From assembly GCA_030426955.1 (NCBI GenBank), contig JAUHXS010000005.1:49790-113789 (forward strand): a DNA stretch of 64,000 bases, written 5' to 3'. This document shows, one piece after another, positions 1 to 64,000 of the stretch; within the stretch, counting starts at the first letter, position 1; each line of letters opens with the position of its first letter. Made by a program: the position numbers and the translations under genes. The DNA comes from Bacteroidia bacterium (GTDB lineage: Bacteria > Bacteroidota > Bacteroidia > Chitinophagales > JAUHXS01). The notes under the pieces were generated by a model. The model was given only the letters and a program-made list of their open reading frames with translations, did not search any database and had not been told where the DNA came from.

Positions 1-829
1 AGATACATTAATAATAAACGATAATGAGTTAATAAGTACTGGTGCAAGCGATGCTTTTGTAGCAAAGATGAAGTTTAATGCCAATATCAACTTTCCATTA
101 TCAGATACCATCTTTTGCAATTTAGAAAATGCGTCTATTAATATTGGCAATCCAATGGAATCAGGGTTGGAATATACTTGGGAGCCTGCAATAAATCTAT
201 CCGATAGCAGTAGCTCGGATCCACTAGCTACTATTGATACAACAACAACATTTTATGTAAATATAGAAGGGGAAAATTGTGCCTCTTATGAAGACTCTCT
301 TACCATTTATATAGCTCCTCCTTTAGTAGGTGGTGCTTGTTGTGATACTGTAGTTAAGAAGGGAACAGAGGTTACAAGCATAGCAGAAGGCGGTGCTTCT
401 TATCAGTGGCAAGCTGCTGAAGGAGAAATATTAAGCAACGAGCAAGAGGTTTCCCTAGTGGTTGATGACGTAACAAAGCTCTTTGTAAATATTGTTGATT
501 CGAATAGTTGCGAGCACCTTGACTCTGTTTTGATAGATATCATATTACCTGATATGGCACTGTTTGTACCTAATGCTTTTTCTCCAGATCAAAGGGGAGA
601 AAATAAACAGTTTGTAACTATTGTAGAAGGCTATGAAGATTACCATTTAGCTATATATGATCGATTAGGAAAATTAGTTTTTGAATCATTTGACCAAACA
701 AACAAATGGATTGGAGCGGATAACCAAGGAATCAAAGTTGGAGAGGGTGTGTATCAGTACCAGTTGAAAGTAGTTGATAATAAAAATGAATTGATATATC
801 AAAAAGGAAACATTACTTTATTGAGGTAG
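1..829 (+). CDS. T9SS type-B (gliding motility-associated/CHU_C) CTD surface protein, 5' truncated by window edge
   Basis: Frame is open from nt 2 (DTLIINDNELISTGASDAFVAK) into ORF 68..829; C-terminus FVPNAFSPDQ...IYDRLGKLVF...W...G.Y.Y...KGNITLLR is the type-B CTD pattern. Confidence 0.85.
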   Translation, partial: DTLIINDNELISTGASDAFVAKMKFNANINFPLSDTIFCNLENASINIGNPMESGLEYTWEPAINLSDSSSSDPLATIDTTTTFYVNIEGENCASYEDSLTIYIAPPLVGGACCDTVVKKGTEVTSIAEGGASYQWQAAEGEILSNEQEVSLVVDDVTKLFVNIVDSNSCEHLDSVLIDIILPDMALFVPNAFSPDQRGENKQFVTIVEGYEDYHLAIYDRLGKLVFESFDQTNKWIGADNQGIKVGEGVYQYQLKVVDNKNELIYQKGNITLLR

Positions 830-834
830 AGCGG

Positions 835-2643
835 TTAAAACAATTTCTCCAACTCATCAACCCCCAAAACCTTGATTACCCTTTTCCCATCGGGTGTATA
901 TTGAGGATTTTCGCACTCGAATAAAGATTGCAACAAGGCATCCATTTCTGATGAAGCTAGCTTTTTCCCTTTTTTAATAGAGGATGACTTGGCTAAAGAT
1001 CGTAACATGATTTCTCTATTAGAAAGCTTTAAATTGTTTTGACTGTTTTTAAACTGCTCTAACAATTGCTCTATCAAATATTCAGGATTTGCGTCTGTAA
1101 TATCTGCTGGAATCCCATTGATGATAAAAGCATTTTTGCCAAACTCCTCGATATCAAATCCCAGAGCATTAACGTCTTCTAAAATATCTTTCATTAGAGT
1201 GGCATCTGATGCTGTTAACTCAATGGTTTTGGTAAACAGCTCTTTCTGGGTGGTGGAATCATTGTTCTCAAGAGAGCTAAATAGCGCATCATACAAGATT
1301 CGTTCATGAGCATGCTGCTGATGTACAATAACCATTCCTGTTTTTGTTTGAGCAACAATGTATGTCTGATGAATTTGAATTGGATTAAAAAAATCCTCTG
1401 TCGGAGCGACTGTTTCTTGTTGACTTTTTTCTGTCTCAAAAAGTTCTTTTTCAACTTGGGTTGGAATACTCGGCTTAGACGCCACTTTATAAAGCTCCTC
1501 CCAATTATCGACATTTTTGGTATGAAGACTTGTATTTCTAAACGACGAGGAAGTAGAAACATTTGTTGCTTTCAAATCCTTAGGTGGACCTTTTACTACA
1601 CTTGGTAAAGAACTAAAAGTTGTTTCTTGTTCAAAGTCTAAAGTAGGTGTTACGCTATATTGACCTAGTGCATGTTTTACCGCAGAATTGACAAAAGCGT
1701 AGACAATCTTCTCATCATCAAACTTGATTTCTTGTTTGGTTGGATGCACATTAATGTCAATCCGCTTAGGATCAATCTCAAGCGATAAAATATATAACGG
1801 ATAAGTCTTACTTGGCAAAATATCTTCAAAAGCACCCATGACCGCGTGATTTAAGTAAGCACTTTTGATAAATCGATTATTCACAAAGAAAAACTGCTCT
1901 CCCCTGGTCTTTTTGGCAAATTCCGCCTTACCAATGAATCCGGAAATATTAACTACCTCTGTTTTTTCTTCAACAGGTACTAACTTCTGATTGTATCGAT
2001 CACCAAAAATCGCAATAATACGCTGGCGTAGATTGCCACTTTTTAAACGAAAAACTTCCAAATCATCGTGATATAAGTCAAAAGAAATTTCTGGATGTAT
2101 CAAGGCAATTCTCTGAAACTCGTCAATGATGTGACGCATCTCGACTGAGTTCGACTTCAAAAAATTTCTTCTGGCCGGCACATTAAAGAAAAGATTTTTT
2201 ACCGCTATTGAAGTACCTGGATTACTTTGACATGCTTCCTGAGATTTAACCTCCGTTCCTTGAATATTTATCTTTGTGCCTAAGTCTTCATCGTGCTTTT
2301 TGGACTTTAATTCCACTTGGGCAATCGCCGCAATGGATGCCAATGCCTCTCCCCGAAATCCCATTGTCCTAATCTCGAAGAGATCATCTACACTCTTTAT
2401 CTTGGATGTAGCATGCTTTTCAAAGCACATTCTGGCATCTGTTTCAGACATACCACAACCATTGTCAATAACTTGGATGAGCTTACTTCCTGCCTCTTTT
2501 ACAATTAATTTAATGTAAGTCGCCCCTGCATCTATGGCATTTTCCATCAACTCCTTTACAGCTGAGGAAGGTCTTTGTATAACCTCTCCTGCTGCAATTT
2601 GATTGGCTACTGGATCAGGAAGTAAATTGATAATATCTGCCAT
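835..2643 (-). CDS. mutL: DNA mismatch repair endonuclease MutL
   Basis: NQIAAGEVIQRP, KELMENAIDAGA, GFRGEALASI, DINVHPTK, C-terminal HQQHAHERILY. Confidence 0.97.
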   Translation of the reverse strand: MADIINLLPDPVANQIAAGEVIQRPSSAVKELMENAIDAGATYIKLIVKEAGSKLIQVIDNGCGMSETDARMCFEKHATSKIKSVDDLFEIRTMGFRGEALASIAAIAQVELKSKKHDEDLGTKINIQGTEVKSQEACQSNPGTSIAVKNLFFNVPARRNFLKSNSVEMRHIIDEFQRIALIHPEISFDLYHDDLEVFRLKSGNLRQRIIAIFGDRYNQKLVPVEEKTEVVNISGFIGKAEFAKKTRGEQFFFVNNRFIKSAYLNHAVMGAFEDILPSKTYPLYILSLEIDPKRIDINVHPTKQEIKFDDEKIVYAFVNSAVKHALGQYSVTPTLDFEQETTFSSLPSVVKGPPKDLKATNVSTSSSFRNTSLHTKNVDNWEELYKVASKPSIPTQVEKELFETEKSQQETVAPTEDFFNPIQIHQTYIVAQTKTGMVIVHQQHAHERILYDALFSSLENNDSTTQKELFTKTIELTASDATLMKDILEDVNALGFDIEEFGKNAFIINGIPADITDANPEYLIEQLLEQFKNSQNNLKLSNREIMLRSLAKSSSIKKGKKLASSEMDALLQSLFECENPQYTPDGKRVIKVLGVDELEKLF

Positions 2644-2646
2644 GGA

Positions 2647-2913
2647 CTAAAAGTATAGAAAGTATGCTAGTAAAGATAATATGATAATAATTACGACAAG
2701 TCGCCTAGTTCGGTTTTGGTTTGATCTTCTTAACGAGCTTCGGTGTGTTTGATACAACTTGGCAATTTCTGTTTTATGCTGTATTCCTGCTGAGTGCTCT
2801 TTTTCTGATGCAGCTATCCGCTCCTCTAATTCTTCCTTAATGGGATCAAAATACAAAGGCTGATATTCAAATCGTCTAAACTTTGGAAGTCGGAAAAACT
2901 TTGAAAACATCAT
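2647..2913 (-). CDS. small hypothetical protein with C-terminal transmembrane helix
   Basis: ORF 2647..2961; start moved to ATG 2913 (MMFSKFF) because a perfect TATCTTTG -7 box lies at 2918-2925; hydrophobic C-terminus LVVIIIILSLLAYFLYF; 3 nt upstream of mutL. Confidence 0.7.
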   Translation of the reverse strand: MMFSKFFRLPKFRRFEYQPLYFDPIKEELEERIAASEKEHSAGIQHKTEIAKLYQTHRSSLRRSNQNRTRRLVVIIIILSLLAYFLYF

Positions 2914-2917
2914 ACTA

Positions 2918-2925
2918 CAAAGATA
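2918..2925 (-). promoter_or_regulatory. Bacteroidota sigma-A -7 element (TATCTTTG) for hyp-mutL
   Basis: CAAAGATA on + strand = TAnnTTTG consensus, 4 nt before ATG 2913. Confidence 0.65.
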
Positions 2926-3017
2926 ATCATTTGCGATTTGATCCATTGAAGACTGCAGCAAATAAATTTATGGACAATTCGTACAAAAGAACTAATTTTA
3001 AAGTCTAAATCAACAAC

Positions 3018-4454
3018 ATGCTCAGGCAGCGGTTAAGCCAAAAACTTCTTCAAAAATTATCTCCTCAGCAGATTCAGCTGATGAAGTTGTTGCAGGTACC
3101 GACTTTGATGTTGGATCAACGTATTAAAGATGAGCTAGAGGCCAACCCAGCTTTGGAAGAGGGCTCAGGTGAAGATAATGATCAATTGGAGGAGGGTCCT
3201 TTGAGCGATGAACTGGATATGAGCGATTACTTGTCAGGTGATGATGAGAGCATTGCTTACAAAATGCGTTCACGCAGTTCAGGAAGTAGTGAAGATGATA
3301 ATAAAAAGATTCCCATTCCAGTATCCAATACCTTTCATGAACACCTTGATCAACAACTTGGCTTAAAAGATCTGGATGAAAAAGATTATCTAATTGCTAA
3401 ACAAATCATCGGAAGTATAGATGAAGATGGCTATCTCAGAAGAGAAATAGAAGCTATTACTGATGACTTGGCTTTTGCACAAAACATCATTGTATCTGAA
3501 GAAGAAGTTTGCAAAGTGCTTGAAGTGGTTCAGACATTTGATCCAATTGGTGTTGGAGCAAGGGACTTGCAAGAAAGTCTGCTCATTCAATTAAAGCGCA
3601 AGTCTAAAAAAGACGATGCCTATGCCATCGCAATCGAAATAGTCAAAGATCACTTTGAAGATTTTGCCAAAAAGCATTACGAAAAGCTGATGAGCAAGCT
3701 CAATATTAATGATAATGACTTAAAAGATGCGGTAGAAGATATTCGAAGCCTAAACCCAAAGCCGGCAAGTGGTTACTCAGAAAATACAGGTGGTAAAAGT
3801 ATTCAACATGTTATTCCTGATTTTACGATAATTAATAACCAAGGTGAGCTAGAAATAATTCTCAATTCTAAAAATGCTCCTGAGCTCAATATTAGCGAAT
3901 CTTATAAATCTATGTTAGCATCCTATGAAGCTTCAAAGAAAAAAGATAAGCAACAAAAAGAAGCTGTTTTATTTATTAAGCAGAAACTAGATGCAGCTCA
4001 GTGGTTTATTGATGCCATTCGACAAAGACAAGCCACACTAAATGCAACAATGGGGGCTATTTTAGAATATCAGTATGACTACTTTCTGACTGGTGATGAA
4101 ACAAAACTGAAGCCAATGGTTTTAAAAAACATTGCTGACTTGACGGGTCTTGATGTGTCTACTGTATCAAGGGTGACAAGCAGCAAGTACGTTCAAACAG
4201 AGTTTGGCACAAAGCTTTTGAAGTATTTCTTTTCAGAAGGCATTCAAAACGAAGATGGAGAGGAAGTCTCCACCAAAGAGGTTAAAAGCAAGTTGGCAGA
4301 ATTTGTCGAAAATGAAAACAAGAAAAAACCATTATCAGATCAAGCGTTGATGGATATGTTGAAGGAAGAAGGGTATAATATTGCTCGTAGAACCGTTGCT
4401 AAATATAGAGAACAACTTAATATACCGGTAGCAAGATTGAGAAAAGAAATATAG
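3018..4454 (+). CDS. rpoN: RNA polymerase sigma-54 factor
   Basis: Gln/Leu-rich region I (QKLSPQQIQLMKLLQ), STVSR HTH, RpoN box ARRTVAKYRE. Confidence 0.97.
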   Translation: MLRQRLSQKLLQKLSPQQIQLMKLLQVPTLMLDQRIKDELEANPALEEGSGEDNDQLEEGPLSDELDMSDYLSGDDESIAYKMRSRSSGSSEDDNKKIPIPVSNTFHEHLDQQLGLKDLDEKDYLIAKQIIGSIDEDGYLRREIEAITDDLAFAQNIIVSEEEVCKVLEVVQTFDPIGVGARDLQESLLIQLKRKSKKDDAYAIAIEIVKDHFEDFAKKHYEKLMSKLNINDNDLKDAVEDIRSLNPKPASGYSENTGGKSIQHVIPDFTIINNQGELEIILNSKNAPELNISESYKSMLASYEASKKKDKQQKEAVLFIKQKLDAAQWFIDAIRQRQATLNATMGAILEYQYDYFLTGDETKLKPMVLKNIADLTGLDVSTVSRVTSSKYVQTEFGTKLLKYFFSEGIQNEDGEEVSTKEVKSKLAEFVENENKKKPLSDQALMDMLKEEGYNIARRTVAKYREQLNIPVARLRKEI

Positions 4455-4504
4455 CTAGGTGATAATGGGTAGTAGAGAAATAAAGTGTAAAGTAGCTCAT
4501 TACA

Positions 4505-4626
4505 ACCTTCTAAAGCATACTGTCATTTCGACGTTAGGAGAAATCTAACTTTTTGTTTTATTAAAGGTAGATTTTTCACTCCGTTCAAAATGACAAAAAT
4601 GTTTATTTCTATTGGTTTTAGAAGGT
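4505..4626. repeat. MITE/REP-like nested inverted-repeat element
   Basis: Outer perfect IR ACCTTCTAAA (4505-4514)/TTTAGAAGGT (4617-4626); inner IR TGTCATTTCGA (4521-4531)/TCAAAATGACA (4585-4595); third IR GAGAAATCTA (4538-4547)/TAGATTTTTC (4568-4577). Confidence 0.65.
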
Positions 4627-4682
4627 CTTAATTTATTAGTAAATTAGTTCAATCTTAAAACCGTACTGATTTAGTAAATATA

Positions 4683-5288
4683 ATGCGAACAACAGCAAAA
4701 ATCTTATCCTATTTATTTCACCCGCTACTCATTCCTACCTACGCCTTTTTACTGGCATTTACCTTTAGTCCAGGTCTTCTGTTCTATTTGGACTCTCAGG
4801 GTGTAGCGAATATCTTTTTAAAGATATTCTTTAATACGTTTTTCTTTCCCGTGATTGTTGTCTTTTTAATGAGCAAATTGGAATTTGTAGACAGTATATT
4901 CCTTAAAACCAAGAAAGAAAGAATCATACCGTATATTGGAGTATCTGTATTTTTTTCCTGGAGTGTCATTACTTTTCGGAATATGTCTGTCCCACCGATA
5001 TTATTTCAGATTTTACTAGGAGCAACTATTGCTATCTTTGTGGCATTCATCGTAAACATTTTCACTAAAATCAGCATGCATACAACTGCTATGGGTTCAC
5101 TAGTGATTGTTACCTTATCCTTATCCTTAACTTCTGATTTTAATCTCAAACTTTTATTGATGGCAGTTTTTGTTATTGCAGGCTTAGTAGGCACTTGCAG
5201 ATTATTATTGGATCGTCACAAACCGTATGATGTTTACTTAGGATACTTTGTTGGTATCATTAGCCAAATAGTGGCTTTTAATTTTTAA
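4683..5288 (+). CDS. PAP2-like integral membrane protein
   Basis: About 6 hydrophobic segments; KISMH and CRLLLDRHKPYDVYLGY resemble PAP2 C2/C3 motifs. Confidence 0.7.
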   Translation: MRTTAKILSYLFHPLLIPTYAFLLAFTFSPGLLFYLDSQGVANIFLKIFFNTFFFPVIVVFLMSKLEFVDSIFLKTKKERIIPYIGVSVFFSWSVITFRNMSVPPILFQILLGATIAIFVAFIVNIFTKISMHTTAMGSLVIVTLSLSLTSDFNLKLLLMAVFVIAGLVGTCRLLLDRHKPYDVYLGYFVGIISQIVAFNF

Positions 5289-5298
5289 ACCTAGAACT

Positions 5299-6078
5299 AT
5301 GTTTAACGCTTTATTACTTGAGATAGAAAATGGAATTGGCAAAATCACGCTAAATCGTCCTGACTTTTACAATGCTTTTAATGACGAGATGAGTTATGAA
5401 ATGCAAGATGCATTAAAACAGGTTGCGAAAAACCCAGATGTCAGAGTAGTTGTTATTACAGGAGCAGGTAAAGCATTTTGCTCCGGACAAGATTTAAAAG
5501 CTATTTCAGGAGCTAAAAATAGGAGTTTGTCAGATTCTCTCTACAAAAGATACAACCCTATTATAAAAGCCATGCGTAATATGCCGAAACCGATCATTGG
5601 AAGAATAAACGGTGTAGCTGCAGGAGCAGGATGTTCATTAGCTTTGGCTTGTGATATGACTGTTGCATCTGAAAAGGCATCTTTAATTGAAGTTTTCGTG
5701 AATGTTGGATTGGTTTTGGATTCAGGATCTTCTTACTTTTTACCAAGGCTCGTAGGTTTTGCTAAAGCGTTTGAATTGGCTACTATGGGCTCTAAAGTAA
5801 CCGCTCAAGAAGCACTCAATTTAGGGATGATAAATAAAGTTGCTCCTGAAGAAGAATTAGACAACGCAGTAAAAGAATTAACTGATTATTATTCTAAAGC
5901 ACCAACTAAAGCCATTGCACTGATGAAGAACATGCTGAATAAATCGTTCCATTCTGATTTAGAGGAGATGTTACAATATGAAGCGTATTGTCAAGAAATT
6001 GCTGGTAATAGTAATGACTATAAAGAAGGAGTTCAAGCTTTTGTAGAGAAGAGGAAGCCTGAGTTTAAAGGAGTGTAG
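5299..6078 (+). CDS. enoyl-CoA hydratase/isomerase (crotonase fold, PaaG-like)
   Basis: AFCSGQDL, NGVAAGAGCSLALACD, VGLVLDSG, EGVQAFVEKRKP. Confidence 0.85.
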   Translation: MFNALLLEIENGIGKITLNRPDFYNAFNDEMSYEMQDALKQVAKNPDVRVVVITGAGKAFCSGQDLKAISGAKNRSLSDSLYKRYNPIIKAMRNMPKPIIGRINGVAAGAGCSLALACDMTVASEKASLIEVFVNVGLVLDSGSSYFLPRLVGFAKAFELATMGSKVTAQEALNLGMINKVAPEEELDNAVKELTDYYSKAPTKAIALMKNMLNKSFHSDLEEMLQYEAYCQEIAGNSNDYKEGVQAFVEKRKPEFKGV

Positions 6079-6084
6079 CATTTG

Positions 6085-7665
6085 TTACTTTAAATAACGT
6101 AGCCCTAGATTCACGGTGCTTCCTGCGCCACCATTAATTGATGCAAAGAAATTACTAAGTAACAGTTCTACATTTAGGCTTTCGGATAACTGATACTTTC
6201 CACCTATGCCAACTTGTGCATAAGCTGACGATGGTAAAAAGTTATTTCTATCAAATTCAAAACTAGGCGCTATTTGTATCATGGAATATATTGTGGACTT
6301 ATTAGAAGGAAAATAGCTTAAAAATGAACTGATTGGCGTTGATAGGATAGACTTTTTAGCTACTTGATTGTGGTATTTTTTATTGCTTTTAGCGATTCTA
6401 AATAATAAGTCTGCTTCAGAAAATAACCGCCATTTTACGCCAATTTTTTTATCTAGAAAGAATTGATTCCACCAGGTATATCTGTTGTAAGATAGCCATG
6501 GTTGATTTAGCGAGTCAGACTCTAGATCATTGGTTACAGGAAACCAAAACGCACTTTGTATAGAAAACCCTGACCATTTTTTGATTGGTTGAAGTTTAAC
6601 TTTAGGCCCAAGAGAAGTTATCGTTGTTCTAGAAATAGAATCGTTGTGAAACTTAAGCACTTTGAAAAGTGAGCTATTGGGGTTGGGGTCTATCCTTACC
6701 GATTTAAAGTTTGCATCTATTCCTATATTTAGATTTCTTTTTGAGGTTATTCCAATTAGAAAATAAAATAAAGCAGTATAATAGGTATCTCTTGATCCTA
6801 GTTTAACCCTTTTGCCATCGCTTCCTCGAAAAGCATTTTGGGTATAGATATTATTAAATAATTGCGTTTCAAACTGTCCTTTTTTAAGGAGGACAGAAGG
6901 AGTGTAAGCTTGAATGTTAGACACGCCTTTACCCATTCGTTGCTCATTAAGATTCCAGTCATATTCATAGTATTCTACTCGATAGCTATTAGGAATTTTT
7001 TCTGTTCTATATTGATTAATATAATCAATTATACTACTTTCTTTGCTTGCAAAATCAGACTGATACCAATTAAATATCTCTGATATGATAACTTTACTAT
7101 CAGCACTTTTAACACGAATAAATGAACTTTCGTTTAGCGCCGATACGGTCTTCAATTCTATTTGATCGTCCAGCCGACTTGGTAAATACGCTTCATTCGA
7201 TATCTTTGGGCATCCAATGGCGCCACATACCAAAACAAAGTGCAACCTAGGGTCTTGATATACTCTAAGCAGAAGGTCTTTTTCTAGTTCATTCAACGAT
7301 ATTTTTTTATTGAATAAGTAGTAAGATTTTTGAGTAAAAAAGTTGTTTATGCTTTGAGGCGAGGTAGCAGGGTATTTTTCAACTATTCCTTTTATTACAA
7401 ATAGATTATAGGAGTTAATTAGAAATGCTTTTTTATCATCTTCAGCTAATAAAGCTTCTTTCGTGTTTTTGATGAATGAAATTAAGCTATCTAATTCACT
7501 AGGCTTGTCAACAATAGATTTGTAATCAACAAGCCCATCTTGAACATACCTTAGAAAAAAGGTATCGGCTTTATTCCAAAACGAATGAATGTTTTCAAGT
7601 CCAAAAGAAGAATTGTTAAAAGAAAACAAAAGCAGAAATAATATAAAACGTGGTTTGACAGTCAT
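6085..7665 (-). CDS. secreted DUF547-domain protein fused to a putative C-terminal beta-barrel
   Basis: Signal peptide; DUF547 motifs AFLINSYN, DPRLHFVLVCGAIGCP, YEYDWNLN; alternating beta-strand C-terminal half ending VNLGLRYLK. Confidence 0.7.
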   Translation of the reverse strand: MTVKPRFILFLLLFSFNNSSFGLENIHSFWNKADTFFLRYVQDGLVDYKSIVDKPSELDSLISFIKNTKEALLAEDDKKAFLINSYNLFVIKGIVEKYPATSPQSINNFFTQKSYYLFNKKISLNELEKDLLLRVYQDPRLHFVLVCGAIGCPKISNEAYLPSRLDDQIELKTVSALNESSFIRVKSADSKVIISEIFNWYQSDFASKESSIIDYINQYRTEKIPNSYRVEYYEYDWNLNEQRMGKGVSNIQAYTPSVLLKKGQFETQLFNNIYTQNAFRGSDGKRVKLGSRDTYYTALFYFLIGITSKRNLNIGIDANFKSVRIDPNPNSSLFKVLKFHNDSISRTTITSLGPKVKLQPIKKWSGFSIQSAFWFPVTNDLESDSLNQPWLSYNRYTWWNQFFLDKKIGVKWRLFSEADLLFRIAKSNKKYHNQVAKKSILSTPISSFLSYFPSNKSTIYSMIQIAPSFEFDRNNFLPSSAYAQVGIGGKYQLSESLNVELLLSNFFASINGGAGSTVNLGLRYLK

Positions 7666-9137
7666 GCCATTTTGGTGTGTTTAATTGAGTAATAGGCAAC
7701 ACTGGCAAATCCAAAAGCCAAAAATGTATGAAATAGTAGTAAGTAGAAATCCTTAAAATGAAAACTAAGCACCACTCCAAAGGTAAAGTAAGCTGCTAAT
7801 AAAGCCTCTAAAAAAGATAAAGGGTTTATCTTCTTAATTACATAAATATTTTCTTTCCAGCTATCTGAAGATTGATTGACATTGAGTTTAGGTGTCCGAA
7901 CAAAAGGCGTTTTTCTGCCAATATAGCCTTCAATGACTGCTATAGTATTGTGTAATGAAAGCCCCATCGAAATACATAGAAACAAAGGAAACCTAGCAAG
8001 AAAAATTCTCATTCGACAACTCAGTCGTGTATAATCTCTGGATAAAGAGCTCCAATAGTATATACCTAAAGATAACAATCCAAAAAGAAATATAGAGGCG
8101 ATATCAAATATGTAGGCATATTGAAATTGATACTGGTTTTTCATGATCAGCAAAGGAATGCTGACTAAGGCTGTTAAGAGTACACAAACAAAAATGAAGC
8201 TATTCATCAGGTGGAAACAAGCGTGAAGCTTAGTTGAAAATGGCAATTCTGACCGTAAAACTTTTCCTAAATTCTTCTTTGCTGTCTCTGCAGCACCTTT
8301 CGTCCATCGATACTGTTGAGACTTTAATGCATTCATTTCAGCAGGAAGTTCTGCAGGTGCATTTACTTCTTCTAAAAACTTAAACTGCCATCCTTTTAAT
8401 TGCGCTCTATAACTCAAGTCCAGATCTTCTGTTAAAGTATCTGACTGCCATCCCCCAGCATCTTCAATGCACTCTTTGCGCCAAACTCCAGCAGTGCCAT
8501 TAAAGTTGATAAAATAGCCTCCTTCATTTCTGCCTTTTTGTTCTACCGAAAAGTGTGCATCTAAACCAAAAGCCTGAAGCTTGGTTAGCATAGAATAGTC
8601 TTTATTAAGGTGCCCCCATCTGGTTTGTACAACCCCTACTTTATCGCTATCAAATTTTGGAATGGTTCTTTTTAAAAAGTCTGTATGTGGCACAAAGTCT
8701 GCATCAAAAATAGCGATGTAGTCCCCTTTGGCAGATCTTAACCCCTCCTGCAAAGCTCCAGCTTTGAAACCAGCTCTATTTATCCTTCTAATTTGTTTAA
8801 TATCTATTCCTTTTGTCTGCCATTTTTCAACGCATTCTTTTACTACATCAACTGTATCATCGGTTGAGTCATCTAAAACTTGGATTTCAAGCTTATCAAC
8901 TGGATAATCTAAGTTTGCGACGGTATCAACTAGTCGCTTAACAACGTATAATTCATTATAAATAGGAAGTTGCACAGTTACCATTGGAAAGGCATTCTCT
9001 TTTCCTTTAGTGTCTTTATTTTCACATACCTTCTTGCAAGCTTTTCGGTAATTATAGACAAGGTGTATTTGAATAAAGCTGTAACAGAATATAAAGCTCA
9101 GTGCACCAATATATATAACGATTAGAAAAAGTGCCAT
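7662..9137 (-). CDS. processive GT2 glycosyltransferase (cellulose synthase-like/CslA type)
   Basis: VQLPIYNE, LDDS, FKAGAL, IFDADF, TEDLDL, QQYRW (D,D,D,QxxRW) plus several TM helices. Confidence 0.92.
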   Translation of the reverse strand: MALFLIVIYIGALSFIFCYSFIQIHLVYNYRKACKKVCENKDTKGKENAFPMVTVQLPIYNELYVVKRLVDTVANLDYPVDKLEIQVLDDSTDDTVDVVKECVEKWQTKGIDIKQIRRINRAGFKAGALQEGLRSAKGDYIAIFDADFVPHTDFLKRTIPKFDSDKVGVVQTRWGHLNKDYSMLTKLQAFGLDAHFSVEQKGRNEGGYFINFNGTAGVWRKECIEDAGGWQSDTLTEDLDLSYRAQLKGWQFKFLEEVNAPAELPAEMNALKSQQYRWTKGAAETAKKNLGKVLRSELPFSTKLHACFHLMNSFIFVCVLLTALVSIPLLIMKNQYQFQYAYIFDIASIFLFGLLSLGIYYWSSLSRDYTRLSCRMRIFLARFPLFLCISMGLSLHNTIAVIEGYIGRKTPFVRTPKLNVNQSSDSWKENIYVIKKINPLSFLEALLAAYFTFGVVLSFHFKDFYLLLFHTFLAFGFASVAYYSIKHTKMA

Positions 9138-9139
9138 TC

Positions 9140-9823
9140 TTACAAATATCTGAAGATAGTATACAAAATCTTATATCCAGCCAATACAGTGCCTTTTACC
9201 GTACCCGTTATTTTAGAAACACCGATCCTTTTGCGGTATTTAACTGGTACTTCAATGCACCTTAACCCTTGTTTTAATGCTTTTAGCTGCATCTCTACTG
9301 TCCATCCATAAGTTTGATCCTGCATTTTTAATGCCAACAACTTATCAAACTTAATTGCTCTAAACGGTCCAAGATCAGTAAACTTCCCGCCGTATATTAT
9401 TTTCAAGAGTGTTGTTGCCAGCCAGTTGCCAAATATTTGTTGTGGTAACATGGCACCTTTTTCCTTATTACCAAGTGCTCTAGAACCAATGACCATGTCT
9501 GCTTTATTATCCAAAATGGGTTGCACAACTTCGTGACATTCTTCGGGATAATCTGAATAATCTGCATCTAGAAAAATAACCGCTTCCACTCGGGGGCTTC
9601 GTTGCCTTACGTATTCGATTCCCCTTAAGCAAGCTGCGCCATACCCTTGAAATGTTTCTTCTAAGACAGTAGCACCGCAATCTGCAGCAATTTGAGCGGT
9701 ATTGTCTGTAGAGTTGTTATTTACTACAATAACCTCTTTTACTAGGTCTTTTGGAATATCTTTAATCACATTTCCAACCGAACCTGATTCATTAAAAGCA
9801 GGAATGATAACTACTATTTCCAA
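9140..9823 (-). CDS. GT2 glycosyltransferase (polyprenol-phosphate glycosyltransferase-like)
   Basis: IIPAFNE, VVNNNSTD, GYG, FLDAD, VIGSR, FTDLGPFRAI; TTG start. Confidence 0.9.
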   Translation of the reverse strand: MEIVVIIPAFNESGSVGNVIKDIPKDLVKEVIVVNNNSTDNTAQIAADCGATVLEETFQGYGAACLRGIEYVRQRSPRVEAVIFLDADYSDYPEECHEVVQPILDNKADMVIGSRALGNKEKGAMLPQQIFGNWLATTLLKIIYGGKFTDLGPFRAIKFDKLLALKMQDQTYGWTVEMQLKALKQGLRCIEVPVKYRKRIGVSKITGTVKGTVLAGYKILYTIFRYL

Positions 9824-9893
9824 AAATGAATGTTGTGCAAATTGAAAATTATATTGACCAAACCGTTAATCTAAAGTAAAAGTTCCACAATGG

Positions 9894-10883
9894 TTATTTA
9901 TCATTTGCTATTGCAATCACTTTGTCATAATCATTTTGCATCATGCACTTAAAATGACCCTTAGGGCACTTGTCATAACCAATCTTTGAGCAAGGTCTAC
10001 ACGAAAGACTTTTAACCTCTATCATATTACTTTGGGAACCAGTTTTATAAGGGTACATTCCAAACTCAGGAATTGTATTTCCCCAAATAGAAATGATCTC
10101 TTTATTAAAAGCAGTTGCAATATGCATCAAACCAGTATCGGAAGTAATTACTTTTTCTGCTTGCTTGATGATAGATGCAGATTGATTAATGTTATAATTA
10201 CCACAGGCATTATATAAATGCTGGTTTTCAGCAACAGCAATAACATTACTACCTACATTTCGATCTTCTTTTCCCCCGAGTAAGATGATTGGTTTGTCAA
10301 TCTCCCTACATAGCAACTGTAGTTTTTCAACAGGAATTCTCTTAGTAAAATGTTTGGCACCAATTACCAAAGCAACATACCCCTTTTGAAAATCCTCTGG
10401 CAAATCTTTAACATCAACCTCATCTTTGGGAGGGATAAAGTATTCTAGGCCCTTTTGATCATTTTGAACCCCAAGTTTCTGAATTGCCTCAAAGTACCGG
10501 TCTACAATATGGTTATTGGGTAGCCTATTAATCTTAAAGTTAACCATCAACCACTTTCTAATATTTATTTTGTCAAAAGTAAATGACTTAGCGCTTTTTA
10601 AAGCGCGCTTTACTTTAAAGGATCTAATGTTGTTATGCAAATCAACGATGTAATCAAAGCTTTCTTTTCTTAGCCCATTAATCAAGTCTTCTAGGTTATT
10701 TTCTAAGACGTGTACTTTTTTCACATAAGGATTGTGAATCAACAAGTCTTTATTTGCTTTTTTTGTTACGTAATGAACCTCTGCATCTGAGAGTTGTTCC
10801 TTAATTGCTCGAATAATTGGACTGGTGAGTACAATATCACCAATTGAGCTAAAGCGAATGATTAGAATTTTTTTTGAAGGCAT
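9894..10883 (-). CDS. GT9 glycosyltransferase (LPS heptosyltransferase-like)
   Basis: IIRFSSIGDIVLT, ITSDTGLMHIA, CRPCSKIG..KCP..HFKCM. Confidence 0.92.
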   Translation of the reverse strand: MPSKKILIIRFSSIGDIVLTSPIIRAIKEQLSDAEVHYVTKKANKDLLIHNPYVKKVHVLENNLEDLINGLRKESFDYIVDLHNNIRSFKVKRALKSAKSFTFDKINIRKWLMVNFKINRLPNNHIVDRYFEAIQKLGVQNDQKGLEYFIPPKDEVDVKDLPEDFQKGYVALVIGAKHFTKRIPVEKLQLLCREIDKPIILLGGKEDRNVGSNVIAVAENQHLYNACGNYNINQSASIIKQAEKVITSDTGLMHIATAFNKEIISIWGNTIPEFGMYPYKTGSQSNMIEVKSLSCRPCSKIGYDKCPKGHFKCMMQNDYDKVIAIANDK

Positions 10884-10900
10884 TTAAAAGGTGTCTGTCG

Positions 10901-10908
10901 CAAAGGTA
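10901..10908 (-). promoter_or_regulatory. -7 promoter element TACCTTTG for GT9 gene
   Basis: CAAAGGTA on + strand, 17 nt upstream of the GT9 start. Confidence 0.6.
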
Positions 10909-10927
10909 ACGATTGACAGGAAAAGCT

Positions 10928-10964
10928 AAAAAAAAAATGCAAGTGACCACAATCGGCCACCTGC
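10928..10964 (-). terminator. intrinsic terminator of gene 10974..11888
   Basis: Minus strand GCAGGTGGCC-gattgt-GGTCACTTGC (10-bp stem with 2 G:U) followed by A and a run of T. Confidence 0.75.
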
Positions 10965-10973
10965 GAACCCAAC

Positions 10974-11888
10974 TTACTTTTTTACAAACTTTTTAATGAA
11001 AATAGAACCATCAAACAACTCGATTTCTGCAAAGTATACCCCTGAAATCAAGCTGTTAATATCAATCTCTTTTGATTTGTCGTGTAAAGCCAATTCTCTA
11101 CCCAGCGTATCAAAAATTCTTACGTGCCTAACAATACCTTCGATACTAATGTTTAATACTCCCAATGACGGATTAGGGTAAATTTTTAACCTTCTAATTG
11201 GTTCTTCTACGCCTTTAATGCCAACCTTTGTTGAGCTAATGGCTAAACAAGTATCATCTGTGCATGACGAATCGTCTGTAATCGTTAAGCATATTTGATA
11301 GGAGCTATCCATATTAGGATAGGTATGCGTTACATTTTCATTTGTATCGGTAGTGCCATCTCCCAAATTCCACAAGTAGGTTAGTTCGCCTATGCCAACA
11401 GAGGTGTTAAAGGTCGATAACACATTGTTGGTAATGGAGTAATTAAAAGAGGCATTACAGTCAACAGTATCTGGTTCATCCGCGGGCAGGACAAATATTG
11501 TTCTTGATGCAGAGTCAGCGGTTGGGACTATTCCGGCTGGCCAGACGATAATAATATTTGAAAATCCAACATCATAACTTTCTTCCTCTATGCTTATTTG
11601 TGAATTGAACAAGATGCTGTCAGAAACTGCTAGACTAGATACAAAAGCAGTATCAAGTATACTCTCTACGGTATCATTGATAGAATAGGACAATATAATT
11701 TCTCCAGTATAGCTAGCATTTCCTTTATTTACAACGTACGCCGAAAAAGGATAAGAATTGCCCACTTGAACGGTATCGAGGAGTCCGAATATGCCTTGGT
11801 TGCTTATTCCAAGTTGGGCTTGGCTAAATGCACTAAGACTAAAAAATACAGCTAGTATTCCAATGTTTATTACTCTTAATAGTTTCAT
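10974..11888 (-). CDS. T9SS type-A CTD secreted protein with CARDB-like and PKD domains
   Basis: Signal peptide; VVNKGNAS Ig-like strand; PKD YLWNLGDG..THTY; CTD KIYPNPS...IFDTLGR...L.SGVYF...KKFVKK. Confidence 0.85.
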   Translation of the reverse strand: MKLLRVINIGILAVFFSLSAFSQAQLGISNQGIFGLLDTVQVGNSYPFSAYVVNKGNASYTGEIILSYSINDTVESILDTAFVSSLAVSDSILFNSQISIEEESYDVGFSNIIIVWPAGIVPTADSASRTIFVLPADEPDTVDCNASFNYSITNNVLSTFNTSVGIGELTYLWNLGDGTTDTNENVTHTYPNMDSSYQICLTITDDSSCTDDTCLAISSTKVGIKGVEEPIRRLKIYPNPSLGVLNISIEGIVRHVRIFDTLGRELALHDKSKEIDINSLISGVYFAEIELFDGSIFIKKFVKK

Positions 11889-11951
11889 GATACCAGATTT
11901 GATTCAAAATTATACTATTAAAAGAGCAATAAAAACATTATTTTCATAAAA

Positions 11952-11967
11952 TCTTACGCGTTAAAGA
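11952..11967. promoter_or_regulatory. candidate operator TCTTA-N6-AAAGA in divergent intergenic region
   Basis: AAATCTTACGCGTTAAAGA matches 17/19 to AAATCTTACTCGTTTAAGA at 15301-15319; could partly be a degenerate -7 box. Confidence 0.4.
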
Positions 11968-11973
11968 ATATAT

Positions 11974-13428
11974 ATGGATTTATTGAGCACACTTATTTTA
12001 CAAATGAGCAAAGATGAAGTTCGAAACTTCAAGATATATTCAAAAAGGACAATGCAATCAGAAAGTCGTAAAGATTTAGAGCTTTTTGATCTGATACGTG
12101 TACAGAAAGATAATTTTGATGAAGACAAAGCTTTTCAAAAACTGTATGAAAAGGGTGAGAAAAATGCTTTTTATCGCTTAAAAAATAGACTCATTCAAGA
12201 TATCAATAAAAATACGATGCTACATCACCTAGGCGATGAAACCATCGGACTTTTTCAACTATTAAGTTTGTCTAAAGTTTACCGCAACAAGAGCAACTAT
12301 GAAGTTGCTGTATACTTTCTGAAAAAAGCAGAGAAAAATGCTTTGAAAATAGAGGCATTTGAAATACTAGACCTAATATATAGTGATTTTATAAAGCTTT
12401 CGAAGGATTTCACTGCTATACACCCTGAAATCTATATTAAAAAGAGGAAAGAAAATAATTATCAAATCCAAAAGCTGAAGTCATTAGATGACATTCTTGC
12501 AATGGTTACATACAAAATAAGGACAACTCAAAATTTTTCTTCAAAAAATATAGATATAATAGAAGTATTAGAAGATACCGTAAATACTTATAGCAAGGAT
12601 AGTGATTTAGAGAAAGGCGCAAAGTTTAAAACGATGGTTTACAAGGCAGTAAGTAGTATTCTTCTAGAAAGAAAAGATTTTGCTTCACTAGTTAAGTTTA
12701 CAAGTAAAACGTTTGATGACTTTAATAATTTAAACTTATTCAACAAAAGTAATCACGCAGACAAACTGCAAATGCTTACTTACATAGCAAATGCATACTA
12801 TAAAATAAAATCATATGACAAATCATTGAATTATAGTGGGTTATTGAAAGATGCTATGAATGAGTTTGGAGGGTTTCTAGAGGGAAAATATTCATTTTAT
12901 TATCATAATATAGTTTTGGCAAATCTTGCTATTGTTGACAAGGAAGAGGCACTGACAACTTTGTATGCGCTTTTAGACAATGATAAGATCATGCAGCAAT
13001 CTTATTTTGAATTTTTTGTATATGCTAATATCTGCACACTTTATTTCGATCTTGAAAATTATGATAAATCACTGGAGTATCTTGTAAAACTATACACAAA
13101 AGATGGCTATAAAAGCTTAGACAATAGTTTAAAGCTCAAGTTTGATGTAGCAGAAATGATCGTTAGATATGAGCTAAGGGATTTTGACTTTATAGACTAT
13201 AAAATACAGCAAATTAGACGAGACTATAAATTACTCCTAGAGAATCAAGACTATCAAAGAGAAAGAAACTTGTTATCGATAATTAAAAGAATGGCAAATA
13301 CAATTGAAATTAAGCAGGATAAGAGAAGCACTAAGCTGATTTCTGAGTTTTTAGCATCAAATACCAGTCAAGAGGTTGAAGAGAGTGAAATTATTCAGTA
13401 TGATAAATGGCTGAAAAAATACGAATAA
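11974..13428 (+). CDS. uncharacterised all-helical (TPR-like) cytoplasmic protein, putative regulator; paralog 1 of 3
   Basis: No signal peptide or TM; N-terminal L..LI..MS..E...FK.Y...LFD...Q...KN.L shared with 15436 and 50891; TPR-like segments (ANAYYKIKSYDKSLNY, CTLYFDLENYDKSLEYL). Confidence 0.75.
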   Translation: MDLLSTLILQMSKDEVRNFKIYSKRTMQSESRKDLELFDLIRVQKDNFDEDKAFQKLYEKGEKNAFYRLKNRLIQDINKNTMLHHLGDETIGLFQLLSLSKVYRNKSNYEVAVYFLKKAEKNALKIEAFEILDLIYSDFIKLSKDFTAIHPEIYIKKRKENNYQIQKLKSLDDILAMVTYKIRTTQNFSSKNIDIIEVLEDTVNTYSKDSDLEKGAKFKTMVYKAVSSILLERKDFASLVKFTSKTFDDFNNLNLFNKSNHADKLQMLTYIANAYYKIKSYDKSLNYSGLLKDAMNEFGGFLEGKYSFYYHNIVLANLAIVDKEEALTTLYALLDNDKIMQQSYFEFFVYANICTLYFDLENYDKSLEYLVKLYTKDGYKSLDNSLKLKFDVAEMIVRYELRDFDFIDYKIQQIRRDYKLLLENQDYQRERNLLSIIKRMANTIEIKQDKRSTKLISEFLASNTSQEVEESEIIQYDKWLKKYE

Positions 13429-13429
13429 T

Positions 13430-13460
13430 AAAAAAGCCTCGGCAAAACTTGCCGAGGCTT
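13430..13460 (-). terminator. intrinsic terminator (probably bidirectional) between convergent genes
   Basis: AAGCCTCGGCAA-aac-TTGCCGAGGCTT perfect 12-bp stem with A-tract on the left. Confidence 0.85.
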
Positions 13461-13483
13461 AACTGGAAGACTAATTTTTATAA

Positions 13484-15229
13484 TTAATGCTTCACAAACT
13501 GGTGTACCTTTTCAATTTGGCCATTTATCATGATCGTTGCAAAATAAACGCCATCAGAAAGATTTTCTAATTGAATATTAGCCTGATTTGCACCATTGGT
13601 AATATCGATAGTTTGAACCATTACTTCTTGACCAAAGTGGTTAATTATAGAAATAGAAGCCTCGGTGGTTTCTAAAGATTCAAAGCTAATAGATATTCTA
13701 TCACTTGCAGGATTAGGATACAGACTTAGCTTAGAAACTAAGTTAGAAGCCTCCTCTATTCCAGTAACGCTAATCGTATTTTCATCAACCTTAAAGTCGA
13801 TATTATCTACGCTTTCGTTTTCCTCATTTAGCGTAATGACTGCATCATGAGTTGACTTCCCATCAATCACAGGTCTTACTTTATAGCTATCAAATGGCAA
13901 GTTGTTGAACTCGTAGTTACCTTCGGTGTCGGTATACTTGATGTCAAATAGTTCGTCATTACCATCATACAACTCAACTCTAATATTACTTAGCCCAACC
14001 TCTTGGCTTTTGCCCGAACCATTCTCATCTTTCACCTTTCCTTTGATTTTACCAGGTCCTGTTGGCATGCTGTCTCCTACATAGATTATATCGCAGTAGG
14101 TATCAAAACATGAACTATCATTACAGTCAGCTATAGAAATACAAACTTCATATTTCCCTGGCTCACTATAGACATGACATGGGTGTGAACTATACGAGTA
14201 GTTTCCATCACCAAAGTTCCAAGTATAGTAACAACCGCTTCCGCCTGAAACTTGTGAAGTAAAGCATACATAGAATGTACCAGCACTATCAAAAACAGTA
14301 TAGTCATATTCAACCTCTAATTGGCAATTCTGACTTCCACTATCTGAAATCACAATTGTTTGATATAGCGTATCAGAACAGTTTGTAAGAGAATCCCATA
14401 GATATAAGTATACGTTATAAGTTCCTGATGAATTATAAGTGTGTACAGGGTTTGAATTTATATAGTCATGTGTTCCGTCTCCAAACCCCCATTCTGTGTA
14501 ATCAAAATTACCCGTTGAAAGGTTTGTAAAGCTAACAGTATGGCCATTAATGTTGTAGCTAAAATTTGCTTCTACATTACAACCACTATCTCCCACATTT
14601 ACGTAAACATACTTGCTGTAAGAGTCATAACAAGAATCTTTATCAGTATCTTCGGCAGATAATACTACATAATAGTTTCCTGTTGAAGCATAGGTATGAG
14701 AAGGGTTTGTGGCATTTGAATTATTACCATCTCCAAAGCTCCAGCTATACACGTCTGCTCCTCCTGAGGATTCATTCATAAAGTTAACTGTGCTACCGAA
14801 AACGCTATTGGTAAAATAGGCGTTTATATTACAAGAGCTTCCTCCGCTAGTATCATCATTACATATATATATGGTATCATGAAGACTAGAAGAGCACGAA
14901 TCATCCGTCAAAATGGTTAAAGTAACTCCATAATAGCCCGTTAGTGTATATAAATGTGTGGGGTTTTCTTCTAGAGAATTATTACCATCTCCAAAATCCC
15001 AAGACCAATTCGTAATGTTGCCAAAGGCAGTTGACTGATCATCAAAATAAGCAATACCATTACAAGTTGAATCAATATGAGTATTGAAATCTGCTTGACA
15101 GCCTGCTTTTGCAGAACCTATATTAAATAAGATAGAAAGTAGAAGTGTATAACCTCCAATTTTCAAATATCTAGAATACCTATTTGTCCAAGGTATTTTA
15201 GAGTTTAGTGTAGTTATAATTTGTTTCAT
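13484..15229 (-). CDS. T9SS type-A CTD protein with 4 PKD domains and a Cna-B/SdrD-B-like domain
   Basis: Four W.FGDG...P.H.Y PKD motifs; GKIKGKV...VELYD...TDTEGNYEFNNLP; CTD LYPNPA...LSDGVYF...FVKH; start set at ATG 15229, downstream of a TAAGTTTG -7 box. Confidence 0.88.
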   Translation of the reverse strand: MKQIITTLNSKIPWTNRYSRYLKIGGYTLLLSILFNIGSAKAGCQADFNTHIDSTCNGIAYFDDQSTAFGNITNWSWDFGDGNNSLEENPTHLYTLTGYYGVTLTILTDDSCSSSLHDTIYICNDDTSGGSSCNINAYFTNSVFGSTVNFMNESSGGADVYSWSFGDGNNSNATNPSHTYASTGNYYVVLSAEDTDKDSCYDSYSKYVYVNVGDSGCNVEANFSYNINGHTVSFTNLSTGNFDYTEWGFGDGTHDYINSNPVHTYNSSGTYNVYLYLWDSLTNCSDTLYQTIVISDSGSQNCQLEVEYDYTVFDSAGTFYVCFTSQVSGGSGCYYTWNFGDGNYSYSSHPCHVYSEPGKYEVCISIADCNDSSCFDTYCDIIYVGDSMPTGPGKIKGKVKDENGSGKSQEVGLSNIRVELYDGNDELFDIKYTDTEGNYEFNNLPFDSYKVRPVIDGKSTHDAVITLNEENESVDNIDFKVDENTISVTGIEEASNLVSKLSLYPNPASDRISISFESLETTEASISIINHFGQEVMVQTIDITNGANQANIQLENLSDGVYFATIMINGQIEKVHQFVKH

Positions 15230-15246
15230 TGTTTTAGTTTTAATAA

Positions 15247-15292
15247 TTAATGAGACAAACTTAAGGTCGTTAAACAAGTATTGTCTCATTAA
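15247..15292. promoter_or_regulatory. 12-bp perfect inverted repeat overlapping the -7 box (TAAGTTTG, minus strand 15256-15263)
   Basis: TTAATGAGACAA (15247-15258)/TTGTCTCATTAA (15281-15292), extended by ACTT/AAGT after a 1-nt bulge. Confidence 0.6.
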
Positions 15293-15303
15293 AAAAACAC
15301 AAA

Positions 15304-15319
15304 TCTTACTCGTTTAAGA
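15304..15319. promoter_or_regulatory. candidate operator TCTTA-N6-TAAGA
   Basis: Perfect 5-bp palindromic arms; near-identical copy at 11952 and CCTTA-N6-TAAGG at 52478. Confidence 0.45.
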
Positions 15320-15435
15320 GGTGTTTTGTTTTAGCATTTTCTTGATATATGAATGAATAGTATTTAAAATATATACTTAAATGACCCAATATGGCTGTTT
15401 TTCACCTTCAAAAAAAAGAACTATCTTACTAGTAT

Positions 15436-16944
15436 ATGGCTGCTAAAAAGGATGACTTATTTGAGCTAGTAAAAAGCCTTAAAGGCAATGAGATTAGAAG
15501 CTTTAAGCTTTATGCCATTAAGCATACGACGTCTGGAAGTACAAACTATATTGAACTTTTTGATTATTTATCATCACAAGCGTATTATGATGATAATTTA
15601 TTAAAAGAGCATTTTAATAACGCTCCTTTCATTAATAGAATAAGACCTGCTAAAAACTATCTATATAAACTTATCCTAGAGTCTCTCAGAGCTTACTATG
15701 CTAACCACTCTTTAGAAATCAAAGTTAAAGCCTTATTAATTGATGTGGAGGTATTATTTACTAAAGGTCTGCTTAAGCAAGCAAAAAAAGTACTTAAACA
15801 GTGTAAAAAACTGGTTAATGATGCATTATTTGACGACTATATTTTAGTTATCATTAGATGGGAAGACTTTATCGATTCTGTATTATTTCGTGATAATCCT
15901 GCAGATAGTAAAGTTTTTTCCAAAGAGATCAGTAATAGCCTAAAGTCCCTAAACTTAAAGAACGACTGTCTTAATCTTTTATACAAGGCTTCCAACTTTC
16001 AAGGAAAATATCAAGGATCTAATAGAGTCAATAATGCACTAAGAAGTAAGTTGTTTAATCAGATTGAGCAAGCTATTAAGCCTGAGTTGGATGATATTAC
16101 TAAGATGTATTGTTATATGGCGATATTAATTTTAAGTAAGGGATCTAAAAAATTCATTAAGGAAGCCCGAAAATTAGAGTCATTAGTGAGAAAGTATAGT
16201 GCCTCAAAGTTGGCACAAGGTTCTTATGCTGGATTAGAGAAATTCATTGGCGCGGCGGACATTCTAAGTCATTATTATTTAACTATTAAGGAATTTCAAA
16301 AATCATTAGAAATAACGGAGATTTTAAAAAGAATAATTTTCAAAAATCAAAGTAGAATACCTGTCCTTGTTTCGACAGTATATAAATGTTCATCATTTAA
16401 TGCACAGCTAAGCATTTACAAGTTGCTAGAAGAATATGATACAGCAGAAAGGATCATATCCTCAGAAGTAAAGCCATTCTTAGAAGAGGTAGAGATTACG
16501 AATAGAATTGACTATCAGCTATCTTACTTGTATCAAAATATTGCAGGCCTATATTTTAGATTAGAGAAATATGATTTAATTATCACTTGGATAACACCTA
16601 TTTTAAAATTAGCTAAAAAAATAGCGATATACAGTGAAGGGAGGTATGCCTTTATAATGATATACTATTATATAGCTAGACTTGAAGAAGGCGATTATTT
16701 GTACTTGAATAATAATATTCAGAAAGCAATTAAACAAATAAGCGCTTTTAAGTTTAATACTGATTGGGAAGCATTTATTTTAAAATACATCAGTGAGGTG
16801 GCTAAAGACCCAACTCAAAAAAAAGATACTAATAAAAAATATTCAGATAACCTTTTAGAGGTGCTAAAAGCAGATAAACAAAAGAAGAAGCGTTTATATA
16901 CTCCTTTGGAAACTTGGCTTAGGAAAGAATTTTCTAAAAATTGA
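15436..16944 (+). CDS. uncharacterised TPR-like protein, putative regulator; paralog 2 of 3
   Basis: DDLFELVKSL..NEIRSFKLY...NYIELFDYL..Q...KNYLYKLILESLR; LFTKGLLKQAKKVLK; no export signal. Confidence 0.75.
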   Translation: MAAKKDDLFELVKSLKGNEIRSFKLYAIKHTTSGSTNYIELFDYLSSQAYYDDNLLKEHFNNAPFINRIRPAKNYLYKLILESLRAYYANHSLEIKVKALLIDVEVLFTKGLLKQAKKVLKQCKKLVNDALFDDYILVIIRWEDFIDSVLFRDNPADSKVFSKEISNSLKSLNLKNDCLNLLYKASNFQGKYQGSNRVNNALRSKLFNQIEQAIKPELDDITKMYCYMAILILSKGSKKFIKEARKLESLVRKYSASKLAQGSYAGLEKFIGAADILSHYYLTIKEFQKSLEITEILKRIIFKNQSRIPVLVSTVYKCSSFNAQLSIYKLLEEYDTAERIISSEVKPFLEEVEITNRIDYQLSYLYQNIAGLYFRLEKYDLIITWITPILKLAKKIAIYSEGRYAFIMIYYYIARLEEGDYLYLNNNIQKAIKQISAFKFNTDWEAFILKYISEVAKDPTQKKDTNKKYSDNLLEVLKADKQKKKRLYTPLETWLRKEFSKN

Positions 16945-17044
16945 AATCCTATTTAATACATTATTTGGGATAAGAACATTTTTAAAAAAATATTTGTGTT
17001 ATCAATATGAAATCACTTAAATTGATGTATACAACAGATATTTT

Positions 17045-19816
17045 ATGACAAATAATTACTTTTTTATTTTAACAATATTCTTTAGCTATAGCATATTTGC
17101 TCAAGAAGTCTGCAACAATGGTATTGATGATGATGGAGATGGATTAGTAGACTGTTTTGACTCAGATTGTTCTGGACAAGACGACTGTATATCGGATGCC
17201 AATCATTTTTTTTACGGTCTACCTGAAGATGCTTGCACAGATCACAGACCTAATGCCGACAGCTCAATAGAGCTTTCATTAGAGTGGAACAATCCTCAAA
17301 TCATCTTTGGTAGTACTCCTGCCATAGGGGATATAGATGGTGATGGCATACCAGAAATTGTAGCCCTTTCAAACAATGGTGTTGAAATTTTAGATGGAAC
17401 TAATGGAAATATTCAATCTACTATAAGTGGATTGATGCAGGGTACAAAGGGAAATATTGCTATTGGTGACGTAGATGCAGATGGAACTGGTGAGATATTT
17501 GCACTTGATTTTGAACTTATCAGTACAAGCCCTGTTATTATTGAACGTTACGTATTGCGGTATGAACATGATGCCAATGATATTGCTGATTCAACGTGGA
17601 GAAGAGTGTATCCGGGCATTGCTAGTACACTATCTCTCGCTGATCTTAATTATGATGGAGTTCCTGAATTATTTACAAACCTTGGACACTTTTTTGATGC
17701 GGTTAGTGGAGATACTTTAGGGCAGATCCCACTTACAGGCCCCACTATAGGTGGTTCAGCAGGCGCAAGAAAAACCTTAGTGGCAGATATCCTCCCGGAT
17801 GGATTTTGTGCAGATTGCCAAGGATTAGAAATTATTTCCGGTGGAAGCATTTATTCTGCTTTTATAGATAGTGCCAATTCAGTTTTTACTTTAATTGATA
17901 GTCTTCCAGGGCATGATGGGTCGATTACCTATTTGCCTGCGATTGCAGATGTCAATAAAGATGGACAGTTAGACGTAATACTTACTACTTATAATGCTAA
18001 TGCAGACAAGTTTTTATACGTTTGGGATCCCAGAACAGATGTTATTTTAAACTCTTTTGATTTCTCAACGGCGACGGTTCCTATTACAGACAATCCATGG
18101 ATGGCTGGAGCTTCAATATCAGATATTGACAATGATGGAGAAGTTGAGTTTTTGATTACGGCTAGAAAAATATCGGGAGGACCTGATGCAATCAGAACCC
18201 TATATGCCATCAATCATGATATGACAGAGCTTTGGACATTATCTGATGTCATTGGAGAGACTTCCGCTTGGGCAATGCCTGTGGTTTTTGACTTTGAAGG
18301 TGATTCTAGAAAGGAAATTGTGATGCAAACGGAGGCAATTCCCGGAGGACCCAGAGGTGTTTATATTATAGATGGACCAATGGGATATATTAGAGGGGTT
18401 TTTGACGTTTTTAACGCCACCACCTTTGATTTATCTGCTCAAGTAGCAGATGTGGATGCAGATGACCAAGCGGAGATTATCTGTGTAGGAGCATCTGGAG
18501 GAGCAAATATTGGCATGTGTGTCATAGGCAGTAATTGCGAGAATGCTTGGGTTCCTGCTAGGCAAGTATGGAATCAATACCATTATAATGGTGTGAATAT
18601 AAATGACGACCTAACAATACCTGTACATCAACAAAATCATGCATTACTGCAACCGTTTAATGCATATTTTGAACAGTTTTCTTATAAAGACACATCGGGA
18701 GATTATATTATAAAAGCAGATCAGCTAGATGTTACTATCAATTTTAATAACAAACTATTTGACATTACTTGTGATAGTATTTCATTTTCCCTAGACATTT
18801 GCAATATTTCAGCTGTTGACATGCCTATGGATGACTGTATTGAAAACTTTATCAGCTTTTATGTCAATAATCCCACTTCAGGGGGAACTTTGCTTGCAAC
18901 AATTCAAATTGACTCTGCATTAGAGCAGATGCAATGTATGGAGGACTCTTTTTATCTCAATATTGAAGGAATTGCACGTCCTTTTGACCTTTATGCAGTA
19001 ATCAATGATAATGGCTCCGATCCACTTAATTCACCAGAAGTTGTTTTTGTTGAATGTAATGTATGGAACAACACTATTGATACTATCATTCCTATTTTAC
19101 TTGAAGTTATGATTGACTCTTTTGAGGAAACTTGTATTAGTGATCCCGTTGATTTAAATGCGACCAATTCAGGCATATGGAGTGGACAGGGCATTACAGA
19201 CAGTATTAACGGAATATTTGACCCAGGTGTTTCTGGTTTCGGGACTTTTGTTATTACCAACACATTTTGTGGTCATACAGACTCCATAAGCTTAACAGTT
19301 GCCTCTGAAAGCTTGGATACTATGTTAACAGTCTGTATTGATTCTCCAAACATCAATTTATCTGCTCTAAACTCTGGCACTTGGAGCGGAGTAGGCGTTG
19401 TTGATACGATCAATGGTATTTTTGATCCAACAATTTCTGGGATAGGAAGTTTTATTATTACTAATAAGGTATGTAGTCAATCAAATGTAATAGACATAAC
19501 GGTTATTAATTGTAGCTTAGACTCTGTGTCGCTTGGGGAGAATTTTATATTTATTCCTAATGCCTTTTCTCCTAACCAAGATGGCTCTAATGATCAGTTA
19601 GGTATTTTATCAAATAATGTAGAACGCTTTAATTTAGAGATACTTGATCGATGGGGTAACGTAATTTTCCTTACGCAAAACCCAACAGGCAAGTGGAATG
19701 GGTATTATCTAAACTCGCCTATGGGTTCAGGAATTTATACTTACACTTTAAATGGAGCTTTCACAGATGCAAGCACATTCCAAGCAACTGGCAGTGTGCT
19801 CTTAATAAGAGACTAA
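17045..19816 (+). CDS. T9SS type-B CTD protein with N-terminal ECxNGIDDDGDG metal-binding motif and FG-GAP/VCBS beta-propeller
   Basis: Signal peptide; QEVCNNGIDDDGDGLVDC; repeated GDIDGDG.PEI Ca-binding loops; FIPNAFSPNQDGSND...DRWG...GSVLLIR. Confidence 0.88.
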   Translation: MTNNYFFILTIFFSYSIFAQEVCNNGIDDDGDGLVDCFDSDCSGQDDCISDANHFFYGLPEDACTDHRPNADSSIELSLEWNNPQIIFGSTPAIGDIDGDGIPEIVALSNNGVEILDGTNGNIQSTISGLMQGTKGNIAIGDVDADGTGEIFALDFELISTSPVIIERYVLRYEHDANDIADSTWRRVYPGIASTLSLADLNYDGVPELFTNLGHFFDAVSGDTLGQIPLTGPTIGGSAGARKTLVADILPDGFCADCQGLEIISGGSIYSAFIDSANSVFTLIDSLPGHDGSITYLPAIADVNKDGQLDVILTTYNANADKFLYVWDPRTDVILNSFDFSTATVPITDNPWMAGASISDIDNDGEVEFLITARKISGGPDAIRTLYAINHDMTELWTLSDVIGETSAWAMPVVFDFEGDSRKEIVMQTEAIPGGPRGVYIIDGPMGYIRGVFDVFNATTFDLSAQVADVDADDQAEIICVGASGGANIGMCVIGSNCENAWVPARQVWNQYHYNGVNINDDLTIPVHQQNHALLQPFNAYFEQFSYKDTSGDYIIKADQLDVTINFNNKLFDITCDSISFSLDICNISAVDMPMDDCIENFISFYVNNPTSGGTLLATIQIDSALEQMQCMEDSFYLNIEGIARPFDLYAVINDNGSDPLNSPEVVFVECNVWNNTIDTIIPILLEVMIDSFEETCISDPVDLNATNSGIWSGQGITDSINGIFDPGVSGFGTFVITNTFCGHTDSISLTVASESLDTMLTVCIDSPNINLSALNSGTWSGVGVVDTINGIFDPTISGIGSFIITNKVCSQSNVIDITVINCSLDSVSLGENFIFIPNAFSPNQDGSNDQLGILSNNVERFNLEILDRWGNVIFLTQNPTGKWNGYYLNSPMGSGIYTYTLNGAFTDASTFQATGSVLLIRD

Positions 19817-19818
19817 AC

Positions 19819-20880
19819 TTAAGCCTTCTCTTTTGCTAGTTCTTTCTCTTTCTTCGGCTCCTTATCTGAATTACTAGCTCCTCCAGCATTAAGCGTCAAG
19901 ACTCTTATCTTATCCTCGATTTCATCTGCTAACTCAGGGTTATCTGTCAAAAGCTCTTTTACGTAGTCTCTTCCCTGTCCTAGCTTACTACCATTGTAGC
20001 TAAACCAAGAACCACTCTTTTCGATGATATTAAGCGCTACGCCAATGTCTAATAATTCACCAACTTTAGAAACGCCCTTGCCATACATGATATCAAATTC
20101 GACTACTTTAAATGGAGGGGCCATTTTATTTTTAACAACTTTTACCTTCGTTCTATTTCCAATAATATCATCTCCACTTTTGATTTGACCTATTCTTCGA
20201 ATGTCTAATCTTATCGAAGAGTAAAACTTTAAAGCATTACCCCCAGTTGTAGTCTCAGGGTTGCCAAACATTACACCAATTTTTTCTCTCAGTTGGTTGA
20301 TGAAAATACAGCTACAGCCTGTCTTGTTAATCGTACCAGTTAACTTTCTCAGCGCTTGAGACATCAACCTTGCCTGAAGTCCCATTTTAGAGTCGCCCAT
20401 TTCACCTTCAATCTCCCCTTTTGGAACTAACGCTGCAACAGAGTCTATTACAACAATATCAATAGCTCCGGATCTAATTAAATTATCTGCAATCTCTAAT
20501 GCTTGCTCTCCATCATCAGGCTGAGAGATTAATAAGTTTTCTATGTCAACGCCTAAGTTTTGTGCATACATTTTATCAAAAGCGTGCTCTGCATCTATAA
20601 AAGCAGCAATTCCACCTTTCTTTTGTACCTCTGCAATGGCATGAATAGCTAATGTCGTTTTACCAGAAGATTCAGGACCGTAAATCTCAATAATTCGACC
20701 TTTAGGGAAACCGCCAATTCCAAGACCAATATCCAAGCCTAAAGAACCTGTTGAAGTTGCCTCAGCGTTGACCACCTTGCTGTCGCCAAGCTTCATGACA
20801 GTACCTTTTCCGTAAGTTTTGTCTAATTTATCTAATGTGAGTTGTAGTGCTTTAAGTTTCTCTTTGTTTACTTCTGCCAT
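19819..20880 (-). CDS. recA: recombinase RecA
   Basis: [41 protein letters not shown]. Confidence 0.99.
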
Positions 20881-21003
20881 GGTCTTGATTTGAAATGATT
20901 ATTTGAATAAAGGTAATATATAAAGCAATTGACAATTACTTTAAACGCCATATTTTATCCACATTTCGAAAAATAAAAAAGGATTAAAACCCTTGACTGT
21001 AAG

Positions 21004-23349
21004 CTATCTCAATAAAGTTAAGCTACCAATAAAACGCTCCTCTTTAGCTATTAACTTATACAAATAAACCCCCTCAGGACATATTCTCCCCTCGTAAGTG
21101 CCATCCCATAAACCCTGATTATCAAATACAATATTACCCCACCTATCGAAAATCTGTAAAGTATGAGCAGAGTCAACAAGACTATTGGCTATGCCAAACC
21201 TATTGTTTACAGTAGAGGTGGGTCTAAAAACGTTTGGAAGAAATATAGTTTCTTCCAATGTATCAGGTAAAGTATCATCCAGGATACTATCCATTGGGCA
21301 AAGTGCTATTTCAAAAGTATCTCGATACTCGCAGCCTAATCCATCAATGGTTATAAATATGCTATATGTTCCCTCTGTTGTAATAGAGATTTGATTACTG
21401 ATTGCCCCTGTAGACCAAGCATATGTTCCTTGATAAGGAGCGGAGACATCAATAGAACTATTTTCTTCAACACAAGAATCTAACAGTTCAATTTTGTTTA
21501 TTTCAGTTACAGTTACGGCTTTATAAAGCGTATCCAATTTGCAGTCTTTTTGTTTAGTTAATACGATATCATAATTACCTTCATCGGGATATTGGTAAGG
21601 TAAAGAAGCGCCTGATCCTGTATCGGTACCTAATGCAGCAGTATCTCCAAATATCCATCTATATTCGGCTTCAGGAGCTCTGTTCATATCGCCATCCGTT
21701 ACAGCAAACAATACCTCATTATCAAAACAAACCTCATACTCAAAAGAAGTTGTGTCATAGTCTAGGTTGACGAGCCAAACATCTCTGTTGCCTAAAGCAG
21801 GGGATGTTTTATCACCTCCAGGATCATTGGCAATATGTGTTTGATCTGAAAAGCCAACAAGCATATCTCCATTAGGGTGCTGTAATACACAAGTTGCATT
21901 GTCTGCATTGGGCCCAGCGGAACTGATAGTTTTACTCCATATCAACTCACCATCTGTAGTTATTTTTAAAATAACACTAGTCGCCGCGGTTTGTCCAGGA
22001 AAGTTTGGCTCTAATTTAAATTCGTTGATTCCTGTGTCTAATGTTACATATTGTAATAGTACATCACCATTACAATCAATATCTGCAGAAGGAATAAGCG
22101 TACCTGCAGGAAAATTATCTGCTAACGAATCCCCATAAGATTTTGCCCAAATGATGTCCCCAGTTTCTTCATTCAGCTTAAAAATACAAGGATCCCAGTG
22201 CCCCTTATGATTTGAGACATCTGTAACAGTGGGCTCATATATATTGGCAAAAACCCATAGGGCGTCATCCATATCATGATAGAAGAAGTTATACGTGCCA
22301 TCAACCCCATCCCCTCCAGTCACTTTTGTCCAGATAGTATCCAGTGTTTGTAGGTCTATCTTAGTAATAAATAGGTCATTGTCAATACTTCCCAAACGTC
22401 TTGTAATATCTCCACCAACGTTTGAGTTGGTACTATTTGCTAACAAAAGATTACCATCTGGCGCATTAAGTATAAAACCAGAACCTTCTTTTAAATTTCC
22501 CCCAAGACACCTTTGAGTGAGAATACTTCCATCAAAGGTATCCACCTTAACGACCCACACATCTTCTTCAAGAAATAATGGAGCAGTACCAGGATGAATC
22601 CCTGAAACTTGCCCTGTATTTTGTGAGTTAGTAGTTGCCGTAAAAACTATTTGTCCATCTGTAGATTCGATAATACGACGTCCATAATCTCTACCAGTAA
22701 CTGATGTAGTCTGAGATCCTCCATAGTTTTCTGCCCATATCAATGCTCCAGTAGTTTGATCTACCTTTATCAACCAAACATCTGCTAATCCTCCAAAATG
22801 ATTTGGAACATCACCACTACCATCGGTGGTTGTGGTAGAGCCAACTACGTAAATGCTTCCATCGGAATGTTGAATAGCCCACTGGGATGTTTCGCTTGCA
22901 GTCCCGCCATAACATGCCGACCATAAGAGGGTGCCATCAGATTGATCGAGCTTAGCTAGCCAAAAGTCTTGGCTTCCATTGGGGCCGTTGATATCTCCAT
23001 CGGATACAGTTGCCAGTGTATTGCCAATCATCAGGATATTACTATCCTGTAGCACCAAAGACATTACTCCAAGGTCAGTGCCAGAGCCACCAAGACATCT
23101 GCCCCATATTTTAGAACCATCAATACTAGAAGTTTTTTCTACATAAACATCTCGCACCCCATGATGACCTGGGATGTCAGTAGAATGTGTTTGACTCATA
23201 ACGGCATAATTCCCATCATTTAAGATCTTTATATCTGTTGTAAAATCTATATTATTGCCACCAATACTCACGTCCCACTGTACTTTGGGTTGGGCCTTTA
23301 CAGCTAATGACACCATAAAAAGCATGAAAAAGAAGAACCTGTTTATCAT
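21004..23349 (-). CDS. T9SS type-B CTD protein with beta-propeller repeats and PKD domain
   Basis: Signal peptide; repeated D(V/F)W..K.D...G...W...GG blades; YRWIFGD; FLPNVFRP...IFDRWG...WDG...EGVYLY...GSLTLLR. Confidence 0.82.
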   Translation of the reverse strand: MINRFFFFMLFMVSLAVKAQPKVQWDVSIGGNNIDFTTDIKILNDGNYAVMSQTHSTDIPGHHGVRDVYVEKTSSIDGSKIWGRCLGGSGTDLGVMSLVLQDSNILMIGNTLATVSDGDINGPNGSQDFWLAKLDQSDGTLLWSACYGGTASETSQWAIQHSDGSIYVVGSTTTTDGSGDVPNHFGGLADVWLIKVDQTTGALIWAENYGGSQTTSVTGRDYGRRIIESTDGQIVFTATTNSQNTGQVSGIHPGTAPLFLEEDVWVVKVDTFDGSILTQRCLGGNLKEGSGFILNAPDGNLLLANSTNSNVGGDITRRLGSIDNDLFITKIDLQTLDTIWTKVTGGDGVDGTYNFFYHDMDDALWVFANIYEPTVTDVSNHKGHWDPCIFKLNEETGDIIWAKSYGDSLADNFPAGTLIPSADIDCNGDVLLQYVTLDTGINEFKLEPNFPGQTAATSVILKITTDGELIWSKTISSAGPNADNATCVLQHPNGDMLVGFSDQTHIANDPGGDKTSPALGNRDVWLVNLDYDTTSFEYEVCFDNEVLFAVTDGDMNRAPEAEYRWIFGDTAALGTDTGSGASLPYQYPDEGNYDIVLTKQKDCKLDTLYKAVTVTEINKIELLDSCVEENSSIDVSAPYQGTYAWSTGAISNQISITTEGTYSIFITIDGLGCEYRDTFEIALCPMDSILDDTLPDTLEETIFLPNVFRPTSTVNNRFGIANSLVDSAHTLQIFDRWGNIVFDNQGLWDGTYEGRICPEGVYLYKLIAKEERFIGSLTLLR

Positions 23350-23623
23350 ACTTTTAAGTTACTTAAAAATGGATAACAAAATATACAAAAAAATCAATAG
23401 TTAGCACTTGGAATATAATAATTTGATTATTAAATAGTTGATTGTAATGTCAATACGAAAAAAATGATTATAAGTTGACCAAATGAAAATGAAAGAAATT
23501 CATAGTTTTTTAAACCTGAATTTCTACATTGCATTGTTAATAAATAGTGTCTCTAAAGGGCTGGCATTAAACTGCCCTACTCAGAGATAGTAAAATGCAT
23601 ATAGGCTTCTATTAGATGACTAG

Positions 23624-23863
23624 TTAAGCCAATGCAACCTGTCCTGACCGACTGTAATCTAAGATAGACTCTATGGCTACTGAACTGGGTCTAAACCTAA
23701 CTTTGCTCAACTTCCCTTTAAGCTTGTTCAGCATTGTGGCTTCTTCCAATAAATTGAAATCACTATCTAATGCAACTTCAATGCTATTTTTTAATTCAGG
23801 AGATGCTTCTCCATATAGATATGAGATAATATCTTCTTGAGTAAAAATTTTTTGCATATACAT
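23624..23863 (-). CDS. small protein downstream of ECF sigma, anti-sigma-domain-like
   Basis: 79 aa; QEDIISYLYGE...IEVAL resembles anti-sigma N-terminal helices; no TM; same strand as the sigma gene. Confidence 0.6.
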   Translation of the reverse strand: MYMQKIFTQEDIISYLYGEASPELKNSIEVALDSDFNLLEEATMLNKLKGKLSKVRFRPSSVAIESILDYSRSGQVALA

Positions 23864-23971
23864 TGTTTTGTTTGATAAATGGCATTATGATCCTTTGATT
23901 TACCATATTAACGAAATGTATATACGGATTATTGTATATGGTAGAAATTTACCTCGCTTAGAAAAACTAAC

Positions 23972-24550
23972 CTACAGCGTCACTTGATGCTCCTCAATCA
24001 TTTTTCTAAGGTTCTGTAATGCATAACGCATTCTACCTAAGGCAGTATTAATGCTTACGTTAGTCAATTGCGCAATTTCTTTAAAGCTTAACCCAGCAAA
24101 ATGTCTCAAGATCACCACTTCTTTTTGCTCTGCCGGTAGTTCTTCAACTAACTTTCTAACTCCCGAAGCTGTTTGACCTTTTACCATTTTATCCTCTGCA
24201 TTTTCATCATAGAAAGGTAGCACTTCGAAGATATCAAAACCATCTCCTGTAGTAATAGAAGGTGTTCTCTTATTCTTTCTAAAAAAGTCCACACATAAGT
24301 TATGTGCAATACGCATTACCCAAGGGGCAAATTTACCTTCCTCTTTGTATTTACCTGATCTTAAAGTATCAATGACTTTAATAAAAGTGTCTTGAAAAAT
24401 ATCTTCAGCTAAAGCCCTATCTCTAACAAATAATACGATAGAAGTAAAGATTTTTTCTTTGTGTCGGTTAATAAGAATTTCTAGGGAAGACTCCTTGCCA
24501 TCTAGATATTGACGAATTAACTCTTTGTCGCTAATTAGTTGAGCATTCAT
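23972..24550 (-). CDS. ECF sigma-70 family RNA polymerase sigma factor
   Basis: Region 2 AEDIFQDTFIK...WVMRIAHNLCVD; region 4 LSFKEIA...INTALGRMRYAL. Confidence 0.93.
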   Translation of the reverse strand: MNAQLISDKELIRQYLDGKESSLEILINRHKEKIFTSIVLFVRDRALAEDIFQDTFIKVIDTLRSGKYKEEGKFAPWVMRIAHNLCVDFFRKNKRTPSITTGDGFDIFEVLPFYDENAEDKMVKGQTASGVRKLVEELPAEQKEVVILRHFAGLSFKEIAQLTNVSINTALGRMRYALQNLRKMIEEHQVTL

Positions 24551-24708
24551 AGTACTCGTGGTTTAGTTAAGAAATAGTAATTAGCGTAGAGTTGTCTTTA
24601 TAGGCAAATAGTTTTTAGTTATCGTAAATATATTAAATGTTTTCTTAAAAAACAATACCTTTATATAATGCCGTGTCAGCATTGATTTTTCTACTTATAC
24701 GAGCCAAG

Positions 24709-27501
24709 ATGGAAAAGGTTGCAAAAAAAAGTAAAAAAGTTTCTACTATCCCTGTTTCGAATACACATATCGAGATAAAAGGAGCTCGTGTACACAATCT
24801 TAAGAATGTAGATTTAAAAATTCCTAAAAACAAACTAGTCGTTGTCACGGGTGTCTCTGGTTCCGGCAAGTCTTCCCTGGTAATGGATGTTTTGTTTGCG
24901 GAAGGGCAACGCAAGTACGTAGAGAGCCTTTCTTCTTATGCGAGGCAGTTTTTGATGCGAATGGACAAGCCTGATATTGACTATATCAAAGGTATCTGTC
25001 CTGCTATTGCTATAGAGCAAAAAGTCAATACAAAAAATGCGAGATCTACAGTTGGCACGCTTACTGAAATCTACGACTACTTTAAGCTTTTGTTTGCCAG
25101 AATCGGAAAAACCTATTCACCGGTCAGTGGGGAGGAAGTCAAAAAACATACCATTTCCGATATCGTTGATTACGCCCTATCGCTAGTAGAAGGTGCTAAA
25201 GTATATGTACTGGTCGATTTGAAAAGCTATAAAGAGAAAGACTTAAAACTACTCATCCAAAAAGGTTTTTCAAGGCTGGTAGTTGATGATGAAATTGTTC
25301 GTATCGATGAACTTAAAAAAGATGTTGATCTTAAAAATGCACACCTGTTAATTGATCGATTTGTTATCAGCGACGACGAAACCTTAAAAAGTAGAATTGC
25401 TGATTCTGCTTCTGTTGCCTTTTTTGAAGGAGAAGGTATTTGCCATGTTAGTGAGATCGGCGGGAAGACCAATACTTTTTCGAATAGATTTGAGCTAGAT
25501 GGCATGACTTTCGAAGAGCCTTCACCTCACTTCTTTAGCTTTAATAATCCTTACGGTGCCTGCAATGAGTGTGAAGGGTTTGGTTCAGTTATTGGCATTG
25601 ATAAAGATCTGGTCATTCCTGATTCTTCTTTATCTGTTTATGAAGGAGCTGTGGCTTGTTGGAGGGGAGAGAAGATGAAGAAGTGGAAAGAAAAACTCGT
25701 CAAAACGGCTATGGAGTTTGATTTTCCCATTCATCGGGCTTATCAAGATTTGACCTTAGAAGAAAAGGAACTTGTATGGACAGGCAATAAACATTTCAAA
25801 GGCATCAACAAATTTTTTGAACATCTTGAAAGCAAAGCTTACAAAATACAGTATCGAGTGTTGTTGGCACGCTACCGTGGCAGAACTGCTTGCCAAAGTT
25901 GCAAAGGAACCAGAATTAGAAAGGATACGGACTTTGTAAAGATTGGCGGTAAAAATATTACAGATTTACTGTTATTGCCGATATGGGATGTTATTGACTT
26001 TTTTGACAACCTAAAACTTTCTGATTACGAGGCAAAGCTAACTAAACGTATCCTCTCAGAAATCAAGAACAGGGTTCGTTTTATTGACCAAGTTGGATTG
26101 GGCTATCTTACTTTAAACAGACAGTCAGGAACTTTGTCGGGTGGAGAAACGCAGCGAATCAACCTGACAAGAATTCTAGGAAGTAATCTGACTAGTTCTC
26201 TTTACATTTTAGATGAACCGAGTATTGGCTTACACCCACGTGATACTGCGAAGCTAGTTGAGGTACTAAAACGATTGAGAGATTTAGGCAATACGGTTAT
26301 TGTAGTAGAACATGAGGAAGAGATCATGCGTCAGGCAGACTACATCATTGACATGGGACCGCTGGCGGGCTCTCTAGGCGGAGAAGTGGTTTTTGATGGA
26401 GATTATCAAAAGCTTGCTAAAGATGAAAAAAGTCTCACCGGAAAATATTTGACGGGTAAAGAAAACATCGCATTGCCAAAGCATAGAAGAAAGCCCAGCT
26501 CTTTCATTGAATTGATTGGTGCAAAGCAAAACAATCTTAAAAATATCGATACAAAATTTCCGCTGAACGCCATGACGGTTGTCACCGGCGTGTCGGGTTC
26601 GGGTAAAACAACTCTGATTAAACAGATTTTATATCCAGTTTTAAAAAGAGAATATGAGGGAGTTGGAGACAGTCCTGGAAAGTATAGTGAAATAAAGGGT
26701 AGTATCAAATCTATCGAGCAAATAGAGCTCATTGATCAAAACCCATTGGGAAGATCTTCCCGATCTAATCCAGTCACTTACGTAAAGGCTTATGATGCTA
26801 TCAGGGATTTGTATTCCAAACAACCTTTGGCAAAAATGAGAGGATTCAAGCCAAAGCACTTTTCTTTCAATGTAGAAGGTGGACGTTGTGAGGTTTGCAA
26901 AGGCGATGGAGAGGTGGTGGTAGAAATGCAGTTTTTGGCAGACATCCATTTAACATGTGAATCTTGTAATGGGAATCGATTCAAACCTGAAGTTACAGAT
27001 GTTAGGTATAATGAAAAGAGTATTTCAGAAATTCTAGATATGACTATTTCTGAGGCCATGAAGTTCTTTAGCGACAAAAGAGAAATCATTTCTAAACTAA
27101 AGCCTCTGGAGGATATTGGATTGGGGTATATAAAGCTAGGTCAGTCATCCAGCACTTTGAGCGGTGGAGAGGCACAAAGAGTTAAACTAGCCTCTTTTTT
27201 GAATAAGAGTAGTTCACAAAAACCAATATTGTTCATTTTTGACGAACCGACTACGGGTTTACATTTTAATGATATTAACTACCTACTTGACGCTTTCAAT
27301 GCATTGATTGATAAAGGACATAGTGTTATTGTCATTGAACACAACTTAGACGTAATAAAATGTGCTGATTGGATTATTGACTTAGGACCTGAGGGTGGAA
27401 ATGGTGGTGGTGATTTAGTTTTTCAGGGTCCTCCTGAAGACTTAAAAAAGGTAAAGAACTTATCTTACACTAAAGATTTTTTATTAGATAAACTAAAATA
27501 G
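24709..27501 (+). CDS. uvrA: excinuclease ABC subunit A
   Basis: Two GVSGSGK(S/T) Walker A motifs, two LSGGE signatures, CxxC zinc fingers; ATG 24709 preferred over GTG 24673. Confidence 0.96.
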   Translation: MEKVAKKSKKVSTIPVSNTHIEIKGARVHNLKNVDLKIPKNKLVVVTGVSGSGKSSLVMDVLFAEGQRKYVESLSSYARQFLMRMDKPDIDYIKGICPAIAIEQKVNTKNARSTVGTLTEIYDYFKLLFARIGKTYSPVSGEEVKKHTISDIVDYALSLVEGAKVYVLVDLKSYKEKDLKLLIQKGFSRLVVDDEIVRIDELKKDVDLKNAHLLIDRFVISDDETLKSRIADSASVAFFEGEGICHVSEIGGKTNTFSNRFELDGMTFEEPSPHFFSFNNPYGACNECEGFGSVIGIDKDLVIPDSSLSVYEGAVACWRGEKMKKWKEKLVKTAMEFDFPIHRAYQDLTLEEKELVWTGNKHFKGINKFFEHLESKAYKIQYRVLLARYRGRTACQSCKGTRIRKDTDFVKIGGKNITDLLLLPIWDVIDFFDNLKLSDYEAKLTKRILSEIKNRVRFIDQVGLGYLTLNRQSGTLSGGETQRINLTRILGSNLTSSLYILDEPSIGLHPRDTAKLVEVLKRLRDLGNTVIVVEHEEEIMRQADYIIDMGPLAGSLGGEVVFDGDYQKLAKDEKSLTGKYLTGKENIALPKHRRKPSSFIELIGAKQNNLKNIDTKFPLNAMTVVTGVSGSGKTTLIKQILYPVLKREYEGVGDSPGKYSEIKGSIKSIEQIELIDQNPLGRSSRSNPVTYVKAYDAIRDLYSKQPLAKMRGFKPKHFSFNVEGGRCEVCKGDGEVVVEMQFLADIHLTCESCNGNRFKPEVTDVRYNEKSISEILDMTISEAMKFFSDKREIISKLKPLEDIGLGYIKLGQSSSTLSGGEAQRVKLASFLNKSSSQKPILFIFDEPTTGLHFNDINYLLDAFNALIDKGHSVIVIEHNLDVIKCADWIIDLGPEGGNGGGDLVFQGPPEDLKKVKNLSYTKDFLLDKLK

Positions 27502-27507
27502 TCTGGT

Positions 27508-28416
27508 ATGTTTAGATCTATTATCTTAATCTCCATTTCAACCATACTCTTTGCTAAGCTAGTATCGAGTCAATGCTGCAATTGCACACACTCCTTCACC
27601 CCTCTGAAGACTAGCTTTACTCAATGCGAACCTATTCAGTTTGAGATAGAAGGCACTACATGTAACGCTGACTCTTACCTTGATAGCGCCAAGTATTATA
27701 TCAGCAATGATACTTTTCATAGCTGTGCTTTTATTACCGACGGTTTCCTTACTGCATTAAATGATTTTATTGATACGGTCACTTATCCTAATATTCCCGT
27801 TGGCAACTATGTTTATATGCATATTTCTAAATACTGGGGTACACCAAGGGATACAATTTATGGTAATTTAACCATCGTTAACGATCCGAATTATTTTGCA
27901 GAACCATTTGTGGCAACAGATACAACAGTTTGCTTAGAGGACACTTTAATTTTAGATGCACTTAATCCTGAAAAAGATTTTACCTGGTCTAGTGGAGATT
28001 CTTCGCAAACTATTCAAGTCAATTCGTCTGGAGTTTATTGGGTAACCATTAGTGATACGAATTGTTCGTTCACTGACTCCATTAATATAATTGACGATTG
28101 TGATACCATACCGCCCGATCCGGACCCAGACCCAGATACTATCATTACGGTATTACCCTATTTGCCTAATGCATTTACTCCATTATCTGGTATTGGAAAT
28201 AATACATTGAAAGTCATTCCTGATTCACTGGATTATTCACTAGCAATATATGATCGAAAAGGAAAACTTGTTTATCAATCAGGAGGTTCTAAAAAGTCCT
28301 GGGATGGAACTTATCAAGGAAAAAGATTGCCAGTGGGTACTTACATCTATAAAATGTCTTATAATGAAAATGGGAATGTCAAAACCCAGACAGGCTCTGT
28401 GCTGCTTTTAGATTAA
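27508..28416 (+). CDS. small T9SS type-B CTD protein with Cys-rich N-terminus and Pro-Asp linker
   Basis: Signal peptide, QCCNC; PPDPDPDPD linker; YLPNAFTP...IYDRKG...WDG...GTYIY...GSVLLL. Confidence 0.82.
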   Translation: MFRSIILISISTILFAKLVSSQCCNCTHSFTPLKTSFTQCEPIQFEIEGTTCNADSYLDSAKYYISNDTFHSCAFITDGFLTALNDFIDTVTYPNIPVGNYVYMHISKYWGTPRDTIYGNLTIVNDPNYFAEPFVATDTTVCLEDTLILDALNPEKDFTWSSGDSSQTIQVNSSGVYWVTISDTNCSFTDSINIIDDCDTIPPDPDPDPDTIITVLPYLPNAFTPLSGIGNNTLKVIPDSLDYSLAIYDRKGKLVYQSGGSKKSWDGTYQGKRLPVGTYIYKMSYNENGNVKTQTGSVLLLD

Positions 28417-28578
28417 AGAAATGATCTCTACTTTAGAAACATAACGGCTTATCGTAAAGACACCTACCCTACTAAGTCTTGCTAGAGTTGTAATCAACCA
28501 GAGACCTAACTTTTTTTAATATCTTTCTTAAACAAAAGAGCACTATTAGATAAATTCATTTGACTAAATTTTTATAAA

Positions 28579-31074
28579 ATGAGTTTATCTAAATTTTATT
28601 TTGTTTTCTTTTTTACACTTTTAACAACCTCTTTACTCAAAGGCGCCATTCAAGAAAATTGGGTGGTTTCGGGTATTAGCCCATCAACTATCAGTCATTC
28701 AGACGTCTGTAGTGATAATTACGGAAATACGTATTTAATAGGAAGCTTTTCAAATAATATAAATATTGAAGGAAAAACGTTAGCAACAGAAACCCTATCT
28801 AGTGATGGTTCTAATGACATTTATATAATTAAACTCGACTCAACAGGCAATCTTGTATGGTCCAAAACTATTAATGGCACAGGGTCTAATTTTGGCAATG
28901 CAATTGCAACAAATAAGACTTCGAAAATTTTAATCACGGGTTCTTTTCAAAATAAGGTTTATGTAGAAGGGGATTCATTAGAATCTATTGGTGATCGAAA
29001 TCTATTTTTAGTAGAGCTTGGCTTAGACGGTAACCTTCAATGGATCAAAAGAGATGGTACAAACATTCAAAAGGTTGCGTTTTTAGAATTAGACGATCTA
29101 GGAAATATATATTTGACAGGATACTACGGTCGAGATGATACATGTGCTTTGGGGCATATTACCTTAGATCAATCTATTGATGATGATATGTTTATTGCCA
29201 AATATGATAACGAGGGAGACATTGAATGGGCAAATTCTTGGGGTGGGCCAGAGCTTTATTCATCAGGAAGCACCACATTATCAGGATTGGATGAAGTAAT
29301 AGGATTGACCATTTCGCCAACAAATGAAGTTTATATTTCTGGCAATTTTTCAGATGTCATATTCATTGGCACAGATGTATTAACAACTCCTCATCGCGTC
29401 CGAGACGCACCTTATATAGCTAAGGTAAACAGTAGTGGAAACTTTGAATGGTCTTATCAAGGGTTAAAGTTTTCGTCAGCTCCTGGGGCTTTGGCAACGG
29501 GTATTACAGCTGATAAATTTGGGAATGCATATGTTCTCATCAACGATTGGTTTACAGATTCGTTACTGCTTGAAGGTAAAGATTCAACTGTTATCAAGAC
29601 AGTAGGGCCAAGCTTGGGAACTTCTAATGATAGAGATGTTATTTACATAGCAAGATATACACCTGATGGGAATGTTGATAGAGTTACAAGTTTTTATTTC
29701 AATAAGCATGTTCATGTCAAAACAGGAGAAGTTTCTGTATCAGAGTCTGGCCATATATTATTCACATGTTTATCTGAAAACCTGACCACATCAGATAGCT
29801 TAATTTTTCAAGATTCTGTTATTGAGTTTGGTTTATCAGGAGCTACAACTTTTTTTGTCATTGCCACAGACCCCAACGGTAAGTTGTCATCATTTGAGGT
29901 GGCAAATACTGGAAGGGATTGGTTTAACTGTGAAGCAGGTGAAATTGATATAGATGCAAATAATAATATTGCTTTTACCGGAACCTTAGGAGGCTTCGGT
30001 GCTCCACAAACATTTTTTAAAACAGATACATTCTTCAATGTTGACTTTTTCTTAGCTAAGTACAAAGCTTCATTAGAAGATATAGGTTTTCTAGAGATTA
30101 ATATTGATTCAATTGCGTCTTCAAGTTGCTTGGGAGACAGTATAAGTATTTATTCATCATTATCAGACACTTTTAATAGTGATAATACCTTCAGCATAAT
30201 ATTAGAAAGTGCGAGTTCCTCATCAAGCCAAACTGCCACACTTTGGTCAAAGAATGATAGCATTTTGCCTATTGTAATTAGAGATATCATTCCCGATACC
30301 CTTTTAGGAAAGGAGTATATTTGTAAAATACTATCTACTAGTCCTCAAACAGCATCAAATGTTTCATTGCTTTCATTGCTTGATAAGCCCAAAAGAGTCT
30401 TAGAAGACCTTTACGATATTTGCGAAGGAGATAGCATTTTGCTAGATGCTCAGAACAGCGAAGCAAAATTTCAATGGTCAAACCTAGACACTTCCCAAGG
30501 TATTTACATTTCCGCCCAAGACAACTATAGCGTAACAATAACAAACTCTTGTGGGACAATACAAGATTCCACATCCGTTGTTTTGCATGAGCTTCCTATT
30601 TTTGATTTAGGGCCTGATACTTTTATTTGCAATGGAGACAGCATTGCTCTAGGCACCAAATTAGATTCCTTATCACATTTGTGGAGCAATGAATCTAGTA
30701 ATAGCTCTATTTATGTCTCAGAAGAAGGGTCATATAGTGTTGTGGTTGTAGACAGCTTTCAATGTAGTCAAACAGATTCTATTTGGATAGGCAATAAAGA
30801 TTGTAACGACCAACCATCTTCCTATGCAGAGGAAAACAATATAAAGAAAGTTTTTTCAATATATCCCAATCCAGCTCAAGAGGAAATAATTATCAAATAT
30901 GACTATCTAAATGTTCATCAATTAGAAATATTTGATTGCTTTGGACGAAAGATTTTAGATATAATACCTACTACAACTATAGTTGACATTTCAAGCTTGC
31001 AAGTAGGCAAGTACTATCTAAGAAGTTATAATGGGAATAAGTATTACAGAGAAAGCTTTTTGAAAGTGAACTAG
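28579..31074 (+). CDS. T9SS type-A CTD protein with SBBP-like beta-propeller repeats
   Basis: D..GN.Y.(T/I)G and D.(F/Y)I.K.D..G...W blades; Ig-like stalk; IYPNPAQ...FDCFGR...L..G.Y. Confidence 0.85.
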   Translation: MSLSKFYFVFFFTLLTTSLLKGAIQENWVVSGISPSTISHSDVCSDNYGNTYLIGSFSNNINIEGKTLATETLSSDGSNDIYIIKLDSTGNLVWSKTINGTGSNFGNAIATNKTSKILITGSFQNKVYVEGDSLESIGDRNLFLVELGLDGNLQWIKRDGTNIQKVAFLELDDLGNIYLTGYYGRDDTCALGHITLDQSIDDDMFIAKYDNEGDIEWANSWGGPELYSSGSTTLSGLDEVIGLTISPTNEVYISGNFSDVIFIGTDVLTTPHRVRDAPYIAKVNSSGNFEWSYQGLKFSSAPGALATGITADKFGNAYVLINDWFTDSLLLEGKDSTVIKTVGPSLGTSNDRDVIYIARYTPDGNVDRVTSFYFNKHVHVKTGEVSVSESGHILFTCLSENLTTSDSLIFQDSVIEFGLSGATTFFVIATDPNGKLSSFEVANTGRDWFNCEAGEIDIDANNNIAFTGTLGGFGAPQTFFKTDTFFNVDFFLAKYKASLEDIGFLEINIDSIASSSCLGDSISIYSSLSDTFNSDNTFSIILESASSSSSQTATLWSKNDSILPIVIRDIIPDTLLGKEYICKILSTSPQTASNVSLLSLLDKPKRVLEDLYDICEGDSILLDAQNSEAKFQWSNLDTSQGIYISAQDNYSVTITNSCGTIQDSTSVVLHELPIFDLGPDTFICNGDSIALGTKLDSLSHLWSNESSNSSIYVSEEGSYSVVVVDSFQCSQTDSIWIGNKDCNDQPSSYAEENNIKKVFSIYPNPAQEEIIIKYDYLNVHQLEIFDCFGRKILDIIPTTTIVDISSLQVGKYYLRSYNGNKYYRESFLKVN

Positions 31075-31076
31075 TT

Positions 31077-31571
31077 TTATTCAAATAACACGAGCACCTG
31101 ATTCTTTTCTACCGCATCACCTACTTTTACTTCAATACTTTTAATGGTTCCATCACCAGGGGATTTAATAGTGTTCTCCATTTTCATTGCCTCTAAAATA
31201 ATCACAGGGTCGCCCTTTTTTATTTCACTCCCCTTCTCGCTATTTATAGATAAAACTAAACCAGGCATTGGTGCTTTGATGTCATTGACCTTGGATGTAC
31301 CCAAGTTTTCCATACCCAGTTTTTTAAGCAACTGGTCAAACCGATCTTTTGCTTTTAAGTGGTAGATACTACCATTGATCTTAGCAATAAACTCTTTGGC
31401 TTCATGGTCAGCCTTCAGTAGCTCACATCTATACGACTTGTTGTCTTTAATAATGTGTGCAGAAGTTGCTCCTAGCTTTAATATATCCCATTCTTCTTGC
31501 TTTCCATTCACAAGCTTTTTCTCAACCTCAACTTCAAATTCCTGATCGTTTTCAACTATAACTTTTAACAT
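31077..31571 (-). CDS. biotin carboxyl carrier protein (acyl-CoA carboxylase subunit)
   Basis: KAPMPG and biotinylation motif LEAMKMEN. Confidence 0.92.
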   Translation of the reverse strand: MLKVIVENDQEFEVEVEKKLVNGKQEEWDILKLGATSAHIIKDNKSYRCELLKADHEAKEFIAKINGSIYHLKAKDRFDQLLKKLGMENLGTSKVNDIKAPMPGLVLSINSEKGSEIKKGDPVIILEAMKMENTIKSPGDGTIKSIEVKVGDAVEKNQVLVLFE

Positions 31572-31756
31572 AAAAAAACCTTTTAATAACTATCTATAAA
31601 ATCTAAGTTAAATCTTTATTTTTCGATATAGGACTCTCTTAGAATATAATTTTTACTAGGATATTAACATGCTTAGAAAGCTAACATTTTCCCTGATCTT
31701 AGAATAATGAAACCTTTTGTAGCAATATTTTTGCCCTAAAATAAAATTAAATAATC

Positions 31757-32650
31757 ATGAAAAAAAGTAACATACAGAAAATACTTGTAGCAATAATAGC
31801 AATTTCATTTTCAGCTAATATTTATGCTCAAGGTGGTGGAGTGAAAATCGGAAAATCAAACAAGCCACCAAAAACTAAAATCGGCAGAACTACGGTCAGC
31901 TTTTCGACCTATCTTCAGTTTTTAGACGAAGTCGATGAAGCAGTCGAAAACGATAATTACTTAGCTAACATTTTAGGTGTTGCAGGTGGACAAGGGGTCA
32001 TTTCAGGGGATGCAGCTTCTGGAGGAAGTCCGGCAAATTTACCACCTATACTTCAAAGTACACCACAACCTGCAAATTACAGTTGTGCTACGGCAAATTC
32101 TATTGGGCAGCCAGTATGCATGACACTTCATGAAGTAAGGCATAAACAAGGACCTGATGGAGCCTCATGTATCACTCAAGTAAGATTTACGACATACTGC
32201 ATTGCACCAGCCAATCAAGGATATTGCACATCGGTAGGCACTCCTGATGGAGAATGTTGCACATTGATATTCCAAACAGATTGGTTAATTCACTCTATCA
32301 CGACTGGCCAACCTTGCGGTGCTTACCTGAGCCCAGTTCCATGGTCTACGCCTGATGGGCATAAAACAGGTCTTAGCGAGTATAGCAACTTTGTTTCTGA
32401 GCCTTACCCTAATCCAGTTGCTTCTGGCAATAGCTTTAACATTCCAGTAGTTGCAGAATCTGGCAACGAGGTAAATGTCGCTATATATGACTTAGTTGGA
32501 AGAAAGGTTATTGAAAAGAACTTCGTTCAAAGCATTGATGGAATAGAGGCTTATCCAATATCAACGAATGATATTAACTCAGGTAACTATATAATTTCAG
32601 TTACGATCAATGGAAGAATAGGAACGTCAACTAGACTAAATATTTTTTAA
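31757..32650 (+). CDS. T9SS type-A CTD protein with unrecognised 8-Cys domain
   Basis: Signal peptide ending ANIYA/Q; PYPNPV...IYDLVGRKV...SGNYII CTD; TATTTTTG -7 box at 31726-31733. Confidence 0.8.
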   Translation: MKKSNIQKILVAIIAISFSANIYAQGGGVKIGKSNKPPKTKIGRTTVSFSTYLQFLDEVDEAVENDNYLANILGVAGGQGVISGDAASGGSPANLPPILQSTPQPANYSCATANSIGQPVCMTLHEVRHKQGPDGASCITQVRFTTYCIAPANQGYCTSVGTPDGECCTLIFQTDWLIHSITTGQPCGAYLSPVPWSTPDGHKTGLSEYSNFVSEPYPNPVASGNSFNIPVVAESGNEVNVAIYDLVGRKVIEKNFVQSIDGIEAYPISTNDINSGNYIISVTINGRIGTSTRLNIF

Positions 32651-32700
32651 GATCCAGAAATCACTTATTGGGAATTTTATTTAATTCCCTAAAGGAAATT

Positions 32701-32743
32701 AGCCCTTTACTGAACTATGGCTTGGTAAGGGGCTGATTTTTTT
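32701..32743 (+). terminator. probable intrinsic terminator
   Basis: AGCCCTTTAC...GTAAGGGGCT stem followed by GA and 7 T, 50 nt after stop 32650. Confidence 0.6.
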
Positions 32744-32869
32744 GACAAAAATGGAATAATTAAAAAAATGCCCTCTTCTATACCAAGGTTTTAACATATT
32801 TTAACGGTCTATCTCCTAATTTTCAAGTAGCTTTGTGTCAAGTTAACAATATTAATCTATCCCTTCAAT

Positions 32870-35452
32870 ATGTTTAAACACTCATTCCAACTCTTTGCTG
32901 CCACGATCATTCTTGCGAGTTGCTCGAGCTTAAAAAAGTCTCAAAAAAACTACAACGTTAACCTACCAGAGGTAAATGTTTCATCCAACTTCAATGAATA
33001 TAAGGCGGCAAGGAAAATTGTAAATGATCTTTTACATACCAAACTAGAAGTAGATTTTGATTGGAAAAATAAGTACCTAAATGGTAAGGCTGCCTTAACT
33101 TTTAAACCACATTTTCACTCTGTAGATGTACTAGAATTAGATGCACAAGGTTTTGATATAAAAAGTACCAACCTACTAAAGGCAGACTCTACCTTATTGG
33201 AGCTTGATTATAAATACGATGAAAAAATCTTAACACTATCATTAGATAAAACGTATGCAAGAACAGATACATACACAGTTATAATAGAATATACTGCTAA
33301 GCCTGATGAACTAGAAGAAGGTGGCAACTCGGCTATCCGATCAGAAAAAGGATTATACTTCATTAATCCAGATGGAGCGAATAAATATAAGCCAAAACAA
33401 ATATGGACTCAAGGAGAGACTCAGGCATCTTCTTGTTGGTTTCCGACCATTGATGCGCCCAATGAAAAAACAACTCAAGAAATATACATCACTGTAGATG
33501 AAAAATATACCACGCTATCTAATGGTGAGCTAATTTATTCTTCTTTCAATCAAGACGGCACAAGGACTGATTACTGGAAGCAAGACCTTCCTCACGCCCC
33601 ATACCTATTTATGATGGCAATAGGAGAGTATGCAATTATCAAAGATGAATGGAAAGACATACCAGTAGACTATTATGTGGAGAAAGACTATAAAGATGAT
33701 GCCATGAATATATTTGGCGAAACACCTGATATGATCACTTTTTTCTCAGAAAAATTTGGTGTGGAGTATCCATGGGCAAAATATTCACAGATAATTGTTC
33801 GAGATTATGTGTCGGGTGCTATGGAAAATACGAGTGCTGTCATTCATGGAGAGTTTGTTCAAAGAACAACTCGACAGTTGATAGATAGAGATAATCACAG
33901 TATTATTGCACACGAATTGGGACACCATTGGTTCGGAGATTTAATTACTTGTGAGTCTTGGGCAAACTTACCACTTAATGAGTCTTTCGCGACTTATAGC
34001 TCTTACTTATGGGACGAGCATCGTTATGGAAAAGATATTGCCGATGAAGGAATGTTTAGCAATATGAGTAGATATTTTAGAGAGTCTAGATATAAAAAAG
34101 AGCCCATTATTAGGTATTATTATGGCTATCCATTAGATATGTTTGATCGACATAGCTATCAAAAAGGAAGTGCTATTTTACATATGCTAAGAAACTACTT
34201 AGGAGGTGAAGCTTTCTTTGCTTCTATTCAGAACTTCTTAACAAAGAACGCTTTTAAAGCAGTTGAATCAGATCACTTGAGATTAGCATTTGAAGAAACT
34301 ACTGGGGAAGATTTACACTGGTTTTTTGACCAATGGTTTGATCGTGCAGGACACCCAACTTTGGATATTTCTTACAACTATAAGCCAGAGTCTGTAGAAG
34401 TTACGATTAAGCAAACTCAACCAGAAGCTACTTTTCAATTTCCACTTTCGATAGATTTATATTTTACAGATACTATTATCAGGCATAAGGAATGGGTTAC
34501 TGAAAGTGAAGAAAAGTTTGAATATAACATTACAGAAAAGCCTAAACTAGTTAATGTTGATCCTGAGAAAGTTTTGCTATGCGAAAAAGAAGATCATAAA
34601 AGCTCAGAAGCCTTTTTGTACCAATTCTATAATGCTCCTCACTTATTTGATAGAATTGAAGCATTTGACTATGTAGAAGATCTCAAAAACCCTGATGAGG
34701 CAGAGAAAAAGCTACTTTACGATGCGCTCAAAGATCCATCAAGCTTAATCAGGATAAATGCGATTAGTGAAGCTGATTTGAGCTTTCAAGATACTAAAGA
34801 AGCAATGATCAAAATGGTGGATAAAGATGATGCCTCTAATGTGCGAGCTAAAGTCATTTCTTTTCTATCTGATGCTGATAGTTCAGAACAGTTTAGAGCA
34901 ATATTTTTAAAAGCGTTAAGCGATAGTTCCTATTATGTCAATTCAGTTGCTTTAAGGGCAATGTATGAAGTGGACAGCATCTATGCATTAGAAAAAGCTA
35001 AAAAATGGGAAAATAGTATTGATAATAATGTGATTTATGCTATTGCGAGCATCTATTCTCAAGAAGGAAGGACGAACGATACGGCTTTTTATCTTGCTCA
35101 AATTGAAAAAGCAAGAGGAGAAAGAGATATTGCCTCTATGGTGCCTTTTTATATTAATCATCTTGGAAATTCATCTGATGATGTTTTTTACCAACATATT
35201 AAGAAAATTCAGAAAATAGGAACAGATGCTGAAGAAGTTGTACTTGTGAATAGGATCAATAAAAGCTTAAATGATCTGTCAGAGGATTTAAAATCTCAGC
35301 GACCAAGCCTTAAAGCATCCATTAAAAAGCTAAAGAAAGAAGACCCTATAAAAATGCAGGAAACTCAAGCTAAGCTTGATGCATTGGAAGCAAAGATCAA
35401 CTCTATTGAGATTGTGCTAGAGTCACTTAAAGAAGATGAAGCAGAAGATTAG
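32870..35452 (+). CDS. M1 family aminopeptidase lipoprotein with C-terminal HEAT repeats
   Basis: Lipobox LASC; GAMEN; HELGH-x18-E (LNESFA); YQKG; TAGCTTTG -7 box at 32828-32835. Confidence 0.93.
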   Translation: MFKHSFQLFAATIILASCSSLKKSQKNYNVNLPEVNVSSNFNEYKAARKIVNDLLHTKLEVDFDWKNKYLNGKAALTFKPHFHSVDVLELDAQGFDIKSTNLLKADSTLLELDYKYDEKILTLSLDKTYARTDTYTVIIEYTAKPDELEEGGNSAIRSEKGLYFINPDGANKYKPKQIWTQGETQASSCWFPTIDAPNEKTTQEIYITVDEKYTTLSNGELIYSSFNQDGTRTDYWKQDLPHAPYLFMMAIGEYAIIKDEWKDIPVDYYVEKDYKDDAMNIFGETPDMITFFSEKFGVEYPWAKYSQIIVRDYVSGAMENTSAVIHGEFVQRTTRQLIDRDNHSIIAHELGHHWFGDLITCESWANLPLNESFATYSSYLWDEHRYGKDIADEGMFSNMSRYFRESRYKKEPIIRYYYGYPLDMFDRHSYQKGSAILHMLRNYLGGEAFFASIQNFLTKNAFKAVESDHLRLAFEETTGEDLHWFFDQWFDRAGHPTLDISYNYKPESVEVTIKQTQPEATFQFPLSIDLYFTDTIIRHKEWVTESEEKFEYNITEKPKLVNVDPEKVLLCEKEDHKSSEAFLYQFYNAPHLFDRIEAFDYVEDLKNPDEAEKKLLYDALKDPSSLIRINAISEADLSFQDTKEAMIKMVDKDDASNVRAKVISFLSDADSSEQFRAIFLKALSDSSYYVNSVALRAMYEVDSIYALEKAKKWENSIDNNVIYAIASIYSQEGRTNDTAFYLAQIEKARGERDIASMVPFYINHLGNSSDDVFYQHIKKIQKIGTDAEEVVLVNRINKSLNDLSEDLKSQRPSLKASIKKLKKEDPIKMQETQAKLDALEAKINSIEIVLESLKEDEAED

Positions 35453-36078
35453 TTTTTTGCTTCTATTCGTTCAAAATTAAATCCATGTTTACTGAAGTAT
35501 TCTAAGACTTTTGGAAGTAAGTATAACAGCTTTTCTTTAGCTTTCAGACTGTCGTGAAAAACTACTATTGAGCCATCACTGGTATATTTTAGTATCTTTT
35601 CAAAACACTTTTCTTTTGAAATTTCTGAATCAAAATCTCTGCTCAAGACGTCCCACATGACTATTTGATATTCTTCTCTAAGCTTTTTGTATTGGCTATA
35701 TGTTAGTTTTCCGTAAGGAGGACGAAACAATTTACAGTTTAACAGGGTTTCACTCTTTTTTATATTGTAAAGAAACGCCTCATTGTTACTTCTCCAACCG
35801 TTTAAGTGGTCATAGGTATGGTTACCAATGGAATGTCCTTCATCTAATATTCGTTTAAAAACATCAGAGTGTTTTTCTACATTTTTACCTATACAGAAGA
35901 AAGTAGCTTTTGCCTCATGTTGCTTTAAAATATCAAGCACCCAAGGAGTAACTTCAGGCTCAGGACCATCATCAAAAGTCAGAAATATAGTCGGGGTTTT
36001 TGTTCTTATATGCCAAGTTGCCCTTGGAAAAAGCTTTTGAACAAGCGAAGGAGTTGTAAATGTTTTACCTAACCACAA
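35449..36078 (-). CDS. polysaccharide deacetylase (CE4/NodB)
   Basis: LTFDDGP, GNHTYDH, FRPPYG, VFHD; TTG start lies inside the left GxxExxY-flanking repeat. Confidence 0.92.
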   Translation of the reverse strand: MWLGKTFTTPSLVQKLFPRATWHIRTKTPTIFLTFDDGPEPEVTPWVLDILKQHEAKATFFCIGKNVEKHSDVFKRILDEGHSIGNHTYDHLNGWRSNNEAFLYNIKKSETLLNCKLFRPPYGKLTYSQYKKLREEYQIVMWDVLSRDFDSEISKEKCFEKILKYTSDGSIVVFHDSLKAKEKLLYLLPKVLEYFSKHGFNFERIEAKN

Positions 36079-36524
36079 AGTGCACTATGTTTGCGCAAAG
36101 ATCACAAAGAACCGTTAATAACTCTTTTAATCCCTTGCTTTAATAATACCACATTAAAGTTCATCAAAAGTCCAAGCTTATAATCGCCTAACTTTAAATA
36201 GGTCAATGTCTGTGCGAGATGAACATCATTCAATGTCTCAACACTTTTTATTTCAATAACTAGCTTCTTCTCGACTAAAAGATCAACCCGATATCCGCAG
36301 TCTAACTTTACCTCCTCATACATTAGGGGCATTGGCTTCTCTTTTTCAACCTCAAATCCTTCTTTTTTTAATTTAAAGAATAAACATTCTTGATACGCTT
36401 TTTCTAAGAGACCAGGACCAAGTGCCTTATGCACCTCAATGGCATAACCAATTACTATAGTTGCAATCTCATTCTCTGTCATGGCTTTGTGCCCTTTGTG
36501 AATACTTGGGGTTCTTTGTGGTTA
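36070..36524. mobile_element. candidate mobile unit: GxxExxY gene bounded by 40-bp imperfect inverted repeats
   Basis: 36070-36109 vs reverse complement of 36485-36524: 30/40 identical, no gaps, outer 11 bp (TAACCACAAAG) identical. Confidence 0.55.
36102..36482 (-). CDS. GxxExxY protein (PD-(D/E)XK nuclease superfamily)
   Basis: LGPGLLEKAY signature; YRVDLLVE...IEIKS; AQ..TYLK; GLLMNF. Confidence 0.92.
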   Translation of the reverse strand: MTENEIATIVIGYAIEVHKALGPGLLEKAYQECLFFKLKKEGFEVEKEKPMPLMYEEVKLDCGYRVDLLVEKKLVIEIKSVETLNDVHLAQTLTYLKLGDYKLGLLMNFNVVLLKQGIKRVINGSL

Positions 36525-36563
36525 AACAGCAATGATAACAATAATTTTCGTTATTTTTGTGGC

Positions 36564-38111
36564 ATGAGTAACGTTAGAGTAAGGTTTGCACCAAGTCCTA
36601 CAGGACCACTTCACATTGGCGGTGTTAAAACTGCTTTATGCAACTATCTTTTTGCAAAAAAGCATGGCGGTCAATTTCTTCTTAGAATTGAAGACACAGA
36701 TCAAACGAGATATGTCTCTGGAGCAGAAGATTACATTTTAGAAGCTTTACAATGGTGTGGATTAACGCCTGATGAAAGCAGTCAAAATCCTGGTGAATAT
36801 GGCCCCTACAGACAATCTGAAAGAAAAGAGCTTTATAGACAATATGCAGATCAATTAGTGGAATCAGGAAATGCTTATTATGCGTTTGACACGCCAGAAG
36901 AGCTTGAAGAGATGCGCGAAAACATGAAAAAGCAAGGTGTCCCTTCCCCTCAATACAATGCTATAACAAGGCAGTATATGAAAAACTCGCTGGCATTATC
37001 AGCAGATGAGGTTCAAAAAAGACTAGATGCTGGAGAGCCATATGTGATTCGTATCAATGTGCCGAGAAATGAAGAAGTAAAAGTTCATGACACCATTCGT
37101 GGTTGGGTAGTTTTTCAAAGCAGTCAGCTTGATGATAAAGTTATTTTCAAGTCAGATGGTATGCCCACATATCACTTAGCTAATGTTGTTGATGATCACT
37201 TGATGAAGATCAGCCATGTGATTCGAGGAGAGGAATGGCTTCCCTCAACGCCTATTCACGTTTTACTTTATAGGTATTTAGGCTGGGAAGATACGATGCC
37301 AGAATTTGCTCACTTGCCACTTATCTTAAAACCTGACGGTAAAGGGAAGCTGAGTAAGAGAGACGGAGATCGGCTTGGAATTCCCGTTTTTCCGCTAGAC
37401 TGGAAAGATCCAGAAACAGGAAATATTTCATCTGGTTTTAGAGAACGTGGCTTTATTCCTGAAGCTTTCTTAAACATGATGGTATTTTTAGGATGGAATC
37501 CGGGTACAGAACAAGAAATATTCACTTTACCAGAATTAATTGAAGCATTTTCACTAGAAAGAATTGGTAAAGCAGGTGCAAAGTTTGACTATGAGAAAGG
37601 CAAGTGGTATAATCAGCAATATTTAAAAAATCTGGATAGTAAGATCATTGCTGAACAAAACAAGTCTGTGCTTGATGAAAAAGGGATCACTTATGAGGAG
37701 GGATATCTTATAAAAGCTATTGACTTACTAAAAGAGCGAATGACTTTTATTTCCGATTTTTGGGAAGTGGGCAGTTTCTTTTTTCAAAACCCATCGGAAT
37801 ACGATGAAAAGTTAGTTAGAAAAAAGTGGAAAGATAATATTCCAACTTTGTTTGATGATTTACAAACAAGCTTATCCAGTTTAGATAATTTCACTCATGA
37901 AGCTATTGAAACTGAGATAAAAGGTTTTATGGAGAGGCATAATTTAAAGTTTGGAGATGTTCTACCTGTTTTTAGATTAATGATTAGTGGTGTTGGTGCT
38001 GGACCACCATTGTTTGAAGTCGCAGAACTTTTAGGAAAAGAACACGTTATCTCAAGAATGGGAGCTTCAAAAGAAATCTTTAATACAATTTGTGCAAAAG
38101 AAAATGCCTAA
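36564..38111 (+). CDS. gltX: glutamate--tRNA ligase
   Basis: RFAPSPTG.LHIGG, LRIEDTD, IRGEEW, KLSKR; start moved to ATG 36564, 4 nt after TATTTTTG (36552-36559); the longer ORF overlaps the GxxExxY gene. Confidence 0.97.
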   Translation: MSNVRVRFAPSPTGPLHIGGVKTALCNYLFAKKHGGQFLLRIEDTDQTRYVSGAEDYILEALQWCGLTPDESSQNPGEYGPYRQSERKELYRQYADQLVESGNAYYAFDTPEELEEMRENMKKQGVPSPQYNAITRQYMKNSLALSADEVQKRLDAGEPYVIRINVPRNEEVKVHDTIRGWVVFQSSQLDDKVIFKSDGMPTYHLANVVDDHLMKISHVIRGEEWLPSTPIHVLLYRYLGWEDTMPEFAHLPLILKPDGKGKLSKRDGDRLGIPVFPLDWKDPETGNISSGFRERGFIPEAFLNMMVFLGWNPGTEQEIFTLPELIEAFSLERIGKAGAKFDYEKGKWYNQQYLKNLDSKIIAEQNKSVLDEKGITYEEGYLIKAIDLLKERMTFISDFWEVGSFFFQNPSEYDEKLVRKKWKDNIPTLFDDLQTSLSSLDNFTHEAIETEIKGFMERHNLKFGDVLPVFRLMISGVGAGPPLFEVAELLGKEHVISRMGASKEIFNTICAKENA

Positions 38112-38295
38112 GAAAAAAGATAACCAAGACAAGCCTTCTGTCAATTCAGAACTAGAAGGATTAGATATCAGGATAAATGAATTTGGCGAAATTGAAGGCA
38201 ACTTTGATATTGATAAAGTAAACGCTTTTCTTAATAAATCTGTTGATGATAAAAAGTTAAGAGACAGAGACGATATAAGCGAAGAAAATGAGTAG
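38104..38295 (+). CDS. small acidic conserved-looking hypothetical protein
   Basis: Overlaps gltX stop and next start; [15 protein letters not shown]...[11 protein letters not shown]. Confidence 0.6.
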
Positions 38296-38695
38296 ACCAA
38301 TAAGAGTTTTAGTAGCTAAAATTGGTCTGGATGGTCACGACAGAGGAGCAAAAGTAATTGCCTCTGCTCTGAGAGACTCTGGAATTGAAGTGATTTACAC
38401 AGGACTTCGACAAACACCAGAAATGGTTGTAAATGCTGCACTTCAAGAAGATGTGGATGCTATAGGAGTGAGTATTTTATCAGGTGCCCATATGACGGTT
38501 TTCCCCAAGGTTCTAAAGCTAATGAGTGAAAAAGGGTTAAACGATGTTCTGCTAACAGGTGGAGGTATTATCCCTGAAGAAGACATGAAGCTACTCACTG
38601 AAATGGGTGTTGGAAAATTATTTGCGCCAGGAACATCTACTCAGGAAATAGGAACATATATCAAAGATTGGGCATCAAAAAATAGAAATTTTTAA
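38288..38695 (+). CDS. stand-alone cobalamin-binding domain of methylmalonyl-CoA mutase
   Basis: GLDGHDRG (DxHxxG), SILSGAH, GGGIIP. Confidence 0.93.
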
Positions 38696-38698
38696 TTT

Positions 38699-39472
38699 AT
38701 GAGTTTTAACAATCTTCTTACTAATGTAGAAAATGGCATTTTAACCATTACCATCAACAGACCTCAAGCGATGAATGCACTTAATATTGAGACCATTGCT
38801 GAACTGGGAAAAGCTATTGATGAAGCTTGTTCTAATAAGGAAATAAAGGGTATAATTATTACGGGTGCAGGAGACAAAGCGTTTGTTGCAGGTGCTGATA
38901 TTGCAGAGTTTGCCAATTTTACGAGCAAGGAGGGTAAAGAAATGGCACAAAATGGCCATGATGTATTTAATAAAATAGAGAATTGTCCTAAACCTGTTAT
39001 TGCAGCTGTGAATGGTTTTGCACTAGGCGGTGGCTGTGAGCTAGCCATGGCATGCCACATGAGAGTAGCCTCAGATAAAGCGAGGTTTGGTCAACCAGAG
39101 GTTAATTTGGGAATTATTCCTGGATATGGAGGCACACAAAGACTGCCAAAATTGATTGGAAAAGGTAGAGCTATGGAGTTAACTTTGACTGCTGATATGG
39201 TAAATGCTGAAGATGCTCTTAAAATAGGATTAGTCAATCACGTTGTATCTTTCGTGGACTTGATAAAAAAATGCACTGAAATTTTATCTAAAATAGCTAC
39301 CAAAGGTCCGCTAGCAGTTCAAAAGTCTATTGAATGTATCAATGCATCTGATACTAAAAACGGATTTGATTTAGAAATCAAACAATTTGCTAATTGCTTT
39401 GACACAGAAGACTTCAAAGAGGGTACTTCTGCATTTGTTGAGAAAAGAAAAGCAACTTTTAAAGGGCAGTAG
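38699..39472 (+). CDS. enoyl-CoA hydratase (crotonase)
   Basis: AFVAGADI, GFALGGGCELAM, GQPEVNLGIIPGYGGTQRL. Confidence 0.93.
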   Translation: MSFNNLLTNVENGILTITINRPQAMNALNIETIAELGKAIDEACSNKEIKGIIITGAGDKAFVAGADIAEFANFTSKEGKEMAQNGHDVFNKIENCPKPVIAAVNGFALGGGCELAMACHMRVASDKARFGQPEVNLGIIPGYGGTQRLPKLIGKGRAMELTLTADMVNAEDALKIGLVNHVVSFVDLIKKCTEILSKIATKGPLAVQKSIECINASDTKNGFDLEIKQFANCFDTEDFKEGTSAFVEKRKATFKGQ

Positions 39473-39513
39473 CCTCTATTGACTTCTTATCATCTTTTAA
39501 TTATCTTTAAAAG

Positions 39514-42500
39514 ATGTTGAGATACATTTCCATACATATAATTACTTTTTTTCTAATATTTGACTTATCAGGAGCTACTGTCACATGGAAGGGAAGTGCT
39601 AATACTGTATGGAATAATAGTGCTAATTGGCTTGGTGGAGTTAATCCGATTGATGGAGATGATATTGTTATCCCATCAGGGTCTTCTAATTACCCGACAA
39701 TTACAAATACTTCTCATAATGCTTTCGTGCCGAGGAATATTACCATACAAAGTGGCGGTAGTATTACTTTCAATCATCTATCAGGTAATATTTTTTTCTT
39801 CACAGGAAATTGGCAAAATGACGGAACATTTACCCATACAACAGGTATTATTGCGCCATCTGGTTCGGGGGCACAAACTATTGGAGGCAGTTCAGCTAAT
39901 AACTTTGTAGACCTTGCTCAAGCAGGAACAGGAACGACGACACTCACCGCAAATATCACAGTATCCAGTAGGTTTTTTGCTAGTATGGGTATTTTTAATA
40001 CCTCTTCTTTTACTATGACGGGAGCAGCAGAAATTAGAGGTTTAGGAGGAGAAATACGCTTTGGAAGCACTGGAGGAACGGTTCCTGGTCTTACAGGAAG
40101 GTACTCATACTCAACTGTAACCATCTTTGACTTTAATGCTAATGGTGATCAGGTTATAAGACCAGGGAAAGTATACTCAGCTATGATCATTTCAGGCACA
40201 GGGATAAAAAGGCTTCAAGGCAATGATACCTTAACCTATGGAATATATATTGCCGCAGGAGCGACACTTCAAGCACAACCAGATACTATTGTTCATCAAG
40301 GAAATATCTGGATTGTCGATGGAACATTTACTCACAGTAATGGTACGCTAAGGTTTGAAGGTAGTCCAACGATAACAGGTAGTGCAACAACAAATTTTTA
40401 TAATGTATATATCGTTTCTAACCTTACAGGTGCTTCAGGAACGATGTATGTTAGTGGTAATTGGAATAATCAAGGTAGATTTTTTCACAACGATGGTACT
40501 ATCGGCTTTAATGGAACAACAACAATAAATACGGGAAATAAAACTACTTTTAAGCACGTTTCTATTACTGGAACTTTAAATGCCCCTTCCTCAGATACAT
40601 TAGGTATTGCAGGAAACTTTGTACAAAGTGGTACTTTTAATCATTCGGATGGCGTTATTTTTTTTGATGGCAATACTACTATTAGTGGTGCTTCTCGAAG
40701 TACATTCAACAAAATTATTATTGACGACACCTTGACTGGATCATCTGGCTTTTTTGACATGAAAGGAGATTGGACAAATAATGGTACATATTTCCATAAT
40801 AATGGAAGAGTTATTTTTAATGGCGTAAGCGAAATACTGGGTAGTAGCATAACAGACTTCTATAGAGTTGATATAGGAGAATTCATTACGTTTCCTGGAG
40901 TTGCTAAAAATACGTTAACCGCTCCTTCAGGAATTATGAGAGTAGCGCGTCATTGGAGAAGGTATCATGCCAATAACGTTTTTGTTCATAACAATGGAAA
41001 AGTTATTTTTAATGGTGGCTCAGGAGTAAATCAGAATATTGCAGGCAATATAGCCACTACCTTTTCAAGAGTACAGTTGGATTCTCCAAGCACTATAACA
41101 ATGGTTCGGGATGTTGTAATCGAGGACAGCTTGATCTTAAATGATGGTATTTGGGATGAAAATGGAAGTTCCTTAAGTGGCGCTGGGTATTTAGATATGA
41201 ATAATTCATCCGAACTACATTTAGCAGAACTAGCAACTGTTCCAGCATTGAATGTAACGGTCGCCTCTTTCGAAAGCACCACCTCGGTTAGAATGTATGG
41301 TGGTGGTGACCAGACACTGGCAGTAGGTAGATACGGCGACCTTATCATAGATGGTAACAGCACAACTACTCTTGAAAACAATACGACCTGTCAAAACTTT
41401 ACTATTGATGATGCCACTGCTACTTTTGATGTATCTGCTAGTAATCATACTTTTTTTGTTTATAAGAACTGGACGAACAATGGCACTTTTGTTCCAAGAA
41501 ATGGTATTGTGAATATGTCAGGAGGGGCTGCTTATTCTATAGGAGGAACAGCTGCATCAACTTCTTTTTATGACCTTAATGTAGAATCAGGTACTGACGT
41601 GCAACTAAATCAATATATTACTGTAGCAAATGGTATAGTGATGTCTGATGGCACCTTGGATCTTTTAGAGGATACGATTGAATTAGCATCAGCAGCATCA
41701 TTGAAAGGTGAATCAAGCATAAATAGGGTAAAAGCGACAGATGGTATGGGTGGAGAGGGCCAAGGTAATGGAGCAATATTTATAATACTAGATATTGGGG
41801 CTCCAACATCACTGAATGTAGGGGAACTAGGTTGTATTTTAACAAGTGACACCAATATGGGATCCACGACAATTTATAGAAGTCATAAGGTGCAATCTGG
41901 AAGTGGAAGTTTTTCTGGTAACTCTTCTATATATAGAACGTATAGTATTCATCCAACAAAGAATACTAACTTGAATGCCGCTTTCAGGTTTTCATACTTT
42001 GACTCTGAGTTAAATGGACATTTAGAAAATGAATTAGAATTTTATAAATGGATTAATCTTGGAGCAGGATATTGGTATAATATGGGAACAACATCAAGAG
42101 ATGGTGCTAGTAATTATGTCGAATTGACAGGTATTGAAAGCTTTTCTCCTTGGACACTAGCAAGCACAAGTACGCCATTACCTATAGAACTAGAGCATTT
42201 TACTGCTGTAAAAGATAATAGCCAAGTGAAAGTCAACTGGGCAACTTTAAGTGAAATAAACAACCACTACTTTACGGTTGAGAGGTCTCTTAATGCTATA
42301 GATTTTAATCCTATTGGTATGATTGAGTCGATAGGAGAAGGGTACAACTTGAATGAATATGAGTTTTATGATAGTTCTCCTCTAGAAGGAGAATCTTACT
42401 ATCGATTAAAACAGACTGATTTTGACGGGACTAGTACTTATTCTAAAGTTGCCATTATATCTTTTGATCATGTTCAAGAGGAGGTCTTTGTCATCACTAA

Positions 42501-42729
42501 TAATCCTAATGCAGATCAAAATATTGAAATTTTAATTAGATCTGAGATAAAAAAAGGAGATCAAGTTTTAGTTTACGATGCCTTGGGCAGATTGGCTTTT
42601 TCAAATTCCTTAAAGATTAGTGATCAATATCTTAAGATAGATTTGTCTAAGCAATTTTATCCGGGCATTTATATTATTCTATACTCTTCTGATAGCATTC
42701 TAGAAAATAAGAAAGCTTTACTATATTAA
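39514..42729 (+). CDS. large secreted beta-helix/adhesin-like repeat protein with T9SS type-A-like C-terminus
   Basis: Signal peptide; TWKG...W....NW; repeats G(N/D)W.N.GTF.H..G...F.G; PLPIELEHFTA...YYRLKQTDFDG pre-CTD module; degenerate CTD (VYDALGR...PGIY). Confidence 0.8.
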   Translation: MLRYISIHIITFFLIFDLSGATVTWKGSANTVWNNSANWLGGVNPIDGDDIVIPSGSSNYPTITNTSHNAFVPRNITIQSGGSITFNHLSGNIFFFTGNWQNDGTFTHTTGIIAPSGSGAQTIGGSSANNFVDLAQAGTGTTTLTANITVSSRFFASMGIFNTSSFTMTGAAEIRGLGGEIRFGSTGGTVPGLTGRYSYSTVTIFDFNANGDQVIRPGKVYSAMIISGTGIKRLQGNDTLTYGIYIAAGATLQAQPDTIVHQGNIWIVDGTFTHSNGTLRFEGSPTITGSATTNFYNVYIVSNLTGASGTMYVSGNWNNQGRFFHNDGTIGFNGTTTINTGNKTTFKHVSITGTLNAPSSDTLGIAGNFVQSGTFNHSDGVIFFDGNTTISGASRSTFNKIIIDDTLTGSSGFFDMKGDWTNNGTYFHNNGRVIFNGVSEILGSSITDFYRVDIGEFITFPGVAKNTLTAPSGIMRVARHWRRYHANNVFVHNNGKVIFNGGSGVNQNIAGNIATTFSRVQLDSPSTITMVRDVVIEDSLILNDGIWDENGSSLSGAGYLDMNNSSELHLAELATVPALNVTVASFESTTSVRMYGGGDQTLAVGRYGDLIIDGNSTTTLENNTTCQNFTIDDATATFDVSASNHTFFVYKNWTNNGTFVPRNGIVNMSGGAAYSIGGTAASTSFYDLNVESGTDVQLNQYITVANGIVMSDGTLDLLEDTIELASAASLKGESSINRVKATDGMGGEGQGNGAIFIILDIGAPTSLNVGELGCILTSDTNMGSTTIYRSHKVQSGSGSFSGNSSIYRTYSIHPTKNTNLNAAFRFSYFDSELNGHLENELEFYKWINLGAGYWYNMGTTSRDGASNYVELTGIESFSPWTLASTSTPLPIELEHFTAVKDNSQVKVNWATLSEINNHYFTVERSLNAIDFNPIGMIESIGEGYNLNEYEFYDSSPLEGESYYRLKQTDFDGTSTYSKVAIISFDHVQEEVFVITNNPNADQNIEILIRSEIKKGDQVLVYDALGRLAFSNSLKISDQYLKIDLSKQFYPGIYIILYSSDSILENKKALLY

Positions 42730-42842
42730 AATACTTGTTTAGTACAGGCAATTTTGTCTTTACCGGAATAAGTCCAATTAGATGCATTTACGATTGTTTT
42801 ATTCTTTTTACATTTGTAAGTACATTTTAAACATCAAGCATT

Positions 42843-44231
42843 ATGTCAACAAGAATAGAAAAAGATAGTATAGGATCAATAGAAGTGCCTGCAGATAAAT
42901 ATTGGGCAGCACAGACTCAAAGATCAATGCAGAACTTTAAAATTGGTGAGCAAAAAATGCCAAGGGAGATCATTCATGCATTTGCTGTTTTAAAGAAAGC
43001 CGCTGCTATGACTAATGCCAGTTGTGGTGTATTAGATGCTTCCAAATCAGATTTGATTGGCAAGGTTTGTGATGAAATTATTAATGATCAATTATCAGAT
43101 CAGTTTCCATTAGTTGTTTGGCAAACAGGTTCAGGAACGCAAAGTAATATGAATGTTAACGAAGTTATTGCTAATAGAGGACATATTATTAATGGTGGTT
43201 CATTAACGGATGAACCAAAAACTTTGCACCCTAATGATGACGTTAACAAATCTCAATCTTCTAATGACACCTTCCCAACAGCTATGCATATTGCTTGCTA
43301 CAAACTAATCGTTGAAAATACAATTCCAAAAGTTAAAATACTCAGAGAAACGCTTGCTAAAAAATCGAAAGAATTTGATGATGTAGTAAAGATTGGTCGA
43401 ACGCACTTTATGGATGCTACGCCGCTAACACTGGGGCAAGAGCTTTCTGGTTATGTTTCACAATTGGATCACGGTTTGAAAACAATTGATAATGCATTAG
43501 ACCACCTTTCTGAGTTAGCCTTAGGTGGTACAGCCGTTGGAACAGGCATTAACACGCCAGTAGGATATGCTGAAAAGGTGGCTGAAAACATTAAAAACCT
43601 GACTGGACTTCCTTTTAGGTCTGCTGAAAACAAGTTTGAAGCTTTAGCTGCTCATGATGCTATCGTTGAAATGTCAGGAGCTCTTAAAACGTTAGCTGTC
43701 AGTTTAATGAAAATTGGAAATGATATCAGAATGTTAGCCTCTGGGCCAAGAAGCGGTATTGGCGAATTGATCATTCCCGCCAATGAACCAGGCTCTTCTA
43801 TTATGCCTGGGAAAGTAAATCCAACGCAATGTGAAGCATTGACAATGGTTTGTGCTCAGGTAATCGGAAATGATGTTGCAATTAGTACTGGCGGTATGAC
43901 TGGACACTTTGAATTAAATGTCTTTAAGCCAATGATGGCATATAACCTTTTGACATCTGCTAGATTATTAGGAGATGCCAGTCAGTCTTTTAATGATAAT
44001 TGTGCAGTAGGATTAGAACCAAATCACCTAGAAATAAAAAACAAGCTAGATAATTCTTTGATGCTCGTAACTGCGCTTAACACGCACATCGGTTATGACA
44101 AAGCAGCACAAATTGCTAAAAAAGCACATAAAGAAAACACTACCTTAAAAGAAGCCGCATTGGCACTTGGCTTTTTAAACGAAGCCGAATACGACGAATG
44201 GGTTGACCCGAAGAAAATGATCGGTAGGTAA
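42843..44231 (+). CDS. fumC: class II fumarate hydratase
   Basis: [31 protein letters not shown]; TACATTTG -7 box at 42809-42816. Confidence 0.98.
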
Positions 44232-44483
44232 GCTTTTTCGGTTAAGTACTACCAAAAGTACTCGTTATTCAAGCTATTGTAGTAATAATTCAAAGCAGAA
44301 CGGGCAAATCTACCTGCAAGTAAGCGTCTTCGGTTTATTAATAAATAATTACTCAACCGTTTGATTATTAAATAACTACGTCTTTGTTTTGCTCGGTTTA
44401 AACGTTGATTTTTAAAAAAAACTGTTATAATTAGTTTCTGTACAGATATTATATTGAGGTAACAACTTCATAAACTGCTGTAC

Positions 44484-47400
44484 ATGAAAAAAATATACCC
44501 TAAGGGTCTTGGCATTGCCATGCTCGGACTTTTCATAAATTTGGAAATATCCGCACATACTCCAACTTCAGGAGAAGTATATAAATACAAACAAAATCAA
44601 ATAAGGTTTGAAGAAAATCAAGGTCAAGTTGCTGACTTGGCTGGAAACTATAGAGAAGATGTCTTATATATGGCATCTGCTCCAGGAATACAGATTGTTC
44701 TTTCATCAAATGGGCTGAGTTATTATTTATTAAAAGATGAAAAGGATCCTGAGTTTGAAAGAAGAGAAAGCGGAGATGTTGTCAAGAGAAAACGACACAA
44801 AACAACATGGGCTCGATTTGATATGCTACTTGAAGGTGGAAGTATTCAAAAGAATAACATTATTTCAGAAAGTCCCTTTTCAGATACTAAAAACTATTAT
44901 TTAGAGCATTGCCCTCAAGGCATAATGAATGTTAAGGGATATCAAAAGCTTTATATAAGTGACGTATATCCTAAAATTGATATGGCTATTTATGTTGATG
45001 CCTCTACTGGAATCAAATATGATTTTATTTTAAACCCAGGTGCAAATGCTAATAATATTCGATTATTATATGAAGGTGCAGGAATCGTTAGTAATACGGA
45101 TAGCAAAATTGCTATAAAAACACCCCTAGGAACTTTAGAGGAAGGAAATCTTTATGTATATAATAAAGTTTCACAAGACCCTATTGAAGCAAGCTATGAG
45201 TTGGCGGAGTTGGATGTAAAACATCACAAAGCTTTTGAACTTGGAGCCAATGAAAAAAATAGTTATTTGGTAACCTTTAACCTTGGAAGCATTGACCCAT
45301 TGGAAACGATTGTAATTGACCCCCCACTTACTTGGGGAACTCTAATTACTGGCAGCGGGCAGTTTACTGGAATTGGCGAAGTGGCAATTGAAGAAGAAGA
45401 TGGAGATGCCTTTGTAGTAGGCTATATTCATACTGCTGGATTAGTTGCTTTAAGAGATGCTGGCACTTATTATGACGATACTTATAATAGCCCTCATGAT
45501 GCCTACATTTTGAAATTTGATAAAGACGGCGTATTACTATGGGGAACCTATTATGGTGCTTCTGATTTTGAATGGGGAAGTGCTGTATCACTTGATAAGT
45601 CAGGTAATGTGTACTTTATCGGAGATGCTTGGGGAAATGGTTTGCCATTAGTAGATAATGGGACTTATTTTGACAACTCAGTTAGTGGCTTAAGTGATAT
45701 ATTCATATCAAAATTTAGTAATGATGGCGAATTGCTATGGGCAACATTTTACGGTGGTGCTGGCGAAGAGTATGCTAAGTCTATAGCCGTTAATGATGAT
45801 TATGAAGTATTAATAACTGGGACAACAACATCAGGAGATTTTCCTGTACAGAGTGCAGGAGCATTTTGCGATAGTATTTTGGGTGGAGGCCGAGATGCCT
45901 ATATCTTAAAATTTGACTCAGCAGGGAATAGGTTATGGGGAACCCTAATTGGTGGCAATGGGTGGGAGCGAGGTTATTCTATAACCTTTGACAAGAACTC
46001 TAATATAATTACCACAGGTACAACAGGATCATCAGATTTTCCAACCTTTGACAATGGCACTTACTATGATAATACATTTGGAGGAATTCGAGATGCTTAT
46101 ATTTTAAAATTTGCCTCAGACAATGTTCCTTTGTGGGGTTCCTATATAGGAGGAACGGGCAGAGACTGGGGTGCATCAGTAGATGTGGATACCAATAACA
46201 ATATTTTCCTGATGGGTTTTGCCGCAAGTGATGATATGCCTTTAGTTGATGCAGGGACCTACTACGATGATAAATTAGAAAAAGATACTTTAAAGTTTGG
46301 CTCTTTCGTATGGCCTCAAAAATATTCAGATGTATTCTTAGCTAAATTTGATGAGGATGGAAATCAAGAATGGGGAACGCTTTTTGGCGGTAAGGGTTTT
46401 GATGGCTGGGATGTTATTTTGGGTGGTACGGTTGATGGTGGGTATACTGCTTTAGATAAATGTGGCAATTTATATATCACCTTCAATATTGAAAGCGATG
46501 AAGACTCAGATATGGTTGTTCTTGATGAGGGCAATGGATCTTATTTCAATCCCGTTAATAGTGGAGGGTCTTGGGAGATATACCTAGCCAAGTTTTCTAA
46601 TCAAGGAGACTTATTGTGGGGAACATACTTTGGAGGGTCCAATAATGATGCTAAAGAAGCCATTAATATAAGCCCTCATGATAATAGCTTATGGATGGTT
46701 GGAGAGTGGATTGGATATAATGCTGTTGACATATATAGCGCTCCTATCTTAAACTCTGGTGAATATGCCTTTTTTGATGATCAACCATCAGGAGGAAGTG
46801 ACAATGGGTTTGTTGTAAAGCTATCTCAGCCATACATAGAAGGCTCTAATTTCAATTATTCAGATAAGATTTTTTGTCAAGGAGACTCTAGTGTCATTCC
46901 TGAAATAACTGGGACTCCTGATGGGCGATTTACTATAGAGAAAATAGGTGGTTATGGAGTCTATGTTTCATATATTGATTCCGCTACGGGAGAGATCAAT
47001 ATATCTGGTCTAGACACAGGCACTTATGTCGTTACTTATTTTACAGAGTACCCTTGCCCAGAAGATTCCTCTATTGAAATCAAGGTAATAGAAAAACCAG
47101 AAATTTCAATACAGTCACAAGATCCTTACTGTGAGGGGGATACGACAATTAACTTGACAGCAAATGTAGAAGGAGGAGTATGGTACGGTAGTGCCATTCA
47201 AGATTCTATATCGGGGAGGCTCTTAACAGATAGCTCAACGATAGGGGAAAATAGTGTTATGTATATATTAGATTTAGGAGCCTGTAGGATTAAAGACTCA
47301 ACAGATATTACAGTTGCAGAAAGCCCTAAAGTAGAAACAGAGGTTTATAGTATTTGTCCTGGAGAAATAAACATATCAGTAGTTGGAGGTATAGCACCGT

Positions 47401-47816
47401 ATTCGTTTGAGTGGAGTAACGAAGAAACTACGGAAGATATTTCAGGATTATATCAAGAGGGAGAGTATACTGTTTTAGTTACGGATGGTAATGGTTGCAA
47501 TTTTGAGAGCAAGTCAGAACTTATCTACACACAACCTTGTCCTTTTGCCATTTTTGTTCCTAATGCGATTTCTCCAGATGGAGATGGGAAAAACGATCTT
47601 TTAAAGATAAATGGATACGGCTTAAATAACTTTCTATTTTCATTATACAATGTATATGGAAAACTGATTTTTCAGACGGACGATTTATCTAAAGGTTGGA
47701 ATGCTAGTATTAATGGAAAAGAAATTTCCTCATCTATGCTGGCCTATACGCTACAAGCCGAGTTTTTAGATGGTTCTTCCATAGAGCAAAGCGGCAATAT
47801 TACTGTATTGAGGTAG
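44484..47816 (+). CDS. T9SS type-B CTD protein with SBBP beta-propeller repeats
   Basis: FEENQGQ N-terminal domain, IDPPLTWGT, repeated DAYILKF...G..LWGT..GG; SprB-like GG.APY.F.WS; FVPNAISPDGDGKND...GNITVLR. Confidence 0.87.
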   Translation: MKKIYPKGLGIAMLGLFINLEISAHTPTSGEVYKYKQNQIRFEENQGQVADLAGNYREDVLYMASAPGIQIVLSSNGLSYYLLKDEKDPEFERRESGDVVKRKRHKTTWARFDMLLEGGSIQKNNIISESPFSDTKNYYLEHCPQGIMNVKGYQKLYISDVYPKIDMAIYVDASTGIKYDFILNPGANANNIRLLYEGAGIVSNTDSKIAIKTPLGTLEEGNLYVYNKVSQDPIEASYELAELDVKHHKAFELGANEKNSYLVTFNLGSIDPLETIVIDPPLTWGTLITGSGQFTGIGEVAIEEEDGDAFVVGYIHTAGLVALRDAGTYYDDTYNSPHDAYILKFDKDGVLLWGTYYGASDFEWGSAVSLDKSGNVYFIGDAWGNGLPLVDNGTYFDNSVSGLSDIFISKFSNDGELLWATFYGGAGEEYAKSIAVNDDYEVLITGTTTSGDFPVQSAGAFCDSILGGGRDAYILKFDSAGNRLWGTLIGGNGWERGYSITFDKNSNIITTGTTGSSDFPTFDNGTYYDNTFGGIRDAYILKFASDNVPLWGSYIGGTGRDWGASVDVDTNNNIFLMGFAASDDMPLVDAGTYYDDKLEKDTLKFGSFVWPQKYSDVFLAKFDEDGNQEWGTLFGGKGFDGWDVILGGTVDGGYTALDKCGNLYITFNIESDEDSDMVVLDEGNGSYFNPVNSGGSWEIYLAKFSNQGDLLWGTYFGGSNNDAKEAINISPHDNSLWMVGEWIGYNAVDIYSAPILNSGEYAFFDDQPSGGSDNGFVVKLSQPYIEGSNFNYSDKIFCQGDSSVIPEITGTPDGRFTIEKIGGYGVYVSYIDSATGEINISGLDTGTYVVTYFTEYPCPEDSSIEIKVIEKPEISIQSQDPYCEGDTTINLTANVEGGVWYGSAIQDSISGRLLTDSSTIGENSVMYILDLGACRIKDSTDITVAESPKVETEVYSICPGEINISVVGGIAPYSFEWSNEETTEDISGLYQEGEYTVLVTDGNGCNFESKSELIYTQPCPFAIFVPNAISPDGDGKNDLLKINGYGLNNFLFSLYNVYGKLIFQTDDLSKGWNASINGKEISSSMLAYTLQAEFLDGSSIEQSGNITVLR

Positions 47817-47973
47817 CTTCGACATTATAAAATAGATATCGCATATAGTTGATAATCTTTGCTTTGAGGTCAATAAACACCACTTTCTAGATGTTATTGC
47901 TTTTAAAAAATGTATGGAATAAGACAAAGCAACGTGTTAGTTTTCAAATTTAAACAACATTCATAACAAGGGC

Positions 47974-50883
47974 ATGAAGACGTTAAGCACACTCTTTTAT
48001 ATTTTCTTTCTTTGGATTAGTATTGTATGTGGTCAAGAGATTTGCAACAATGGTATTGATGATGATGGAGATGGACTAGTCGACTGCTATGACAATGAAT
48101 GTGGAGATAGTGTCGTATGTGAAGGCTTTTTTGTGAGCACACATATTGTAGATACCGTTTGTTCTGCTCCAATTAATGTTTCATCGGTAGAGATGGAGCG
48201 TATGTGGCAAACCAATACTGCCCTTCAGGCTTGGCAAGTAAGTTCTTTCTTTGCCGCAGATATTGATAAGGACAGCATTGTTGAGGTCGTTGCAGTAGGT
48301 ACCAATCAAATAAAGCTTATCAATGGAGTCACAGGGGCAGAAGAACAAACCATTAATCCACCGTCTGGATTCTCTTTTGTAGGAGGCTCAGATGGAATAG
48401 CTATTGGCGATGTTGATAAAGATGGTTTTGGGGAGATATTAATAGTAGGTAACAATAATAGGATTCTTTGCATGAATCACGATGGGACGTTAGAGTGGAA
48501 CAGTGTATCCCTTCCTACCAATGTAGGCTCTATTAGTATTGCTGATTTCAATCAAGATGATACTGCAGAATGTTTTGTCGCTGGATATATATTAAATGCC
48601 TTTAATGGAGATCTCATAGTCAGCTACAATGGCTCCCATAATGGCTTCAGTGCTCCAGTAGCAGCAGATGTACTGCCATCATCTTTTTGTGTTGATTGTG
48701 AAGGGCTAGAGATTGTAGGGCCAAGAGCAGTATTATCTGTAGATATAGACAATGCATCTGTTACGTTGAGGTCAACACCTAAGTTTACCATTGCAGGTAC
48801 TTCAGGTACGGTAAGTGTTGCAGATGTTGATGCAGATGGAAATTTAGATATTGCTGTTAATACAGGTATTTTTGGCGGATTTGGAGGAGGAGCGGAGATT
48901 TTTGTATGGAATCCAATAGATAGTGGTTTAATAGGAACAATATTTCCCTACTCAACACTTGCGAATGGAACTGGAAGCAGACTAACGGTAGGTAACTTAG
49001 ATGGAGACCCTGAGTTGGAATTGGGTACTTCAGGGTCTAGCTTCTACATTGCAATAGACTATGACCCCATTAATGACACACTGGTTGAACTTTGGAGAAC
49101 ACCAGTTAGTGATGCATCTTCGCATCATACTGGAAGTACCATGTTTGACCTGAATTGCGATGGATCACTAGAAATCATTTACAGAGACGAAGTTTTTTTA
49201 CATGTTCTAGATGGAGCAACTGGAATAAAAAGAGGCTCTTCACCATGCGAGTCTGGAACAGGAGCGGAGTATCCAACCATAGTTGACTTAAATGGAGATG
49301 GACAAGCAAATATATTATGTGGATGTAATACAGGGGGTAGTTTAATAGCGCCAGGAAGAGTAGTTGCATTTAAAAGTAGTGGTGATGCTTGGGTGCCAAC
49401 TAGGAAAGTATGGAATCAGGGAGCATACTCGGCTGTAAATATTAATGATGATTTGAGTATTCCTCGCCAACAACAATATCAAGCCCATCCAAGCCTTCCA
49501 CAATTAAATGCTTTTCTAAATCAACCATCATTATTAGATAAGTTTGGTAATCCCTTATGTATTCAACAAGCTCCAAATCTAGCTATAGATACACTTTATC
49601 TTTTTTGTGATACAAGCACCAATACAGCTAGTCTTAATATAGATATATGCAATATTAGTAAAATTGATTTTTCAGATACCTTATTTATTGCCATGTACGA
49701 TAGCAACCCTAATCTAGGAGGCACATTGGTTCTAGACACATTTGCTAAGCTGTCTATATTTCAAGGTGCTTGCCAAAGCGTAACGTTTCCTCTTATAGGC
49801 AACTATAATTTATTTGTTGTGTTAAATGATGACGGATCTGATCCAATGAACGCACCTACACTACCAAAAGCAGAATGTGTGATTAATAATGTGGACAGTA
49901 TGTTGTATAGCTCTATCAGCATCACTTTAACTGATTTTATAATAGAAGACTATTACTGTTTTGATGCGCCATATGATACATTGCAAGCAATACCAAAAGG
50001 AGGTGTGTTTTCTGGTCCAGGCTTAATAGCCGACAGCATCTTAGATATCAGTTTGCTCAATATAGGAGAAACTTATACTATGCAATATACTTATGAAAAC
50101 AGCATTGGTTGTACCTATATGTTAGAGGATTCCTTTATTATTGGACCTATTATTGCCGTATCTAATGATACTTCAATTTGCTCTGGGAGCGTTATGCTGA
50201 ATGTTACAGGCAATGCGTCAACAGCTAACTGGAGACCTTCTTCGGGGCTTGATAGAGATACTGGACTAAATGTAATTGCCACCCCAGATATCAACATGAC
50301 TTATTACGTAGAAGCTATAGATAGTCATGGTTGTGCTATTCAAGATAGTATTGCTATCAACATAATAGACTCTTTGTTCCTTGATTTAGGAGATACCAGT
50401 TTAATAAAAGGAAAATGCATTGAGCTTGCAGACCAACCAACCCCTTCTCAAATTACAAGTTGGCAGAGTATCATAAGTGCATTGAACGATTCTTTAATAG
50501 AAACAAGCTATTGCCCAGAAACGGATGATATAATATCTTTTTTTGCCAATGATTCTAATATGTGTTCCTACTATGGCAGACTTGGAATACTAGTTATCGA
50601 TCCTAAGACCCCTGTCTTTCCTAAGGCATTTTCGCCCAATGGTGATGGACTTAACAGTACATTTACAGGCATCAATATTGAAAGTATTACAAACGTTGAT
50701 TTTTTTAGAATATGGGATAGATGGGGCAATCTTGTTTTTGAGTCGTCTGACATTAGTATCGGATGGGATGGCACTTCTCAAGGTAAATCTAATGAAATGG
50801 GGATATATTACTGGGAAATTGCTTATACCAATATTCTAAGTGAAGAAATGGAAGACAAAGGTGTTGTAGCCCTGATACGCTAG
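47974..50883 (+). CDS. T9SS type-B CTD FG-GAP propeller protein, paralog of 17045..19816
   Basis: QEICNNGIDDDGDGLVDC; FG-GAP loops; shared ADVLP..FC.DC.GLEI and WVP.R.VWNQ...VNINDDL.IP; FPKAFSPNGDGLN...DRWG...WDG. Confidence 0.88.
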   Translation: MKTLSTLFYIFFLWISIVCGQEICNNGIDDDGDGLVDCYDNECGDSVVCEGFFVSTHIVDTVCSAPINVSSVEMERMWQTNTALQAWQVSSFFAADIDKDSIVEVVAVGTNQIKLINGVTGAEEQTINPPSGFSFVGGSDGIAIGDVDKDGFGEILIVGNNNRILCMNHDGTLEWNSVSLPTNVGSISIADFNQDDTAECFVAGYILNAFNGDLIVSYNGSHNGFSAPVAADVLPSSFCVDCEGLEIVGPRAVLSVDIDNASVTLRSTPKFTIAGTSGTVSVADVDADGNLDIAVNTGIFGGFGGGAEIFVWNPIDSGLIGTIFPYSTLANGTGSRLTVGNLDGDPELELGTSGSSFYIAIDYDPINDTLVELWRTPVSDASSHHTGSTMFDLNCDGSLEIIYRDEVFLHVLDGATGIKRGSSPCESGTGAEYPTIVDLNGDGQANILCGCNTGGSLIAPGRVVAFKSSGDAWVPTRKVWNQGAYSAVNINDDLSIPRQQQYQAHPSLPQLNAFLNQPSLLDKFGNPLCIQQAPNLAIDTLYLFCDTSTNTASLNIDICNISKIDFSDTLFIAMYDSNPNLGGTLVLDTFAKLSIFQGACQSVTFPLIGNYNLFVVLNDDGSDPMNAPTLPKAECVINNVDSMLYSSISITLTDFIIEDYYCFDAPYDTLQAIPKGGVFSGPGLIADSILDISLLNIGETYTMQYTYENSIGCTYMLEDSFIIGPIIAVSNDTSICSGSVMLNVTGNASTANWRPSSGLDRDTGLNVIATPDINMTYYVEAIDSHGCAIQDSIAINIIDSLFLDLGDTSLIKGKCIELADQPTPSQITSWQSIISALNDSLIETSYCPETDDIISFFANDSNMCSYYGRLGILVIDPKTPVFPKAFSPNGDGLNSTFTGINIESITNVDFFRIWDRWGNLVFESSDISIGWDGTSQGKSNEMGIYYWEIAYTNILSEEMEDKGVVALIR

Positions 50884-50890
50884 CTGAAAT

Positions 50891-52432
50891 CTAGGGGCTT
50901 TTTTGATAATATTTGACAACCTCCTCCTGTAGGTTTGTTTTGAAGTAGCGATGCCTTAGGAAAGGAATGATTAATGTATCTTTCATAAACTGTTGTTCAG
51001 CTTTATTTGTAATTAATAACTCTTCGAGCTGATTAATAGTATTTTCTGGATTCGACTTTTGATTTGATGATAAATCCTTTAATGCTTTTAACGTTATTGT
51101 GGTTGATAAAGGATAAGTTTTTTCCTTTTGCATTAGCCGATATATGGAATTTACTAATGACTCTACTAATAAGTTATTATTAAGCTCAACATGAATCATT
51201 AACTCTAGAAATCTAGCAATAGTTTTGAGCTCTACCCTATTATGGACACGTTGGTAAGATAGCAATGAGTTTATTTCTTCTAATGCAAGATCAAACTTTC
51301 CTGAAGTAAAGTGTACTAGAATGGTACTATGTGCCATCCGCATTTTATTGAAAGGACTTAGGTGTTTTTTGTACTGACCATATTGTTCATTAAAACCTTC
51401 TAAAAAGTCATAAGCTTTATCATAATAGCCAACTTTTATATAATACCTTGTTTTCATGGTATATAAGGATTCCCAAGCTTTTGCTGTTGATTTGATGTCA
51501 ACCTTTAAGTCTTTAACAATGAAGGTTTCTAAATCTCCTAGAGCATCATTTATCTCGTTTTCTTTGTTGGCAGAAATGAGTAGGCTTATATAGTTTGAAA
51601 GAGTTATAAAGAAAGATCTTTGCCATGCTTCTTGTTTAAGCAGATATTTATTTTTTTGAAATAGAGCAATCTTGGTTTTTAGTGTATTGATAGAAGCGTC
51701 CACATCAAGTAAAATATTGTAAGCAAGAGCCTTGACTTCCAAAGCATCCTTTTGAGCTCTAAAGCCCATATATTTTTTCTCTTCCTCAGAAAGTTGTTTA
51801 AGGTTTATTATATATTTTTCTGCTAAAGACTTTACTTTTTTATCCTGGTTCCCGTACTTTAAAAGCATACCACTTAGTTTCCAGTATGCTGAGCTAAAAC
51901 GTTCTTCTGTTCTTATATGTTCTATTGCATCTTGTCTTTCTTTCAGCAGTGTTTCTATACTGCTTCCTTTTTGTCTTGAAGTTCTAGAGTAGATATATAG
52001 TTCTTGTTGAATAATGAGCAGAGCTTCTGGGTATGACTCAAAACCCAATGCATATCTCTTAGTTCTTTTTAAAATTTTATTGCAAGAAGGTATAAGTCCC
52101 TTGGACAATAAAATTTCAGACGCATGAATTGCTGAAGAGACGATTACCTGTAATTTTTTGGATGTAGAGAAGCTTCTTAGAGCGTCAATGATTAAGTTAA
52201 AAAGATAGTTTTTGAGTGCAGAAAAATGTGCTTCAGCATAGTTTTGTTCAAAATAGGTTATAAGAACATCCTCATTATATTTTTTTTGCTTATTAATTAA
52301 GTCAAATAGCTTCAGGTACTTGCTATCTCCTTTTTTAATATAGCCACTAGAATATTTCTTAAAATATCCCTTCTCATTTTTTGTCATGGAATGGATTAGG
52401 TCAAAAAGGTCAGACGTTGCTCCTCGTGGCAT
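50891..52432 (-). CDS. uncharacterised TPR-like protein, putative regulator; paralog 3 of 3
   Basis: SDLFDLIHSMTKNEKGYFKKY...KYLKLFDLINKQ..YNE...KNYLFNLIIDALR; LLSKGL; no export signal. Confidence 0.75.
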   Translation of the reverse strand: MPRGATSDLFDLIHSMTKNEKGYFKKYSSGYIKKGDSKYLKLFDLINKQKKYNEDVLITYFEQNYAEAHFSALKNYLFNLIIDALRSFSTSKKLQVIVSSAIHASEILLSKGLIPSCNKILKRTKRYALGFESYPEALLIIQQELYIYSRTSRQKGSSIETLLKERQDAIEHIRTEERFSSAYWKLSGMLLKYGNQDKKVKSLAEKYIINLKQLSEEEKKYMGFRAQKDALEVKALAYNILLDVDASINTLKTKIALFQKNKYLLKQEAWQRSFFITLSNYISLLISANKENEINDALGDLETFIVKDLKVDIKSTAKAWESLYTMKTRYYIKVGYYDKAYDFLEGFNEQYGQYKKHLSPFNKMRMAHSTILVHFTSGKFDLALEEINSLLSYQRVHNRVELKTIARFLELMIHVELNNNLLVESLVNSIYRLMQKEKTYPLSTTITLKALKDLSSNQKSNPENTINQLEELLITNKAEQQFMKDTLIIPFLRHRYFKTNLQEEVVKYYQKSP

Positions 52433-52476
52433 GGGTTGGGGTAAGTATGGCTTAAATATAGCAAAAAGCTTTTTAA

Positions 52477-52494
52477 GCCTTATTTATATAAGGC
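52477..52494. promoter_or_regulatory. palindrome GCCTTAT-TTAT-ATAAGGC (contains CCTTA-N6-TAAGG), candidate operator
   Basis: 7-bp perfect arms about 45 nt upstream of paralog 3 start. Confidence 0.4.
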
Positions 52495-52590
52495 AGATTA
52501 GAAGATTAATACTTGTCCCAATTGCTTTGGCTGTATAATTTATATATTATATCAGGTTAATACCTATTCAAAAGAGGCTAAATAAAACTT

Positions 52591-55290
52591 CTAAATTACT
52601 GTAATGTTAGTTATAACTTGATAAGTAACATTATTCTTGTAAGTAATAGAACATTTTGATAGATATACTCCTTGCTGTATGGTCTTTCCTTTGTATTGCC
52701 CATCCCAGTGTTCATTAACAGTAGTGCTTTCAAATAGTTGTAGACCACTAAGATTGTAGATTGACCAATTTATCTTGTCAACCCCATCTGTATTTAAAAC
52801 TTTTAATTGATCATTGGTGCTAAACGAGATCGCATTAGGCACAAAAACATTACATGGGAGTGCTTCTATTTGGACAGAGTCCTTAAAAACACAATTATTA
52901 CTGTCTGTCATATTTAAGAAGACGATGGCATTTTCATTAGAAACAATAGTTGCACTTTCTCCAGATTGTTCTTCTATGAGTGCTGATGGTTCCCAAGTAT
53001 AAGACTTTCCCATACTAATTGCAGCTAATATTACTTCTTGTCCTGAGCAAATTGCTGTATCTGAGGTTACAATAATATCCTTATTCGGCACTTGTGTAAT
53101 GTTAATACTTGTTGAATCAGTATAGTTGCAATCACCAGTAGCGATAACAGAGTAAAGCCCCACTTGATTAATAGTAATGGTATTTGTTGTATCGCCTGTC
53201 GACCAAACATAATTGTAAGTGGAGTCACCAGCTTCTAGAGTAATATCAATTGGTCCTGGACACAATACAGTATCCGCTGGTAAAGAAGCTGATGGTAAAC
53301 CAAGCACAGAGTCTATGTATATGCTTTGAATAGCGGTGTCCCATTCACATTCTTTATTAATCGTTAGTGATACGGTATAGCTATCTACTGCGGTATAAAA
53401 GTTAGATGGGTTTTGTGATAAAGAAGTGTTGCCATCTCCAAAGTTCCAGTTCCAATGATCAATCTCTCCTATACTAGTATCAGAAAAAGCAACAATGCTT
53501 TTTCCGCAAATAGAATCAATTTCAAAGCCAGCTTCAATCCAGTTTATTTTTGATGTCCAAATATCCCCTCCGCCATTACCAATAACTGTTTTATCACCTA
53601 AAACACTTGTTTGGTGAGAATGCCCAATCATGATATAGCCACCATCATCTGCAGAAAAAGCATATCCTTTGGTTGCACTTTGCCCATCAGACCAGACTTT
53701 ACTCCATTCCAAATCAAAATTATCATCCAGCTTTATCATCCACATAGAACGGATAGTCCCAGCAGGGCTGTTTTGCCAAACATCTCCATCTTGTGTTACG
53801 GTCATTGTCTCTCCAGACAACAAATATCCCCCATTGCAGCCCTCTTCTATTCTGCCCGAACCTGAAAAATATGGCGAGTTGTCCCAAGAATCTTCTTCAT
53901 ATCCCCCTAAAGCATCTGATGATAATATGATTTCTCCTGTATTGGCATCAACTTTTACAATCCAAAAATCTTCTTCGCCATGTCCTCCGTTAACGTCTCC
54001 ATCGACAGATTCGCTAGTAGCTCCTATGACTAAATCTTCATTACTATCTTCGAAAATGGTAGCTATAGTTTCTCGATCTGAGCCACCAATTGTAGTAGTC
54101 CAAATAGTATCTCCAGTTAAGCTACTAAACTTTACAAGCCAAATGTCTTGAGCTCCATGGTTATTTTTCACATCTCCATTTGTAGAAATGGTAGTTGTAG
54201 CGACAATGAAGTTGCCATCACTGGTCTCTACCACTTGCTCTACCAACTCTGAGCCAGATCCTCCGACTGCACGACTAGTCCAAATGGTATCTCCTGTTGA
54301 GCTATTTAGTTTTACCGCCCAAAAATCTGATGAGCCATGATGTCCCCTGACATCCCCATCTGAAGACAAGGTGTTTCCAATCAAAATGTAATTTCCATCA
54401 GTACTTTCAAATGCATGTCTTGGCGACTCTGTATTCGTTCCTCCAAGACCCTTGGAAGTCCAAATAGTATCTCCTGTATTACCATCCAACTTGATAGTCC
54501 AAAAATCGCTTCTATTCATTCCAAAATGGTAGCCTGTCACATCACCATTAGTGCTACTACTAGTAGCTGTTCTTGTTTCGCCAAAAAGCAATATTTGATT
54601 ATCGCTAGTTTCAAAAGCTACAGCTATGCGATCTATATGGTTGCCTCCAAGTGCTCTAGACATCCAAATAGTATCTCCAGTCATAATATCTAACTTAAAC
54701 ACCCAAAAATCATCATTTCCATGAGGTTGCCTAATGTCCCCATCAGACGACCTGCTTCCGCCCGCAACTAGAAAATTGCCGTCACTAGTATTGAAAAGAG
54801 CATCATACCCTTCTACATGATTTCCTCCATAGCATCTTGATAGCCACATTGTGTCTCCTGTGTGCCGATTCAGCTTCATAAACCATAGGTCGTTTCCAGT
54901 ACCGAGATGATGACCGATAACATCTCCTCCTGGAGAAGAAGAGGTGTTTACAACAATATAGTTGCTATCACTAAGTTCAAGAGCACTTCCTTGGTCAGTT
55001 CCAGGACTTCCGAAGGCTCTAGTTGTCCATAGTGTATCTCCAGTAGCATGATCGATTTTTACGATCCATATGTCTATTCCGCCGTGAAAGCTCCTGATAT
55101 AACCATCAGCAGATCTTACGTTAGCACTAATAATGATATCATTTTCACTGTCTTGTATGATATTTCTAATGTCTTCATCATCGCTTCCTCCCATTGAGTG
55201 TTGCACTCCTGCAATGGAGGGTTGAGCTTTAATAGCTGTAGTAAGAAAAAGTATAGAGATGATGACTGATAATAAAGACCTAATTTTCAT
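52591..55290 (-). CDS. T9SS type-B CTD protein with ~60-aa beta-propeller repeats and PKD domain
   Basis: Signal peptide from ATG 55290; repeats DGD(V/I)..(H/N/P)HG..DFW..KL...TGDTIW; WNWNFGDG; FVPNAIS...WDG...QGVY...NITVI. Confidence 0.83.
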   Translation of the reverse strand: MKIRSLLSVIISILFLTTAIKAQPSIAGVQHSMGGSDDEDIRNIIQDSENDIIISANVRSADGYIRSFHGGIDIWIVKIDHATGDTLWTTRAFGSPGTDQGSALELSDSNYIVVNTSSSPGGDVIGHHLGTGNDLWFMKLNRHTGDTMWLSRCYGGNHVEGYDALFNTSDGNFLVAGGSRSSDGDIRQPHGNDDFWVFKLDIMTGDTIWMSRALGGNHIDRIAVAFETSDNQILLFGETRTATSSSTNGDVTGYHFGMNRSDFWTIKLDGNTGDTIWTSKGLGGTNTESPRHAFESTDGNYILIGNTLSSDGDVRGHHGSSDFWAVKLNSSTGDTIWTSRAVGGSGSELVEQVVETSDGNFIVATTTISTNGDVKNNHGAQDIWLVKFSSLTGDTIWTTTIGGSDRETIATIFEDSNEDLVIGATSESVDGDVNGGHGEEDFWIVKVDANTGEIILSSDALGGYEEDSWDNSPYFSGSGRIEEGCNGGYLLSGETMTVTQDGDVWQNSPAGTIRSMWMIKLDDNFDLEWSKVWSDGQSATKGYAFSADDGGYIMIGHSHQTSVLGDKTVIGNGGGDIWTSKINWIEAGFEIDSICGKSIVAFSDTSIGEIDHWNWNFGDGNTSLSQNPSNFYTAVDSYTVSLTINKECEWDTAIQSIYIDSVLGLPSASLPADTVLCPGPIDITLEAGDSTYNYVWSTGDTTNTITINQVGLYSVIATGDCNYTDSTSINITQVPNKDIIVTSDTAICSGQEVILAAISMGKSYTWEPSALIEEQSGESATIVSNENAIVFLNMTDSNNCVFKDSVQIEALPCNVFVPNAISFSTNDQLKVLNTDGVDKINWSIYNLSGLQLFESTTVNEHWDGQYKGKTIQQGVYLSKCSITYKNNVTYQVITNITVI

Positions 55291-55569
55291 AGCTAATTTT
55301 TCAACTTTTAACAATCTTAATGCAACAACAAACTATAGGTATACTCTTACAAGATACACTAAAAATGCCACTGGCGTATATATTTTTTTGCAATAAAATA
55401 CAAAGCTAAATTAAAAATATACACGCAAATATTTATTAAACACTTATTTATATAAAATATTATTACAAAGCTATTAAAATAGAATTGTCTAGCTTTGTTT
55501 CTAATGGGTATTCATTAAAGTTTCTCAAAGTGTTAATGTAATTTTGAAATTAACATATTAGGTATTTTA

Positions 55570-56145
55570 ATGAAACATATCGCCATATTCGCTTCTGGCA
55601 AGGGGACAAATGCTGTTAATATTATAGAATACTTTCAACAGCTAGATGGTATTAAGGTTGACTGTGTTATTTGTAATAATCCAAAAGCAAAGGTTCTTGA
55701 ATCTATAGAACGACTTAATACAGAAGGAATTTTAATATCTAATGATACGCTCAAAAATAACGTTGTAGAACTTATTCGTACTTTAGAAGATAAAAAAATT
55801 GACCTAATTGTATTAGCTGGCTTTATGTCATTAATACCAGAATCGTTGATCAATAGATATGCTCAAAAAATAGTGAATATTCATCCTGCGTTATTGCCGA
55901 AATATGGAGGTAAAGGAATGTATGGGAAACATGTGCATCAAGCAGTATTTGAAAATAAAGAAAGAGAAACTGGAATCACTATACATTATGTCAATGAAGA
56001 ATATGATAAAGGGGCTATTATTTTTCAGGCAAAATGTGACATAAACAAAAACGACGATCCGTCAACTATTGCACAAAAAGTCCAAAAGCTAGAACATCAA
56101 CACTATCCAAAAGTAATCAAGGAAATCTTAATGAAACCAGACTAG
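55570..56145 (+). CDS. purN: phosphoribosylglycinamide formyltransferase
   Basis: IFASGKGTN, VLAGFM, NIHPALLP, GITIHYVNEEYDKG; TAATTTTG -7 box at 55539-55546. Confidence 0.96.
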   Translation: MKHIAIFASGKGTNAVNIIEYFQQLDGIKVDCVICNNPKAKVLESIERLNTEGILISNDTLKNNVVELIRTLEDKKIDLIVLAGFMSLIPESLINRYAQKIVNIHPALLPKYGGKGMYGKHVHQAVFENKERETGITIHYVNEEYDKGAIIFQAKCDINKNDDPSTIAQKVQKLEHQHYPKVIKEILMKPD

Positions 56146-56348
56146 TGCTTCATGTGTTTATTGTGACTATTATGCTGAAGCTTTTTCATTGTCTTATCTG
56201 ATGCACCCTTGTTGAGATTTGTAGCTCCTCCTTTCTTTTTCCCTTTATTTCCACCGTAGCTAACCCTTTTAGTGCAAGAAGATGTTATCGTTAACAAAAA
56301 CATTCCAGACAAAATCATTATTAAAGCAGATCGCAACACACGTTTCAT
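56142..56348 (-). CDS. small basic lipoprotein
   Basis: MKR + hydrophobic stretch + lipobox TSSC; Lys/Gly/His-rich 44-aa mature part. Confidence 0.65.
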   Translation of the reverse strand: MKRVLRSALIMILSGMFLLTITSSCTKRVSYGGNKGKKKGGATNLNKGASDKTMKKLQHNSHNKHMKH

Positions 56349-56432
56349 TTATGATAAACTTTTAATTCTTAATTAATGCACCATTAAGATACAAAATTGT
56401 GATTAATGATAAAAGTTTAATTTTGATCTTCT

Positions 56433-57977
56433 ATGTTACAGAACAACAAGCATATCATCTACATACTAACCCTTTTCTTGATTTCTGTAGGCATTAGAGT
56501 CCCCAATTTAAACAGGCCACTATCTTATCATCATGAATTCGTTACGGCACATGTGCTACGAATCTTAGAAATATGGAACGAGGAGGGAATCTCTAAATCA
56601 AACTATAATCCTAAAGTCAACTACAAAGGGGAAGAAAATAAGTTTATTAAAAATCAAGGGACAGATTTAGTAGATAAAGAAGGTAATTACTACTACTTAT
56701 CTTATCCTCCCTTCGGATATTATCTTCCTTATTTTATTGCTCAACTAACAAGACAAAATATTTCTGTATCCTTTTTGCAAATATTTAATATGGCTTTGCA
56801 TCTGATCGGATGCATCATAATTGCCTTAATTTTAAGGCTGTTTACCTTCTCCAAAGACATTTTGAATAAAACAGTTTTAGTAGCAGCAAGTTTTTATTTT
56901 CTAGCCCCTGGTCCTTTATGGTTTCATTCCAATACTTATATGGTAGATATGCTATCAGAGGTTTTGTTATTGATTCAGGTATATATTCTTTCCTTGATTA
57001 TTGTAAGGAGGAAAACTAATATAGTCCTGTTGTTAAGCCTTTTTGCTATCACGTTCTTCCACTGTTATACGGAATGGCTTGGATACTTTGTTTCTTTATC
57101 TTGCATTGGTATTTTATTATCTAGATATCGAACTCTAGACGCAAGGAAAAACATTATTATAGGTATTTCAATGGCATCTTTGATAGCACTAAGTTTAACA
57201 TTGTATCAATATGCTTCAATTGGTGGGGTTGACGCTTTTATAGAGACAGCCAATAACAAACTCCAACAGAGAACAGGTTGGAATCAGTTGACTGATTCAT
57301 TGGGGAGTTATTTGCTGAATTTTGTTCAGATAGGAATTAATTATGGGACGAGTTATTTGCCGATAATTTTATTGCTTTTAGGATTGTTAATCATGAGTTT
57401 TATTCGGAACAGATTCATCACTCCAGCCCCCTTCTCTCCCGATAGCTATCGGGAGGAGGGGAGCACTACTCTTAAAGTGTTGCTGATATTAACCGTTTTG
57501 CCAATAACCTTACACCATATGGTATTTTCTAACTTTTCAGGACATGATTTTGCTGTGCTAAAGTCAGCGGGTATTCTATCAATTATAGTCAGTTTTTTAC
57601 TTGTGCATTATGTAAAGCAGTCAAGGCTATTAGCTGTAATCACTATAATCATTGGAATATGCAATGTATCTATTTATTATTTTATCAATCGTCCAGGCGA
57701 AGTTTCATTTAGGGGAAAATCCTACGACCATTATTTAAAGCAAGGAAGTTACATTAATCAAATAGTGCAAAAAGATGAGGTCGTATTTTTAAAAGGAGGT
57801 GATCTAAGCCCACAGGTTGTTTACTATGCAAAACGAAACATTAAAAAAGTTGAAAGTATTGCAGATGCTAGACAATATCTTATAGAAGTTTCTCTAGATA
57901 AGGGCGTGCTATTCTACCTTGATAATAGCCATATGGATTATGAGCGAATCCGCATTGTTGATAACACATCAAAGTAG
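56433..57977 (+). CDS. multi-pass membrane protein, GT-C (ArnT/PMT-like) glycosyltransferase
   Basis: First TM followed by R.PNLNRPL..HHE loop, Y.SYPP, about 11 TMs, periplasmic C-terminal domain; TAATTTTG -7 box at 56418-56425. Confidence 0.65.
   Translation: MLQNNKHIIYILTLFLISVGIRVPNLNRPLSYHHEFVTAHVLRILEIWNEEGISKSNYNPKVNYKGEENKFIKNQGTDLVDKEGNYYYLSYPPFGYYLPYFIAQLTRQNISVSFLQIFNMALHLIGCIIIALILRLFTFSKDILNKTVLVAASFYFLAPGPLWFHSNTYMVDMLSEVLLLIQVYILSLIIVRRKTNIVLLLSLFAITFFHCYTEWLGYFVSLSCIGILLSRYRTLDARKNIIIGISMASLIALSLTLYQYASIGGVDAFIETANNKLQQRTGWNQLTDSLGSYLLNFVQIGINYGTSYLPIILLLLGLLIMSFIRNRFITPAPFSPDSYREEGSTTLKVLLILTVLPITLHHMVFSNFSGHDFAVLKSAGILSIIVSFLLVHYVKQSRLLAVITIIIGICNVSIYYFINRPGEVSFRGKSYDHYLKQGSYINQIVQKDEVVFLKGGDLSPQVVYYAKRNIKKVESIADARQYLIEVSLDKGVLFYLDNSHMDYERIRIVDNTSK
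57427..57461. repeat. GC-rich palindromic repeat inside CDS
   Basis: Perfect 20-bp palindrome CTCCCGATAGCTATCGGGAG (57436-57455) nested in CCCCTT...GAGGGG. Confidence 0.75.
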
Positions 57978-58021
57978 TTTGATCGTTTTTTGAATTTTTC
58001 GATTAAATTCGAAATAGTAAA

Positions 58022-59206
58022 ATGGTTTCTCAAGTTAAAGTGCGCCCCAGACATCTTGTTTTCTTAAAGGATGTTTTGATACTGACCTTCTCTGCTTTTG
58101 GAGGGCCTCAAGCACATATTGCCCTCATGCTCAAGATGATGGTCAATGATCGAAAATACCTAACCGAGGAGGAGTTTATCGAACTCAATGCACTCTGTCA
58201 GATGTTACCTGGTCCGACATCAACCCAAACGATTACGGCAATTGGGTTTAAGAGAGGTGGAGGCTGGTTGGCATTGGCTACTCTGTTTATTTGGTTCATT
58301 CCTGCCGTTACAATCATGTCTCTGGTGTCTTTGTTTTATAGTTTTTTTAAAGAGCAAGAAATCTCTATGTCTTTTTTGAGGTTTTTAAGACCTATGGCAG
58401 TGGGTTTTGTAGTATATGCTACATATAAAATATCTAAGGCAGTCATCAAGTCTTATGTAGGATGGATTATATTGGCTATTTCTACTGTTATTACTATCCT
58501 ATACCAGTTCCCATGGACATTTCCACTGATATTATTAATGGGTGGAACAATCACAAATATTACCAGTAAAGAAAAAGCCAACTTTAGAGCAGAGCGTCCA
58601 AAGTTTGTATGGCGTCATCTGGTAATTTTTGCTGTTATCTTTGTCACGGCAGCGGTAGTTGGAAAAATTACCATGTCAAAGCCAGTGTTACTTTTTGAAA
58701 ACTTTTATCGATTTGGTAGTTTGGTCTTTGGAGGGGGGCAAGTACTCATTCCAATGATGTATGAGCAGTTTGTTTCCTACAAGCAGTATTTGACTTCTGA
58801 AGAATTCTTATCTGGCTTCGGATTTGTACAAGCACTTCCTGGACCAGTATTCTCTTTTTCAGCATTTACCGGAGGCATGGCAATGGCTGACGAAGGAATG
58901 GGGATGCAATTACTGGGTTCATTGATTGGAGCTATTGGTATTTTCTTGCCTGGAACCTTACTGATATTCTTTGTATATCCTTTTTGGAATTACCTAAAAA
59001 AGTACGTTGTGGTTAAACGCTCTTTAGAGGGAATAAATGCAGCGGCATCTGGCTTAGTCGCAGCAGCAGCGTTTATCCTGTTTAATGCACTGGATTTTAG
59101 CTGGATCAACGTTGCAATAGTTATTGTCACCGTTCTATTGAATATGACAAAAATACCACCTCCGCTTTTGGTAGTAGCTGCTTTGATTGCAGGTTTTGTT
59201 TTTTAA
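58022..59206 (+). CDS. chrA: chromate efflux transporter (long-chain CHR family)
   Basis: Two homologous halves with AFGGP/VFGGG and LPGP motifs. Confidence 0.92.
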   Translation: MVSQVKVRPRHLVFLKDVLILTFSAFGGPQAHIALMLKMMVNDRKYLTEEEFIELNALCQMLPGPTSTQTITAIGFKRGGGWLALATLFIWFIPAVTIMSLVSLFYSFFKEQEISMSFLRFLRPMAVGFVVYATYKISKAVIKSYVGWIILAISTVITILYQFPWTFPLILLMGGTITNITSKEKANFRAERPKFVWRHLVIFAVIFVTAAVVGKITMSKPVLLFENFYRFGSLVFGGGQVLIPMMYEQFVSYKQYLTSEEFLSGFGFVQALPGPVFSFSAFTGGMAMADEGMGMQLLGSLIGAIGIFLPGTLLIFFVYPFWNYLKKYVVVKRSLEGINAAASGLVAAAAFILFNALDFSWINVAIVIVTVLLNMTKIPPPLLVVAALIAGFVF

Positions 59207-59253
59207 TTTAGGCAGTCCTATTTTTTGATAAACTCACAATGTAAGATATTACC

Positions 59254-59282
59254 ACCCCTAGCCCCTCCTCTAAGGAGGGGAA
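59254..59282. repeat. CCCCTCCT-cta-AGGAGGGG hairpin (REP-like; may act as terminator between convergent chrA and def)
   Basis: 8-bp perfect stem 59262-59280 preceded by CCCCTAG; resembles the flanks of the 57421-57463 element. Confidence 0.6.
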
Positions 59283-59308
59283 TTAAGATCTATTGTATGT
59301 TTAGTTAA

Positions 59309-59872
59309 CTATAACTTAGGAAAGCGCATCTTATAATCTCCGCTAATCTTTCCCTTCGAAATATCATTTAACTTTTTTCTCAAAAGCTTTCTTTTCAGGG
59401 GTTTTAATAGATCAGTAAATAAAATGCCTTCTATATGATCATATTCATGTAAGATGACGCGAGCAGAAATACCATCGTACTCTTCTTCATGTTGCTCAAA
59501 ATTTTCATCATAGTATCTGATCAAAATGCCTTCAGCTCGATTAACGTCTTCTCTAATAGTTGGAATACTCAAACAGCCCTCATTGTAACTCCAATCATCA
59601 CCATATTCTTCCACTATTTCTGCGTTAATGAAAACCTTTTTAATTCCAACTTCTTCCGTTTCTTCATCGTCATCCAACATTTGAGCAGTATCTACGATAA
59701 ATAGTCTGACGTCTTTCCCTATTTGCGGTGCAGCTAGTCCCACGCCATTGGCTTGGTACATCGTCTCAAACATATTTTCTATTAAAAGGTCTAACTCAGG
59801 ATAGTCTTTAGGAATAGGCTTACAAACTTCTTTAAGAACCGGATCTCCATAAGCAACAATAGGTAATATCAT
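59309..59872 (-). CDS. def: peptide deformylase
   Basis: GVGLAAPQIG, EGCLS, HEYDH. Confidence 0.97.
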   Translation of the reverse strand: MILPIVAYGDPVLKEVCKPIPKDYPELDLLIENMFETMYQANGVGLAAPQIGKDVRLFIVDTAQMLDDDEETEEVGIKKVFINAEIVEEYGDDWSYNEGCLSIPTIREDVNRAEGILIRYYDENFEQHEEEYDGISARVILHEYDHIEGILFTDLLKPLKRKLLRKKLNDISKGKISGDYKMRFPKL

Positions 59873-60285
59873 GATATAGTTGTATCTAAATATGTTTGTA
59901 AAATAAGCGTTGCACTAATCTTGTCAATGTTTTCCTTTTTTTGCCGATCTGATTTTTTCATGCCCATATCCACCATACTTCTTTGAGCCATCTTACTGGT
60001 GAGTCGTTCATCAACGGTTATAATATCGACTCCTTGAAGTGATCTTTTTAGAGCAATCACAAAATTATCAATTAATTTGGTGGAATTGGTATCGGTATTG
60101 TCGAGATTTTTTGCCAGGCCAATCACTACTTTATCCAACTCCTCCTTCTCATGATAGTTTTTGATGAATTGAATCACCTCATTGGAAGCCACTGTTGTCA
60201 AAGGAGATGCGATTATCTTCATTGAATCCGTAACGGCCAGTCCTACTCGTTTACTTCCATAGTCTATTGCTAAAACTCTTCCCAA
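59869..60285 (-). CDS. ruvX: Holliday junction resolvase-like / pre-16S rRNA nuclease YqgF
   Basis: LAIDYG.KRVGLA.TD, VDERLTS, D..SA..IL. Confidence 0.94.
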
Positions 60286-60373
60286 TATTCTGCCTTGTAT
60301 TACGAAAGTATTAAATTTTAGTAGTATTCAAGGCTTATTTTTGCGGTTAAAAAAATTTGATTTAACTTTGCAT

Positions 60374-61852
60374 ATGTCGTTCACTACTGATAAAATAGCT
60401 AACGAGGGATACACATTTGATGACGTTTTGGTGGTTCCCTCCTACTCTAGAGTACTTCCAAGGGAAGTCGAGATTACTACAAAAGTCACGAAAAATATTG
60501 TCATTAACGCTCCAATTGTATCTGCTGCAATGGATACAGTTACGGAGTCAGGACTTGCTATTGCCATAGCAAGAGAAGGTGGTATTGGTTTTTTACATAA
60601 AAACATGACCATTGAGGAGCAAGCCAAGCATGTAAGAAAAGTAAAAAGATCTGAAAGTGGCTTGATAACAGACCCTATCACACTCTCTGCTGATGCTACC
60701 ATAGGCGAGGCTTTAGCCATTATGAAAGAAAATAAGATTGGTGGCATCCCAATTGTAGATTCTGAAGGCAAGCTAGTTGGCATTCTTACTAATCGTGACT
60801 TAAGGTTTGAAAAGAGCTTAAAAAATAAAGTCTCATCTGTAATGACTTCTGAAAACCTCGTTACGGCACCTGAAGGGATGGATCTAAAAAAAGCAGAAAA
60901 AACGCTTCAAAAATATAAGATTGAGAAGCTTCCCGTCACAGACAAAAAAGGTAAGCTGGTAGGTTTAATCACTTACAAAGACATCATCAGAGTAAAAAGT
61001 CATCCTATTGCATGCAAAGATGAATATGGTAGACTAAGAGTAGGAGCAGCAGTCGGCGTAACGGGAGATACTTTAGAACGTGTTCAAGCTTTAGTTGATG
61101 TTCAAGTGGATGTTATTACCGTTGATACTGCGCATGGAGATTCTTTAGGGGTAGTAGAAATGATCAAAGCCATTAAAAAGAAATTTCCAAAACTGGAATT
61201 AGTTGCAGGCAACATCGCCACATATGAAGGTGCGAAAACTTTGATTAAAGCAGGAGTTGATGGAATTAAAGTTGGTGTTGGTCCGGGTTCAATATGCACT
61301 ACTAGAGTGGTAGCAGGAGCAGGTGTTCCACAATTAACAGCCATTTATGAAGCCGCAAGAGCAGTAAAAGGCACGGGTATTCCAATCATTGCAGATGGAG
61401 GGATTAAGTTTTCAGGAGATATTGTAAAAGCAATTGCTGCAGGAGCAGACTGCATTATGGCTGGATCATTATTTGCAGGCACAGAAGAATCCCCTGGCGA
61501 ACTTATCTTACTAGAAGGCAGAAGGTTCAAGTCTTACAGAGGTATGGGGTCTCTTGAGGCAATGGAAAGAGGATCGAAAGACAGATACTTCCAAGATGTT
61601 GAAGATGATATTAAAAAACTCGTTCCGGAGGGGATTGTTGGTAGAATTCCCTTCAAAGGAACATTGAAAGAAGTAATGGTGCAATATATCGGTGGACTAA
61701 GAGCAGGTATGGGTTATTGTGGAGCAAAAGACATTGCGACCTTAAAAAAGGCAAAATTTGTCAAGATTACTGCTTCAGGTATCAGGGAAAGTCATCCGCA
61801 TGATGTAGTGATTACTAAAGAAGCGCCAAATTATAGCAGTAGAGGTTTATAA
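60374..61852 (+). CDS. guaB: IMP dehydrogenase
   Basis: [18 protein letters not shown] pair, [16 protein letters not shown]; start at ATG 60374, 3 nt after TAACTTTG (60363-60370). Confidence 0.98.
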
Positions 61853-61855
61853 AAT

Positions 61856-62890
61856 ATGGATGCTATTTTCGAAAAAGTTAAGGCAACCGCTGAAGAAATC
61901 AATGACTACGCCATTGGTAGCTTAGAAGAGCTCGAACAATTCAGGATCAAATACATTGGAAGCAAGGGAGAGCTTAAAAACTTATTCGCTGGGATTAAAG
62001 AAGTTGCTCCTGAAAAGAAAAAGGAGTTTGGTCAGCTAGTTAACCAAGTTAAACAGCAAGCAGAGGAAAAATTTAATACAATAAAAGCCTCTCTTGGCAA
62101 TGAATCAAGTGCTAGTTCAAAAAATAGCATTGACCTAACCGCACCTGGAGAACCTATTACGCTTGGATCACGACATCCTATTTCGATTGTTAAAAACCAG
62201 ATTATCGAAATATTTTCAAGAATAGGCTTTACTATTGCAGAAGGCCCTGAATTGGAAAGTGATTGGTATAATTTTAGTGCACTTAACATGCCTGAAAATC
62301 ATCCGGCCAGAGATATGCAGGACACTTATTTCATTCAGCAAGATCCTGATATTGTGCTGAGAACGCATACTTCCAATGCTCAGATCAGAACGATGGAGTC
62401 TCAAGAACCACCAATCCGTGTCATCTGTCCTGGAAGGGTTTACAGGAATGAGACGATCTCTGCTAGAGCGCACTGTCAGTTCCATCAAGTGGAAGGACTT
62501 TACATTGATGAAAAGGTTTCTTTTGCCGATTTGAAACAAGCATTGTACTACTTTACGCAAGAAATGTTTGGCGAAGGAACTAAAATAAGGCTCAGACCAT
62601 CATACTTCCCGTTTACGGAGCCCTCAGCAGAAATGGATATTTCCTGCCTCATATGTGAAGGAGAAGGCTGCTCCGTCTGCAAACACACTGGTTGGGTAGA
62701 GATATTGGGATGTGGCATGGTTGATCCAAATGTATTGGATAATTGCAAAATAGACAGCGAAAAATATACGGGATTTGCTTTTGGGATGGGCGTGGAAAGA
62801 ATAGCGATGCTAAAATATGGGATAAACGACATCAGATTATTCTTTGAAAATGATGTGCGCTTTTTAGAACAATTTACCGGAATTAACTAG
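61856..62890 (+). CDS. pheS: phenylalanine--tRNA ligase alpha subunit
   Basis: HPARDMQDT, LRTHTS, FHQVEGL, YFPFTEPS, GFAFGMGVER. Confidence 0.98.
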   Translation: MDAIFEKVKATAEEINDYAIGSLEELEQFRIKYIGSKGELKNLFAGIKEVAPEKKKEFGQLVNQVKQQAEEKFNTIKASLGNESSASSKNSIDLTAPGEPITLGSRHPISIVKNQIIEIFSRIGFTIAEGPELESDWYNFSALNMPENHPARDMQDTYFIQQDPDIVLRTHTSNAQIRTMESQEPPIRVICPGRVYRNETISARAHCQFHQVEGLYIDEKVSFADLKQALYYFTQEMFGEGTKIRLRPSYFPFTEPSAEMDISCLICEGEGCSVCKHTGWVEILGCGMVDPNVLDNCKIDSEKYTGFAFGMGVERIAMLKYGINDIRLFFENDVRFLEQFTGIN

Positions 62891-62892
62891 TT

Positions 62893-63756
62893 ATGGGTCA
62901 TTCTTTAGAATCTATTCAGAAAATTGCTGTAGTCGGCGCAGGCACTATGGGTGCAGGTATTGCACAAGTTTCGGCATTGGCAGGATACGATGTTGTCTTG
63001 TACGACTTGAGTCAAGAAGTGCTAGACAAAGCATTGAAAGGGATCAATAAAAATTTAGATGGTGCGGTAGAGCGAAACAAAATTACAGCAGAGCAAAAAG
63101 GAGAGACTTTAGATCGAATTGTCATTACAACTGACTTTCAACAACTCAAAGCAGATGTTATTGTCGAGGCTATTATTGAGAAGCTCGATATCAAAGTAAA
63201 ACTGTTTAATGATTTGGCAACGATCAATGATGACAATGCCATCTTTGCGACCAACACCTCTTCTATTCCCATTACACAAATTGCTGCACAAGTTCCAAAA
63301 CCTGAACGAGTGGTAGGTATGCACTTTTTTAATCCTGCTCATATCATGAAATTGGTGGAAGTGATTTCCGGAGAAGCTACCAGCCCTGAGATTGCTGGCG
63401 TTATCAAAGCGTTAGCAGAAAAAATGGGTAAAAAGGCCGTGATGGCAAAAGATGCACCAGGCTTTATCGTAAACAGAGTAGCCCGACACTTTTATGTAGA
63501 AGGCTTGAAAGTCTTAGAAGAAAATGTTGCCGACTTGGAAACTATTGACAAACTAATCGAATCATCAGGGTTTAGAATGGGTCCTTTTAAGCTGATGGAT
63601 TTGATTGGTGTAGATACGAACTTTTCTGTTACCTCTTCTATGTTTGAAAGCTTCCACTACGATTCAAAATTCCGCCCGAGCAGAATCCAGCAACAAAAAG
63701 TAGCTGCCGGTTTCCATGGAAGAAAATCGGGGAGAGGGTTTTATAGTTATGAGTAG
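62893..63756 (+). CDS. 3-hydroxyacyl/3-hydroxybutyryl-CoA dehydrogenase (Hbd/PaaH-like)
   Basis: GAGTMGAG, EAIIE, TNTSS, GMHFFNP, GFIVNR, MGPF.LMDLIG. Confidence 0.93.
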   Translation: MGHSLESIQKIAVVGAGTMGAGIAQVSALAGYDVVLYDLSQEVLDKALKGINKNLDGAVERNKITAEQKGETLDRIVITTDFQQLKADVIVEAIIEKLDIKVKLFNDLATINDDNAIFATNTSSIPITQIAAQVPKPERVVGMHFFNPAHIMKLVEVISGEATSPEIAGVIKALAEKMGKKAVMAKDAPGFIVNRVARHFYVEGLKVLEENVADLETIDKLIESSGFRMGPFKLMDLIGVDTNFSVTSSMFESFHYDSKFRPSRIQQQKVAAGFHGRKSGRGFYSYE

Positions 63757-63835
63757 TTTGGGTATTTGATTTTTACAAGCGGAGGTATGGTTCTGCTTTA
63801 TAAGAAAAAAGAGAGGTATTAGAAGTTAGCCAATA

Positions 63836-64000
63836 CTATTCTTTCTCAGATAAGACTTGACCTACCAATCTGCCATCATTAAAGATCAAACGGTATCTCT
63901 TGCCATCTTCGTCAATAGCAAAGTAGGCGCCATCTCCATTTTTAACCAATTGAGTGCCATCTGCTTTCCAGTAATTTATAAGTTTATATAAATCGTCGTC
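63836..64000 (-). CDS. 3' end of a CDS running off the window; MORN-variant/YwqK-like repeat
   Basis: Open frame DDDLYKLINYWKADGTQLVKNGDGAYFAIDEDGKRYRLIFNDGRLVGQVLSEKE* ending at TAG 63836. Confidence 0.55.
   Translation of the reverse strand, partial: DDDLYKLINYWKADGTQLVKNGDGAYFAIDEDGKRYRLIFNDGRLVGQVLSEKE

Follow-up and report, generated by a model that had tools for sequence, protein, structure and literature searches.

REP sequences are palindromes of 20–40 nt with a GTAG or CGTC head. REP and REPIN sequences with their RAYT gene, called REPtrons, are the subject of three reports (PMC5581495, PMC3733652 and PMC3479197). The 455-bp cassette analyzed here resembles a REP/RAYT system in that one enzyme gene is bracketed by its own repeat in inverted orientation, doublet hairpins that lack the gene are scattered or stand in tandem (for the cassettes, in other genomes), and the gene is mostly single-copy, vertically persistent and under purifying selection. 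It differs in that its enzyme is a PD-(D/E)XK hydrolase, whereas a RAYT is an HUH/Y1 transposase, in that its repeat is an array in which four 7-nt words stand in phase and TAACC forms the end, and in that its genome here has no dispersed copies.

The Ssn single-strand nucleases (GIY-YIG) are similarly close. According to Chenal et al. (2025, PMC11893778), NTS/SRM repeats flank 42% of ssnA homologues, on both sides, NTS repeats are dispersed in hundreds of copies, 81% of repeat-rich genomes encode Ssn, and both ssDNA cleavage and an effect on transformation are experimentally demonstrated. In both systems, a small nuclease gene has its cognate repeat on either side, dispersed copies of the repeat can run into the hundreds (for the cassettes, in other genomes), and repeat-rich genomes mostly encode the enzyme (81% for Ssn and, among genomes with at least five arrays, 26/28 for the cassettes). 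The cassette nuclease, however, belongs to the PD-(D/E)XK and not the GIY-YIG superfamily, cleavage and an effect on transformation are demonstrated for Ssn alone, and NTS repeats are hairpins whereas the cassette repeats are word arrays.

ORF-bearing 23S rRNA intervening sequences (S23p or four-helix-bundle ORFs) consist of a small ORF enclosed by inverted repeats. Like them, the cassette is a compact inverted-repeat and ORF unit inserted into a transcribed region; unlike them, it lies between protein genes, carries a different ORF family and, in the fold and sequence comparisons below, shows no signal of a selected stem. Like IS and MITE elements it has inverted ends that are well defined, is present in some genomes and absent from others, and has short derivatives that lack the gene, but it has no recognised transposase. 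No target-site duplication was found at the junction of this genome (G000) and the same-genus genome G001, where the two are too diverged, and none is evident around 17 gene-less units of genome G204. The TA at both ends is inseparable from the inverted repeat. Its subterminal word arrays are closer to the eukaryotic hAT and CACTA elements than to the ends of bacterial IS. The TAACTGA intergenic heptamer repeats of Beggiatoaceae, cyanobacteria and some Bacteroidetes are contiguous tandem repeats of one orientation, with a single inverted set reported and no linked nuclease gene in the text (PMC4679880). As described there, they share with the cassettes heptamer words beside start codons and a patchy cross-phylum distribution, and differ from the cassette words, which are phased and inverted about a nuclease gene. 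In the literature outside subscription journals, we found no published description of heptamer-armed GxxExxY cassettes; the heptamer strings retrieved unrelated papers only, among the matches listed.

A one-piece insertion at the start of a deacetylase gene

The cassette lies between a polysaccharide deacetylase gene and a divergent gltX gene, within a window (the whole stretch of DNA analyzed) of 64,000 nt. The locus contains the following features.

36070..36524, minus strand: the full 455-bp cassette, a GxxExxY gene with an arm on each side, absent at the G001 junction
36070..36109, minus strand: gene-downstream arm; on the plus strand, TAAC 36070–36073, CACAAAG 36074–36080, CACTATG 36083–36089, CGCAAAG 36094–36100, CACAAAG 36103–36109
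36485..36524, minus strand: gene-upstream arm; on the plus strand, CTTTGTG 36485–36491, CTTTGTG 36494–36500, CTTGGGG 36505–36511, CTTTGTG 36514–36520, GTTA 36521–36524
36102..36482, minus strand: GxxExxY/PDDEXK_3 gene, 126 aa, by profile matches PF13366 and TIGR04256
35449..36078, minus strand: polysaccharide deacetylase gene, downstream of and co-directional with the cassette, PF01522 at 3.4e-30
36525..36563, no strand: leftover of the original deacetylase–gltX spacer, by alignment to the G001 spacer
36564..38111, plus strand: gltX (glutamyl-tRNA synthetase), divergent from the cassette, PF00749 at 1.2e-95 and PF19269 at 9.9e-32

Read from the outside in, the left arm is composed of TAAC, CACAAAG, TG, CACTATG, TTTG, CGCAAAG, AT and CACAAAG, and the reverse complement of the right arm of TAAC, CACAAAG, AA, CCCCAAG, TATT, CACAAAG, GG and CACAAAG. 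The arms (36070–36109 and 36485–36524) are identical at 30/40 positions and each contains four phased CACAAAG-type heptamers, with a start-to-start spacing of 9/11/9 in the gene-upstream arm; an inverted-repeat search picked out the same two arms, giving a length of 40 nt, a complementarity of 75% and a gap of 375 nt. Drift is seen in two of the eight heptamers, and CCCCAAG (in gene sense, the second heptamer from the outer end of the gene-upstream arm) deviates from the family's commonest words. The nuclease's ATG (36480–36482) is 2 nt away from the right arm, and its TGA (36102–36104) falls within the innermost heptamer of the left arm. The original prediction had described ungapped 30/40 arms with four CACAAAG-like heptamers each, a right arm 2 nt before the ATG, a stop codon inside the left arm, and a position between a deacetylase and a divergent gltX; a re-reading of the sequence together with the repeat search, the coordinates and the Pfam matches to the neighboring genes, respectively, bear out each of these.

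In the same-genus genome G001, the deacetylase–gltX spacer is just 51 bp long and contains neither the cassette nor any CACAAAG-type word. The deacetylase adjoins gltX in 16 of 29 relatives, and the cassette gene is present at none of their gltX loci (0/29); a search for such empty sites had been set beforehand as a refuting test, and its outcome does not refute the proposal. The alignment with the G001 spacer runs from about position 36529, beginning AGCAATGATAAC, as far as the gltX ATG. DNA homology to the cassettes of other Bacteroidota covers positions 1–453 of the 455 bp, ending at TAACC/GGTWA, and this end-to-end homology extends to cassettes from other orders, stopping exactly at the arms. 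The empty junction and the limits of homology agree with the 455-bp repeats-plus-gene unit that had been proposed. This unit is an insertion, which came into the spacer of this lineage whole, immediately at the point where the deacetylase begins. Among public reads, the locus is found only in contigs of two metagenome runs, both maybe the source of this DNA and both with the filled site, and no RNA data set is listed as containing it; such contigs cannot reveal rare excised or empty forms, so that they carry no weight for or against mobility or expression.

The insertion appears to have changed how the deacetylase gene begins. Its ORF has a sole in-frame start codon (ATG, GTG or TTG), the TTG at 36076–36078, located in the cassette's outermost heptamer, and the G001 orthologue begins with ATG where this genome reads GGT. 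As read from the DNA, the deacetylase appears to be deprived of its original start codon and spacer and to depend now on the TTG within the cassette, through which it is probably transcribed.

The nuclease and its armed relatives in the Bacteroidota

A survey of PD-(D/E)XK proteins lists the GxxExxY/PDDEXK_3 family with the entries 'Unknown' and 'multiple transfers' (PMC3424549). The cassette's protein matches PF13366 (5.7e-41, 140 bits versus a cut-off of 22) and TIGR04256 (7.2e-42, 142.4 bits versus a cut-off of 35), and it contains both the GxxExxY motif (G24-L-L-E27-K-A-Y30) and the PD-(D/E)XK catalytic residues (E27, D67, E77 and K79), all of which (G24xxE27xxY30, D67, E77, K79) are invariant across 70 aligned homologues. 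The AlphaFold2 model (pLDDT 96.6) has a restriction-endonuclease-like alpha/beta core, and its top structural neighbours are all PD-(D/E)XK nucleases (Z of 5–8), led by BpuSI (7.9), Cas4 SSO0001 (7.8) and Hjc (6.2), with no subfamily standing out. Profiles, catalytic residues and predicted-structure neighbours thus agree on the fold that had been claimed for the protein. A sequence search of the PDB returned nothing at E up to 1, and a Foldseek search with the model nothing at E up to 0.001. The predicted homodimer scored 0.00 against a mark of 0.42, a result that carries no weight either way. In Pfam and NCBIfam, the protein matched PDDEXK_3 and GxxExxY and nothing else; no HUH/Y1, DDE, serine or tyrosine transposase and no GIY-YIG enzyme was found. 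PADLOC's defence families gave no match, PHROGs gave weak matches only (3.2e-4 and 6.9e-3), and an alignment query of viral contigs returned just one relative and, with it, no sign of phages carrying this nuclease clade.

We compared the flanks of 78 homologue loci with full flanks, calling an arm wherever a side had at least three heptamers within 140 nt. Arms were found on both sides in 29/78 loci and on one side in 28/78, and 21/78 had fewer than three heptamers within 140 nt on either side. In control intervals, the frequencies were 0/1345 for both arms and 16/1345 for one side. A lack of such arms around other GxxExxY genes, set beforehand as refuting the proposal, is not what these loci show, and the armed-cassette architecture is family-wide and widespread in Bacteroidota. 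Family-wide, the arms lie directly against the start codon and the stop codon, the outer ends are TAACC/GGTWA, and the prevailing spacings are 9 nt (91 cases) and 10 nt (54 cases); the 4-mer before the outermost heptamer is TAAC in 39 arms, with a runner-up at 7. From genome to genome the cassettes occupy differing junctions, and the boundaries of the unit are exact. At least 15 of 100 species have one particular Flavobacterium junction filled, where cassettes persist at one locus through a dS of at least 0.86, and seven cassettes at one Flavobacterium locus have a dN/dS of about 0.08, showing that the protein is under purifying selection.

These comparisons bear on whether the arms are an inverted repeat that arose by chance next to an unremarkable small gene, as an AT-rich genome and imperfect arms (30/40) might allow. 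In this genome CACAAAG as such is not enriched (446 observed versus about 407 expected), but the cassette locus, with five exact copies, is alone in 3.4 Mb in having three or more within 500 bp, and a two-heptamer motif with 9-nt spacing has just two occurrences, one per arm. Among the 956 ATG-started ORFs of 90–200 aa in the same genome, the cassette ORF ranks first and is the only one whose start and stop are flanked by an ungapped inverted repeat of at least 28/40 (score 30; median 19). Homologues from other orders are framed by the same arms. The ORF ranking, the unique cluster and the armed homologues elsewhere lead us to reject a chance repeat, which we consider extremely improbable.

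The small nuclease gene wedged between conserved genes could also be a free-standing homing endonuclease gene, with the empty junction being cut in cells that lack the cassette and repair copying the cassette in. Some homing enzymes do have a PD-(D/E)XK fold, the homing enzyme I-Bth0305I is a weak structural neighbour of our model, and the repeatedly filled Flavobacterium junction would fit such a gene. However, the target is then expected in the empty allele rather than in repeats inside the element, the G001 spacer lacks any word of this type, different junctions are used in different genomes, and gene-less hairpin units that multiply are not expected. We judge this explanation very unlikely.

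Word arrays versus a transcript stem

As an RNA device, the arms would pair in the transcript, in the manner of a 23S intervening sequence or as a 5′/3′ helix that closes the mRNA, creating a stem that RNase III could cut or that would stabilise the transcript, and the DNA repeats would be a by-product. The minimum-energy fold of the cassette RNA does pair the terminal arms, the start and stop codons lie right beside the arms, and the upstream ORF is co-directional with the cassette gene in 60/67 loci versus a 77% baseline (p = 0.013). The same test on the downstream ORF gave 57/70, no different from the 77% baseline, and we discarded it as a feature. The fold, however, is no more stable than those of shuffled sequences (z = -0.66; 24/100 shuffles equally stable). 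None of 80 homologue loci lies in rRNA, as compared with each genome's own 23S rRNA locus, and five array-rich loci have no Rfam match. The only Rfam match in the region of the cassette, a sub-threshold one to Hrs13 inside the deacetylase gene, was taken as chance (24.8 bits versus a gathering score of 52).

Neither spacers nor would-be paired heptamers show selection for a stem: the identity of spacers between arms is 57% within an element and 56% between unrelated elements, and the likeness of heptamers that would be partners in a stem (6.17/7) does not exceed that of non-partners (6.19) or of heptamers within one arm (6.11). Mismatches between arms have no wobble bias (41 fit a sense-strand stem, 44 an antisense one, and 147 are transversions), and a stem has no need of four identical phased words in each arm. 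The type of the word, CAC or CGC, agrees between the arms in 40/45 elements and does not track GC content (rho 0.15–0.18). The heptamer word evolves in concert; agreement of word type would also be expected from pairing. Because spacers and partners show no stem selection, the arms look less like an RNA helix than like putative arrays of words to which a protein binds, and we regard the RNA device as quite unlikely.

A candidate repeat-plus-nuclease element

In other genomes, gene-less hairpin units made of the same arms stand in tandem beside the gene, and they reach about 100 per genome. Genome G204 has 203 array hits, with gene-less hairpin units dispersed; 17 of these units share only an extra, loosely conserved outer module on their outside. 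Arrays co-occur with the gene. Among 200 order relatives, a close homologue is encoded by 51/76 genomes with arrays versus 29/124 without strict arrays, and of the 28 genomes with at least five arrays, 23 have a close homologue, three a family member, one a remnant and one none. The gene itself usually has one or two copies per genome (119 matches in 81 genomes of order relatives), and 19/119 matches contain in-frame stops. The analogy with REP and RAYT that had been drawn for this locus applies in part: gene-less units and array–gene co-occurrence support it in other genomes, which have gene-less hairpin copies and up to about 200 array hits, and fail to do so here, where searches for heptamer clusters and for the two-heptamer motif found no further cassette copies or arrays.

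The cassette consists of a PD-(D/E)XK (GxxExxY) gene of about 125 aa between inverted, helically phased four-heptamer arrays that end in TAACC. Our preferred reading, to which we assign roughly even confidence, is that this 455-bp unit is the lone representative here of a selfish cassette, common elsewhere, in which repeat and nuclease belong together, REP/RAYT-like or Ssn/NTS-like. The nuclease would recognise the heptamer word, one protomer for each, on one face of the DNA, would then draw both arms together, and would cut at or near the TAACC ends; host repair or recombination would finish the move. Elsewhere, the enzyme may act in trans on the gene-less arm-loop-arm units, as in RAYT/REPIN and Ssn/NTS systems. 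Arm binding, arm cleavage and mobility by the cassette's own enzyme are what we infer from this arrangement. PD-(D/E)XK enzymes cleave DNA by hydrolysis, and resealing it is not a known activity of theirs; consequently, the nuclease alone fails to explain integration. The copy in this genome is probably old and quiescent, since it has no other targets, two of its eight heptamers have drifted and its composition equals the host's (GC of 0.363 versus 0.362 in the window).

There is a competing reading in which the nuclease is domesticated and serves its host, as in the late-RAYT picture, binding heptamers for genome maintenance or regulation while cassettes and arrays spread passively through recombination or transformation and not by the enzyme's own action. 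The strong purifying selection and the persistence at one locus (the low dN/dS, and the single Flavobacterium junction kept in at least 15 of 100 species) fit a domesticated gene equally well as a mobile one. Low copy number, a GC content equal to the window's, and a single copy here with no dispersed arrays favor domestication. Arrays also stand without an intact gene in genomes G058 (a remnant) and G112 (none), and the 29/124 genomes that encode the protein without strict arrays, like the one gene and no other array in this genome, the 21/78 loci with fewer than three heptamers on either side and the target-site duplication looked for but not found, weigh against a selfish cassette. Set against domestication are a junction that varies by genome with exact unit boundaries, gene-less units amplified to about 100 per genome, in-frame stops that resemble the decay typical of selfish elements, and the absence of a match among known defence families. 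On balance, we consider a domesticated nuclease unlikely.

A selfish cassette could further represent a new class of prokaryotic mobile element, in which a lone PD-(D/E)XK nuclease of about 125 aa reads the arrays at its ends and mobilises itself and its gene-less derivatives while host repair does the joining; we put this forward tentatively, with less than even confidence. Such a class would add one more independent enzyme, the third, to those known to live together with a repeat, the HUH RAYTs and the GIY-YIG Ssn, and might be a source of small nucleases with a sequence specificity predictable from their own flanks. GxxExxY/PDDEXK_3 is a large family listed with unknown function. If its nucleases read their own flanking heptamers, each gene would name its own DNA target, opening the family to direct experimental tests. 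One class of the repeats dispersed through Bacteroidota genomes would then have an explanation, and compact sequence-specific nucleases might be usable as tools. The present locus offers a clean test case, with one copy, no other array, an empty site in a congener and an affected host deacetylase.

Several minor observations concern the surroundings of the cassettes. Same-strand array runs occur per contig in genome G095 (30 forward, 56 reverse), and GC skew, oriented by arm, is positive at 23/30 loci, several of which overlap. We rejected a replication-strand bias as a general feature, as the single-contig genome G023 has mixed strands along its chromosome and several of the skew loci overlap. 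In 21/29 cases the next start codon follows the arm within 55 nt, a raw count uncorrected for ordinary operon spacing, on which none of our readings rests. G001, whose deacetylase–gltX junction is empty, carries GxxExxY copies of its own, 40% identical and flanked by a different word.

The cassette and its enclosed gene

The GxxExxY gene occupies a 455-bp cassette between a deacetylase gene and the divergent gltX. Reading of the sequence bears out the original prediction of the arm sequences, their heptamer words and the enclosure of the gene by the arms.

35449-36078, minus strand: deacetylase gene
36070-36524: cassette
36070-36109: left arm, TAAC, CACAAAG, TG, CACTATG, TTTG, CGCAAAG, AT, CACAAAG
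36102-36482, minus strand: GxxExxY ORF, 126 aa, its TGA within the left arm and its ATG 2 nt from the right arm
36485-36524, as reverse complement: right arm, TAAC, CACAAAG, AA, CCCCAAG, TATT, CACAAAG, GG, CACAAAG
36564-38111, plus strand: gltX

An inverted-repeat search recovered the arm pair as 40 nt with 75% complementarity and 375 nt between. Among the genome's 956 ORFs of 90-200 aa, this 30/40 inverted repeat ranks first, and none of the remaining ORFs reaches 28/40 (median 19); the repeat around the gene lies well beyond chance. CACAAAG itself is not enriched in the genome (446 occurrences, about 407 expected), and the cassette locus is the sole cluster of at least three heptamer copies per 500 bp in the 3.4-Mb assembly. 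The two-heptamer motif has exactly two matches genome-wide, one in each arm, so that the proposed count of solo arrays yielded no second cluster or motif outside the arms. The window copy is solitary in its genome; two of its eight words are off-consensus, and it is probably quiescent.

The gene product matches PF13366 (PDDEXK_3; 5.7e-41) and TIGR04256 (GxxExxY; 7.2e-42), and is the only family member in its genome. Across 70 aligned homologues, the residues G22, G24, E27, Y30, D67, E77, K79, Y95, N108, F109 and R120 are invariant, a set that contains the E...D...ExK catalytic residues of the PD-(D/E)XK superfamily. AlphaFold2 models the protein with confidence (pLDDT 96.6), and the model's structural neighbours are PD-(D/E)XK nucleases throughout, none of them close (BpuSI, Z 7.9; Cas4 SSO0001, Z 7.8; Hjc, Z 6.2). 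Searches with the protein against PDB sequences and known defence families returned no match. An excerpt of a PD-(D/E)XK survey (PMC3424549) describes PDDEXK_3 as having an unknown function and multiple transfers, and an excerpt of a further paper uses the name GxxExxY merely as a domain label.

Heptamer arms across the family

We found 80 homologue loci, in many Bacteroidota orders and a few other phyla, encoding proteins 64-82% identical to the window's (one 58%). Their recurrent layout is TAACC[A/G]CAAAG and three further words, then the ATG, with an inverted array 3' of the stop codon. When an arm was defined as at least three relaxed heptamers (CNCNNAG) within 50 nt, arms flanked both sides of the gene in 29 of the 78 loci with full flanks (window copy included), one side in 28 and neither in 21, counts that depend on the heptamer definition and come from relatives, which are non-independent samples. 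Control intervals of 380 nt drawn at random from these loci had arms on both sides in 0/1345 cases and on one side in 16/1345; other GxxExxY genes thus do carry inverted heptamer arrays, as had been predicted. Some of the 21 arm-less loci have arrays farther out, or in reversed orientation from abutting units. The prevailing word spacings are 9 nt (91 cases) and 10 nt (54 cases), with a middle gap of 10-16 nt, and the 4-mer just before the outermost word is TAAC in 39 arms (the runner-up, in 7). BLASTN aligned positions 1-453 of the unit to other cassettes, including L042, L041 and L036, at 71-75% identity, and in a seven-way alignment with 30-nt flanks the similarity begins at TAACC and ends at GGT(T/A)A, the flanks being unrelated. 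As judged from these comparisons, the architecture is a property of the GxxExxY gene family.

The arms also occur without the gene. At loci L050 and L065, the gene has on either side a tandem series of 5-8 units, about 100 bp apiece, in which a short loop separates an arm from its inverted counterpart. A strict two-word end pattern matched 76 of 200 genomes of the order, up to 86 times per genome, compared with 0-2 matches per strand per genome for a reversed control pattern; with its second words drifted, the window's genome scores zero. Close homologues (E up to 1e-30) occur in 51/76 genomes with arrays versus 29/124 without, and in 23 of the 28 genomes with at least five arrays; in the other five, a family-model search found a member in three, only a remnant in one and none in one. 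Genome G204 has 203 array matches, many as convergent pairs 95-200 bp apart, and all 17 units examined there are arm-loop-arm without a gene. Many of its dispersed gene-less units (L163-L179) have an extra, loosely conserved outer module, approximately GTGGCTATTT, beyond TAACC on both sides, and unit borders therefore differ among lineages. The 86 array matches of genome G095 (L122-L151) are mostly single arms, each with a conserved repeat module of another type after it, drawn from a small set that includes one of about 130 nt; those of any one contig almost all share a strand, a pattern absent from the single-contig genome G023.

At the junction of the Flavobacterium cassette L107, the gene occupies the same place in at least 15 of 100 congeners, among the matches listed; in others the junction is a short gap, is filled by several gene-less units (G231) or carries a unit of another word family (G260). 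The G260 unit (L160) is short, with CGCAGAT / ATCCGCG-type words, and the G295 sequence (L153) at this junction reads as N. Seven cassette genes at the junction have a dN/dS of about 0.08 (dS 0.86-2.7, partly saturated), and 19/119 matches among order relatives carry in-frame stops. Consequently, the gene is long-lived and under constraint in its intact copies, but loss, breakage and replacement also occur. The cassette gene is co-directional with its upstream ORF in 60/67 loci versus a 77% baseline (p = 0.013), and co-direction with the downstream ORF (57/70 loci) does not differ from baseline.

Word recognition and a proposed mechanism

The arms could act as DNA words or as an RNA stem. Spacer agreement between arms is 57% within an element versus 56% between unrelated elements, and heptamer-position agreement is 88% versus 81%. 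Arm mismatches have no wobble bias (41 sense-stem compatible, 44 antisense-compatible, 147 transversions), the cassette RNA is no more stably folded than its shuffles (z = -0.66), and word likeness, out of 7, is 6.17 for equal-rank would-be pairing partners, 6.19 for cross-arm non-partners and 6.11 within an arm. The CAC/CGC word type matches between both arms in 40/45 elements, independently of locus GC. An RNA stem device is quite improbable; eight alike words, about one DNA turn apart, agree better with one factor recognising them repeatedly than with a specific helix. The enclosed GxxExxY protein is the obvious candidate for that factor. The three GxxExxY genes of the same-genus genome G001 (L003, L004 and L005), 40-43% identical to the window gene, sit among hairpin units of another word, CATGATT / AATCAAG, with ends GTCTTGAACC...GGTTCAGAC, in line with a word type that follows the protein clade; BLASTN of these loci against the window's genome found none.

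The cassette falls outside the known systems compared. REP/RAYT systems require an HUH enzyme and Ssn systems a GIY-YIG enzyme, and the cassette has neither; unlike rRNA intervening sequences, it lies outside rRNA and has a different ORF; and unlike IS and MITE elements, it has no transposase and no target-site duplication was seen. Literature searches by topic returned no description of heptamer-armed GxxExxY cassettes. By analogy, it would work most like REP/RAYT and Ssn, and an excerpt of an Ssn paper (PMC11893778) presents a gene-repeat association of the same kind.

We consider the chances roughly even that the cassette is a repeat-plus-nuclease element like REP/RAYT or NTS/Ssn. The GxxExxY protein would read the heptamer words, synapse or fold the arms and cut near the TAACC ends. 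PD-(D/E)XK enzymes hydrolyse DNA, and joining would therefore fall to host functions. A domesticated binding-site system that is passively moved, which we regard as unlikely, is a main rival to this reading, as are an RNA stem device and homing.

Insertion at the deacetylase-gltX junction

We compared gltX loci in the best 29 of 59 order relatives with a match: the deacetylase is divergent from gltX in 16/29, and a GxxExxY gene is at the locus in 0/29. The predicted empty site exists in G001, where 51 bp, without a GxxExxY gene, separate the deacetylase and gltX ATGs. Window and G001 become homologous again from ~36529 towards gltX and from 36069 towards the deacetylase, so the extra DNA coincides, to within a few bases, with the repeat-bounded unit. 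We hold homing to be very improbable as an explanation of the cassette.

The junction alignment indicates that the deacetylase has lost most of its original spacer. It has also lost its own start, since the position of the G001 ATG reads GGT in the window's genome and the earliest in-frame start is the terminal heptamer's TTG at 36076-36078. On the same strand, 23 nt separate the deacetylase from the cassette gene upstream of it, and the two are therefore likely co-transcribed. The cassette's GC equals the window's (0.363 versus 0.362), which argues that its arrival was not recent.

At the same junction in the order relative G026, a nucleotidyltransferase / HepT-like pair (PF18765, 3.6e-17; PF01934, 5.4e-25) is inserted upstream of the deacetylase (L016:2198-2834), and the spacer thus accepts other small selfish modules too. 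In the two metagenome runs with contigs of the locus, a low-depth contig (~4.7) also matches the deacetylase gene (window 35727-35882), as two short pieces with 169 other letters between, and is probably another organism's deacetylase homologue. A sub-threshold Rfam Hrs13 match at 35774-35853 on the plus strand, opposite the deacetylase gene and inside it, was taken as chance (24.8 bits; gathering score 52). At L097, L099 and L101, a long ORF following the cassette on the same strand is open up to a candidate TTG in the terminal heptamer (distance -5), as in the window.
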